Shown here: positions 1 through 44,601 of the stretch, piece by piece
Layout: every line of letters begins with the position of its first letter
How positions within the stretch are numbered: position 1 is the first letter of the stretch
IMG/VR virus record: IMGVR_UViG_2711768005_000013
Reading direction: 5' to 3' (one strand)
Source: a virus
Taxonomy: Duplodnaviria > Heunggongvirae > Uroviricota > Caudoviricetes
Length of the DNA stretch: 44,601 nt
Position numbers and translations under genes: made by a program
Notes under the pieces: generated by a model
What the model saw: only the letters and a program-made list of their open reading frames with translations
Database searches by the model: none
What the model was told of the DNA's origin: nothing

Positions 1-501
1 GTTAAACTGCACGCCAGCTCCCCACGCCAGAGACGTGTTGCTGTGGCGACCGTCATCACTTCCGGTCAGCACGTCGTGCGTTTTCCCCTTGTTGTCAGTT
101 ACGCGGAGATAATCCCCGGAGAAAGTCGACACACGGCTGTAAGCCACACCCGCCATCGCATACGCGCTGAACCATTCATTCACGCGCACAGACGGCCCCG
201 CCATTACGCTGAACCAGCGGTTACGAACGGAATCTTCATGCCAGCGGGTATCGCTGTAACGGGTCAGCTGGCGATTCTTGTCTCCTGCATAGCTGAATGA
301 CGTCACCAGCCCCAGCGTATCCGTAAACTCATAACGGTATTTCACGTTAATCCCGTTCAGATCATCACTGCCGGGAACGTTGGTCCGGGCATGAAGATAC
401 CCCGCGCTCAGCGTGGACTGATGTTCAGACGCCCATGCAGGCGCACCGGATACGGCCAGACAAATGGCTGCGGACAAAATGGCGGCACAAACTTTACGCA
501 T
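1..501 (-). CDS. lom: Lom-family outer membrane protein, partial (C-terminus lies beyond window start)
   Basis: Minus-strand frame from ATG at 499-501 translates MRKVCAAILSAAICLAVSGAPAWASEHQSTLSAGYLHA..., near-identical to lambda Lom N-terminus; frame open to position 1. Confidence 0.85.
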   Translation of the reverse strand, partial: MRKVCAAILSAAICLAVSGAPAWASEHQSTLSAGYLHARTNVPGSDDLNGINVKYRYEFTDTLGLVTSFSYAGDKNRQLTRYSDTRWHEDSVRNRWFSVMAGPSVRVNEWFSAYAMAGVAYSRVSTFSGDYLRVTDNKGKTHDVLTGSDDGRHSNTSLAWGAGVQFN

Positions 502-523
502 AATTACCTCTCGCTTTTCTGCA

Positions 524-549
524 ATAAAAAAGGCGTCATTCCTGACGCC
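524..549 (-). terminator. Intrinsic terminator between J and lom
   Basis: Minus-strand hairpin GGCGTCA-GGAA-TGACGCC (532-549) followed by TTTTTT (526-531 plus strand AAAAAA). Confidence 0.5.
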
Positions 550-571
550 ATTTATTGGGGTTATAAATATT

Positions 572-3500
572 TCAACGAATACTGATGCCGGAAGCCGCTT
601 TTTTGGTCACAATCACCGTACAGTCGGTGATATTGCCTGCCCCCTGATTGCCTTTCTGGAAAATCTTAAACTCCAGAGTGACGCTACCACCACCACTAGG
701 CATATCAATAACTGCACTGTAACTACCGGGAATGGCCCCTTTAGTTTCTCTGGATGCGATTAATACGCCGTTTTTGCGAACTTCAAAACCATAACCCGTG
801 TATCGCGTGCCTCCTGGGTTATTTCCGCTCCCCGGATCGTCATACGCTATACCGTTAAAAATAATGGGCGGAATAATAATCTGGCGGTCAAAGTTATGAT
901 CATCGCTGATGGTGACTGTAACCGTACCGTCTGGTGTTTCCGTGTTACCCCACGTACCGACTTTTTTCGGGAAGGCTTTTGATACAGCTTTAACGAAATC
1001 CCCTCTGACCTGGGTCGCCTCCAGCATGCCCTTAATCGTACAGTTCTGGTTAATCGTGACATTGTTGAGCGTTCCTGAGTTCGCATTCACACTACCACTG
1101 ATATCCGCATTTTTAGCGGTCAGCTTTCCGTCTGATGTCAGGGAAAATACCGGAGGACTGCCACCGCTGGTAATGGCGGGGGCTGTCAGGCGCTTCAGGA
1201 ACACGTCGTTCATGAATATCTGGTTGCCCTGCGCCACAAACATCGGCGTTTCATTCCCGTTTGCCGGGTCAATAAACGCGATACGGTTAGCGGCAACCAG
1301 AAACTGGCTCAGTTTGCCTTCCTCCGTGTCCTCCATGCTGAGGCCAATACCCGCGACATAATGTTTGCCGTCTTTGGTCTGCTCAATTTTGACGCCCCAC
1401 ATCGCATTCCATTTATCGTTAGCGTCCTTCCACTCTTTCGAAAACTCATCCAGTCTGCTGGCGTTATCCTCCGTCAGATCAACTTTTTCCAGCAGCTCTT
1501 TACCGAGATGGGATTCGGTTATCTTGCCTTTGAAAAAATCCAGGTAACCTTCCGCATCATCGCTCGCCCGACCGACGGCCTCCACGAATGCCGATTTGCC
1601 AACGGTGTTCACACTGCGGATATAAAAGTAATAATCATGGCCCGGTTTGATATTGATACTGGCGGCTATCCAGTACAGCCCCGCGCCAAGGTAGCGGGCT
1701 GTGGTTTCAACCTGCCTGATATCGGTAATCCGCGTTTCCGAGAACCAGAACTCAAACTGTACCGTCGGATCATAAACCGCAAGATGCGGCGTGGCAGTTA
1801 TCTGAAAATAGCCCGGCGTCAGCTCAATCCGCGACGGTGCTACCGGTGCGGCAATCCTGAACGATACCGACGCCGGATCGCCCTGCTGTCCCCAGGCATT
1901 TACCGCCCGGACTGTCAGCGTGTACCGTCCCAGCGCCAGTTGCGTGAAGCGGTATGTGGTTTCCGTCGTCCGGGCCGTGCTGACCAGCCGCTCACTGCCG
2001 TCATCCGCTGCCACGGTCAGGCGAAGCATAAAGCTCACCCCCTTCACCACCTTCGGCGTGTCCCAGCGCGCCAGCACCTGATATTCCCCGCTGTCTGCGG
2101 TGACTTCGGCAGTCAGGTGCTGCACCGCTGGCGGCGTGACACCATTCACCGTGCCGCTCTGGTCGCCGTCAAAGTGCGCCCCGTTATCCACGATGGCTTC
2201 TTTTTCCGGTACATGCTGCACGGCAGTGATGGCATACGTGCCGTCATCGTTCTCACGGATACTCACACAGCGGAACAGGCGCTGGCGCAACGTCGGCAGC
2301 TTCAGCCCCCACACGCTGTATTCAGCAACGCCGTCAGGAACACGGCTCACTTTCACCTTCACGCCGTCGGTGACGGACTGAACCTCCACGCTGACCGGAT
2401 TGCCACTTCCGTCAACCAGGCTTATCAGCATGGTACCGGAGGATGGCAGCGTGATTTCACGGTCGAGCGTCAGCGTCCGGGTCTGGCTGTTTACCGCCAG
2501 CACGCGCCCGCCGATGCTGATACCCGCATAGTCATCATCACAGATTTCAATGACATCGCCCGGCACATGGCGAAGCCCTTCTGCGCCCACGCTGAAGTCC
2601 ACGGTCTGCGTTTCCAGCAGTTCTGTTTTAATCAGCCACAGCCCGGCGCGGTGTGCCTGCCCCCGGCNNNNNNNNNNNNNNNNNNNNNNNNNNNNNNNNN
2701 NNNNNNNNNNNNNNNNNNNNNNNNNNNNNNNNNNNNNNNNNNNNNNNNNNNNNNNNNNNNNNNNNNNNNNNNNNNNNNNNNNNNNNNNNNNNNNNNNNNN
2801 NNNNNNNNNNNNNNNNNNNNNNNNNNNNNNNNNNNNNNNNNNNNNNNNNNNNNNNNNNNNNNNNNNNNNNNNNNNNNNNNNNNNNNNNNNNNNNNNNNNN
2901 NNNNNNNNNNNNNNNNNNNNNNNNNNNNNNNNNNNNNNNNNNNNNNNNNNNNNNNNNNNNNNNNACAGCGCATCGCCGAGCAGAAATCACTGAGCACATC
3001 CCACGCCTTGCGCTGTGTGGTCAGGTACGCATTACAGGTGATGCGCGGCTCCGTGCCGCCAAAGCCGTCCGGCACTGACTGGTCGCAGTACTGGCCGATG
3101 ACATACAGCGCCCATTTGTCCACATCCGCCGCACCAAGACGTTTCCCCATGCCGTAGCGCGGGTGGGTCAGCATATCCCACAGACACCAGGCCATGTTGT
3201 TGCTGTATGCTGGTTTTAACGTTCCGTCCCAGATACCGCTGTATTGTCGCGTCTGCGGGTTATAGTTCGACGGCACCTGCAGAATGCGCCCGCGAAGATG
3301 ATAATTACGACTCACCTGCTGGCTGCCGAACTGCTCCGAGTCCACCTGTACGCCGACCAGTGCAGTGTTCGGGTAGCACTGTTTCACATCGATGATTTCG
3401 GTGTATGACGACCAGAGCGTTTTGTTCTGCAGCTGGTCTGTGGTGCTGTCCGGTGTCATCCTGCGCATCCGGATACTGAACGGGCGCGGAGGCAGGTTAT

Positions 3501-4008
3501 CCACCACCACCGAGACCAGATACTGCGAGGTGGTTTTGCCCTTAATGGTGATGTCTTTTTCCGTCACCCAGCCACCGTTACGCTGTATCTGAACCAGCAG
3601 GCGGACTTCCGACGGATTCCTGTCTCCCTTTGAGGTGGTTTCCACCAGTGCCTGTACACCGAAGGTAAAGCGCAGACGGTCGATGTTTGCCGACGTGATG
3701 GTCCGGGTGATCGGCGTGTCATATTTCACTTCCGTACCCAGCACCGTCTCGGAGCCGGAGGATTCAAACCCCTCCGGCGGTGACTGCTCCTGCTCACCTG
3801 CCCGGAACACCACCGTGACGCCGGAGATGTTGGTATTCCCCTCATTGTCCAGCACCGGCGTACTGTTCAGCAGCACGCTTTTTAATCCATCCACCGGACC
3901 TTCAACCGGCCCTTCACTGATGGCATCGATCACACTCAGCAGCTGCGTGGACTTCAGGTTGTCCTTCGCTTCGCGCGGGGTATGCCCCTTACTGCTGCCT
4001 TTACCCAT
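572..4008 (-). CDS. J: Tail tip / host specificity protein J (interrupted by an N run)
   Basis: N-terminus [34 protein letters not shown] matches lambda J; conserved central region; C-terminal about 150 aa diverges from lambda J; total length not a multiple of 3 because of the N run. Confidence 0.9.
2669..2964. other. Run of N (unresolved or masked sequence) inside J
   Basis: Contiguous n characters in the sequence. Confidence 1.
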
Positions 4009-4068
4009 TCCTCACGCTCCATAAACGACAAAACCGCCCGGAGGCGGTTTCACATAAAACATTTTGCA

Positions 4069-4716
4069 TCAGCGACCAATCACCACAACCTGACCACCAT
4101 CCCCTTCGTCTGCCGTGCTGATCTCCTGAGAAACCACACGTGACCCCACGCGCATTTCCCCGTACAGAACAGGCAGAACATTACCCTGGGCAACCATGTT
4201 ATCCAGTGACGAGAAATACGTGTTCTGTTTGCCGTTATCTGTACTGGCTGCCGTGGGCGTCCTGGCTTTCGGTGCCAGCATCTGCGCCACACCACCCAGG
4301 ATCATACTGGCCCCTGCTGCATACATACCCGATACAGCCGCGGCCCCCAGCCAGCCCACAGGGTTCCACCATGCCACCGCAATCAGCGCCGCACCCAGCA
4401 CCGCCTGAAACACACCGCCACTTTTGGCACCCGCCAGACGCGGAACGATGTGGATCACGGCACCATTTGCCAGCGGTTCATTAAGACGGGCAGATAATTC
4501 ATTTTCGCCTGCATCACGCCCGGCAATGCGCACCTGATACCAGCCGTCGCTCAGTTTCTGACGAAATGCCGGGAGCTGTGTGGCCAGTGCCCGGATGGCT
4601 TCGGCCCCCGTTTTCACACGAAGGTCGATGCGGCGGCCAAATCGCTGCAAATCCCCGTAAAGGCAGATGCGTGCCATGCCCGGTGACGCCAGAGGGAGTG
4701 TGTGCGTCGCTGCCAT
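4069..4716 (-). CDS. I: Tail assembly protein I
   Basis: MAATHTLPLASPGMARICLYGDLQRFGRRIDLRVKTGAEAIRALATQL matches lambda I; overlaps the K 3-prime end as in lambda. Confidence 0.85.
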   Translation of the reverse strand: MAATHTLPLASPGMARICLYGDLQRFGRRIDLRVKTGAEAIRALATQLPAFRQKLSDGWYQVRIAGRDAGENELSARLNEPLANGAVIHIVPRLAGAKSGGVFQAVLGAALIAVAWWNPVGWLGAAAVSGMYAAGASMILGGVAQMLAPKARTPTAASTDNGKQNTYFSSLDNMVAQGNVLPVLYGEMRVGSRVVSQEISTADEGDGGQVVVIGR

Positions 4717-5357
4717 TTGTCGGTGTACCTCTCTCGTTTACTCAGTTGTTCAGGAATATGGTGCAGCAGCTCGCCGTCACCACAGTAAATGGCGGCATGA
4801 TTCGGCACCGATGAACCAAAACAGCACAGCAGCACATCGCCCGGCTGCGCCGTTGACAACGGCACCTGATACAGCCCTGTAGCCTCCAGATTATCCAGAT
4901 AGAGATTCTGACCGTGACGCCACCAGTCATCCCCGCGATGAAAATCCGGCATCTCAATCCCCGCCAGATGGTAAGCGTCCCGGAACAGCGTGTAACAGTC
5001 CGTCACCCCGTGCTCAAAGCGCCGCCCGGTGAGATGCGGCACACAGCGGAACTTGTGAATCGCCCCGCGGCAGACCAGCCACCACGACAAATCACTCTGC
5101 ACCTGCAGCCGCCGGTCGGCCTCACTCAGCCAGGGCAGACCACCGGGGTGGCTGTGGACCAGCGCCACAATCTCACCCTGCATCTCTGCCTGCAGCCAGT
5201 CCTCCGGAGCCATCCGGAAATACTCCTCCGGCTCACCGGAAATATTCACGCAGGGAAAATATCTTTCCCCCTCCGGTGTTCTCACCACGAAGCCGCACGA
5301 CTCCGCTGGCGCACATCGCCGGGCGTGCGCCAGAATCGCTGATTCTGTCTGTGTCAT
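4614..5357 (-). CDS. K: Tail assembly protein K (JAB/MPN + NlpC/P60-like)
   Basis: MTQTESAILAHARRCAPAESCGFVV matches lambda K N-terminus; HSHPGG JAMM-like motif. Confidence 0.85.
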   Translation of the reverse strand: MTQTESAILAHARRCAPAESCGFVVRTPEGERYFPCVNISGEPEEYFRMAPEDWLQAEMQGEIVALVHSHPGGLPWLSEADRRLQVQSDLSWWLVCRGAIHKFRCVPHLTGRRFEHGVTDCYTLFRDAYHLAGIEMPDFHRGDDWWRHGQNLYLDNLEATGLYQVPLSTAQPGDVLLCCFGSSVPNHAAIYCGDGELLHHIPEQLSKRERYTDKWQRRTHSLWRHRAWHASAFTGICSDLAAASTFV

Positions 5358-5362
5358 GGGAT

Positions 5363-6061
5363 TTACTGCGAAAGTTTGTTAATGGAAAGGAAGCCGCCAA
5401 AGTTGCCGACGTTATTGCGGAACTTACAACCGCTCAGGCATTTGCTGCATTTATCCTTCGTGATATCGGACGTTGGCTGGTCATATTCATCCGCGACAGC
5501 CGGACCGTGATAACCGCACTCATCACCGCGATAGGTCCAGGTGCAGGTATTAGCAAGCATGATGCGCCCCGGAAAAACAGCGCCGTCCGTTTCCGTCGGC
5601 GTGGACAGTACAAAGGAGGCACTGACCGCGCTCAGTTCGCTGCACTGCTCAATACGCCAGCGGCTGATCACCTCCTGCTCCGGATCGGCGTCACTGTTTC
5701 CGTTGACGAAGTTCACCGCATCCAGAAAACGGGCGTAAACCTTACGCCTGACCACCGTTCCGCCGACCAGACTCTGCAGGTCTTCCGCCATCCCGGTGAC
5801 CATGCCGTGCAGATTAGAGACTTTCAGCGTTGGCCTTGCACTGGCACCTTTGCCGTTCATCTCAAATCCACTCCCCTGAATGGGATAGGCCTGATACTGC
5901 CGACTCTGCCAGGTGACAGACTCTCCTTTCTCGTTCTGCTCATTGCAGAAAAAGTAGCGATCCCCGCCTACCTCGGTCAGGTCGATTTCCCAGAGCACCA
6001 CGCTGGCCGACTGCTCCGCACGAATGCATTCATTCAGCGTTTCCTGTTGTATGTCCTGCAT
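5363..6061 (-). CDS. L: Minor tail protein L
   Basis: 232 aa, position and size as lambda L; C-terminal Cys cluster (CSKCLSGC). Confidence 0.8.
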   Translation of the reverse strand: MQDIQQETLNECIRAEQSASVVLWEIDLTEVGGDRYFFCNEQNEKGESVTWQSRQYQAYPIQGSGFEMNGKGASARPTLKVSNLHGMVTGMAEDLQSLVGGTVVRRKVYARFLDAVNFVNGNSDADPEQEVISRWRIEQCSELSAVSASFVLSTPTETDGAVFPGRIMLANTCTWTYRGDECGYHGPAVADEYDQPTSDITKDKCSKCLSGCKFRNNVGNFGGFLSINKLSQ

Positions 6062-6399
6062 CAGATCACCACTTCGTCAAACTGACACGAAAAATCGGTA
6101 TAGGTGATATGTTCTGTCGCTGACCACGTTCGACACACCACTCTGATTTTTCTGTTAATACCCGGCGGGCGCCAAAAAAAAGATTTATAGCCTTCATGCC
6201 GGGCTAAAAATTTTTCAAATGAATCACGTTCATTCGCCTCAACTTTGAAATCACAGGTGAAAACGCGCAGAGAATGATTAAGTCCATTTGGACTTCGTTG
6301 CTCATAACCATCACCAAATCTTACAGTTTTTATCGATGGTTTATTTTCTGTTTTCATTCCATCCTCTGGTAACCAGTGAAATTCTTCCGTATTAGCCAC
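6061..6399 (-). CDS. M: Minor tail protein M
   Basis: 112 aa between H and L with [10 protein letters not shown] motif resembling lambda M (VRFGDGYSQR). Confidence 0.75.
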
Positions 6400-9300
6400 T
6401 TAACATTCCCCCATCACGTCGCATATTTAACAGATTGCCCTGCACCCGCTGATCAACCATCCCCATAAGTGCTTTTATTGCCTGAGGGCCAATCTCTCCA
6501 TTCTGGCCGTCATTTTGAATAGTGATTTGGTATACAGGGGCATAGGTAATATCTCCGCCTCCATTACCACTTTTACTATTAATAGCTCTGACACCAAGAG
6601 AACCATCGGAAGTTCGTGTTAATGGCATAATGGCTTCCGGTCCAGCCTCACCAAAAACACCAGCCCCTTTTGCAAAAGCAAAAAATTGCGGGGAATCATA
6701 AATACCGTTCGAATACGTGCTCAATGACGGAGACTCATAAACACCGCCCTTTGCATTCGGAATAAATTTACTAATAGCACTCCCGATAGTTCCTAAAATC
6801 CCCCCAGAAGAACTGTTACTAATGCTGTCGAAAATCCCAGTAATTGAAGCCTTTAATGCTATTCGACTAAGATCCGAAATCACGGAAGTAGCGAAAGAAC
6901 GAAAATTTGCCTTGCCTGTCGTGACAAAATCACCCAGCGCATCGGTCATCCCATCAAACATCTGAGTCGTGGTTGATTTTATCTGCTCACTGATATCCTT
7001 AGTGTCATCCAGCCAGTTATTGAATCCCTGGGAGGCACCACTAACCCAGTCTCCTGCCTGAATATCGAGCTGCTCGTTTTTCTGTCTGACAATTTCTTTT
7101 TCCCGTTCCAGAGCATCATTCAGAGCCTGCATTTTCTCTTGAAAAACATGATCTGACATTCCACGGGATTTATCTGCATAGTCACGTTCAAGTTGCAGAC
7201 GCTGATTGTTATATCCATGTTCAATCCGCAGTAATTCCTGCTGGCGTTGCTGATTTTTATCGCCAACCCCATAACCAGCAATCTGAATATCATACCCCTG
7301 CTGACGATTATCAATCGAAGCCTGCAATGAATCACGCCATGCTGTTATTTCGGCGGATTCCTTGATTAGCCTGTTATTTTTTTCAATCGCAACATTTTTC
7401 TCCATCAACGTGGTTATTTCTTCCCGGTGTAAGAGAAGCGATTTCTGATCCTGGGTTAATTTCGATGATGGTCGTGACTCTAGGTCGGCAATCCGCTGAC
7501 GCCACTTAACCAGTTCCTGTTCAGAGGAACTTAATTTAACGGTCAACTCAGCTTGTGAACTTAGTAACGCATTCTGTTGATTCAGATGATCAATCATTCG
7601 TTGGGCTGCATCATCAGAATAACCTTTCGCCTTTGGTTGCTTTGGATCTTTATAACGCTCATTTATTTGAGCGATAAGATTATTATATTCTTCCTTTGAA
7701 TACTGATTCTTTAGCTTTTCCAGTTTTGCAAGTTCACTAGCTCTCTGCTGCTCCCGGGTCTGATATTGTTTTGAAAAGGCATCTGCTCTCTGTCTGAGTT
7801 CAATTCCTTCCTGTTGTCGCTTGTTGTAATCGTTTATTGATGAATTTAGTACGTCCTGAGCAATTTTTTCTGCTTGAAGTACGCCCAATTGCTGCTTTAA
7901 TCGTGCCAGCCTTTTATTTTGAGCTCCGCCATCTCCAATGCCACCTAACCCGAAAACTCCGGGTCGGGTATTTTTTTCTATTTCATCAATTTGACGGAGA
8001 ACATCTGAGATTTTTTGATCAAGGGAGGCCTCACGGCCAATATCCAGCATGGAATCCCATGCCCATTTTGCGGAGTCTGCGACAGCTTTCCATGCAGTCT
8101 CAAGATAACCAAGATTTTCTTTAATCTGGTTGGTGCGCTGGATCATTGAGGATGAGTATTCTTCTGTCGCAATGCGGGCGGCCTCCTGCTGGTTCCCTTC
8201 ATCCTGTAGCGCCTTAATCTGGTTATAAGTCGCAAGTGTCAGAAAATGGTACTGATCATTAAGTTTTGATATGGCACTGACAGGATCCTTTGCAATTTCA
8301 TTGAAGTCATTAACCAGTTGTTCGGTTGATATTCCTGTTACTTCGCTCGTTTTTACTATCGCTGTCGTCACTTGCTCCAGCGAACTGCTCGCTACCTTTC
8401 CCGAACGCACAAGCTGATTTAATACTGCCGCCGCAGCACCAGTTGTCGAATCAGCCGCATTCCCGGCACGTTGAGCTATATCGCCCAATTGCCCGCTGGT
8501 TGTCCCCAACTGATTTCCGGTAAGAATAAGAGATTTATTAAATTCGTCCTGCTCCTGAGAGCCTTTATAGTAAGCCAGTCCTAAGACCCCAACGGCTGCT
8601 GCGGCCAGGGTAAAAGGATTAATTAATCCCAGCACATAAGAACCTACACCTTTGATCGCCGGGCCAATCCCACCGAACATATCTTTTAGCTGGCCGCCCT
8701 GCTGCATTAACACCATAAATGGCGACTGACCAGTGGACAACCCAACAACAATATCCGTCATTTGTACAGGCAACATGCGCATAGCAAAAGCCGTTTGTTT
8801 TGCCGACATTCCGGTTTTGCTTAATTGTGATTGAGTAACCTCAAGCTCACTCCGCATAGCACGAAGTTTTCCAGAAAGCTCCTCATACATTTCAGGAGAA
8901 AGCATCCCCTTAGCTTTTGCTTCATTGAGCTGTTTCTGTTGTTCTACCAGACGATTAAAAGCAGTTCCGACAGGATCAAGTTGAGCAATCAGACGTTGCA
9001 AAGCAACAACCTGTTCATCATGCGCTTTTGCTGCTTCTCGCTCTGCCTGAGCCTCTCCGGTAAGCTCTCGCCGTGTTTCCTGTATTTTTCGGCTATAATT
9101 CTCAAACTGAGAACCATTTATTTTCCCGGATGCAAACGCAGCATTAAGTTCATCATGCTGTTGTTCAAGATTTCTTAGCGCCGCAGCCAGAGGGTCGATC
9201 TTGTCCAGCATTCTTTGAAAGGCCTGAGCCTGCGCTTCCTGCTGGGCGGCAGCAAGTTTTCCGGCCTTCTCGGCTTCTCTCTGCGCTTGCGCAACCCCGC

Positions 9301-9625
9301 TCAATTCCTCTGTGGTTTCATTAAGTTTACGGACAAGAAATTCATATTCTTCTTTATCAATAAGCCCTTTATCGAAAAATTTCTTTAATTCAGAATAGCG
9401 TCGACCGACAGTATCAATTGCGGCACCAACTGGATCAATAGCTGCTTTTAATTTTGCGAGCGCGTTCTTCTCATCTTCTGTTGCCTTAGTCACTTTCCCT
9501 GCGCTATTTGCAGCAGTTTCCCCAGCCTGCGTCATTTTGACTAATGAGGAGGTCAGATTGTCAGCATTATTTTTCGCTCCAGTGCTATCAATAATTATTG
9601 CGAGACGCGAGGTTTGCTCTGCCAT
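6392..9625 (-). CDS. H: Tail tape measure protein
   Basis: 1077 aa, coiled-coil-rich with repeated Q/E/A/K-rich segments and a hydrophobic central block; positioned between G/T and M. Confidence 0.9.
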
Positions 9626-9640
9626 TTATTAAAACTCCTG

Positions 9641-9669
9641 ACAACAAAAAACCCACCGCGAAGTGGGTT
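9641..9669 (-). terminator. Terminator-like hairpin with U-tract about 20 nt upstream of the tape measure start
   Basis: Minus strand: AAACCCAC-TTCGCG-GTGGGTTT (perfect 8-bp stem) followed by TTTTTTGTTG. Confidence 0.45.
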
Positions 9670-9790
9670 TCAGGCGACATAATAGTAGATATAGCGATTA
9701 CGAGGCCACGCAATGCTTTTCTCCAGGAGCATCATCGATTTAATTAAAGACACCATCACATCTCTGTAACAGAGTGTACGTAATTAACAA

Positions 9791-10111
9791 CTACACACAC
9801 TGCTCCTGAAAATACTGGTCATCCAGTGCAAAGATCACTGCTTCAAATTCATCGCGCTCAATCAATACCGGATGAGTGGCTAAATATTCATTTATCTCTG
9901 TCAGAGATAAAGGCAAAGGCACCCCAGCCATTCCAGCATAACGTCGGGCACGGGATATTACCGAATAGGCGTACAACAACTCCTTAAGCACCGGGTCTAT
10001 TTCTGGTTCCGGTATCGGTGGCAACCTGAGTTTTTCTCGCTTCCATCTTGCCTTTTCCCCCCTTTCTCCCCCGAACTCCGATAACCACCGCTGGGCAGCT
10101 ATGGCTTTTTT
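9791..10111 (-). CDS. T segment of the G-T tail assembly chaperone fusion (reached by -1 frameshift from G)
   Basis: The -1 frame is open with no stop from the slippery heptamer through 9791 (AIAAQRWLSEFGGERGEKARWKREKLRLPPIPEPEIDPVLKELLYAY...). Confidence 0.6.
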   Translation of the reverse strand, partial: KKAIAAQRWLSEFGGERGEKARWKREKLRLPPIPEPEIDPVLKELLYAYSVISRARRYAGMAGVPLPLSLTEINEYLATHPVLIERDEFEAVIFALDDQYFQEQCV

Positions 10112-10560
10112 ATCGTATCCTGCTTCTGCTGCTCTTTACCCTGGGCGATGCTGGCTGCTTCTGCAAGGATCTGCCAGTACAACTCTGGATTCTGCTTAAG
10201 CAGCGCGATCCCTCGTTCTGCCGTATATTCCAGTGCAACCTCAACACCATTAACCAGTTCACCAACCCCTTTCCAGTCTTTCAGCAGATAACGAGCGGCA
10301 TTATCAATGAGTAAATCATCAACAGAATCCACCTCGGAAACCTTTGAAATATCAAACTCCTTCGTTCCGACGTGCAAACTGGCATCCATTTTCTCAATGT
10401 GGCGACGGATTAATGCATTACGGGAGCGATACTGATCGTTATCGCTGCTTGCCACCAACAGTTTTAACCCGTCTACAGGTTTTAAGTCCTTCATTGGCGT
10501 AAACCAGCGTTCTCCACCAATGATAATTTTCTGATTAAGAATAAACATCCATAACCTCAT
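10099..10560 (-). CDS. Tail assembly chaperone G
   Basis: 153 aa ORF immediately upstream of the slippery site; alternative ATG at 10548 (MFILNQ) with GAGG SD; not lambda G-like in sequence but in the G position. Confidence 0.65.
   Translation of the reverse strand: MRLWMFILNQKIIIGGERWFTPMKDLKPVDGLKLLVASSDNDQYRSRNALIRRHIEKMDASLHVGTKEFDISKVSEVDSVDDLLIDNAARYLLKDWKGVGELVNGVEVALEYTAERGIALLKQNPELYWQILAEAASIAQGKEQQKQDTIKKP
10105..10111 (-). promoter_or_regulatory. Programmed -1 ribosomal frameshift heptamer A_AAA_AAG
   Basis: Minus-strand AAAAAAG with zero-frame codons AAA AAG, two codons before the G stop codon TAG (10099-10101). Confidence 0.6.
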
Positions 10561-10608
10561 TCAATGCGTCCCCCTGTAGGGCAGTACCACAGGAGGAATA
10601 ACGGAAAA

Positions 10609-11571
10609 TCAACTAATCGCCTCAGCACTGGCTTTTGCGATCACGGCAGCCGGGGAATTTTTTTTTCTGGTTATCGTAGGTGCTTCATCTGCTGCGGTAA
10701 TGCTCAATTGAACCTGGATAATGTCGCTATTACCCCCATCAGGCCATTCACCTGACACCTGAACCTTCGGGAAACTGAAAGTGTATGCCCCCTCTCCATT
10801 CGAAAGCGTGAAGCTGAACGGAACTGTTTCTCCAGTCAGTGTTTTACTCCAGATTTCCCACGCGGCTTTAGACCATGAAAGCGTCACCGTACCGGACGGT
10901 GTAAAAGTAGTCGGAATATTTGCTCCTGCATAAGGCGAGCCAGTCCCGATACAACGCTGTGTCTGGAGTTTGTTATCGAACTGAATATCAAAACTGTCGA
11001 TACAAAAACCGTTACCTCCGGCAACACCATTCAGGCTTACTGCTGAAACCTCCTTAAACGAATAACGTAGCTTTCCTGCACTATCCACAGGTTCGCCTTT
11101 GATAAAATTCGTATCATCGGCCTTTGATTCCCAGTCCAGTCCGGCAAAGGTTACGGTCGCTGTAATATCGCCGTCGTTAGGGATCTGCATTTTCCATGAG
11201 CCAACCTGCGCTCCTCTGACGACAGAGGCAATTCCGACATCGGACGCATAGGTCGCCAGAGAAAATGTTATTCGCTCATTCCCCATTGTCAGAGAATCGC
11301 CTGACCATTCCGCGCCGAAACAGGATGCAAGAAAATCATCATGTTGACCCCAGCGAAATTTGGTACCAACATCACCGCCGACATCCACAGTGCCAGGCGT
11401 CGCCCCCTGAGCCATCCGGGAGCCACCAATCTCATTATTTTCGCCTTTATTCTGGGTGGGTTTTACTCCCCAGCTTGTGCGTTTTAATAAACTCCAGTCA
11501 CCACTTGCTGGCGTAGTGCCTGCAACCGTCTCCCGGATAAATGCCGAGATAACCTTTGCACCTGAACTCAC
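10609..11571 (-). CDS. Major tail protein
   Basis: 320 aa, position upstream of G/T; Thr/Ser/Gly-rich beta-type composition. Confidence 0.75.
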   Translation of the reverse strand: MSSGAKVISAFIRETVAGTTPASGDWSLLKRTSWGVKPTQNKGENNEIGGSRMAQGATPGTVDVGGDVGTKFRWGQHDDFLASCFGAEWSGDSLTMGNERITFSLATYASDVGIASVVRGAQVGSWKMQIPNDGDITATVTFAGLDWESKADDTNFIKGEPVDSAGKLRYSFKEVSAVSLNGVAGGNGFCIDSFDIQFDNKLQTQRCIGTGSPYAGANIPTTFTPSGTVTLSWSKAAWEIWSKTLTGETVPFSFTLSNGEGAYTFSFPKVQVSGEWPDGGNSDIIQVQLSITAADEAPTITRKKNSPAAVIAKASAEAIS

Positions 11572-11597
11572 AGGAGCCTCCTATGTCATTAATTGCG

Positions 11598-11990
11598 CTA
11601 GAGCGCGCGATATGGAATTTGAAGATTAAGCTGGAACCAGCCATTCTTTTCGCCAACGGCTATTGAGGAAACAGCCTGGTAACTGAGACGATCGTCATCC
11701 TGAAACTCAAACAGTTCCCGCAATTTATCGGCTGTCTCAGTAATGAGTTTTGAACCAGAACCTGCGGGGACAAATAACTGAATAATGATTATCCCCGTGC
11801 GATAAACAACCGGCCCCGCGCCAATTTCATTAACTCCAGCCTGCCCGGGAATATTACTTAACCGCGCCCAGATTAACTTACCGGAAGGATCGAACGTTGG
11901 CCCGTTCGGATACAATACGTCTTTTCCATCAATAATCGTCTGTGCCGTCATTCTGGAAATAACCGTATTTCTGATTTCAGTAAACTTCAT
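11598..11990 (-). CDS. Tail terminator / tail completion protein (U-like position)
   Basis: 130 aa ORF directly upstream of the major tail gene. Confidence 0.45.
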   Translation of the reverse strand: MKFTEIRNTVISRMTAQTIIDGKDVLYPNGPTFDPSGKLIWARLSNIPGQAGVNEIGAGPVVYRTGIIIIQLFVPAGSGSKLITETADKLRELFEFQDDDRLSYQAVSSIAVGEKNGWFQLNLQIPYRAL

Positions 11991-12367
11991 TTGTAAGCCT
12001 GTAAAACACCATGAAAAGCGTTGGCATACACGCCAGTTGGCGCTTGTTGTGAATGACCGTTTTCAAGAGCCTCTGCATAAGGAAGGTTATTCTGGATATA
12101 AATAACCCCGTAATTTGCAGCTTTCGAAATAACCCCGATCCCACGCTGAACAGCAATCGTACCGTTCGGATCCACGTTATCAGATATACCAAAATCGGGA
12201 TGCTGTAACGACACCAGGTTGTTATTTCTGAAACGTCCGGTATCAACCGGAGCAGCAATATCAATAGCAGTAAGAATCTGCATAGCGATGTAGCGAATCT
12301 TCAGCCCTACATCTTCCTCAATCATCCCGGCAAATATTGACGGTTCTATATCCCATGCCTTTGCCAT
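11987..12367 (-). CDS. HK97 gp10-family tail component
   Basis: Contains PVDTGRFRNN, the characteristic VDTGRLR motif of the HK97 gp10 family. Confidence 0.55.
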   Translation of the reverse strand: MAKAWDIEPSIFAGMIEEDVGLKIRYIAMQILTAIDIAAPVDTGRFRNNNLVSLQHPDFGISDNVDPNGTIAVQRGIGVISKAANYGVIYIQNNLPYAEALENGHSQQAPTGVYANAFHGVLQAYK

Positions 12368-12751
12368 TTACGCTCTCCTTAACTGGATAGAGTAAACTGA
12401 TGCGGAAGGATCTACACTTGCTGTAATTACCTCGTATCGTTGTAACTGCCTTGATACAGGATCATAAATCTCAATAATATGGTCGACAGCTGGTTTATCC
12501 GTAACCTCGCATACCAGAGCGGTTAATTTAAGGTCACCATGCAAAATATTAATCCCATCAATTCTGCCCAGCTTATAACGTGTCAACACGCCTCGCCCGG
12601 TATAGATTGCGGTTGATTCGCCGCCAGTTTCCGTCACAGGATCCCAGTGCCGGTGCGTAACGTAAGAACCAGAAAAATCACTCACGGCGTCCGCTAAATC
12701 CTCATCAAAAGCAGCGGCAACCTCTGACTGAATCTCTTCACGAAGCCCCAT
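12368..12751 (-). CDS. Head-tail joining protein
   Basis: 127 aa ORF in the head-tail connector block; 1-nt coupled with the neighbouring gene. Confidence 0.4.
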   Translation of the reverse strand: MGLREEIQSEVAAAFDEDLADAVSDFSGSYVTHRHWDPVTETGGESTAIYTGRGVLTRYKLGRIDGINILHGDLKLTALVCEVTDKPAVDHIIEIYDPVSRQLQRYEVITASVDPSASVYSIQLRRA

Positions 12752-13146
12752 TATCCCCCCCTCACAACCCTGACTTGTGAGCGACTAAGTCCGTACGGTT
12801 TCAGCAGTGCTATCGCAAGCTGTAAATCGGGTTCAAGCAATGCAGTGCTGTTTGCTGGCAACTCAGAAAATGATTTCGATACACTGACCCCGTCAGCCGA
12901 CACGGCTTTACTGATAACAACGCCAGAATCATTTTTCTGCTGAAACAACTTACCGAATGAGGCAATTCTGGCTGCATATGCTCCCGCAAGTTTTACCTCT
13001 TCCGGAATACGGGATGGGTTAATTTTCAGGTTGAAGCCATTAAGCCAGGCATTAGCCATTAAAACAGCTTTATTTTTAGCGTTCTCACTCGTCCAGGCGT
13101 TCCCAAACGCATTATCAACGTCATCACAGGTCACGTAAGTGATCAT
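12751..13146 (-). CDS. Head-tail connector / adaptor protein
   Basis: 131 aa ORF in the connector block; start ATG overlaps stop of upstream small ORF. Confidence 0.4.
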   Translation of the reverse strand: MITYVTCDDVDNAFGNAWTSENAKNKAVLMANAWLNGFNLKINPSRIPEEVKLAGAYAARIASFGKLFQQKNDSGVVISKAVSADGVSVSKSFSELPANSTALLEPDLQLAIALLKPYGLSRSQVRVVRGG

Positions 13147-13149
13147 GTG

Positions 13150-13326
13150 TTACTCCTGAGTTTTCCAGCCCATAGCCTTCCAGTTGTCAACTTCATCAGG
13201 ATGAACATTAGCGATAGTTGGTGCGCCGGGAAACATCTGATAATCGGTCACCATAACCACTAACTCAATTTGCGTTTTTTGTGCGGCTTCACGCTGTGCT
13301 CTTTGCTCTTTAGTTAATCCGGCCAT
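13150..13326 (-). CDS. Small head-module protein (58 aa), not in the supplied ORF track
   Basis: ATG at 13324-13326, TAA at 13150-13152 abutting the next gene start; translates MAGLTKEQRAQREAAQKTQIELVVMVTDYQMFPGAPTIANVHPDEVDNWKAMGWKTQE. Confidence 0.4.
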   Translation of the reverse strand: MAGLTKEQRAQREAAQKTQIELVVMVTDYQMFPGAPTIANVHPDEVDNWKAMGWKTQE

Positions 13327-13368
13327 ATGCCCCCCATTAAAAATGGGGCCGAAGCCCCGTTTGAATGT

Positions 13369-14508
13369 TTAACCAAGAATCAGACAACCATGTGCCGGCT
13401 TCACTGATGAAACACCCCATGCCAGTCCAACTTCATAGCGCACCTGGCGATACTGACGATACAGTGCAATCTGGAACGTAATCCCTGAAATCGGGTCCGT
13501 AACATTCATTACATCATCAGCATTATCGCCACCTTCCGGCATTGCCGGAGTACGGGATGCCAGCAGAAACGCGTTGCGATCAAACGCCATATTTGCAGTA
13601 AAGGCCCCAACAACTGTGATGGCAGTATCATCGGCCAGATCCTGACGCAGTCCGGGCGCTGCAAGAGTAATCAGATTGCTGGTCGCTGCTGCCACAACAT
13701 ACTGATTCGGATCACCAGCGAACGTAACAATCTGACCTGCAGAAATACTCCCCGAACCAGTATCAATGGAAATAAGAACATCGCCTTCTTTTTTCTCTCC
13801 ATTCACGAGATAACCAGTTGCAGCAACCTTTGGCGCTCGTTTCACACCTGCCGAACTGTGAATATTGAATCCCTCCAGACGCCCCAACACGCCCTCACGC
13901 AGTAGCTGTTCAGTGCCGGATTCATTCACTTTAAACAATACAGACTGTTTTCCGCGCAAATTAGCAATGGCAGTGGAGCCAAGCACCATCTGCAGATCGG
14001 TTGTCGGTGCGCCGTTATCCTCCAGAACCTGACGAGCCAGAGCAGCATCAGAAAGATCATCTTTAACACCAAACGGCGTTGTCCCTGCGGTTCCCACGGC
14101 GCGGGAAGCACCGAAATACAACGCACCAAGATCAGCCTCAACCTCGTTTGCAAGGGCGCGAAAAGCCTGCTTGAACTGATCAGCCAGAATGGTGTTGTAA
14201 GTCCCTGAAGGGCCAAGAGCCAGTTGTTCTTCACCATTCCATTTAACCGGTGCCATTTTGGATTTAGTAATTTTTACATCAACAGTGCCAATATTTTGAT
14301 CACCGGTATTCGGAGCTGACGGCCCCGGTACGATATCTTCGGTTTTCGCCTCAGGCGCAACTGGCGCGGTTACCGTCTGATCTTTTGCTGCGGCGTCAGC
14401 TTTTGCGTTTTTTGCTACCGCAGGGATAAAACCTACCTGCTCACGGGATACAACATCCAGGGCGGTATAAATAGTCGGGATCAACCCGGTCAGGGTATTT
14501 CCAGCCAT
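13369..14508 (-). CDS. Major capsid protein
   Basis: About 380 aa from ATG at 14506-14508 (MAGNTLTGLIP...); the ORF-track start at 14601 is upstream and less likely; located after the scaffold gene. Confidence 0.7.
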   Translation of the reverse strand: MAGNTLTGLIPTIYTALDVVSREQVGFIPAVAKNAKADAAAKDQTVTAPVAPEAKTEDIVPGPSAPNTGDQNIGTVDVKITKSKMAPVKWNGEEQLALGPSGTYNTILADQFKQAFRALANEVEADLGALYFGASRAVGTAGTTPFGVKDDLSDAALARQVLEDNGAPTTDLQMVLGSTAIANLRGKQSVLFKVNESGTEQLLREGVLGRLEGFNIHSSAGVKRAPKVAATGYLVNGEKKEGDVLISIDTGSGSISAGQIVTFAGDPNQYVVAAATSNLITLAAPGLRQDLADDTAITVVGAFTANMAFDRNAFLLASRTPAMPEGGDNADDVMNVTDPISGITFQIALYRQYRQVRYEVGLAWGVSSVKPAHGCLILG

Positions 14509-14606
14509 AATTAAATATTCCTTAAAAATTTGCGTAATTGTGAATAGATGGAGTAATGAGCTATCCAGCCCTGACACCAGCTCCCATCCGGAAGCTGACA
14601 AATGTG

Positions 14607-15371
14607 TTAATCAACGATTGTGATACCGTCTTTCAATGCGTTTTGCTTACCTGCAACATCCAGTGCATCAAAAGCAGAGCGTTTCATCGTTTTCTGACCA
14701 ATATCATGCTGTGTCGGACGGGAGCCGCCGCCATTGTTGCCACTGGCTTTCAGGATGTAGTCTTTCTGAGGGTAATTTTCGACAAGGAACTCCAGCGCCT
14801 CATCAAACTGCGCCAGTTCGCCAGGCTTCGCGCGGGAATAAATTTTGTTGCCGGAAGCGTCATAAGCAACGATCCTCCCTTCTTCCACTTTGAATGCCTG
14901 CCCGAAGCGGGCTTGTAATAAATCTGCCGGGATCGCAATTTTATCGGCAATATATTTTGAACCCGCAAAACTACCGCCAATCATAGAATCGTAAAGCTGC
15001 TTCTCCAGCATCTGAGAGCGTTGCTTTTCTTCATCTAATTGCTGCTGAAAATTTTTCGTAATTTCTGCCTTAACCTGGTCAACCTGTCCCGCATCGAGCA
15101 GCTTTTTCTGGTCGATTTTTGACAGCATTTCCAGTGCCTCGATCGCCTTCTTCGGGTCTTCGATAGCGGCAAACTTAGCCAGTTTTTCCTCTGCAGCTTC
15201 TTTAGCCAGGCGATGATTTTTTGCCTCGCCATTAAGCTCTGTAATTTTTTTTGTCGCCAGCGGTGCATCGAAGCCAATTTCTTTACCATCGTCGTGCACA
15301 TAAACTGGCAGGCCAGCAGTATCAATTTCTGCGTATTGTTTTCCGTTAATCTCGACCGTTTTCAGTTTCAT
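14607..15371 (-). CDS. Scaffolding protein
   Basis: K/E/A/Q-rich coiled-coil-type protein between the F-like head protein and the capsid gene; start taken at ATG 15369-15371 (MKLKTVEING). Confidence 0.5.
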   Translation of the reverse strand: MKLKTVEINGKQYAEIDTAGLPVYVHDDGKEIGFDAPLATKKITELNGEAKNHRLAKEAAEEKLAKFAAIEDPKKAIEALEMLSKIDQKKLLDAGQVDQVKAEITKNFQQQLDEEKQRSQMLEKQLYDSMIGGSFAGSKYIADKIAIPADLLQARFGQAFKVEEGRIVAYDASGNKIYSRAKPGELAQFDEALEFLVENYPQKDYILKASGNNGGGSRPTQHDIGQKTMKRSAFDALDVAGKQNALKDGITIVD

Positions 15372-15475
15372 ATTAGTACCTGGTTTAAGTCTTCCGACAG
15401 TTACGCTGCTCACCATCCGGATCGCAGCAATAAAAAAGGCCACCCGAAGGTAGCCTGTTGTAATAAATGATTTAT

Positions 15476-16591
15476 TTAAATCCCTGCTTTTCTGAATACC
15501 TGTGCATCACGCTCACGGAGCTGCTTCAGCGTCAGCCATTCGCCTTTATCGGTGTAAAATTCATCTGGCGACATACCACCATCCCGAATCAGCTTTGCTC
15601 GGCTTTCCCCCACAATCTGTTTTTGTCTGGTGTAAGGCTGACGCAAAAACCATTCCCTGTAGGTTGTATCTCCGGCCACCACGCCATCCATGCTGGCCCG
15701 CTCAGCCGGGGAAATATCGCGAACATCAATACCCAGTTCCTTCGCTGATTTCAGAATGAACGTTTCCGTTGAGCGGCAGCAGAAATGAATTTTTCCCGGC
15801 CCCTGCAAATAAGGCACGCTGTGACCTACAGGTTTATTATTCAGCGTATATTTGAGGCGATCCCTGATTCGACATTGTGGCGTAGTACGATTATCAAGCG
15901 TTGATAACCATTGCTTACCCTTAATCAAATCATTATTCGCGCTGGCAAAACTCTCACGGGCAGTAGCAGCAAGATGTCCAACCGCTGTTTTTGCAATGCT
16001 GGCCGCATTAGCCCGGCTCATCTGCAATGCACCATCCTGAAATCCCTTACTGACATGTCCCCGAATTTTTCTTGCGATCTGCTCATTGGTATCCCCCAGC
16101 AAAAAACCCTGACGCACTGTATTTGTTATGCGTCTGAGCCGATCCGCCTCAAGATCTGAGGCCCACTCACTGAGCAGTCGTCCCTGGAATGGTCGCGCCA
16201 TTGCAGCGGCATAAAGTGCATCAGGAGAGATACCAACCAGAGGGTGAACATCAGCAACAAAATCAGGTAGCATAGAATCAAACAGACTTAACTGATAACC
16301 AGCCTCATAAATTGCCAGCTCGTTCAGCTCTCCGGAGAGACTGGTAAACATGCTGTTAATAGCAGTGCGGTTAACCTCTCTGACGCTCGCCAGAAGTGAC
16401 TCCAGGCGCTTAACGGTAAAACTACCTGGATCGAGGCTGTCCAGTGCTATCAGCAGGCGAGCAGTAAGTTCCGCATCGCTGTCATTCAGTATTTTCACCA
16501 TTCTGGCAGCCACGCCAGTGCTATAGCGGGATATCCAGACTGCATGAGCAATTGATTCATCACGCAGCCGTTCATTCACGGTTTGCATCAT
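15476..16591 (-). CDS. Head morphogenesis protein (Mu F / SPP1 gp7-like minor head protein)
   Basis: 371 aa directly downstream of portal, the conserved position of F-like proteins. Confidence 0.7.
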   Translation of the reverse strand: MMQTVNERLRDESIAHAVWISRYSTGVAARMVKILNDSDAELTARLLIALDSLDPGSFTVKRLESLLASVREVNRTAINSMFTSLSGELNELAIYEAGYQLSLFDSMLPDFVADVHPLVGISPDALYAAAMARPFQGRLLSEWASDLEADRLRRITNTVRQGFLLGDTNEQIARKIRGHVSKGFQDGALQMSRANAASIAKTAVGHLAATARESFASANNDLIKGKQWLSTLDNRTTPQCRIRDRLKYTLNNKPVGHSVPYLQGPGKIHFCCRSTETFILKSAKELGIDVRDISPAERASMDGVVAGDTTYREWFLRQPYTRQKQIVGESRAKLIRDGGMSPDEFYTDKGEWLTLKQLRERDAQVFRKAGI

Positions 16592-17978
16592 TGATTTCCA
16601 TCAGCATTACACTCTGATTTTTTAATTCATCGATCACTTCCTCTGGACGGGAATCCTGATCGATAAATTTCAACGCCTGCAACACCCGAACCGCATCAAT
16701 CTGACGTATATCACCGCCCTGACGCAATGACTGAACAGCCAGCGCGGAGGATGAGTCAAACACCTGGGCAGATACATCCAGTTCAGTGCGCACATCCACA
16801 TTGCCACCGCAACTCTCTCCGATCCATTCCGCCATTATCTGGAGAATATTATCGAGGGCATCTTCGAGGGAGTTCGCCATTGTATAAAGCGGCGAGTTTT
16901 CCTGCATTCGCTCTTCATTAGTCTGATCAACAGATTTGGTGGATGTATTTTCAGCACGCAGAAGTTTAGCGCCGGCATGACGCATCTGATTTTCCAGCTT
17001 CTCAAGTGATGTTTCGCCAGATTCTATCGCTGCGCCACTATGTTCAACATATTCGAGGCCATTTTTTGTTCTGTCCTCAAAAATCGTAGCGGTGGATGCA
17101 CCAACCGTCAGTTCTTCATTCCTGTCCAGCCCGTAGGCCACCAGCAATGGAACGCGGGCAACATGAAGAATATTGTCCTGCTCGCTCTGGCTTTGCCAGT
17201 GCTTGATATTCAGCAAGCCAAGATTAAGCAATGGCGGTGTACCACGCATAAATCCTGTTTTCTTCGTGTACAGTGTTACCAGAGGAATATCATCACGGCT
17301 GGTATTCCATGACTCATGAAGCGTCCAGACAGATTCGCCATTAGTGCCTTCGCTACGTCGATAAATTTCAACTCGACGGGGCATAATATGGCGGATCTGC
17401 TCCACCTTCTTCTGCCCGAAATCATCACCATCAATAATGATGACCTCTTTTATACGCAAATCAGTGAGAACAACTTTCCCTTTTTCAACTTTCGATTTCC
17501 ATCCAATAACCTGGCGTGGATTCAGCATCGTAACGTACGGACGACCACCGGTCGCGTTTTCATCGGCTTTTGTCCGAATCTCTTTCATATCCGTTCGTGG
17601 ATAGTCCACCAGCGCATGTGCCACACCATACTGAAATGCGAGGCTGAAAAATTGCTGCGCCCACACATCCAGTCGGCTCCCCTCCATGTCGATATTTTCT
17701 GCATATTCCCTGATTTTTGCCGGCGTTTCCTCACTCAATACTGTCGGCTCTGCAAATATGCGCCCAATATTTTGCTTGATGCTTTCTTCATACACAGGAA
17801 GTAGCGTAGCCACAGACAGGCGTTTTTTATAAGCGTCTTCATCTTCGTTAGGCCATTTTGGGAGATAATTTTCCCCCTGCCTGCGCATTTCAAGCGTACC
17901 GCCCATCAGTGCGTCGTTAATATCCCACGCCTCCAGCATATCGTTATAGTCGAGGTTGGGTGTTGATATATCAGCCAT
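16572..17978 (-). CDS. Portal protein
   Basis: 468 aa immediately downstream of terminase large subunit. Confidence 0.8.
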   Translation of the reverse strand: MADISTPNLDYNDMLEAWDINDALMGGTLEMRRQGENYLPKWPNEDEDAYKKRLSVATLLPVYEESIKQNIGRIFAEPTVLSEETPAKIREYAENIDMEGSRLDVWAQQFFSLAFQYGVAHALVDYPRTDMKEIRTKADENATGGRPYVTMLNPRQVIGWKSKVEKGKVVLTDLRIKEVIIIDGDDFGQKKVEQIRHIMPRRVEIYRRSEGTNGESVWTLHESWNTSRDDIPLVTLYTKKTGFMRGTPPLLNLGLLNIKHWQSQSEQDNILHVARVPLLVAYGLDRNEELTVGASTATIFEDRTKNGLEYVEHSGAAIESGETSLEKLENQMRHAGAKLLRAENTSTKSVDQTNEERMQENSPLYTMANSLEDALDNILQIMAEWIGESCGGNVDVRTELDVSAQVFDSSSALAVQSLRQGGDIRQIDAVRVLQALKFIDQDSRPEEVIDELKNQSVMLMEINDANRE

Positions 17979-17980
17979 AA

Positions 17981-19288
17981 TTAAATCCGAAGTGATGTGA
18001 CTCTTCCGGTCGGTTTGACAATAGGGAATTGCTTAACGATGAAATAACCTCCGGCATCATTCGGGTGATCATTGCCAGATTTTTTATCAGGCTCCCCCTT
18101 CTCATCCCAGACCTGTTGCTCCAGAGATTCGGCATATAACGGGCAACGCTTCACATTAACTTTATAGCGACGCTCACCATTGGCATTGCAGAACATTGCA
18201 TTCATTGAGTTAACGCGATCTTTTACTGGCGGGTTCGAGCTGTTCACCACAACGTTAAAACCAGCCTGCTTAAGCTGGGCTATATCCGTCGTACTTGCGT
18301 TACTTGATTTTCTGGAATCCCCGGAAGCATCTGGATAAATATAAATTTCCCTCACTTTCCGGTAATCATTCCCATCATACAGCCAGAAGCGTTCTTTAAT
18401 GATGCGGATCATATCCGGCGTATCGTAGGCATTGATGATTTCAGTTACCGCACATGGAAGCCCCAAACGCAGCACATGGACGATTCCCGCCATCTTTCCA
18501 ACGTTAAAATCCATCCCAATATAAATCGGCTCCCCTGGCTGCTCCACTTCTTCGCAATTATTCAGTTTCCGGTCAAACTGATGGTAAACAGTACCACTTG
18601 TCAGGTTAGTAAACTGTCCTCGAAGATAGGCTTTAATCAGCTCTGGAGGGTATGATTCAAGAAGCGAAGGAATGTAATCTGCTGGCAGGTTCTTTTCATT
18701 ATCGAAAGTAGATGCCTGCACCAGACCATACAGTGAGGCCAGCTCTGTTTTTTCACGCACGGCTTTAACAAACTGCTCGTAGACAAATTTGAATCCTTCC
18801 GGCGTGGTTGTAACGTCAATACCGTTGCGAAGTCCATCAATCTTATAACGCATACGTGCAATTATCTTGCGCCACGCCGTTCTGGCTTTTTCCTTCGGCA
18901 AAATGTCCAGTTCATCCACCAACGCATTACCAATTTTGAAACCGACGATCGTTTGTGGCTTCTCCATCGATCTGCAGATAGTGGTTCCCCGATACTGGCG
19001 TCCGTAATAAAAGTGAACCTCTTTATTTCCCTCATTAATTTTTACGTTCAATCCCCAGTCAGCAGCAACTTCTTCCACTGTAGGGTAAAAAATATCGCGA
19101 ATTTGGGGATACGTTGGCGCAAAATATCCCTGATTTATACCTGGATGCTCCCAAATCCCCTTGCATATGCCGCCACACCCAACCCATGTTTTGCCCGAGC
19201 CAAAACCAGCAATATAGGCTTTAAATTTATGGGGCATTGAAAGAAATCGCGCCTGAGGCACATTAAGCGTCGGAGAGATCATCTTCAT
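17981..19288 (-). CDS. Terminase large subunit
   Basis: Walker A-like AGFGSGKT near the N-terminus, acidic C-terminal nuclease-like region; start taken at ATG 19286-19288 (ORF-track GTG at 19291). Confidence 0.8.
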   Translation of the reverse strand: MKMISPTLNVPQARFLSMPHKFKAYIAGFGSGKTWVGCGGICKGIWEHPGINQGYFAPTYPQIRDIFYPTVEEVAADWGLNVKINEGNKEVHFYYGRQYRGTTICRSMEKPQTIVGFKIGNALVDELDILPKEKARTAWRKIIARMRYKIDGLRNGIDVTTTPEGFKFVYEQFVKAVREKTELASLYGLVQASTFDNEKNLPADYIPSLLESYPPELIKAYLRGQFTNLTSGTVYHQFDRKLNNCEEVEQPGEPIYIGMDFNVGKMAGIVHVLRLGLPCAVTEIINAYDTPDMIRIIKERFWLYDGNDYRKVREIYIYPDASGDSRKSSNASTTDIAQLKQAGFNVVVNSSNPPVKDRVNSMNAMFCNANGERRYKVNVKRCPLYAESLEQQVWDEKGEPDKKSGNDHPNDAGGYFIVKQFPIVKPTGRVTSLRI

Positions 19289-20357
19289 CACTCCTTACTC
19301 TGGCATCAACCACATTAATATTGATCGCCACAGGCTGGGGATGTTCATTATCTTCCACCGTTTCGATCTCTTTGCGCAGCTTCTGGTTTTCCATTCTGCG
19401 CCGTTCAATTTCCAGTTCCCGTAGCCGCTTATCTGCACATAAAGCCCCGCCAGCAGAAAACAAACGCAACAATTCACGCCGGGCGGCAGCCTTATCCTCC
19501 AGCAGGATCTCAACGCCGAATTTTCCGAATTTTGCCCCTGCATATAATTGCCGCGCATCCCCATCAAGCAGAGTGGTATCAGCCATATAAAGCTGTCCCG
19601 TTCCCTCACCGCAGCACTTCGGGCAGTCCGGATTGGGTATGGCGTTATCAACAAAGCCGAGGCCTCCATATTCCGGTTCGGGTTTGCCATCTCTGGAAGC
19701 CTGCGCCGCTGCCTTGTCGAATTCTGCTATATCGCGCCACTGGTAGAGATGATTCTCGCCCCAGCAATAACGGCAGTTAACACGGCGAAATTGTGCAAGC
19801 TGATTGGGGTCGGCCAGGACAATAGCCATCAACTGACTCACTAGTAAATCCAGGTCTGCGGTATAGCGTTTCTGGTACTGATTGCGGAAGTAGCTGATAG
19901 CGCGAAAAACCCTGGCATTTCTAAGCATACGACTGGCGTTGCTGTTAGCTGTCGCACCTTGCCCCTCATAACCGGCTAGTCGGTACGCCTCTGTCGGCTT
20001 TTTACCCTGAGCAACAAGCATCGCAAACTTAGCCTGCTGGTCAGAAATGCCGAATTCATCGGGACAGAACGAAAATTCCTCCGCGTCGCCCTCATTCAGG
20101 CCCGCATCGAATACTGGCTTTTTTTCCTGAGATTTTTCGTTCCGCTTTTGTGCAGTCTGCGCAGATTTTTTCTGCGCACTTTTTTGCGCAGTTTTGCACA
20201 TTTCTGTCTGCGCATTTTTCGGAGTTTTTTTGATGTAACGACGGGCTGTTGCGTAATTCAGTCCCCTTGCTTCACACCATGCCACCGGAGATATACCGGA
20301 GCGGGTGTATTCAGCAATATACTCCTGCTGCAACGCCCCCCAGTCCGGTCTGCTCAT
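19263..20357 (-). CDS. Terminase small subunit-like protein with N-terminal HTH and K/A/Q-rich linker
   Basis: Directly upstream of and overlapping terminase large subunit; N-terminal HTH-like segment; unusually long (364 aa). Confidence 0.5.
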   Translation of the reverse strand: MSRPDWGALQQEYIAEYTRSGISPVAWCEARGLNYATARRYIKKTPKNAQTEMCKTAQKSAQKKSAQTAQKRNEKSQEKKPVFDAGLNEGDAEEFSFCPDEFGISDQQAKFAMLVAQGKKPTEAYRLAGYEGQGATANSNASRMLRNARVFRAISYFRNQYQKRYTADLDLLVSQLMAIVLADPNQLAQFRRVNCRYCWGENHLYQWRDIAEFDKAAAQASRDGKPEPEYGGLGFVDNAIPNPDCPKCCGEGTGQLYMADTTLLDGDARQLYAGAKFGKFGVEILLEDKAAARRELLRLFSAGGALCADKRLRELEIERRRMENQKLRKEIETVEDNEHPQPVAININVVDARVRSDEDDLSDA

Positions 20358-20360
20358 CAG

Positions 20361-20612
20361 TTAGTCCTGATTTTTATCCACCCTGAGTAGTTCGCGCAGA
20401 GCAAAGGCATCCCCTTTTCTGGCAAGCTTAAACAATGCCGCTCGTAACTCGGCTTCACCTTTCGCTCTGCCCTTACGGATGGCCGCATAAAAATCTGTCA
20501 TTGCTTCCCGATTTTCTTTCAGTCGGTTCAGATCAACATCCAGAACGTCAGCGATTTGTTGTGCAGTCATCCGGCACGCTGCCAGAGACTCGACTTTCGA
20601 ATACGGAATCAT
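20361..20612 (-). CDS. Hypothetical small protein with HTH-like segment
   Basis: 83 aa ORF whose stop abuts the terS-like start (TAACTGATG); possible internal start at MTAQQIADV. Confidence 0.35.
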   Translation of the reverse strand: MIPYSKVESLAACRMTAQQIADVLDVDLNRLKENREAMTDFYAAIRKGRAKGEAELRAALFKLARKGDAFALRELLRVDKNQD

Positions 20613-21498
20613 TTGTCACCCCCATTGATATGCAGGGTGTCTTCTTCCTGTATTTTTCGTGAAGGATTTTTACTGCAGCGTTGTTCCAGGTGACCTGATG
20701 GTGAATGCGTTTATGACTGGCACCCATAAGTGAGATTTTTACGCACGACGGCGCATACATGACGGAGTAAAAACTTTTAACGTAGGTTCCGGAATCCAGA
20801 TACAGCTCGGTCATTCCGCCGCTGTTTTTCTGCGTCTGTTTCTGCCCTAACTGGACAGCACCGATCGTCATAAACAATTCACCACAGCGACCGAGATTCG
20901 TGTACGTATTCACATCCTCGTTAATGCGCCCCATGAATGAGAACGGTCGATCAACCGAACAGATAAAGCTGTTCATTGCCTTGCGTTTCACCCACGAAGC
21001 ATGGCCGCCATTGTCACCAAGAAAATCCCCGCCCTGCGACATAGCGATGGAAAGAGCAGGTATTGATTCGTAGTACGCAAGCATTTCAGAAAGGATCTCA
21101 TCCAGTTTCCTTATCGGGAAATAGGCCTGGTCATAGTTGCGATCCACCCGAAACTGGAACTCGTGATAATCATCATCGAGCTGAATGAAGTATTTACACC
21201 CGACCAGTTTTGCCTGGTCGAAACAGGCATTACGGGCGTAAAAAATTGAGCGGCGGTCACTAAAATTATCGGCTTCGTCAAAACGACTAGCAATATCGGC
21301 TTTGGAAAATACCAGCACCTGTTCACCAAATTCAGCCATGTACTGATGCCGTGTCTTATCTTCATCATCAACAACGATAAAAATTTTCCCGGTATAGCCA
21401 GCACGACGCAACGTCCGGTAAGTCAGAACTTTGTCCGGTCGCCCGTGAGTCAGAATAAAGGCGCAAAAATCATCACGCATATTCCTCCTCCCCGCCAT
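20548..21498 (-). CDS. Putative GT-A-fold glycosyltransferase-like protein
   Basis: N-terminal FILTHGRPDKVL...IFIVVDDED and a DxD-type motif YFIQLDDDY; assignment from motifs only. Confidence 0.35.
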   Translation of the reverse strand: MAGRRNMRDDFCAFILTHGRPDKVLTYRTLRRAGYTGKIFIVVDDEDKTRHQYMAEFGEQVLVFSKADIASRFDEADNFSDRRSIFYARNACFDQAKLVGCKYFIQLDDDYHEFQFRVDRNYDQAYFPIRKLDEILSEMLAYYESIPALSIAMSQGGDFLGDNGGHASWVKRKAMNSFICSVDRPFSFMGRINEDVNTYTNLGRCGELFMTIGAVQLGQKQTQKNSGGMTELYLDSGTYVKSFYSVMYAPSCVKISLMGASHKRIHHQVTWNNAAVKILHEKYRKKTPCISMGVTNDSVFESRVSGSVPDDCTTNR

Positions 21499-22261
21499 GC
21501 ATGATCTCCACCATGCGCTGCGTCATTCGGACAAATCCATTTTCAATAGCCTGCTGATAATCAATGATCACCAGCGCCGACTCCTCGAAAAGGCACTGAA
21601 TTTCAGCGGGGGCATGAGCGTAATAGTCCGCAATTCTGCTGAAATTAAACACCGTGTGACGTTCTGCTGCACACAGGAGGAATTTCTCAATATCAGGATC
21701 AAGGGACGCCGAACGTATCCGGCTGATCAGCTCCTGAGTTTTCGTATCGTCGTACAGTTCACTGATATCCGGTTTACCGCCTGACGGCTCATAAACAGGC
21801 GTATCAATTTTCGTCGTATACGGCTCCTCCTCATTTCCTGTACCGGGCAAAACATCCGTCAACAGTTCATCAATTTCTGCCGGGATGAAGCCTGTCAGGG
21901 AGACATCAAAATCAGCATTGATTAGGTCCGACAGCTCCATCCGCAACAGATCTTCATCCCAGCCAGCATTCATCGGCAGGCGATTATCTGCCAGGCGGTA
22001 CGCCTTTTTCTGCTCATCCGTCAGGCCAGACAGAACAATGACCGGAACAGAATCCATTTTGAGCATTTCAGCCGCCATAACACGACCGTGACCCGCAATA
22101 ATTTCGCCCTTTTCGTCAATCAGCACCGGATTAGTCCAGCCGAATTGCTTAATACTTTCTACCAGTTGTGCCACCTGCTCAGTACTGTGCGTCCTGGCGT
22201 TGTGCGCATACGGTGACAATTCTTGTAATGGGCGATAGACTATCTTTAATTTCTCGCTCAT
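21473..22261 (-). CDS. ParB-like nuclease domain protein
   Basis: N-terminal ParB/Srx-type motifs (NPVLIDEKGEIIAGHGR); K-12 ynaK is probably a short N-terminal remnant of this gene. Confidence 0.7.
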   Translation of the reverse strand: MSEKLKIVYRPLQELSPYAHNARTHSTEQVAQLVESIKQFGWTNPVLIDEKGEIIAGHGRVMAAEMLKMDSVPVIVLSGLTDEQKKAYRLADNRLPMNAGWDEDLLRMELSDLINADFDVSLTGFIPAEIDELLTDVLPGTGNEEEPYTTKIDTPVYEPSGGKPDISELYDDTKTQELISRIRSASLDPDIEKFLLCAAERHTVFNFSRIADYYAHAPAEIQCLFEESALVIIDYQQAIENGFVRMTQRMVEIMHGGEEEYA

Positions 22262-22398
22262 ACAGCCTTGCTTTATGAATAAAACGCACCCCAGCAGCCA
22301 GTGCTACTGGGGGCGGAGGTGTTGCTGGTAAAGTTAGGTATTGGATCAATGAGTGAGTCAACATAATATTAAACTCACAATTATAAATCAGCCATATA

Positions 22399-23856
22399 TT
22401 AGGAGCGCCAAAAAAAACCTGAAAACAATATAATAACAGGATAAATTTCAAGGCGACCAAGAATCATAGCTATGCACATTAAATATTTTGCAATGTCATT
22501 AAGCACTCCGAATGACGATGCAGTAGCCCCAAAACCTAATCCCATATTATTAATACATGCAGCCACTGTTGCAAATGATGTAAGAAAATCATATCCCATA
22601 CCATTTAACACCAGTATAAAAAACACCGTGAAGAGAGTATAAAGAAAAAAGAAACTCCATACAGACCTCATTACACGATCTGTAACTATCTTCCCTCCTA
22701 CATTTACACTCAACAACGCTCTGGGATGAGAAAGCTGATTTATCTCGTGTTTGCTTTGTTTGAAAAGTATAAGAAATCGAAGTGACTTAATTCCACCACA
22801 GGTTGAACCTATACATCCCCCAAAGAAACTTGACAACAGCAAAAACACTATCGTGTGCGTGGGCCAGTTTGCATAATCCTGCGTAGCTAAACCATTATCA
22901 GTGAGCATGGAGCTGGCAAGAAAAAACGAATGAATAAAACTTCCATGCAAGTCATACATACCTATATGCCAGACCTGGAAAGAGGTAACAATGATCACCC
23001 CTAAGGCTATTAACAGAAAGAAACGAAGTTCAATATCTCTGATTAAAGGTTTTATCGTTTTTCTGCTAATAACAATATACCAAAGAGTGAAGTTGAAAGC
23101 CGATAGCAGGGAAAAAGAACCAGCCACCAGCTCAACCAAATAGTTATTAAAATATCCGATACTCTCGCTATGAGTTGAGAAACCACCAAGCGAAACTGTG
23201 GAAATCCCGTGACAAATAGCATCAAACAAAGGCATTCCTGCAAGTCTATAACAGACAATACAAGCAATACCTAATAAAGAATAAGTTATCCACAGTGTCC
23301 GTGACGTATCGGCCAGGCGGGGAGTGAGTTTGTCATCCTTAAATGGCCCCGGCATTTCTGACTGATAAAGCTTTGCACCACCAATACCCAATAATGGCAA
23401 TACTGCAACCGCCAGAACAATAACTCCTAAACCACCTATAAAATTTAACTGTGACCGATAGTACAAATATGCCCGAGGTAATGAACTAACATCATCAATT
23501 ACAGTTGCTCCTGTTGTTGTTATTCCAGAAACCCCTTCAAACAGAGCATCAATGAACGTTAAATTAAGTTCTGAGTCAATCCATAAAGGGAATGCACTAA
23601 TAACAGAAAACAAAATCCAAAACATTACAATTATAATAAACCCATCACGGGTACGTAATTGAATGCCAGATTTCTTAGTTGTATACCACGCTCCGCCACC
23701 AATGCAAAAAAATATAACGAAAGTTATAAAGAAAACGAACAGGCTTTTTTCTTTATAAAACAATGCTACAACCATTGGTGGCAACATTGAAAGACTATAG
23801 AGCCAAACCAGGAACCCACACATATGAGTAACAACTCTTACATGAGATGTATTCAT
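22399..23856 (-). CDS. trkG: Trk-system K+ uptake protein TrkG
   Basis: 485 aa from ATG at 23854-23856 (MNTSHVRVVTHMCGFLVWLY), multi-pass membrane protein with TrkH-family GxTTTGATV motif; visibly AT-rich. Confidence 0.9.
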   Translation of the reverse strand: MNTSHVRVVTHMCGFLVWLYSLSMLPPMVVALFYKEKSLFVFFITFVIFFCIGGGAWYTTKKSGIQLRTRDGFIIIVMFWILFSVISAFPLWIDSELNLTFIDALFEGVSGITTTGATVIDDVSSLPRAYLYYRSQLNFIGGLGVIVLAVAVLPLLGIGGAKLYQSEMPGPFKDDKLTPRLADTSRTLWITYSLLGIACIVCYRLAGMPLFDAICHGISTVSLGGFSTHSESIGYFNNYLVELVAGSFSLLSAFNFTLWYIVISRKTIKPLIRDIELRFFLLIALGVIIVTSFQVWHIGMYDLHGSFIHSFFLASSMLTDNGLATQDYANWPTHTIVFLLLSSFFGGCIGSTCGGIKSLRFLILFKQSKHEINQLSHPRALLSVNVGGKIVTDRVMRSVWSFFFLYTLFTVFFILVLNGMGYDFLTSFATVAACINNMGLGFGATASSFGVLNDIAKYLMCIAMILGRLEIYPVIILFSGFFWRS

Positions 23857-23993
23857 ATCTAAATATTCTTTCAATTATAACCACCTTGCTGCAATATTAT
23901 GATTATACTGTATAAAATTTAACTCCTCTTAGATCTTACTTCACTGTTCCTTATGAAACAATCATCAAAATGAATCATATTGTAGTTAAGATT

Positions 23994-24458
23994 TTACTTT
24001 AAACACTGCTCGGTTATGTATTGCTGAGCACCTTCAAGTTGGGCCTGCATCATTACCAGTCGTTCCCGGAGGGTGAAATAATCCCGTTCAGCGGTGTCTG
24101 CCAGTCGGGGGGAGGCTGCATTATCCACGCCGGAGGCGGTGGTGGCTTCACGCACTGACTGACAGACTGCTTTGATGTGCAACCGACGACGACCAGCGGC
24201 AACATCATCACGCAGAGCATCATTTTCAGCTTTCGCATCAGCTAACTCCTTCGTGTATTTTGCATCGAGCGCAGCAACATCACGCTGACGCATCTGCATG
24301 TCAGTAATTGCCGCGTTCGCCAGCTTCAGTTCTCTGGCATTTTTGTCGCGCTGGGCTTTGTAGGTAATGGCGTTATCACGGTAATGATTAACAGCCCATG
24401 ACAGGCAGACGATGATGCAGATAACCAGAGCGGAGATAATCGCGGTTACTCTGTTCAT
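23994..24458 (-). CDS. rzpR: Spanin inner-membrane subunit (Rz)
   Basis: N-terminal TM segment then coiled-coil; final gene of the lysis cassette; contains embedded Rz1 frame. Confidence 0.8.
24053..24238 (-). CDS. rzoR: Spanin outer-membrane lipoprotein subunit (Rz1), embedded in Rz in an alternative frame
   Basis: 61 aa with lipobox LVVVGC and Pro-rich mature region ([15 protein letters not shown]). Confidence 0.75.
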
Positions 24459-24946
24459 TGCTGACCCCACAAACAGATTTCACGCTCAATCTCACGACGA
24501 GTCATGAGACCTTTCCATTGCTTACCGCCAGCATATGTCCAGCGACGTAGCTGATCACATGCGCCTTTGATATCGCCCTGGTTTATTTTGCGANNNNNNN
24601 NNNNNNNNNNNNNNNNNNNNNNNNNNNNNNNNNNNNNNNNNNNNNNNNNNNNNNNNNNNNNNNNNNNNNNNNNNNNNNNNNNNNNNNNNNNNNNNNNNNN
24701 NNNNNNNNNNNNNNNNNNNNNNNNNNNNNNNNNNNNNNNNNNNNNNNNNNNNNNNNNNNNNNNNNNNNNNNNNNNNNNNNNNNNNNNNNNNNNNNNNNNN
24801 NNNNNNNNNNNNNNNNNNNNNNNNNNNNNNNNNNNNNNNNNNNCCAGACCATCGTTACCACTTGGGCCAGTGATTAACACTGATGCTATAGCAATTGCTC
24901 CGCCACCAATAGCAGCAGCAACGACTTTTCGTAATGATGGAGGCAT
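24455..24946 (-). CDS. SAR endolysin (phage 21 R-type lysozyme), interrupted by an N run
   Basis: N-terminus [34 protein letters not shown] (signal-anchor-release domain) and C-terminus [38 protein letters not shown] match the phage 21 lysozyme. Confidence 0.85.
24595..24843. other. Run of N inside the endolysin gene
   Basis: Contiguous n characters. Confidence 1.
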
Positions 24947-25161
24947 TATTCACCTCTCGCAGCCTTGCGCTTATCTTCTTTAATCTTGAAATAAAGGTTT
25001 GTCAGGTACGTCAGCAGGCCAAATACCAGACTACCCAGCACACCGATTGCAGCCCACTGTGACGGAGTTACTCTATCGAGCAACTGTAAAAACCAGTAGC
25101 CAGCACTGCCTGCGGAGGTGCCGTAGGCAATGCCTGTTGAAATTTTGTCCATGGATTTCAT
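24946..25161 (-). CDS. S21-type pinholin with dual start (Met1/Met4)
   Basis: [45 protein letters not shown]... closely matches phage 21 S; GGAGGTG SD 7 nt upstream; ATG codons at 25159-25161 and 25150-25152. Confidence 0.8.
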
Positions 25162-25264
25162 AGCCTCACCTCCGCACGGAACGGATGGCATAGTTATTAT
25201 GTGTAGGCTTTCAGACACATCAATCAGAGCCTTAATTGATATATATGCTGGAGACGATGCAATA

Positions 25265-25287
25265 TAAAAAGCTCGCCGTAGCGAGCT
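25265..25287 (-). terminator. Intrinsic terminator downstream of the lipoprotein pair
   Basis: Minus-strand hairpin AGCTCGC-TACG-GCGAGCT followed by TTTTTA. Confidence 0.45.
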
Positions 25288-25412
25288 AATAAAATGTATT
25301 TCTCTGATATTATGTTTATTTGTATTAGCTCAGACTTGACATCACAGGTTTCGTATATAGAACATCATCAAATCTGTCAGTTTGCTATGAATGAGATATA
25401 GTAATTGAAGAG

Positions 25413-25808
25413 CTAACCTCGCATGTCAAAGCCAGATTTCTGAAAATCTCTGTAGACTTCCGGATTGTTGAAGGCCGGAAATTTGGCTTTATGAGCTGCG
25501 GACTTTATCGCTTCGCAATAGGCTTTATCACCGTTACTGGTAGATATTTTTAACGCCGTGCCATCCTGAGAGAATTCCATATGCAACCTGCATTTTTTCC
25601 CTTTCCAGTTATGCGGCTCATCAAGTTTGGCATTAATTGCAGCTCTGATTCCCCGCGCTTGCGCCCCCCATTCATCCTGATCATCCCAGCGTCCTGAACT
25701 GCAACTACCTGTAGCAGTAGTTTTGTGGCAATCTGAAGGGTGTAAAGGTGTGCATCCCGCAACAAAACCGACCCAAAAAGTCAACATAACGATTTTCTTT
25801 AATCCCAC
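25413..25808 (-). CDS. Lipoprotein with TolA domain III-like C-terminal domain (paralog 2)
   Basis: GTG start with GAGGAG SD 4 nt upstream; signal peptide MGLKKIVMLTFWVGFVAGC with lipobox; C-terminal region aligns in pattern with the E. coli TolA C-terminal domain (GKKCRLHMEF..DG..LKI...GD...C.A...AA..AKFP....EVYRDFQ). Confidence 0.6.
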   Translation of the reverse strand: MGLKKIVMLTFWVGFVAGCTPLHPSDCHKTTATGSCSSGRWDDQDEWGAQARGIRAAINAKLDEPHNWKGKKCRLHMEFSQDGTALKISTSNGDKAYCEAIKSAAHKAKFPAFNNPEVYRDFQKSGFDMRG

Positions 25809-25958
25809 TTCTTGCTCCTCAATCCATTAAAATCTCAGCAATAGTAGTTGTTACGTCCGCCACTGGCTCAGAGCTGACTATCCGCTAAATTTAGCTCAGT
25901 GCCGTAGCTGTGTCAGAACAAACCTAAGCCGAAACCGTTTATTACAAAACAATAAATA

Positions 25959-26387
25959 TCAGGGTTTAAAATCCAGCACCCCATTTTGAAATACTTTATA
26001 TACTTCCGGCGAAGGGGGGGCAGGTATATCAGCATTCTTTATCGCATTCATCGCTTCACGACATAAATCGAGGTCTCCACTTTCTCTTTTAACCTCCAGT
26101 AGAAGGCCATTCGGGGCCATATGCATTCTCAGTGTACACTCTTTTCCTGAATACTTACTCGCATCCCCGAACTGTTTTTCGATGGCGCTCTTGATTTGAT
26201 GGGCATACAGACGGATATCCTCACTAACATCAGAAGTACGTTCAGATGAACTCACATACTGTGTCTCTATTGCTTTATCGGAGTAATATGATGTACGGTC
26301 ATGATAATTTGTCGATACAGCATCAGTGCACCCGATAATAATCCCACTAATAATCAACGTAAGAATTGATGCGCTACGAAAACCCAT
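25959..26387 (-). CDS. Lipoprotein with TolA domain III-like C-terminal domain (paralog 1)
   Basis: GAGGA SD before ATG; signal peptide with lipobox IIGC; C-terminus YAHQIKSAIEKQFGDASKYSGKECTLRMHMAPNGLLLEVKRESGDLDLCREAMNAIKNADIPAPPSPEVYKVFQNGVLDFKP closely resembles the TolA C-terminal domain as I recall it. Confidence 0.7.
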   Translation of the reverse strand: MGFRSASILTLIISGIIIGCTDAVSTNYHDRTSYYSDKAIETQYVSSSERTSDVSEDIRLYAHQIKSAIEKQFGDASKYSGKECTLRMHMAPNGLLLEVKRESGDLDLCREAMNAIKNADIPAPPSPEVYKVFQNGVLDFKP

Positions 26388-26416
26388 TTTTCCTCACATA
26401 TGTCATATAGTAAAGG

Positions 26417-26446
26417 ATTATATATACCGTTGTTTTGGACGCTCAA
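26417..26446 (-). promoter_or_regulatory. Candidate sigma70 promoter for the lipoprotein pair
   Basis: Minus strand TTGAGC - 18 nt - TATAAT about 30 nt upstream of the lipoprotein-1 ATG. Confidence 0.35.
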
Positions 26447-26976
26447 ACAGCGAATCAGATCAAATAAAACGCACATTTGTTAACATTTACACAAAGTCTG
26501 CGTGGGATATTCTGAAAGAATATCCATAATGTGGAGAGAATCTATTGAAGTGCATGGTGCCGGGTGCCTCCCGGTGAACAAAATGTTCGTGATACCTGTC
26601 GGCGACAGAAAAGGTTAATGGTATCACCCCACCGCACAGGGGGATTCACCATGCAGGAGTTTTCTTAGCAAACTCACTGCGCGCCCGGCAACTCCCAACC
26701 ACATAAAATGCGGAGTTTGTGGCATTTATGCATATAACTCGCAGGAATTATCTTAAAAAACTGATGTCGATCCGGATTAAAAAGAAGCAGGTCATCATCA
26801 GATGACTGGAAAAAAGGAAAACAAAAAATACTCATCATACAGTTTTGATTGCAGGGATGAGCCTGCTATGCACAATATGCAGAATATAAGCAAGATAAAA
26901 ATATGCAGGCATATTATTTCGGATCTTGTTATTAACACAACCTTTTTAATAATCATTTGGCATACAATAAACCAGC

Positions 26977-27004
26977 CCAAAAAGAACCGCCTAAACAGGC
27001 GGTT
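26977..27004 (-). terminator. Intrinsic terminator in the Q-to-lysis intergenic region
   Basis: Minus-strand hairpin AACCGCCT-GTTT-AGGCGGTT followed by CTTTTTGGG. Confidence 0.45.
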
Positions 27005-27323
27005 GGTCAATACAAAGGATGCTTCGTCTTTATTATAGTAATCTGAGGCGTCGGGTGTCTTGTATCAGACAACATATTGTCCCGCTAAACAGCGAATTAC
27101 AAACCACCCTGCAATGATCTCTCATCTCATTTTATATGAGTTGACGACATCAGGATAACGCATCATCAGCCCCTGCCAAGAAATATCAAAACTCCCGCCA
27201 GCAATGTGTTATCACAATATTGTAAAAAAAACACAGCACCGAAACTATAACTGGTCTCTGTTATAATTTGGAGCAGAAAGACCAGTTGCCCAACTAGCAG
27301 CATTCTCCCCTGCTTTCCTGACG

Positions 27324-27351
27324 TAAAAAAACCGCATTAAGCGGTTTTTTT
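27324..27351. terminator. Perfect palindromic bidirectional terminator about 80 bp downstream of Q
   Basis: AAAAAAACCGC-ATTAA-GCGGTTTTTTT: stem flanked by A-run and T-run, so a U-tract follows the hairpin on either strand. Confidence 0.55.
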
Positions 27352-27431
27352 ACGATGTCCATGTCTGCAATCCGCCTCGCGATACAGCTTTGCGAAGCAT
27401 AGCAAAATTGAAGCAGTTTATACGTAAGAAA

Positions 27432-27974
27432 TCAAGCCATTTTCTCAGCAAATGATTCACGCATGGGAATATATAGGGCATACTCAGCAACAGCTAACCA
27501 ATTAGCAATCCGTTTTTCGCATGTGCTAAAACACCACTCTGGGTGTGCATCATTTAGCAATTCAGCCATTTTGCGCTTAGTCATCCCCCGCCCTTCATAG
27601 CGTTGCCGGAGAATGCAAATCAATCCTGGATGCTCTGCCAGCACCTCACTTATGACTCGATCAATACATAACGCCTCTGCATCAGTACAATGCGCCAGCC
27701 AGCTCTTTTGCTTGCCGTTGATCATCTCTCGCAAAAACGCTTCCAGCTCAGCTTTCTCTATTCCCGCTTTTTTCATTCTGCGCAGGGCTTCATTAATGGC
27801 TGTTTTCGTCAGTTTTTTGGATGCCAACAACTGATTGAACATATTCCCTGACCTGCCACCGCCAATATACGACCAGCGCCCCCACATACGTAGTTTTCCC
27901 TGAATCCAGACACTTTCCAGCGTGGTGAGGCGAAGGTGTTCTCCGCTTTTTCCTGTATTCGTTGGGTAAATCAT
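27432..27974 (-). CDS. Q-like late antiterminator
   Basis: 180 aa in the Q position (between nin-type genes and the lysis cassette) with LRMWGRWSYIGGG segment resembling Q-family proteins. Confidence 0.55.
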   Translation of the reverse strand: MIYPTNTGKSGEHLRLTTLESVWIQGKLRMWGRWSYIGGGRSGNMFNQLLASKKLTKTAINEALRRMKKAGIEKAELEAFLREMINGKQKSWLAHCTDAEALCIDRVISEVLAEHPGLICILRQRYEGRGMTKRKMAELLNDAHPEWCFSTCEKRIANWLAVAEYALYIPMRESFAEKMA

Positions 27975-28261
27975 AAATGACCTTTCTTTCTCCAGATTTC
28001 TTGTGTGCGAAAAACCCCTTCAGCATGCATCAGGCGCAATTCTTCTTTGGTGTAATCGCTGGTTTTTACCCGCCCGTCGATTAGATCGTGGCATGAGCTA
28101 CAGGCTATCGCCGCCTGCATATCATGTGGTTTTGTCGCTGTTCCGCACGTCCCCGCCAGCCTGTAATGCGCCAGCACAGAGGTTTCGGGATTGTGATTGC
28201 AGTAGCCAGGGATTCTGATCTGGCACATCTGGCCTTTAGCCGCTTTACGTAAATTCACCAT
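27971..28261 (-). CDS. DUF1364 / YbcO-like putative nuclease
   Basis: 96 aa, MVNLRKAAKGQMCQIRIPGYCNHNPETSVLAHYRLAGTCGTATKP...CSSCHD; Cys pattern and sequence resemble DLP12 YbcO as recalled. Confidence 0.65.
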   Translation of the reverse strand: MVNLRKAAKGQMCQIRIPGYCNHNPETSVLAHYRLAGTCGTATKPHDMQAAIACSSCHDLIDGRVKTSDYTKEELRLMHAEGVFRTQEIWRKKGHL

Positions 28262-28860
28262 TACGCAAACTCCAGTAGTTGTGCGGCCACATTTTCAACT
28301 TCCTCCTGAGAGGAGAATTTACGGAACAGAATCCAGTTCCACAGCACATTCAGTACAGATTTATAAACCTGCTGAAACTCGACTTCGTCCATATTCGCAA
28401 AAGCGATGGATTTTGCCCGACGCCCACGGCTACCGTCCGGATAAATATGCTCGGTGTAAAATCCGGCCTGAATGGTTACCCACTCGCGGAAAGCCTCAAA
28501 CGACTTTAGCAACGCCGTATCCCGGGTTCTACGAGTCGCAACGGTGTTAAGGTATTGCTCTGCGGCATCACTCAGGGCTGGCGTGTGTTCCCGACCAACT
28601 GATTCGCACAGGTAATCAACGAAACCAGACAGCAGTTCTCGTTCGCGAGGCGTGATCGCCCCACCGACCGGAGTCCAGTAATCGAATCCCAGTTGCAGGA
28701 GTTTGAAAAAACGCTTGTGGAATGCGTAGTTACGCACACGCTTAAAGTCTGCGTGTATCCACTCACCTATTTTGATTTGATGCAGAAAATCGCAACTCTC
28801 CGGCGTCGCCGGGAGAAGTAAACCAGAAGAGGTTTGTTTGACCAGTTGTATATGCGCCAT
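28261..28860 (-). CDS. DUF1367 / YbcN-like protein
   Basis: 199 aa starting MAHIQLVKQTSSGLLLPATPE with FEAFREWVTIQAGFY segment; nin-region position. Confidence 0.6.
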   Translation of the reverse strand: MAHIQLVKQTSSGLLLPATPESCDFLHQIKIGEWIHADFKRVRNYAFHKRFFKLLQLGFDYWTPVGGAITPRERELLSGFVDYLCESVGREHTPALSDAAEQYLNTVATRRTRDTALLKSFEAFREWVTIQAGFYTEHIYPDGSRGRRAKSIAFANMDEVEFQQVYKSVLNVLWNWILFRKFSSQEEVENVAAQLLEFA

Positions 28861-29140
28861 TTCTCAATCTCTCGATGGCGCAGCGCAGCAGATGCCAGTT
28901 GTTCAGGCTGACGAATAAAGTATAAATAAACTGGCTATGGTGTAAAGCCCCACATAGCATGAACAAACACTACATATCAAATAGCTGGTACAAGGATAGA
29001 AATACGACACTTATTATTAAAAACGATTAGATAAATTACATTTTAATGTTATGCAAAAGTTCTTTTTTATCATAACATTTCAATAAAAGCATTACAGATG
29101 CAATCATCCCGTCATCATCAATTATTTAAGGTGGTTAAAC

Positions 29141-29227
29141 ATGGAAAATAACAAGTTCGCACATCTCGCTCCTTTTTTATCCGTAATCCTTTTCGCTTGT
29201 TGTTTTATATGGGCATTATTTTTATAA
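29141..29227 (+). CDS. Candidate small hydrophobic membrane peptide (28 aa), not in the supplied ORF track
   Basis: AAGGTGG SD 6 nt upstream of ATG; translates MENNKFAHLAPFLSVILFACCFIWALFL; lies in an 800-bp AT-rich stretch with no other credible ORF. Confidence 0.4.
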   Translation: MENNKFAHLAPFLSVILFACCFIWALFL

Positions 29228-29673
29228 AGTAGCCACATGATAAGTTGCTGGAATCATATTTCCCACTCAAGTCATTAACATTTGATAAGATATATCTAAA
29301 AGGACGCCTTTACATTATTTATGCGTATATAATTTATTTATATACACAGTAAAGGTATCCTGGGAAAATATTTATCGTTAAAAAATACATCATAAATAAT
29401 TAAGCTGAAATTTCAGAACACAACTAATACACACAATAAGGTTCAGTAACAGTAATCTATGTGGACTACATCGAGATTTTTTGATTAAACTTTAATAACT
29501 TATTCCTAACACACAGAATGCATAAACTAAAAGTAAAACAAATAGTTATACGAAAAACAACCATATTTATTCTATCTTCTCCTCTAATCAACATATCAAT
29601 TATGTGTTTCATAACAGCTTGACATAACCCTCCAAAAGATGCATTTTTAATGCATGTTTTGGAGGAGGTGGTT

Positions 29674-30012
29674 ATGACACACAAGAGAATTCCTAAAGAT
29701 TGGGTAATCAAACGCTCAACTCCGTTCTTCACAAAAGAGAACGTACCTTCAGCGTTATTAACACATCATAATACAGCAGCAGGTGTTTTTGGGCAGTTGT
29801 GCGTAATGGAAGGCACTGTAACATATTATGGTTTTACTGATGAGAATGCTACTGAACCGGAGATAAAAGTAGTCATTAATGCTGGCGCTTTTGCAACAAG
29901 CCCACCACAATACTGGCACCGTGTTGAACTAAGCGATGATGCTCAGTTTAATATTAACTTTTGGGTCGCTCCAGACTTTTCGGGCGAAAAAGTCTATAGC
30001 ACCAAAAAATAG
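29674..30012 (+). CDS. DUF1971 (TehB N-terminal-like) domain protein
   Basis: GGAGGAGG SD before ATG at 29674 (ORF-track start 29650 is upstream); motifs HHNTAAGVFGQL...PQYWHRVELSDD match the DUF1971 pattern HNTK.G.WG.L....P..WHRVE.LSDD. Confidence 0.6.
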   Translation: MTHKRIPKDWVIKRSTPFFTKENVPSALLTHHNTAAGVFGQLCVMEGTVTYYGFTDENATEPEIKVVINAGAFATSPPQYWHRVELSDDAQFNINFWVAPDFSGEKVYSTKK

Positions 30013-30041
30013 ATGATCATATTAAAAATGCTTTAACAGTC

Positions 30042-30078
30042 AGACCCGGCAGGGCTATCCCCGACGGGTCTCATTTTT
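30042..30078 (+). terminator. Intrinsic terminator downstream of the DUF1971 gene
   Basis: AGACCCG...CGGGTCT stem followed by CATTTTT, 30 nt after the stop codon. Confidence 0.45.
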
Positions 30079-30632
30079 GTAAATATATTGGTTCTACATT
30101 GACAGGAGACTTCAACCATAAGAAGTAATCTGAATACTTGAGCAATAAATTTACTTAAGATTAATGAGCGCACCTTGCCGGACAAAGATAAACCAAGGTA
30201 ACACCTTTTTTCTAGCCAGTATGTAATCAATCAGAAAGCCGCTCCATAAGAACAACAGCAAGACAATAAATTGCCATTACAGCCGCAATAGCCAGCGCAC
30301 ATTTGAGAACCAGCACGACAACCCCCTGTATTAGACGCACACCAGTCCTGATAAATATGAGGCTGTCTCGTCAGTGATTCAATACAACTATTGGGTATAG
30401 TTTCTGTGATTTTATTCTGTAGAAATGGAACACAACAACCAGTCACCACCAGCACTTCCTTAAATGCTCTAAGTCAGAAACAAGCCAACATTTTAGTCCG
30501 CTTTGAGCGATCTGCAGACATTGCTAGCAGCCTTCTGTGTGAATTCTCAGGGAGCAGGTCGGCATAGCATCACGTTGAGGCTCTTACCCTACTTGTTCAC
30601 ACCAACCCTAACTCCACAGACTGATTCATAAA

Positions 30633-31634
30633 TTAGTAATCTGCGTGTTTCGCACTTTTCAGAAATGCTTTCATATTTTCATTAGGTCGCTCAATTTCGA
30701 AGTTACTTCCATATAACTCTTGTAATTTTGGCCATAACTTACTTAATAACCCTCTCCTGCGATAAAATGGATGTATCCAAACGGTAGATAGGTACGGAGA
30801 ATTTGCATTTGAATTGTTTATTGTGACCAGCCCAACTAAACATTGTCGATAACCACTATTATCCATTGATTGTATTTCTTCGACGAATGGATACGCGATT
30901 ACATCAGTCCAACCATGATCGGTTGTATCCCATTGCATTCCGTCATGACATTCCTTCGACTGATAGCGGCGTAAAGCTACACACGCGAGCTTTTGCCAAT
31001 CTGGAGAATTAATTGTGATCTCTTCATCGTATGACGCGCCTATTGGAGCGGGTATTGGTCTGATTAATCCAGCATGGCATTCATCATAGAACTTCATGTT
31101 TCCCTCAGAAACGTTGTGTACGTTGGGTTGCTCCATGTGTGCGCCATTCAAAAATAGCTCTGATAGTAGTGTATCTACACTGTAATCTTTATTGATTATT
31201 GTCGGCTTAGAGTTTTTCTTATTAAGGCCGCGAGTAACGATTTTTTGATCAATGTTAACAACATGGAATAATCCGTCGGGGAGGCTAGCGAACCACGATG
31301 GGGCATCGGACCAGAATAGCATGCCTTTTGTACTTCTTAAGAGTTTAATTAAGTTAATACAAGCTTCTTCACTAGTCTTGCCGTTGATGCGAAGTATGTT
31401 AGGACTAAAGTAATATTCATCCATATCAGGGAATGCAGCTTCGCAAAACTCCTGTACATAATTTAGCACCTGGATTCTACAGAGATCATCATAGCTGGTA
31501 ATAACTAAGGGGGTATCTTCATTACTATTATGATTATCAATAATGCAATCTATAGCGAGACTTACTGCTTTGCGTATCACTTCAGTTGAATCTAACGACT
31601 CTAAAAATTTTGTCTTTCGTGTGCGAATATCCAT
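30633..31634 (-). CDS. Uncharacterised protein with C-terminal GNAT-like acetyltransferase motif
   Basis: 333 aa; C-terminal VWIHPFYRRRGLLSKLW...NENMKAFLKS resembles GNAT motif A; N-terminal about 220 aa unrecognised; 15 bp downstream of the preceding ORF. Confidence 0.45.
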   Translation of the reverse strand: MDIRTRKTKFLESLDSTEVIRKAVSLAIDCIIDNHNSNEDTPLVITSYDDLCRIQVLNYVQEFCEAAFPDMDEYYFSPNILRINGKTSEEACINLIKLLRSTKGMLFWSDAPSWFASLPDGLFHVVNIDQKIVTRGLNKKNSKPTIINKDYSVDTLLSELFLNGAHMEQPNVHNVSEGNMKFYDECHAGLIRPIPAPIGASYDEEITINSPDWQKLACVALRRYQSKECHDGMQWDTTDHGWTDVIAYPFVEEIQSMDNSGYRQCLVGLVTINNSNANSPYLSTVWIHPFYRRRGLLSKLWPKLQELYGSNFEIERPNENMKAFLKSAKHADY

Positions 31635-31649
31635 GTATGACCTGCGCTA

Positions 31650-32672
31650 TTAAAATTCATGAATGAACGGTTTGTCATCTGGTTGCAAAATGGTGGTTTT
31701 ATTCGTTGCTACATTTAAACTGTTGTAGAGCATAATTGCCAGGTTCGATGCATTTTCAATCAGCGTTTCAAGATCCTGGTCTGTAATCACTACGAGGTTC
31801 CCTTCTTTATCCTTTCCACCACGATGCACTAAGTGATTTCGATTGAGGGTTGCCAATTCAATAGCTTCTATCGGACAGTCTTTTTGTACTTTTATATCGA
31901 ATGTAGCTTCATAGCGGTCGATTACCTTTTTAGTGCTATGCCAGCTTGCACTGATCAAGTGTTCCTTGATTGACCTGATTAGCTCTCCCCTAATTTTCTC
32001 GATGGGTTCACCCTTGAAAGGCAACGCAGCAATATCTTTGCTTACTTTAAATTCAGTCTTACCTTTTTCTATACAATTGGCTATGTAGACATCATCTTTC
32101 TCTATAGAATTAATGAATAGCTCAACATAAAGCGTTTCCAAAGCTGTAATAACATTCGTGTAGAGCAAACTAAGCAAGTGGTTTTTTTGCTGTTGTTCAG
32201 TTTTATCTTTTGCAAGTTTTTTTATTTTATCGATATTATCAATGAATTTTAAATACGGATTACCGGAAGACGTTACAGCGTCGTAGATATCATCATCGTA
32301 CCAATCATCTATATTATTTGAGTTTCCAGACCAGTCAAAACATTGTGTTTGTAATTCATCTACTAATTCCTCAATATACTCAGATTTAACATATTGACCG
32401 AAGATGGATTGTAGTTCTTCGCTCGCATCATACGGCCCGCCATATATGTAAGCATAGCCACCTTCTCTACTTTCATACGGACAAGCATTTGCCGGATCTT
32501 CAAAGTTTTCAAAGAACCAGTTTTTCATTACTTCGAGTTGATCTTTTTTGCTTATGTATTTTAAAGATTTTAGTGGAACTTTCTTTCCATTAACCTCGAA
32601 AACAATTTTCACGATGTAACGCTCCCTTGTATCAATTGCGCAACTATTATACCACAGCGAAATACAGGGCAT
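31650..32672 (-). CDS. Uncharacterised protein with C-terminal HEPN-type Rx4H motif
   Basis: Start taken at ATG 32670-32672 with AAGGAGG SD 6 nt upstream (ORF-track GTG start at 32741 less likely); RNHLVH at 31824-31841; rest of protein unrecognised. Confidence 0.45.
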   Translation of the reverse strand: MPCISLWYNSCAIDTRERYIVKIVFEVNGKKVPLKSLKYISKKDQLEVMKNWFFENFEDPANACPYESREGGYAYIYGGPYDASEELQSIFGQYVKSEYIEELVDELQTQCFDWSGNSNNIDDWYDDDIYDAVTSSGNPYLKFIDNIDKIKKLAKDKTEQQQKNHLLSLLYTNVITALETLYVELFINSIEKDDVYIANCIEKGKTEFKVSKDIAALPFKGEPIEKIRGELIRSIKEHLISASWHSTKKVIDRYEATFDIKVQKDCPIEAIELATLNRNHLVHRGGKDKEGNLVVITDQDLETLIENASNLAIMLYNSLNVATNKTTILQPDDKPFIHEF

Positions 32673-32810
32673 AACCTGCCTCCTTAAACTAACATACCAT
32701 GAGCCAGCAATGTCCGCTATTGGCACAAAGCGGACAACCACGCTAGCTCTCCCCTGTGCCAGAAAAATGTCAATTTACATATGAACTAATGCTCTTTGAT
32801 CTAGTAACGT

Positions 32811-33242
32811 CTATAAATACCGAAGATTTCCTTGATAAAATGCCAGTACACGTTTCATAACTTCACTCTTCCGGCACTCGCGACAGATTATGTTCTGACG
32901 CCTGTCATAGCGGCGTATTTCTCCGTCTGGTAATGACCAGATAAGGTCAGGATCAACCACAACCGTTTTTTTCACCTTTGCCCTGGATAGTTTTTTGCGG
33001 GCGTTTTTCCAATCCTTACGAGCCTGTTCAGACGGGAATAACCCATAGCCAGAGTTGTATACATCGCCACTGGCAACCAACTCTCTGGCAAGAATGCTCA
33101 TCAGATATCTTGTCGCACCTGTCTTGGCCTCCAGTTGCCTTAACGTCTCGCGCCCACTCTGGCGTACCAACTCAACAACCTGCTCCTTAATTTTTTCACG
33201 CTCTTCCTGTGTAAAAACTTTTGCCATAAGCGCCTCCGGCAA
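32811..33242 (-). CDS. Hypothetical phage protein (possible Cys-containing DNA-binding protein)
   Basis: 143 aa ORF contiguous with the replication-module genes; CRECRK segment. Confidence 0.35.
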   Translation of the reverse strand: MPEALMAKVFTQEEREKIKEQVVELVRQSGRETLRQLEAKTGATRYLMSILARELVASGDVYNSGYGLFPSEQARKDWKNARKKLSRAKVKKTVVVDPDLIWSLPDGEIRRYDRRQNIICRECRKSEVMKRVLAFYQGNLRYL

Positions 33243-34004
33243 TCACTTTTCCGACACAATACGACTGGAGGAATCGACAATCTGTCGGACAATATCCCGG
33301 TGCTTGTTCAGCTCCCGCAGCGCGGCGCAGACTCGCTCCCACTTCTGGACATGATTTTTCGCCCGACGCAGTTCGCGGTTTGCCATATGCAGCGATGGTA
33401 AAACTAGGTCATCCGCTTGCGTTTCAGTAAACGATGGCAGCGACTGCACAATGTCCGCCACAGTTTCTGTTTTAATATCTTCCTGTGTTGCCGCTTCCTG
33501 TACTGGTAACGCAACACCGGCTGGCTGAGGAAAGGCTTTACCATCAGTTTCCGCTACCGATGCAGCTTTCGGCTCTGCTGGTAAATTATCGCCCGGCATG
33601 CAGTAACGAAATTTACTGTTCTGGTTTACGCGAATCAGGCGTCCTTTGCTGATTGCCATTGCCAGCGTTGAAGCAACTTTGCGGGATGTTGTACCGAACA
33701 GCGTAGCCAGTTCATCCGCCGTTTGTGGTCCGCGTTGTTCAATCGTCGCGGTTAAATCGCACTCTGAGATTTTCACTACAGTTGCCGTGGTGGTTTCTTC
33801 CGGCAGTTCTGCCTGCATTGGCTGTTCCTGCTGAACGTTGTTATCAGCCACACGCCAGGTGTACGCGCTTTTATCAACGAAACCAGCTTTTTTCAGTTCC
33901 CATAGTTCGTTCAGCACTTCTTCACGACTGATATCAAGTCGCGCAGCAAGTTCTATGGATGTGGCTTTTCCCATTGCTTTCAGTGCGTCAAAAACAGTCT
34001 CCAT
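33243..34004 (-). CDS. Hypothetical protein with two winged-helix-like segments
   Basis: Start at ATG 34002-34004 with GGGAGG SD; [43 protein letters not shown] and a second HTH-like segment. Confidence 0.4.
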
Positions 34005-34026
34005 AAAAATTTCCTCCCGGTAAAAA

Positions 34027-34806
34027 TTACTTCTCAATTCCTGGCTGGACGACATTCGGACGCCAGCTCTCCCAGTTAAAATTCACCCATCGCCCGCCGT
34101 NNNNNNNNNNNNNNNNNNNNNNNNNNNNNNNNNNNNNNNNNNNNNNNNNNNNNNNNNNNNNNNNNNNNNNNNNNNNNNNNNNNNNNNNNNNNNNNNNNNN
34201 NNNNNNNNNNNNNNNNNNNNNNNNNNNNNNNNNNNNNNNNNNNNNNNNNNNNNNNNNNNNNNNNNNNNNNNNNNNNNNNNNNNNNNNNNNNNNNNNNNNN
34301 NNNNNNNNNNNNNNNNNNNNNNNNNNNNNNNNNNNNNNNNNNNNNNNNNNNNNNNNNNNNNNNNNNNNNNNNNNNNNNNNNNNNNNNNNNNNNNNNNNNN
34401 NNNNNNNNNNNNNNNNNNNNNNNNNNNNNNNNNNNNNNNNNNNGATAGCTGCCGCTAAGTGGTTCTTCCCGGTACCAGGTTTTCCGCTGAACGCAAAATT
34501 TGTACACCCGGTCATCAGTTCATCAGCGATGGATTTCGCCTGACTCAACGCGTATCGCTGCGCTTCGTTCTGCACCTGGTAATTCGAAAACGAGCATTTG
34601 CGGTGCAATGGCTGGATGCCAGAGCGATTCAGAATTTTTTCCACCCGCAACTGACGATTCTGACGGTTGATCTCCTCACAACGTTTCTGGCCTTCGGAAA
34701 GTTGCCACTCGCGCCACTCCGCTACCGTCTTGAATGGCGCGGTTACATGTGACGGGGCCAGTCTGCGGATACGTTCAAGAACGTCGCCTGTCGCAATATT
34801 TTTCAT
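34027..34806 (-). CDS. ydaV: DnaC-like replication / helicase loader protein, interrupted by an N run
   Basis: Walker [16 protein letters not shown]; position after ydaU-like gene as in Rac. Confidence 0.7.
34101..34443. other. Run of N inside the DnaC-like gene
   Basis: Contiguous n characters. Confidence 1.
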
Positions 34807-34812
34807 GGTCAG

Positions 34813-35670
34813 TTACCCCCTGAAGCCTGGCGGGATCGCACTATCCGGTAACGAGACGGTGTTAACCTGTCGGAGTAACGTCTCAGGTCGAACACCTTTC
34901 GGCGCGAACAAGCCCTGGTATTCATTGGCGATGCTGTGTCGAATCACCTGCTCAGGTGAAAAACCCTGCTGGCGGAATTTTTCCAGCTCCCGTATCGCCC
35001 CGTTAGCGCCCTGCTCCGTTCGAATCGGTTTTCGCAATGCCTGGCGAAATTCAACCCACTCACGCCAAAGCGAGACAGAAATCCAGTTCGGCAAAGCAAT
35101 ATCCAGAGGGTCAAACTTTTTGACACCTCGATTCCCCCGGGGGGGATTTAGGGGGGGATCTGTTTTTAGATCTTTATCTGTATCTTTATTAGTTGCCTTT
35201 GTGTTGACATCATGTTCAAACACCACTTCAACATCTGTTTGAACACCTGTTAAATTTCTCTCTTGTTTTGTTTGAACATCTGCTTCCTTTCTGCTTCTTC
35301 TGGCCTGAACAGATGCTTTTCCTGCGGCTGATTTTTTGGTTAATTTTTCCCTGACTGATGCCAGATCTTCCTCAATCCGAAGATGCACCCATTCCTCGCC
35401 GTTATCGCAAAAAAACTCCTGCAAGGATGGTTCAACATCAGCCCATCGCTCGTTAGTCAGACGGGCAATTTTTGCCAGCCTGTTTTTAGGTATTGGCTTT
35501 CCTGTTTGCCAGTAATTGAACATCAGCAACAAATACGCACCATGCTCCTCTGCTGACAAATGCATGGTGTCAGCCAGGTAATCAGCTATGTACAGTTGCA
35601 TGTATGGTAATGCGGCCATAATTGCCCCGTATGATGCTGCCCGGTGGCTTAGAATAAGCACAAACAGCAT
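34813..35670 (-). CDS. ydaU: Replication-module protein YdaU-like
   Basis: 285 aa as I recall for Rac YdaU, in the Rac position; alternative start ATG at 35617-35619 (MAALPYMQ). Confidence 0.55.
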   Translation of the reverse strand: MLFVLILSHRAASYGAIMAALPYMQLYIADYLADTMHLSAEEHGAYLLLMFNYWQTGKPIPKNRLAKIARLTNERWADVEPSLQEFFCDNGEEWVHLRIEEDLASVREKLTKKSAAGKASVQARRSRKEADVQTKQERNLTGVQTDVEVVFEHDVNTKATNKDTDKDLKTDPPLNPPRGNRGVKKFDPLDIALPNWISVSLWREWVEFRQALRKPIRTEQGANGAIRELEKFRQQGFSPEQVIRHSIANEYQGLFAPKGVRPETLLRQVNTVSLPDSAIPPGFRG

Positions 35671-35682
35671 GGAAACTTTTGC

Positions 35683-36105
35683 TTAATGAACAATGACAGA
35701 ATCGTCGGAAGACCCGCCGCCGCTGAAATGCGCTTTCCGGTAAACGGCTTGGACTGCATCATCATGCGCATCAATTGCCGTACTTAACGCTTCCTGCGCC
35801 GCCAGTAATGCACGGCGTTCCAGGGTATCGAAGATGCAGAGTCGGTGACGCAGCTCGCGCGGAAGGATTGCCAGAATTGCTGGGATCAGCTTCTGAATTT
35901 TTTCTCTTTGCGTTTTCGTTTCACCTTTCAACCAACGGTGATAGATATTCTGCTGATTATTCCAGTCCTTGCCTGGTACCAGGGGCAATTCGCCGCCCCC
36001 CTGGCGCAGATATTCTTCAGTAATGGCATTGGCTACCCATGCCTGCCCTTTTTCGGCTGCCAGGGCTAACAACACTGACTCGATGTGCTCATGCTTGATT
36101 TTCAT
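35683..36105 (-). CDS. ydaT: YdaT-like protein
   Basis: 140 aa, matching recalled YdaT length and position downstream of ydaS. Confidence 0.6.
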   Translation of the reverse strand: MKIKHEHIESVLLALAAEKGQAWVANAITEEYLRQGGGELPLVPGKDWNNQQNIYHRWLKGETKTQREKIQKLIPAILAILPRELRHRLCIFDTLERRALLAAQEALSTAIDAHDDAVQAVYRKAHFSGGGSSDDSVIVH

Positions 36106-36356
36106 GAATCAACTCCCATCAGCTTTTTCGTAGTAGTTTTATTTCTGCCAATAGTTAAAATTACATCAGCAGAAAATAATCCGTTTGATGCATGAGCGAT
36201 TTTTTCAGCGTAATTTGTTTCGCCGGTATATTCTGTGCGAGGCAATTTTCCGTTATCCATCCATTTGTAGATTGCTCTTTGGCTGACACCACAAACGTCG
36301 GCCACAACAGAAACGCGAACAGTTTTGATTACATCTTCAAGTGTTTTCTGGTTCAT
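36102..36356 (-). CDS. ydaS: Cro-like HTH protein YdaS-like
   Basis: HTH segment VADVCGVSQRAIYKWM; start taken at ATG 36354-36356 with GAGGG SD (ORF-track start 36428 is upstream); divergent from racR. Confidence 0.55.
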   Translation of the reverse strand: MNQKTLEDVIKTVRVSVVADVCGVSQRAIYKWMDNGKLPRTEYTGETNYAEKIAHASNGLFSADVILTIGRNKTTTKKLMGVDS

Positions 36357-36417
36357 ATCACCCTCACAATGTGAACTTTGAGTACATGCTATAACAGAAC
36401 TGACAGTACATTCAAGA

Positions 36418-36855
36418 GTGAATATCATTGAACTTATGGTTCATGAAGATAAAGCGCGTAAAGAGTTCGCCAGTAGGCTTGCGCTAGCCTGTGAAAACGC
36501 TGGTTATGAACAACATGGAAGGCAGGCAGAAATTGCCCGTCGAATGAAATTAACACCAAAAGCGGTTAGCAAATGGTTTAATGGCGAAACAATTCCTCGC
36601 CGAGAGAAATTAAGGGAATTAGCAACACTCATTGGAACAACACCAACCTATCTTTTGGGAGAGGATACAGAAGAAAGTGGACAGGTACGTTTCTATCAGG
36701 AGTTAAATCCAAGACAAAAAATCATCATTGACCTTCTGGACGAGCTCCCTGACAGTGAGACAGATGAACTTTTAAAAACTCTTGAGGAGAAAAAACAGAA
36801 GTACAATGCAATTTACGAAGAGCTAGCACGAAAGAAAAAACAAAAAGCCTCTTAA
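36418..36855 (+). CDS. racR: Prophage repressor RacR-like (HTH)
   Basis: HTH segment RQAEIARRMKLTPKAVSKWFNGETIP; divergent to ydaS; start codon uncertain (GTG 36418 or ATG 36436). Confidence 0.6.
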   Translation: MNIIELMVHEDKARKEFASRLALACENAGYEQHGRQAEIARRMKLTPKAVSKWFNGETIPRREKLRELATLIGTTPTYLLGEDTEESGQVRFYQELNPRQKIIIDLLDELPDSETDELLKTLEEKKQKYNAIYEELARKKKQKAS

Positions 36856-37145
36856 ACCAGCATAAATCCGGTAGCGTCCCCCTCCGGGTTTGTGCTTCAC
36901 TTTATCCCATCTCATTTTTTTACACACAAAATGTACTTATAGTACTTTACATCAATGAACACAAAGTACATTATATACCTACCAACCCACCCCGCCCCAC
37001 AGAACGCAGGGCAATACTTCGAGTTACCAGGCAGTGGTCAGGGGTTAAGTAGCCAGCCCGAGGCGTATGAACATGACGGCAGGGTTCAGATTTTGCAGTG
37101 CAGCAGGTTTCAGTTCCGCCACCCGGCGTTAAGGGGAGAGATAAG

Positions 37146-37280
37146 ATGGTGCATTACGAAGTAGTTCAGTATTTGATGGATTGTTGCGGTATCACTTACA
37201 ACCAGGCTGTGCAGGCTTTACGCAGCAACGACTGGGATCTCTGGCAGGCAGAAGTCGCTATACACAGCAACAAGATGTGA
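37146..37280 (+). CDS. ydaG: Small protein YdaG-like (44 aa)
   Basis: MVHYEVVQYLMDCCGITYNQAVQALRSNDWDLWQAEVAIHSNKM; Rac position. Confidence 0.55.
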   Translation: MVHYEVVQYLMDCCGITYNQAVQALRSNDWDLWQAEVAIHSNKM

Positions 37281-37290
37281 GATTCGCAAA

Positions 37291-37446
37291 ATGCAAAAAA
37301 TCGACCTCGGCAACAACGAATCCCTGGTGTGCGGCGTGTTCCCCAACCAGGATGGAACGTTCACTGCCATGACGTATACCAAAAGCAAAACATTTAAAAC
37401 CGAAACTGGTGCGCGCCGATGGTTGGAGAAGCACACAGTAAGCTAA
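37291..37446 (+). CDS. ydaF: Small protein YdaF-like (51 aa)
   Basis: MQKIDLGNNESLVCGVFPNQDGTFTAMTYTKSKTFKTETGARRWLEKHTVS; stop overlaps convergent sieB stop. Confidence 0.55.
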   Translation: MQKIDLGNNESLVCGVFPNQDGTFTAMTYTKSKTFKTETGARRWLEKHTVS

Positions 37447-37931
37447 CGATTAAAACGTCTACTCCTGCTGTTCCAGAATAACTTCATAAAATGGGAGTAT
37501 TTTTCGGTGACGAGATAATAAGAACAGTTTGCGCTATCACTCTGATGTTGAATGATGCCCTTCCGTTCTAATTTTTTCATAACCGGGTTACGGCAAGGAG
37601 AAGTGATAATAAGATTTCCTGTTTTAAGGAAATCTTTAAATACAGCGATTTCTTTCTCAGATAAACGAAGCAATACTCGTTGCTCTGGTAGTAATGAATA
37701 ATGCTTTTGAATATGTGCTCGCAATCTTGAGAAGGAAATGGCGACCACGAAAGAAAAGGCAAAAACGATAATCTGAAAGAGCCAAGGTATTTCAGTATAA
37801 GCATTGAATGCGACAGTAAACTCTTTCGGTATCAGCCAGAGAGTGAGACCAAAAATGATAATCGTATACATAAGTATTTCGAGTGGCTCGTTAGCAAAAA
37901 GTTTCAACAATGGAGTAAATACATCCAACAT
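37443..37931 (-). CDS. sieB: Superinfection exclusion protein B
   Basis: 162 aa from ATG at 37929-37931 (MLDVFTPLLKLFANEP...) with membrane segments; Rac position. Confidence 0.7.
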   Translation of the reverse strand: MLDVFTPLLKLFANEPLEILMYTIIIFGLTLWLIPKEFTVAFNAYTEIPWLFQIIVFAFSFVVAISFSRLRAHIQKHYSLLPEQRVLLRLSEKEIAVFKDFLKTGNLIITSPCRNPVMKKLERKGIIQHQSDSANCSYYLVTEKYSHFMKLFWNSRSRRFNR

Positions 37932-38372
37932 ATCAATAACTCTCAACTGTAAGGGTATTGAAATGTTAACACAAGCTCTCGCTGTAGGGGTATAGCCGAG
38001 ACCACCGAAGCCCGGAGGTGGTGAAATAAAACCGGGCACAACACGAAGGCGCATTTCCGATATCCATAAAGAGTCGGTCTTGTCTGTTAAATTTAAATGG
38101 TGGGAGTGCGCCTCCGGTTGTAAATAACGACATTGCTGTGTGTAGTCCTGGCGGCATCAGTTTTTTTCTTGAAGTTCGGCTGATGTCCGCCCTTTTTAAA
38201 GTGAATTTTGTGATGCGGTGAATGCGGCTAAGCGCACGTGGCACAGTTAAAAGTCATGTTAGTCCTTATTGGTTTGGGTGGGAAAGCCGACTGTAATTGT
38301 TAACTGGTTGCAGTCACCTGGAGGCACCAGGCACCGCATCAACAAAGTTCATTTGTAAAAATGGAGATAATT

Positions 38373-38594
38373 ATGATTGCACATCACTTCGGAACTGATG
38401 AAATACCACGTCAGTGTGTGACTCCTGGCGATTATGTTCTTCATGAAGGCCGGACATATATTGCCTCGGCAAACAATATTAAAAAGCGAAAACTATATAT
38501 TCGTAACCTGACCACAAAAACATGCATTACTGACCGCATGATTAAAGTCTTCCTCGGTCGTGATGGTTTACCTGTAAAGGCGGAGTCATGGTGA
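38373..38594 (+). CDS. kilR: Cell-division inhibitor KilR
   Basis: 73 aa [73 protein letters not shown]; GGAG SD. Confidence 0.8.
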
Positions 38595-38763
38595 TGACTA
38601 AGAAAATAAAATGTGCTTACCACCTTTGCAAAAAAGACGTTGAAGAAAGCAAAGCTATTGAAAGAATGCTTCACTTCATGCACGGGATTTTATCAAAAGA
38701 CGAACCGAGAAAATATTGCAGTGAAGCTTGTGCCGAAAAAGACCAGATGGCACATGAACTTTA
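38594..38763 (+). CDS. ydaE: Small Cys-rich protein YdaE-like (56 aa)
   Basis: [19 protein letters not shown]...YCSEACAEKDQMAHEL; in-frame ATG also at 38588. Confidence 0.55.
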
Positions 38764-38838
38764 ATTAATTGACTATTCGAAACTGAATTTATGCCAGAAA
38801 TGGCAGGTATTCGCTCAACCTTAATTAAGGAGAAAAAC

Positions 38839-39114
38839 ATGATTACCAATTATGAAGCCACTGTTGTAACTACCGATGACATTGTTCACGAGGTGAATCT
38901 GGAAGGAAAGCGCATTGGCTACGTAATTAAAACAGAAAATAAAGAAACCCCATTCACTGTGGTTGATATCGATGGTCCATCAGGCAACGTAAAAACACTT
39001 GATGAAGGTGTCAAAAAAATGTGCCTGGTGCATATCGGAAAGAATCTGCCCGCAGAAAAAAAAGCCGAATTTCTGGCAACTCTAATTGCAATGAAATTAA
39101 AAGGTGAAATCTGA
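38839..39114 (+). CDS. racC: RacC
   Basis: 91 aa from ATG with AAGGAG SD (MITNYEATVVTTDDIVHEV...); immediately upstream of recE. Confidence 0.65.
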   Translation: MITNYEATVVTTDDIVHEVNLEGKRIGYVIKTENKETPFTVVDIDGPSGNVKTLDEGVKKMCLVHIGKNLPAEKKAEFLATLIAMKLKGEI

Positions 39115-39215
39115 AAGAAATAGCCTGCGTATGGCGCAGGCTATGAACAGTGTGTATCCGGCAAGATCATTCACTGAACAAAACGAATTTTAATCTGAGT
39201 TGAGGTTAAAAAACA

Positions 39216-41816
39216 ATGAGCACAAAACCACTCTTCCTGTTACGGAAAGCGAAAAAATCATCCGGTGAACCTGACGTCGTCCTGTGGGCAAGCAACGATT
39301 TTGAATCGACCTGTGCCACTCTGGACTACCTGATCGTTAAGTCAGGTAAAAAACTGAGCAGCTATTTTAAAGCTGTTGCCACGAATTTTCCTGTCGTTAA
39401 TGACCTGCCCGCTGAAGGTGAGATCGATTTTACCTGGAGTGAACGCTATCAACTCAGCAAAGACTCCATGACATGGGAACTAAAACCGGGAGCAGCACCA
39501 GACAACGCTCACTATCAAGGCAATACCAACGTCAACGGCGAAGACATGCCTGAGATTGAGGAGAATATGCTACTCCCAATTTCTGGCCAGGAACTGCCCA
39601 TTCGTTGGCTTGCTCAACACGGCAGCGAAAAACCGGTAACGCACGTTTCACGCGACGGACTCCAGGCATTACACATTGCTCGGGCTGAAGAACTACCGGC
39701 TGTTACTGCCCTGGCTGTTTCCCACAAAACCAGCCTGCTCGACCCGCTGGAAATTCGCGAACTCCACAAACTGGTTCGTGACACTGACAAAGTTTTCCCT
39801 AATCCTGGTAATTCAAACCTGGGACTGATAACTGCTTTTTTCGAAGCATACCTGAACGCTGACTACACCGATCGAGGACTGCTGACAAAAGAGTGGATGA
39901 AGGGTAATCGTGTTTCACACATCACTCGCACGGCTTCCGGTGCTAATGCTGGCGGCGGAAACCTCACCGATCGCGGCGAAGGTTTCGTACACGATCTGAC
40001 GTCACTGGCGCGGGACGTAGCCACTGGCGTACTGGCCCGTTCAATGGATCTGGACATCTATAACCTTCATCCGGCACACGCTAAACGCATTGAGGAAATT
40101 ATCGCTGAAAATAAACCGCCCTTTTCTGTTTTCCGCGACAAATTCATCACCATGCCTGGCGGGCTGGATTATTCCCGCGCCATCGTGGTTGCGTCCGTAA
40201 AAGAAGCACCAATTGGGATCGAGGTCATCCCCGCGCACGTCACTGAATATCTGAACAAAGTACTGACTGAAACCGATCATGCCAACCCTGATCCGGAAAT
40301 CGTGGATATTGCCTGCGGTCGCTCCTCTGCCCCGATGCCGCAGCGAGTAACAGAAGAAGGAAAACAGGATGATGAAGAAAAACCGCAACCATCTGGAACA
40401 ACGGCAGTTGAACAGGGAGAGGCTGAAACAATGGAACCGGACGCAACTGAACATCATCAGGACACGCAGCCGCTGGATGCTCAGTCACAGGTAAATTCTG
40501 TTGATGCGAAATATCAGGAACTGCGGGCAGAACTCCATGAAGCCCGGAAAAACATTCCATCAAAAAATCCTGTCGATGCCGATAAATTGCTTGCTGCATC
40601 ACGTGGTGAATTTGTTGACGGAATTAGCGACCCGAACGATCCGAAATGGGTAAAGGGGATCCAGACTCGCGATTGTGTGTACCAGAACCAGCCAGAAACG
40701 GAAAAAACCAGCCCGGATATGAATCAACCTGAGCCAGTAGTGCAACAGGAACCGGAAATAGCCTGCAATGCCTGCGGCCAGACTGGCGGGGATAACTGCC
40801 CTGACTGTGGTGCGGTGATGGGCGACGCAACATACCAGGAAACATTCGATGAAGAGAGTCAGGTTGAAGCTAAGGAAAATGATCCGGAGGAAATGGAAGG
40901 CGCTGAACATCCGCACAATGAGAATGCTGGCAGCGATCCGCATCGCGATTGCAGTGATGAAACTGGCGAAGTCGCAGATCCCGTAATCGTAGAAGACATA
41001 GAGCCAGGTATTTATTACGGAATTTCGAATGAGAATTACCACGCGGGTCCCGGTGTCAGTAAGTCTCAGCTCGATGACATTGCTGATACTCCGGCACTGT
41101 ATTTGTGGCGTAAAAATGCCCCCGTGGACACCACAAAGACAAAAACGCTCGATTTAGGAACCGCTTTCCACTGCCGGGTACTTGAGCCGGAAGAATTCAG
41201 TAACCGCTTTATCGTAGCACCTGAATTTAACCGCCGGACAAACTCCGGAAAAGAAGAAGAGAAAGCGTTTCTGAGGGAATGCGCAAGCACAGGAAAAACG
41301 GTTATCACTGCCGAAGAAGGCCGGAAAATTGAACTCATGTATCAGAGCGTTATGGCTTTGCCGCTGGGGCAATGGCTTGTTGAAAGCGCCGGACACGCTG
41401 AATCATCAATTTACTGGGAAGATCCTGAAACAGCAATTTTGTGTCGGTGCCGTCCGGACAAAATTATCCCTGAATTTCACTGGATCATGGACGTGAAAAC
41501 TACGGCGGATATTCAACGATTCAAAACCGCTTATTACGACTACCGCTATCACGTTCAGGATGCATTCTACAGTGACGGTTATGAAGCACAGTTTGGAGTG
41601 CAGCCAACTTTCGTTTTTCTGGTTGCCAGCACAACTATTGAATGCGGACGTTATCCGGTTGAAATTTTCATGATGGGCGAAGAAGCAAAACTGGCAGGTC
41701 AGCTGGAATATCACCGCAATCTGCGAACCCTGGCTGACTGCCTCAATACCGATGAATGGCCAGCTATTAAGACGTTATCACTGCCCCGCTGGGCTAAGGA
41801 ATATGCAAATGACTAA
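39216..41816 (+). CDS. recE: Exonuclease VIII RecE
   Basis: 866 aa; C-terminal nuclease domain; overlaps recT start (ATGACTAA). Confidence 0.9.
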
Positions 41817-42618
41817 GCAACCACCAATCGCAAAAGCCGATCTGCAAAAAACTCAGGGAAACCGTGCACCAGCAGCAATTAAAAATAACGACGTGATTAG
41901 TTTTATTAACCAGCCATCAATGAAAGAGCAACTGGCAGCAGCTCTTCCACGCCATATGACGGCTGAACGTATGATCCGTATCGCCACCACAGAAATTCGT
42001 AAAGTTCCGGCGTTAGGAAACTGTGACACTATGAGTTTTGTCAGTGCAATCGTACAGTGTTCACAGCTCGGACTTGAGCCCGGTAGCGCCCTCGGTCATG
42101 CATATTTACTGCCTTTTGGTAATAAAAACGAAAAGAGCGGTAAAAAAAACGTTCAGCTAATCATTGGCTATCGCGGCATGATTGATCTGGCTCGCCGTTC
42201 AGGTCAAATCGCCAGCCTGTCAGCCCGTGTTGTCCGTGAAGGTGACGAGTTTAATTTCGAATTTGGCCTTGATGAAAAGTTAATACACCGCCCAGGAGAA
42301 AACGAAGATGCCCCTGTTACCCACGTCTATGCTGTCGCAAGACTGAAAGACGGAGGTACTCAGTTTGAAGTTATGACGCGCAAACAGATTGAGCTGGTGC
42401 GCAGCCAGAGTAAAGCTGGTAATAACGGGCCGTGGGTAACTCACTGGGAAGAAATGGCAAAGAAAACGGCTATTCGTCGCCTGTTCAAATATCTGCCCGT
42501 ATCAATTGAGATCCAGCGTGCAGTATCAATGGATGAAAAGGAACCACTGACAATCGATCCTGCAGATTCCTCTGTATTAACCGGGGAATACAGTGTAATC
42601 GATAATTCAGAGGAATAA
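41809..42618 (+). CDS. recT: Recombinase RecT
   Basis: 269 aa from [25 protein letters not shown]. Confidence 0.9.
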
Positions 42619-42673
42619 TTCAGCCTGGCGGTGTAATGCACCGCCAACTTGAAATATTTTTATGAGAAAAATT

Positions 42674-42823
42674 ATGAGATATGACAATGTTAAACCATGT
42701 CCATTTTGTGGTTGTCCATCAGTAACGGTGAAAGCCATTTCAGGATATTACCGAGCGAAGTGTAACGGATGCGAATCCCGAACCGGTTATGGTGGAAGTG
42801 AAAAAGAAGCACTCGAACGATGA
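42674..42823 (+). pseudogene. ralR: ralR (restriction alleviation / toxin) truncated by an in-frame TGA at codon 50
   Basis: MRYDNVKPCPFCGCPSVTVKAISGYYRAKCNGCESRTGYGGSEKEALER then TGA (42821-42823); the same frame continues NKRTTGNNNGGVHV to TAA at 42866-42868, giving 64 aa if TGA were TGG. Confidence 0.6.
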
Positions 42824-42860
42824 AATAAACGAACCACTGGAAATAATAATGGAGGTGTTC

Positions 42861-43049
42861 ATGTATAAAATTACCGCCACTATTGAAAAGGAAGGTGGCA
42901 CTCCTACTAACTGGACAAGATATTCAAAATCTAAACTAACGAAATCAGAATGCGAAAAAATGCTCTCAGGTAAAAAAGAAGCAGGCGTTTCCAGAGAGCA
43001 GAAAGTAAAACTGATAAATTTTAATTGCGAGAAACTTCAGTCCTCGTGA
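42861..43049 (+). CDS. ydaC: YdaC-like small protein
   Basis: GGAGG SD before ATG 42861 (MYKITATIEKEGG...); alternative in-frame ATG at 42849. Confidence 0.5.
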   Translation: MYKITATIEKEGGTPTNWTRYSKSKLTKSECEKMLSGKKEAGVSREQKVKLINFNCEKLQSS

Positions 43050-43148
43050 ATTGCATTGTATTCAAATTAAAACTTCATAGCTGATTATTAATAATCAACA
43101 TCGGGCGTCAATTTAAGTCTAACATTGGCGCCTGCCAGAGGTGATGCG

Positions 43149-43364
43149 ATGGCACAAGTAATCTTTAATGAAGAGTGGATGGTTGAATACGGCCTGATGC
43201 TTCGCACTGGTCTGGGGGCCAGACAAATTGAAGCATACCGCCAGAACTGTTGGGTGGAAGGCTTCCACTTCAAACGAGTATCTCCTTTAGGGAAGCCAGA
43301 CAGTAAGCGAGGGATTATCTGGTATAACTATCCAAAGATAAATCAGTTTATCAAAGACTCATGA
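43149..43364 (+). CDS. xisR: Excisionase
   Basis: 71 aa immediately upstream of int; start ATG 43149 with GAGGTG SD ([15 protein letters not shown]). Confidence 0.65.
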
Positions 43365-43365
43365 T

Positions 43366-44601
43366 ATGTCTAAATTACCAACAGGTGTCGAGATTCGAGG
43401 TAAATACATTCGCATCTGGTTCATGTTTCGAGGAAAACGATGTCGGGAAACATTGAAAGGCTGGGAGGTTACTAACAGTAACATTAAAAAAGCCGGGAAT
43501 TTAAGAGCGTTGATAGTTCATGAAATCAATTCCGGTGAGTTTGAGTATTTAAGACGTTTTCCCCAGTCCAGCACTGGGGCAAAAATGGTGACAACGAGGG
43601 TCATAAAAACGTTCGGGGAGCTTTGTGATATCTGGACAAAAATTAAAGAAACAGAGTTAACAACAAACACAATGAAGAAAACGAAATCACAATTAAAAAC
43701 ACTCAGGATAATAATTTGTGAGAGTACTCCGATATCGCATATTCGTTATAGCGATATCTTAAACTACCGGAATGAACTGCTGCATGGAGAAACGCTTTAC
43801 CTGGATAATCCAAGATCCAACAAAAAAGGAAGAACCGTGCGCACAGTTGATAACTATATCGCCCTGCTCTGTTCGTTGTTACGTTTTGCGTATCAGTCGG
43901 GATTTATATCAACCAAACCATTTGAAGGAGTAAAGAAATTACAGAGAAACAGAATAAAGCCTGACCCGTTATCTAAAACAGAATTCAATGCATTAATGGA
44001 AAGTGAAAAAGGACAGAGCCAGAACTTGTGGAAATTTGCCGTATACTCCGGGCTTCGTCACGGGGAACTGGCTGCTCTGGCGTGGGAGGATGTGGATTTC
44101 GAGAAGGGAGTTGTGAATGTCAGAAGAAACCTGACGATACTGGATATGTTCGGTCCCCCAAAAACAAATGCGGGGATCCGGACGGTAACACTACTGCAGC
44201 CTGCTCTTGAAGCACTGAAGGAGCAATACAAACTGACCGGGCATCATCGCAAAAGCGAAATCACTTTTTATCATCGGGAGTACGGCAGAACCGAAAAGCA
44301 AAAACTGCATTTTGTTTTCATGCCCAGAGTGTGTAACGGAAAACAGAAACCTTATTACTCGGTAAGCAGTTTGGGTGCGAGATGGAATGCAGCAGTAAAA
44401 CGTGCTGGTATTCGCCGCCGTAATCCGTACCATACGCGGCATACTTTTGCCTGCTGGCTGTTGACGGCAGGAGCGAACCCGGCGTTTATAGCCAGCCAGA
44501 TGGGGCATGAAACTGCGCAGATGGTGTATGAAATTTACGGTATGTGGATTGATGACATGAACGACGAACAGGTAGCCATGTTGAATGCGCGGTTATCGTA
44601 G
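43366..44601 (+). CDS. intR: Tyrosine site-specific integrase
   Basis: 411 aa with C-terminal catalytic region (HTRHTFACWLL...GHETAQMVYEIY); stop codon is the last 3 bases of the window. Confidence 0.9.
   Translation: MSKLPTGVEIRGKYIRIWFMFRGKRCRETLKGWEVTNSNIKKAGNLRALIVHEINSGEFEYLRRFPQSSTGAKMVTTRVIKTFGELCDIWTKIKETELTTNTMKKTKSQLKTLRIIICESTPISHIRYSDILNYRNELLHGETLYLDNPRSNKKGRTVRTVDNYIALLCSLLRFAYQSGFISTKPFEGVKKLQRNRIKPDPLSKTEFNALMESEKGQSQNLWKFAVYSGLRHGELAALAWEDVDFEKGVVNVRRNLTILDMFGPPKTNAGIRTVTLLQPALEALKEQYKLTGHHRKSEITFYHREYGRTEKQKLHFVFMPRVCNGKQKPYYSVSSLGARWNAAVKRAGIRRRNPYHTRHTFACWLLTAGANPAFIASQMGHETAQMVYEIYGMWIDDMNDEQVAMLNARLS

Follow-up and report, generated by a model that had tools for sequence, protein, structure and literature searches.

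The immunity region of phage HK022, with cI, cro, the operators OR1-3 and OL1-3 and the promoters PR and PL, is described in GenBank X16093 and by Carlson and Little 1993 as cited in PMC8053113. HK022 CI binds cooperatively at adjacent sites and loops OL to OR (PMC8053113). In the Rac prophage of E. coli K-12 the repressor gene racR is divergent from the cro-like gene ydaS, which is followed by ydaT (PMC9638921, PMC5700373). The footprinted RacR operators have the form (T/A)TAGGC-N3-GCCTA(T/A) and are three inverted repeats with 3-bp spacers, the third lying over the repressor ATG, and the footprints cover the racR-ydaS intergenic region only (PMC9638921). A lambdoid switch with OR is also found in the cryptic prophage CP-933P of E. 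coli O157:H7, which encodes PaaR2, YdaS and YdaT; in this switch the repressor and the Cro-like protein each repress OL/PL, and the repressor is encoded by a leaderless mRNA and has no obvious route of SOS cleavage (PMC8630535). Additionally, phage Tritos (prophage 3 of E. coli LF82, OV696610) forms plaques, and its CI is transcribed 24-fold above the local background in the LF82 lysogen; Tritos is absent from the prophages reported as ciprofloxacin-induced (PMC9928086).

The stretch of DNA analysed here, which we call the window, is 44,601 nucleotides long (44.6 kb) and contains runs of N, i.e. masked or unresolved sequence, at positions 2668-2964, 24594-24843 and 34101-34443, the last of which falls in the part with a match to K-12 ydaU-ydaW, immediately to the left of the studied block. 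Based on blastn, positions 34444-36111 and 36980-40000 are 99.4-99.5% identical to the Rac prophage of K-12, whereas no K-12 match was obtained for the interval between them. This interval of 868 bp stands in for 1059 bp of K-12 and comprises exactly the part from cro through PL, with all five predicted operators inside it (Table 1). Its right junction with K-12-type DNA, at 36980, lies approximately at the predicted +1 of PL. Two segments within it, 36186-36596 and 36915-36975, are 69.7% and 82% identical to HK022, respectively. In K-12, racR is flanked by TAGGC-N3-GCCTA repeats of the RacR type, which occupy the positions corresponding to OR and OL. The operators on both sides thus switch along with the repressor, as expected if both sets are cognate sites. 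The module was found in 1049 of 5426 complete E. coli genomes (19%), including LF82, and in three E. coli SW0716 strains, which are wastewater isolates, an insertion of the IS4-like element IS421 splits the same region. In the literature searched, nothing ties the Rac prophage to HK022 immunity.

In the racR-ydaG gap of K-12 (NC_000913.3, about 1419626-1419689; positions 3627-3690 of the extracted locus) we observed a near-consensus promoter, TTGACA-17-TATAGT, that faces ydaG and overlaps the RacR-type repeats TTAGGCATAGCCTA and TTAGGCATTACCTA and a weaker one, TTAGGTTACGCTCA. Judged by their sequence, these repeats and the promoter look like a K-12 counterpart of OL/PL downstream of racR; neither ydaG, ydaF nor RacR sites on the downstream side of racR are mentioned in PMC11879457.

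Table 1. Features of the switch region and of the adjoining genes in the window. Operators and promoters are predictions; scores are those of the position matrix trained on HK022 operators, and operator centres are given relative to the repressor ATG.
Feature	Coordinates	Strand	Size or sequence	Description
Swapped immunity module	36112-36979		868 bp	Cro-like gene, OR/PR/PRM, repressor, hairpin, OL/PL; delimited by blastn against K-12 and HK022
ydaT (cII-like), K-12 type	35683-36105	-		First PR-operon gene beyond the module; Pfam YdaT_toxin; block 99.4% identical to K-12
Cro-like gene	36102-36356	-	84 aa	62% identical to HK022 Cro, E 2e-34
OR1	36371-36387		GTGAACTTTGAGTACAT	Just downstream of the PR -10; contains heptamer 36381; score 16.8; centre -57
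Predicted PR (cro-like gene, ydaT)	36388-36415	-	-35 TTGAAT 36415-36410; -10 TATAGC 36393-36388	TG before the -10; homology with HK022 pR
OR2	36395-36411		CAGAACTGACAGTACAT	Between the PR -10 and -35; contains heptamer 36405; score 14.9; centre -33
Predicted PRM	36400-36428	+	CTGACA-17-TATCAT	-10 ends 7 nt before the ATG; promoter scan, 10/12 matches
OR3	36428-36444		TTGAACTTATGGTTCAT	Across the repressor start codon (ATG 36436-36438); score 20.1, the window maximum; centre 0
Repressor gene	36436-36855	+	139 aa	HK022 CI-like HTH_3 N-terminal domain and short helical tail; no Peptidase_S24
Stable hairpin	36859-36896	+		After the repressor stop codon, before OL/PL; fold -19.7 kcal/mol, z = -4.07
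OL2	36931-36947		ATGTACTTATAGTACTT	Inverted heptamer and 6/7 variant; abuts the PL -35; score 18.5; homologous to HK022 oL 2225-2239
Predicted PL (ydaG-like, ydaF, genes beyond)	36946-36974	+	TTTACA-17-CATTAT	Promoter scan
OL1	36955-36971		ATGAACACAAAGTACAT	Between the PL -35 and -10; contains heptamer 36965; score 14.2
ydaG-like gene	37146-37280	+		First gene downstream of PL
ydaF	37291-37446	+		Downstream of PL, after the ydaG-like gene

The two divergent genes occupy the positions of racR and ydaS and had been named so in a preliminary description of this DNA, but they are not orthologues of these genes. In BLASTP the repressor shared 12/33 identities with K-12 RacR, and the protein of the divergent gene 6/18 with K-12 YdaS. 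In addition, K-12 RacR operators (TAGGC-N3-GCCTA) are absent from the region, the sole match with one mismatch in the window, at 25124, being at chance level. The published work on RacR and YdaS, which had been applied to this locus, is therefore not transferable to it at the sequence level. Over residues 4-102 the repressor and HK022 CI are 47.5% identical, and the predicted recognition-helix segments are near-identical (TPKAVSKWFNGE in the window repressor, TPKAISKWFNGE in HK022 CI). In Escherichia phage Tritos an identical protein (100%) is annotated as CI, and the repressors of vB_EcoS-673R7, 613R10 and 666R9 are 99.3% identical. Window positions 36082-37137 are 96% identical to Tritos. 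All four are complete virion-forming phages and differ from the window in their flanking genes, with a Rha-family regulator in Tritos in place of ydaT. Operators are not annotated in the two regions of the Tritos/vB_EcoS group that were examined, and those of Tritos are not described in the literature searched.

The preliminary description had correctly placed the heptamer AGTACAT on the plus strand at 36381-36387, 36405-36411 and 36965-36971, its inverted form ATGTACT at 36931-36937 and a 6/7 variant, which is AGTACTT, at 36941-36947, with the upstream pair in the divergent promoter region. Its proposal that these heptamers are operator half-sites at both ends of the repressor gene agrees with their inverted partners and with the match to the HK022 matrix. 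The heptamer as the full unit did not stand, the operator being most probably a 17-bp pseudo-palindrome, ATG(A/T)ACT-N3-AGT(A/T)CAT, and a fifth site, OR3 over the ATG, had been overlooked. At a spacer of 3 bp the inverted partners of the four clustered heptamers match at 5, 4, 6 and 5 of 7 positions, in contrast to 1/7 only for the stray AGTACAT at 21338. At other spacers the inverted partners match mostly at 0-3 positions, with two spacers attaining 4 and 5. Exact matches to the core TGWAC-N5-GTWCA number three in 44.6 kb and all lie at the switch region; with at most one mismatch there are 12 in the window versus 3.9 expected, a number attained in 0/100 shuffles; five of these 12 lie at the switch. 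A cluster of ATCCCCA near 19051 was also checked for repeats and showed nothing notable.

The repressor sites of HK022 annotated in X16093 (n=5), TGAACCATAAGTTCA (twice), TGTACTATCAGTTCC, TGTACTTAAAGTTCA and AGTACCAATAGTACA, belong to the same family as the window sites, TG(A/T)AC-N5-GT(A/T)CA. HK022 operator facts were taken from this annotation and from PMC8053113, and a position matrix was trained solely on the five annotated operators. Over the 44.6 kb, this matrix ranked the five window sites 1-5 (scores in Table 1), the next score being 11.4, whereas composition-preserving shuffles gave a mean of 0.39 matches with a score of at least 14 and at maximum two such matches within 700 bp. The matrix also recovered OL3 and the far-right operator of HK022, both of which were outside the training set. 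The 15-bp core of OR3 is identical to the HK022 oR sites 3000-3014 and 3057-3071, and the centre spacings of 24 bp (OR1-OR2), 33 bp (OR2-OR3) and 24 bp (OL2-OL1) all equal those of HK022. The assignment of the five sites as operators is thus well supported by these matches, and we consider it highly probable that a Rac prophage here carries a lambdoid immunity switch of the HK022 type, with five 17-bp operators of which the heptamers form the better-conserved half-sites. The best operator-like match outside the switch, ATGAACAAACACTACAT at 28959-28975, is probably due to chance, as shuffles reach a higher maximum on average (13.1) than its score of 11.4.

We compared the locus with those of E. 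coli FORC_081, Tritos, 673R7 and a metagenomic variant, Klebsiella phage 2b, Citrobacter phage Omnitron, Salmonella phages S9-5 and SI8 and a Salmonella genome. The OR centres lie at -57, -33 and 0 from the repressor ATG in the relatives, except in SI8 (-56, -32 and 0), and apart from this 1-bp shift the offsets are shared with HK022 and seven relatives. In an alignment of seven OR sequences the invariant columns are concentrated in the half-sites. In Tritos and 673R7, the two examined for this, all five operators are at the same offsets and differ at spacer positions only. Similarly, the variant with an 89%-identical repressor has 0 substitutions in 50 core half-site positions and its operator changes are confined to spacer or outermost positions, whereas positions 36872-36924 are heavily diverged.

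Phages with a full-length, S24-bearing CI have OL3-OL2-OL1 with spacings of 53 and 24 bp, whereas loci with a short repressor have OL2-OL1 only. OL3 was found in HK022 and in the Citrobacter and Salmonella phages with full-length CI, and the far-right operator in HK022. In the window no matrix match of at least 7 was obtained for OL3 at the expected place, 53 bp from OL2, or for a far-right operator, expected about 270-300 bp right of OR. The presence of OL3 tracks with an S24-bearing CI, and its absence with a short repressor, in a small sample of three full-length loci (HK022, Omnitron and S9-5, which were compared against the window repressor locus) versus about five short ones. In a Salmonella genome (GCA_028156025.1, ABKIOY010000006.1; extracted locus 2053-2720) a HigB-toxin/HTH pair was observed between a 65%-identical short repressor gene and OL2/OL1, a layout that resembles paaR2-paaA2-parE2 of CP-933P. 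The operators of CP-933P are 18-bp palindromes of the GTTTAGTAA type, and in this operator consensus CP-933P differs from the window switch.

The hexamers of HK022 pR and pL are also annotated in X16093. PR was not called by the consensus promoter scan and was placed by alignment with the annotated pR hexamers; with this placement, OR1 and OR2 bracket the predicted PR -10 and touch its -35, an overlap shared with HK022. The scan independently put PRM and PL on operator sites. The predicted PL can be aligned with pL as annotated in HK022; the -35, TTTACA, is common to both, and the -10 of pL is CATCAT. As in HK022, OL1 occupies the PL spacer and OL2 borders on the PL -35. The PRM -10 columns are conserved in the alignment of 7 phages. 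Since this -10 ends so close to the ATG and no Shine-Dalgarno sequence precedes the ATG at 36436, the repressor mRNA is probably leaderless. The predicted PRM -35 sits inside OR2 (centre about -33), unlike the lambda arrangement that permits activation, and the control of PRM may therefore differ from that in lambda. None of 200 shuffles was as stable as the hairpin after the repressor gene, which the terminator scan missed because the T-run does not adjoin the stem. This hairpin may be the terminator of the repressor transcript, insulating PL from PRM read-through.

Judged by homology to HK022 and lambda, dimers of the CI-like repressor would bind OR1 and OR2 and turn PR off, which would silence the replication genes together with ydaT and the cro-like gene. 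Repressor at OL1 and OL2, covering PL, would likewise shut off the ydaG, ydaF and kilR/recET side. At OR3, over the start of the probably leaderless message, the repressor could regulate its own gene or the Cro-like protein could shut this gene off; the latter protein is expected to recognise the same sites. We infer binding, occupancy order, cooperativity, OL-OR looping and promoter starts from these two systems, and looping is possible in the window switch. The distance between OL and OR is about 530-580 bp (about 0.55 kb) in the window and about 0.7-0.8 kb in HK022. The genes controlled also differ, with ydaT after cro and the Rac genes ydaG, ydaF, kilR and recET downstream of PL in the window, and nun in HK022.

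The repressor itself also differs from that of HK022. HK022 CI has 235 aa and matches Peptidase_S24 at 2.6e-19, whereas Pfam detected HTH_3 only in the 139-aa protein, and the similarity between the two stops just before the QASAGPG segment of HK022 CI. In the AlphaFold model (pLDDT 82.8) the C-terminal tail, about residues 85-139, forms three helices, the last of which is 33 residues long. A Foldseek search of the PDB with this model gave generic XRE HTH matches only, among them small phage repressors and SinR at non-significant E-values and high rmsd, and nothing informative for the tail; a sequence search of the PDB gave only a marginal match to the N-terminal domain of P22 C2. The tail is conserved in Salmonella homologues of 138 and 151 aa (62-65% identity). 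The absence of Tritos from the ciprofloxacin-induced prophages fits a non-cleavable repressor, but is no proof of it. We tentatively suggest that the protein belongs to a distinct short lineage of HK022-type repressors, in which S24 has been replaced by a conserved three-helix tail of ~55 residues, the paired 24-bp OR and OL sites have been kept and OL3 and the far-right operator have been lost in the cases seen, but we put this forward with less than even confidence.

In lambda CI, the S24 C-terminal domain provides the contacts for dimerisation, cooperativity and oligomerisation. As this domain is absent from the window repressor, cooperativity and looping, as assumed in the model, may not apply to it. 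A serious competitor to the full model, to which we nevertheless give somewhat less than half of our credence, is that the sites are mainly targets of the Cro-like protein, or act as pairwise operators only, with local repression intact and no long-range interaction between OL and OR. The missing source of higher-order contacts, the missing OL3 and the uninformative tail in the fold search all point in this direction. However, HK022 CI does loop OL and OR (PMC8053113), the paired 24-bp spacing is retained in the short-repressor lineages, and the predicted three-helix tail with its long last helix could mediate oligomerisation.

It is very unlikely that the whole switch is a relic, in which truncation has left the 139-aa CI inactive and the operators are conserved solely by recent common descent. 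The full-length relatives do have an S24 domain that is missing here, OL3 and the far-right operator are absent, and the prophage resembles Rac, which is cryptic in K-12. However, the same protein is the CI of Tritos, a plaque-forming phage that expresses it in the lysogen. Moreover, the tail is conserved in the Salmonella homologues, the module is as frequent in complete E. coli genomes as described above, and the operator cores are kept while the adjacent non-coding DNA diverges.

Clustering of the heptamer is by itself weak evidence. With five copies of AGTACAT versus 3.79 expected in the whole window, and at least five in 34/100 shuffles, its total is unremarkable; four of the five copies fall inside 591 bp (Poisson P about 2.5e-7 for a pre-specified word), but ~30 other 7-mers likewise reach at least four copies per 600 bp somewhere in the window. 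The stand-alone clustering statistic was dropped for this reason, and the 17-bp unit and the HK022-trained matrix were used instead. That an AT-rich word has clustered by chance in AT-rich promoter DNA, with no protein recognising it, is scarcely credible in view of the inverted partners at a fixed 3-bp spacer, the top five scores from an independently trained matrix, the same positions in relatives from four genera (E. coli, Klebsiella, Citrobacter and Salmonella) and the cores that are kept beside diverged flanks. Equally improbable is a role of the sites as RacR operators of the K-12 type that control the toxic genes ydaS-ydaT: the location between ydaT and ydaG in a Rac prophage and the three inverted repeats with 3-bp spacers, one over the ATG (PMC9638921), are common to both switches, but the operator sequence is unrelated and both proteins are non-orthologous, so that this reading is refuted at the sequence level.

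An HK022-type CI/Cro pair is thus present where annotation by position had given RacR/YdaS, and this error is now corrected. Rac prophages have at least two unrelated immunity types, and the results obtained with K-12 RacR, i.e. its operators, C-protein cross-talk and essentiality, should therefore not be extended to the 19% of genomes with the HK022-like module. Exact coordinates of the predicted operators and promoters can now be given for the switch in the Crohn's-associated strain LF82 (phage Tritos). The finding of the operators is by itself textbook, an ordinary lambdoid switch, and the repressor without S24 is a modestly interesting side issue. If a short repressor lineage does exist, any cooperativity or looping would need another oligomerisation surface, and induction would not proceed via RecA-mediated cleavage, but e.g. 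via an antirepressor or by switching that is purely stochastic. As its recognition helix nearly equals that of HK022 CI, such a repressor might then give about one in five E. coli genomes cross-immunity to HK022-type phages. A natural HK022-type repressor without S24 could also reveal the share of this domain in lambdoid cooperativity and looping.

Follow-up and report, generated by a model that had tools for sequence, protein, structure and literature searches.

A natural nonsense allele of the toxin gene ralR in a Rac-type prophage and the predicted loss of toxicity of its product

The RalR/RalA type I toxin-antitoxin system was described in the cryptic prophage Rac of Escherichia coli K-12 (b1348 and b4714; PMC4041452), where the RalA sRNA represses ralR through 16 complementary nucleotides, a contiguous run of 11 included, beginning 62 nt from its own 5′ end (Guo et al., 2014, PMC4041452). 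Changes at RalR residues 14, 37, 39, 49, 51, and 52 lowered toxicity, replacement of EKEA by AIAE at residues 43–46 abolished it, and a purified residue-52 mutant, used as the inactive control in that study, showed no DNA cleavage (Guo et al., 2014, PMC4041452). The control is listed as K52G in Table 1 of that paper and as K52Q in its text, yet is said to stem from A154G, which in K-12 ralR changes AAA to GAA (K52E); position 52 is consistent throughout, the identity of the residue is not. Lar of Rac is known as a restriction alleviation protein (King and Murray, 1995, as cited in PMC4041452), and the hok-like loci of E. coli K-12 are described as mostly inactive (introduction of PMC4041452).

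The locus examined here lies in a window of 44,601 nt, the whole of virus record IMGVR_UViG_2711768005_000013, and corresponds to the RalR/RalA type I toxin-antitoxin pair already known from Rac, with a common natural and probably null allele. Compared with K-12, the gene order is the same, ralR is the same but for two bases, and both RalA (179 nt) and the 16-nt pairing site are identical, whereas codon 50 is a stop, the predicted product has 49 residues rather than 64, and residues at which substitutions are inactivating are missing. The downstream gene rcbA encodes 62 residues in the window and 69 in K-12, and the window prophage is full-length with head and tail genes, whereas that of K-12 is a 23-kb remnant. 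With the Lar family (PF14354, TIGR03655) the window product shares a CxxC…CxxC zinc ribbon followed by a short helix, but it is without the family-invariant C-terminal W-N-x-R signature. The locus resembles the inactivated hok-like loci in that a small mutation appears to have disabled a toxin gene whose cognate regulatory RNA region persists, and differs from them in that ralR would be disabled by a single nonsense codon in a pristine module and is polymorphic in the species.

The reading that we consider very likely is that of a natural nonsense allele (Trp50>UGA) of ralR, the toxin gene of the pair, with a product predicted to be non-toxic. A single G>A transition on a haplotype with CGA at codon 49 ends translation after Arg49, and the resulting product keeps the zinc cysteines and the first two helix turns and loses the last helical turn, the Trp50-Asn51-x-Arg53 motif, and an 11-residue flexible tail. 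The locus would then hold a disarmed toxin beside an intact RalA sRNA, itself left without a live target at this locus. The genes recE, recT, rcbA, xisR, and intR, as well as RalA and the 16-nt pairing site, are unchanged.

The ralR allele and its alignment with K-12

The ralR frame (42674–42868, plus strand) reads MRYDNVKPCPFCGCPSVTVKAISGYYRAKCNGCESRTGYGGSEKEALER, the premature stop, NKRTTGNNNGGVHV, and a final stop, remaining open past the TGA for 14 more codons up to the stop position of K-12 (42866–42868; Table 1). A sequence-only reading of the window had placed a TGA at 42821..42823 within ralR, with the frame continuing to a TAA, and had proposed that decoding of this TGA as Trp would give the 64 residues of K-12 RalR. 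Translation bore out both points: the coordinates are exact, and ralR of MG1655 (b1348, NC_000913.3) encodes these 64 residues, position 50 being W. In a 510-nt alignment with K-12, two bases differ within ralR, namely AGA>CGA at 42818 (Arg49) and TGG>TGA at 42823 (Trp50>stop), and two further differences lie outside the gene, in a T5/T6 run about 15 nt before the start codon and at 43047. Since the 14 codons after the stop equal those of K-12, the in-frame continuation reflects homology and not chance.

Table 1. Positions of ralR, RalA, and neighboring features in the 44,601-nt window.
Feature	Position	Strand	Description and basis
recE	39216-41816		upstream of recT
recT	41809..42618	+	upstream neighbor of ralR
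ralR, truncated allele	42674..42823	+	49 codons and TGA; the annotation of identical genomes has a 150-nt ralR CDS here (WP_001443846.1)
RalA pairing site in ralR mRNA	42796..42811	+	16 nt, AAGTGAAAAAGAAGCA, codons 41-46; defined from PMC4041452
Silent change in ralR codon 49	42818	+	CGA, AGA in K-12; linked to the stop; K-12 alignment
Premature stop TGA	42821..42823	+	codon 50 of ralR; G>A transition at 42823
Untranslated ralR remnant	42824..42868	+	codons 51-64 and original TAA (NKRTTGNNNGGVHV, stop); identical to K-12
rcbA Shine-Dalgarno sequence	42852-42857	+	GGAGGT; within the ralR remnant, 38 nt downstream of the new stop
rcbA/ydaC	42861..43049	+	62 aa; DUF1187, 132 bits; start ATG overlaps the old ralR stop (ATGTATAA)
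RalA sRNA antitoxin	42867..43045	-	179 nt, full length; Rfam RF02694
RalA nt 63-78	42968..42983	-	UGCUUCUUUUUUACCU, pairs with ralR mRNA; PMC4041452 and sequence
xisR	43149-43364	+	
intR	43366-44601	+	

The T-run ahead of ralR (at about 42656–42660) lies between the ralR start and a recT-distal hairpin, GGCGGTG…CACCGCC, at about 42628–42646. It is T5 in the window and in O157:H7 strain 380-94, and T6 in K-12 and strain 23CRST032, so that among the few sequences aligned the TGA haplotype has T5 as a third linked marker.

Residues removed by the stop and predicted effect on the toxin

The ralR of the window belongs to the RalR/Lar family by descent and by curated score, and its product is an incomplete member. 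The 49-residue product still scores 126.9 bits against the RalR equivalog model NF007260 (cut-off 113) and 39.0 bits against PF14354 (cut-off 28.6; 53.5 bits for the full 64 residues), and at 40.3 it lies barely above the cut-off of 39.6 of TIGR03655. The Pfam Lar_restr_allev domain spans residues 5–54 of the 64-residue RalR, and the truncated product covers positions 2–52 of the 58 in the profile. All four cysteines of the zinc ribbon (C9, C12, C30, and C33) are retained. The Trp-Asn-x-Arg motif is still encoded, at 42821–42832, but at and beyond the stop, the product ending at Arg49.

Conservation across the family was assessed with a profile built from five full-length proteins, which recovered 3968 family representatives (E ≤ 0.001, less than 50% mutual identity). 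In 201 aligned domains from the best 145 of these 3968 representatives, position 50 is Trp in 96%, which amounts to every non-gap residue, and about 4% are without a position-50 column; in the same set Asn51 is found in 93%, Arg53 in 84%, and the four zinc cysteines in 95–97%. A MAFFT alignment of 79 single-domain members leaves only C9, P10, F11, C12, G13, C30, C33, W50, N51, and R53 invariant, and three of these ten positions (W50, N51, and R53) are deleted by the stop. As the motif is part of the profile used to rank the hits, these figures are biased toward motif-bearing sequences, which is partly offset by the independently built Pfam model, whose result goes in the same direction.

For a full-length homologue, AlphaFold predicts (mean pLDDT 78) a β-hairpin (17–22/25–30) followed by one helix (43–52) and a low-confidence tail. 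Placed on this model, the stop takes away the last turn of that single helix and leaves seven of its ten residues. A PDB sequence search returned chance matches to CbpD and no solved structure of a relative, and Foldseek returned just generic zinc ribbons such as ELOF1, eIF2-beta, and RPC11 (E ≥ 0.1), none of them close enough to reveal the contacts of the helix. A six-frame HMM search of the window found no second Lar-family gene that could compensate.

The published mutagenesis bears directly on the missing part of the protein. The window product has neither residue 51 nor residue 52, and since single substitutions at either position already reduce or abolish toxicity and DNase activity, we infer that the 49-residue RalR is non-toxic. 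From these point mutants and the conservation of the family, it is very probably a dead toxin that has lost the Mg2+/Ca2+-dependent, non-specific DNase activity and the toxicity seen on overproduction.

Distribution, ancestry, and alternative readings of the stop

The frequency of the allele was determined with 81-nt queries centered on the codon, searched against 5,426 complete E. coli genomes; at this length one mismatch brings identity below 99%, and the top identity band therefore consists of exact matches. For codons 49–50, the CGA-TGA haplotype of the window matched 308 genomes exactly and the AGA-TGG haplotype of K-12 matched 1110, while the two recombinant combinations, CGA-TGG and AGA-TGA, matched none. 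The ralR region is carried by approximately 1,880 of the 5,426 genomes, so that the TGA haplotype makes up 16% of ralR carriers (308/~1,880), or about one in six, and its natural share is higher than this because many of the K-12-type genomes are laboratory derivatives. Over 541 nt around the stop, dozens of genomes match at 100%, among them O26, O103, and O111 strains, and this stretch is found with 100% identity in three deposited phage genomes as well. Some carriers show matches at two or three places. The O157:H7 strains 380-94 and ATCC 35150 also carry the TGA allele, and the exact 49-residue protein occurs on at least 1000 contigs in a large protein collection.

The allele sequence is already catalogued in reference databases. 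RefSeq lists the 49-residue product as WP_001443846.1, RalR, with no pseudogene flag, and PGAP annotates it as a normal RalR; the name was assigned automatically, as the shortened protein still exceeds the NF007260 cut-off. A reference RalR ending at this position, which the sequence-only reading had taken as an observation that would speak against a nonsense mutation, does in the literal sense exist, but WP_001443846.1 is this very allele, named automatically; the record is silent on function and does not refute the nonsense reading. Searches of the literature for truncated ralR or for ralR in O157, one of which was poorly targeted, found no mention of the allele, and Lar is absent as a whole word from two restriction-modification reviews. 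The probable inactivity of the allele and its frequency in EHEC seem not to have been written down before.

Codon 50 is TGG in every comparison examined outside the 308-genome haplotype. The Trp is kept in Salmonella RalR (P0006, LVRWNKRA) and in the Citrobacter Lar proteins P0016 and P0017 (LIRWNRRT). E. coli 23CRST032 and CFIAFB20180540 carry AGA-TGG, as does the Rac-like region of the pPE4 record, and E. coli L73 and the Rac-family phage Rac-SA53 carry CGA-TGG, a combination found only on these diverged Rac backgrounds. The comparison with Rac prophages from elsewhere that the sequence-only reading had called for thus gave TGG in all sampled variants, and since all outgroups agree, the stop is derived and TGG is ancestral. 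The existence of CGA-TGG on diverged backgrounds places the origin of the stop on a CGA haplotype. The two changes are completely linked, with no match to a recombinant haplotype, which fits a single origin of the TGA allele, and the stop can be read as an ordinary, vertically inherited loss-of-function polymorphism, live and probably dead alleles both being common in the species. The pPE4 record (PP818812.1, ‘Actinobacillus phage vB_Apl-pPE4’, Actinobacillus pleuropneumoniae) contains a recT-ralR-ydaC block 90% identical to that of E. coli Rac, in which ralR lacks annotation; the host assignment looks odd for such a sequence.

Whether the TGA marked a nonsense allele or a sequencing error had been left as a choice by the sequence-only reading, and the evidence now falls on one side of it: the ancestral TGG, the invariant residues that are lost, and the effects of mutations in this part of the protein argue for a nonsense allele, and the 308 genomes argue against an error. 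A miscalled A at 42823 over a true TGG would account for a single-base transition that lies one step from the K-12 codon. The haplotype, however, recurs together with the silent marker 5 nt upstream in 308 independently assembled complete genomes from many laboratories and platforms, and the allele is found in the phage records, on the contigs, and in the full-length 541-nt matches described above. Because a random miscall cannot recreate a common allele plus its linked silent marker, sequencing or assembly error is excluded, and its probability is negligible; the TGA in ralR is a real, inherited premature stop.

That the stop leaves some activity behind, either as a dosage-attenuated toxin or as a 49-residue zinc ribbon with a separate Lar-type activity, is unlikely. 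Of the stop codons, UGA is the leakiest in E. coli, and since it is misread as Trp, read-through at the ralR UGA would restore the exact wild-type RalR. In strains with wild-type RF2, basal read-through typically stays well under 1%. Occasional reading of the UGA, here followed by A, by tRNA-Trp would yield low levels of the 64-residue toxin and keep RalA under selection, and it is consistent with this that the near-cognate amino acid for UGA is the ancestral residue and that the 14 downstream codons, RalA, and the pairing site are intact in approximately 319 genomes. There is, however, no programmed read-through feature, and the mark of a recoding site, a stop conserved among relatives, is missing, as the outgroups and the other sampled Rac variants all have TGG. 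The TGA clade has no variation in the downstream extension from which coding constraint could be measured, and the intact 45 nt are expected anyway in a young allele, in a stretch that also holds the ribosome-binding site and start of rcbA. An attenuated toxin is very unlikely; if it were true, a weak RalR/RalA circuit and selection on RalA would persist in O157:H7, O26, O103, O111, and other carriers. It is very improbable, too, that the 49-residue protein is a functional short isoform whose zinc ribbon acts, for example, in Lar-type restriction alleviation, as a dominant-negative, or in regulation, and that the allele is maintained for such an activity. The product retains the zinc ribbon and most of the helix and passes the curated RalR and Lar thresholds, and the allele is frequent and present in major successful lineages, but clonal hitch-hiking accounts equally well for its frequency, and the invariance of W50, N51, and R53 in thousands of members of differing biology speaks for a requirement in the core function of the family. 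The position-50 column is missing from just about 4% of the aligned domains from the best 145 of 3968 representatives, and activity is lost when residue 51 or 52 is mutated (PMC4041452).

The value of the preferred reading, a nonsense allele with a non-toxic product, lies chiefly in annotation and in the population genetics of toxin-antitoxin systems. The carriers include main EHEC serogroups, whose probably inactive ralR is labeled ‘endodeoxyribonuclease toxin’ by annotation pipelines, and surveys that score RalR/RalA as a working type I pair in TGA strains would overcount. The fosfomycin response and other phenotypes attributed to the RalR of K-12 may not hold in these strains. The understanding of the RalR/RalA system itself is unchanged by the allele.

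RalA, rcbA, and the surrounding prophage

RalA, which the sequence-only reading had left unplaced, is matched over model positions 1–179 of RF02694 with 225.1 bits (gathering score 170, E 1.1e-54), no base in its interval differs from K-12, and K-12 ralA (b4714) occupies the same relative position. Its identification rests on the Rfam covariance model, since its minimum free energy is not different from that of shuffled sequences (z = -0.26). The RNA is antisense to rcbA/ydaC, with its 3′ end abutting the old ralR TAA. The complementarity to ralR is present in the window (42796–42811, AAGTGAAAAAGAAGCA, against 42968–42983, AGGTAAAAAAGAAGCA), and the pairing site in ralR is intact, 10 nt upstream of the new stop.

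It had been suggested from the sequence that loss of the toxin could make RalA dispensable, of which the TGA clade gives no sign: RalA equals that of K-12, and a 278-nt query covering the stop and all of RalA matched approximately 319 genomes at ≥99%. The absence of decay is not informative on whether RalA is needed, as the allele is too young, having no other change. Being the antisense strand of rcbA puts a further constraint on RalA. The lack of secondary decay in the downstream codons and in RalA fits a young null allele and does not demonstrate loss of function. Strains with the TGA allele offer a natural test for a role of RalA beyond the silencing of ralR.

Two database proteins, P0012 and P0015, are RalR::YdaC fusions, in which RalR residues 1–46 are joined to the YdaC tail GVSREQKVKLINFNCEKLLSS. 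Such a fusion is the expected product of a recombinational deletion between the two 16-nt repeats (42796–42811 and 42968–42983), a deletion that would also take about 100 nt of the 3′ part of RalA, and it would represent a second, independent natural way of disabling the module.

Translation of rcbA is probably independent of that of ralR, given its own strong Shine-Dalgarno sequence. The gene ends at a TGA (43047–43049) that is AGA in K-12, where the protein extends to 69 residues; the 62-residue form is present in every non-K-12 genome examined, K-12 being the exception among them, and the variable base lies 2 nt upstream of the RalA 5′ end (43045). The G>A change that makes the ralR stop also turns ATGGAA into ATGAAA and thereby lifts a sigma-70-like site (42820–42847, plus strand, ATGAAA-16-AATAAT, 9/12) above the scan threshold. 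An effect on the expression of rcbA, whose ribosome-binding site follows just downstream, is conceivable in principle; with six sites in the region against 2.4 expected, the sigma-70-like site is probably a chance match. A scan of 42450–43400 for intrinsic terminators found no sites.

The order recE-recT-ralR-rcbA/RalA-xisR-intR is that of the attachment-site end of a Rac-type prophage. The window as a whole represents a lambdoid prophage of Rac type at full length, in which terminase, portal, capsid, head, tail, and lysis genes, a 1077-residue tape-measure protein, and a trkG-like gene (22399–23874) are present. The phage record ON470614.1 (vB_EcoS-666R9) is approximately 99% identical to the window over 4455–24458 and 35685–44601, and the intervening 24.5–35.7 kb of the window are mosaic relative to it, with 90–95% identity or without a match; the record stops within the tail genes, perhaps because the prophage was extracted incompletely. 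Two sub-threshold Rfam matches lie side by side on the plus strand of the early-left region, upstream of recE: DicF at 38137–38192 (39.1 bits, gathering score 48) and STnc100 at 38194–38380 (35.5 bits, gathering score 47).
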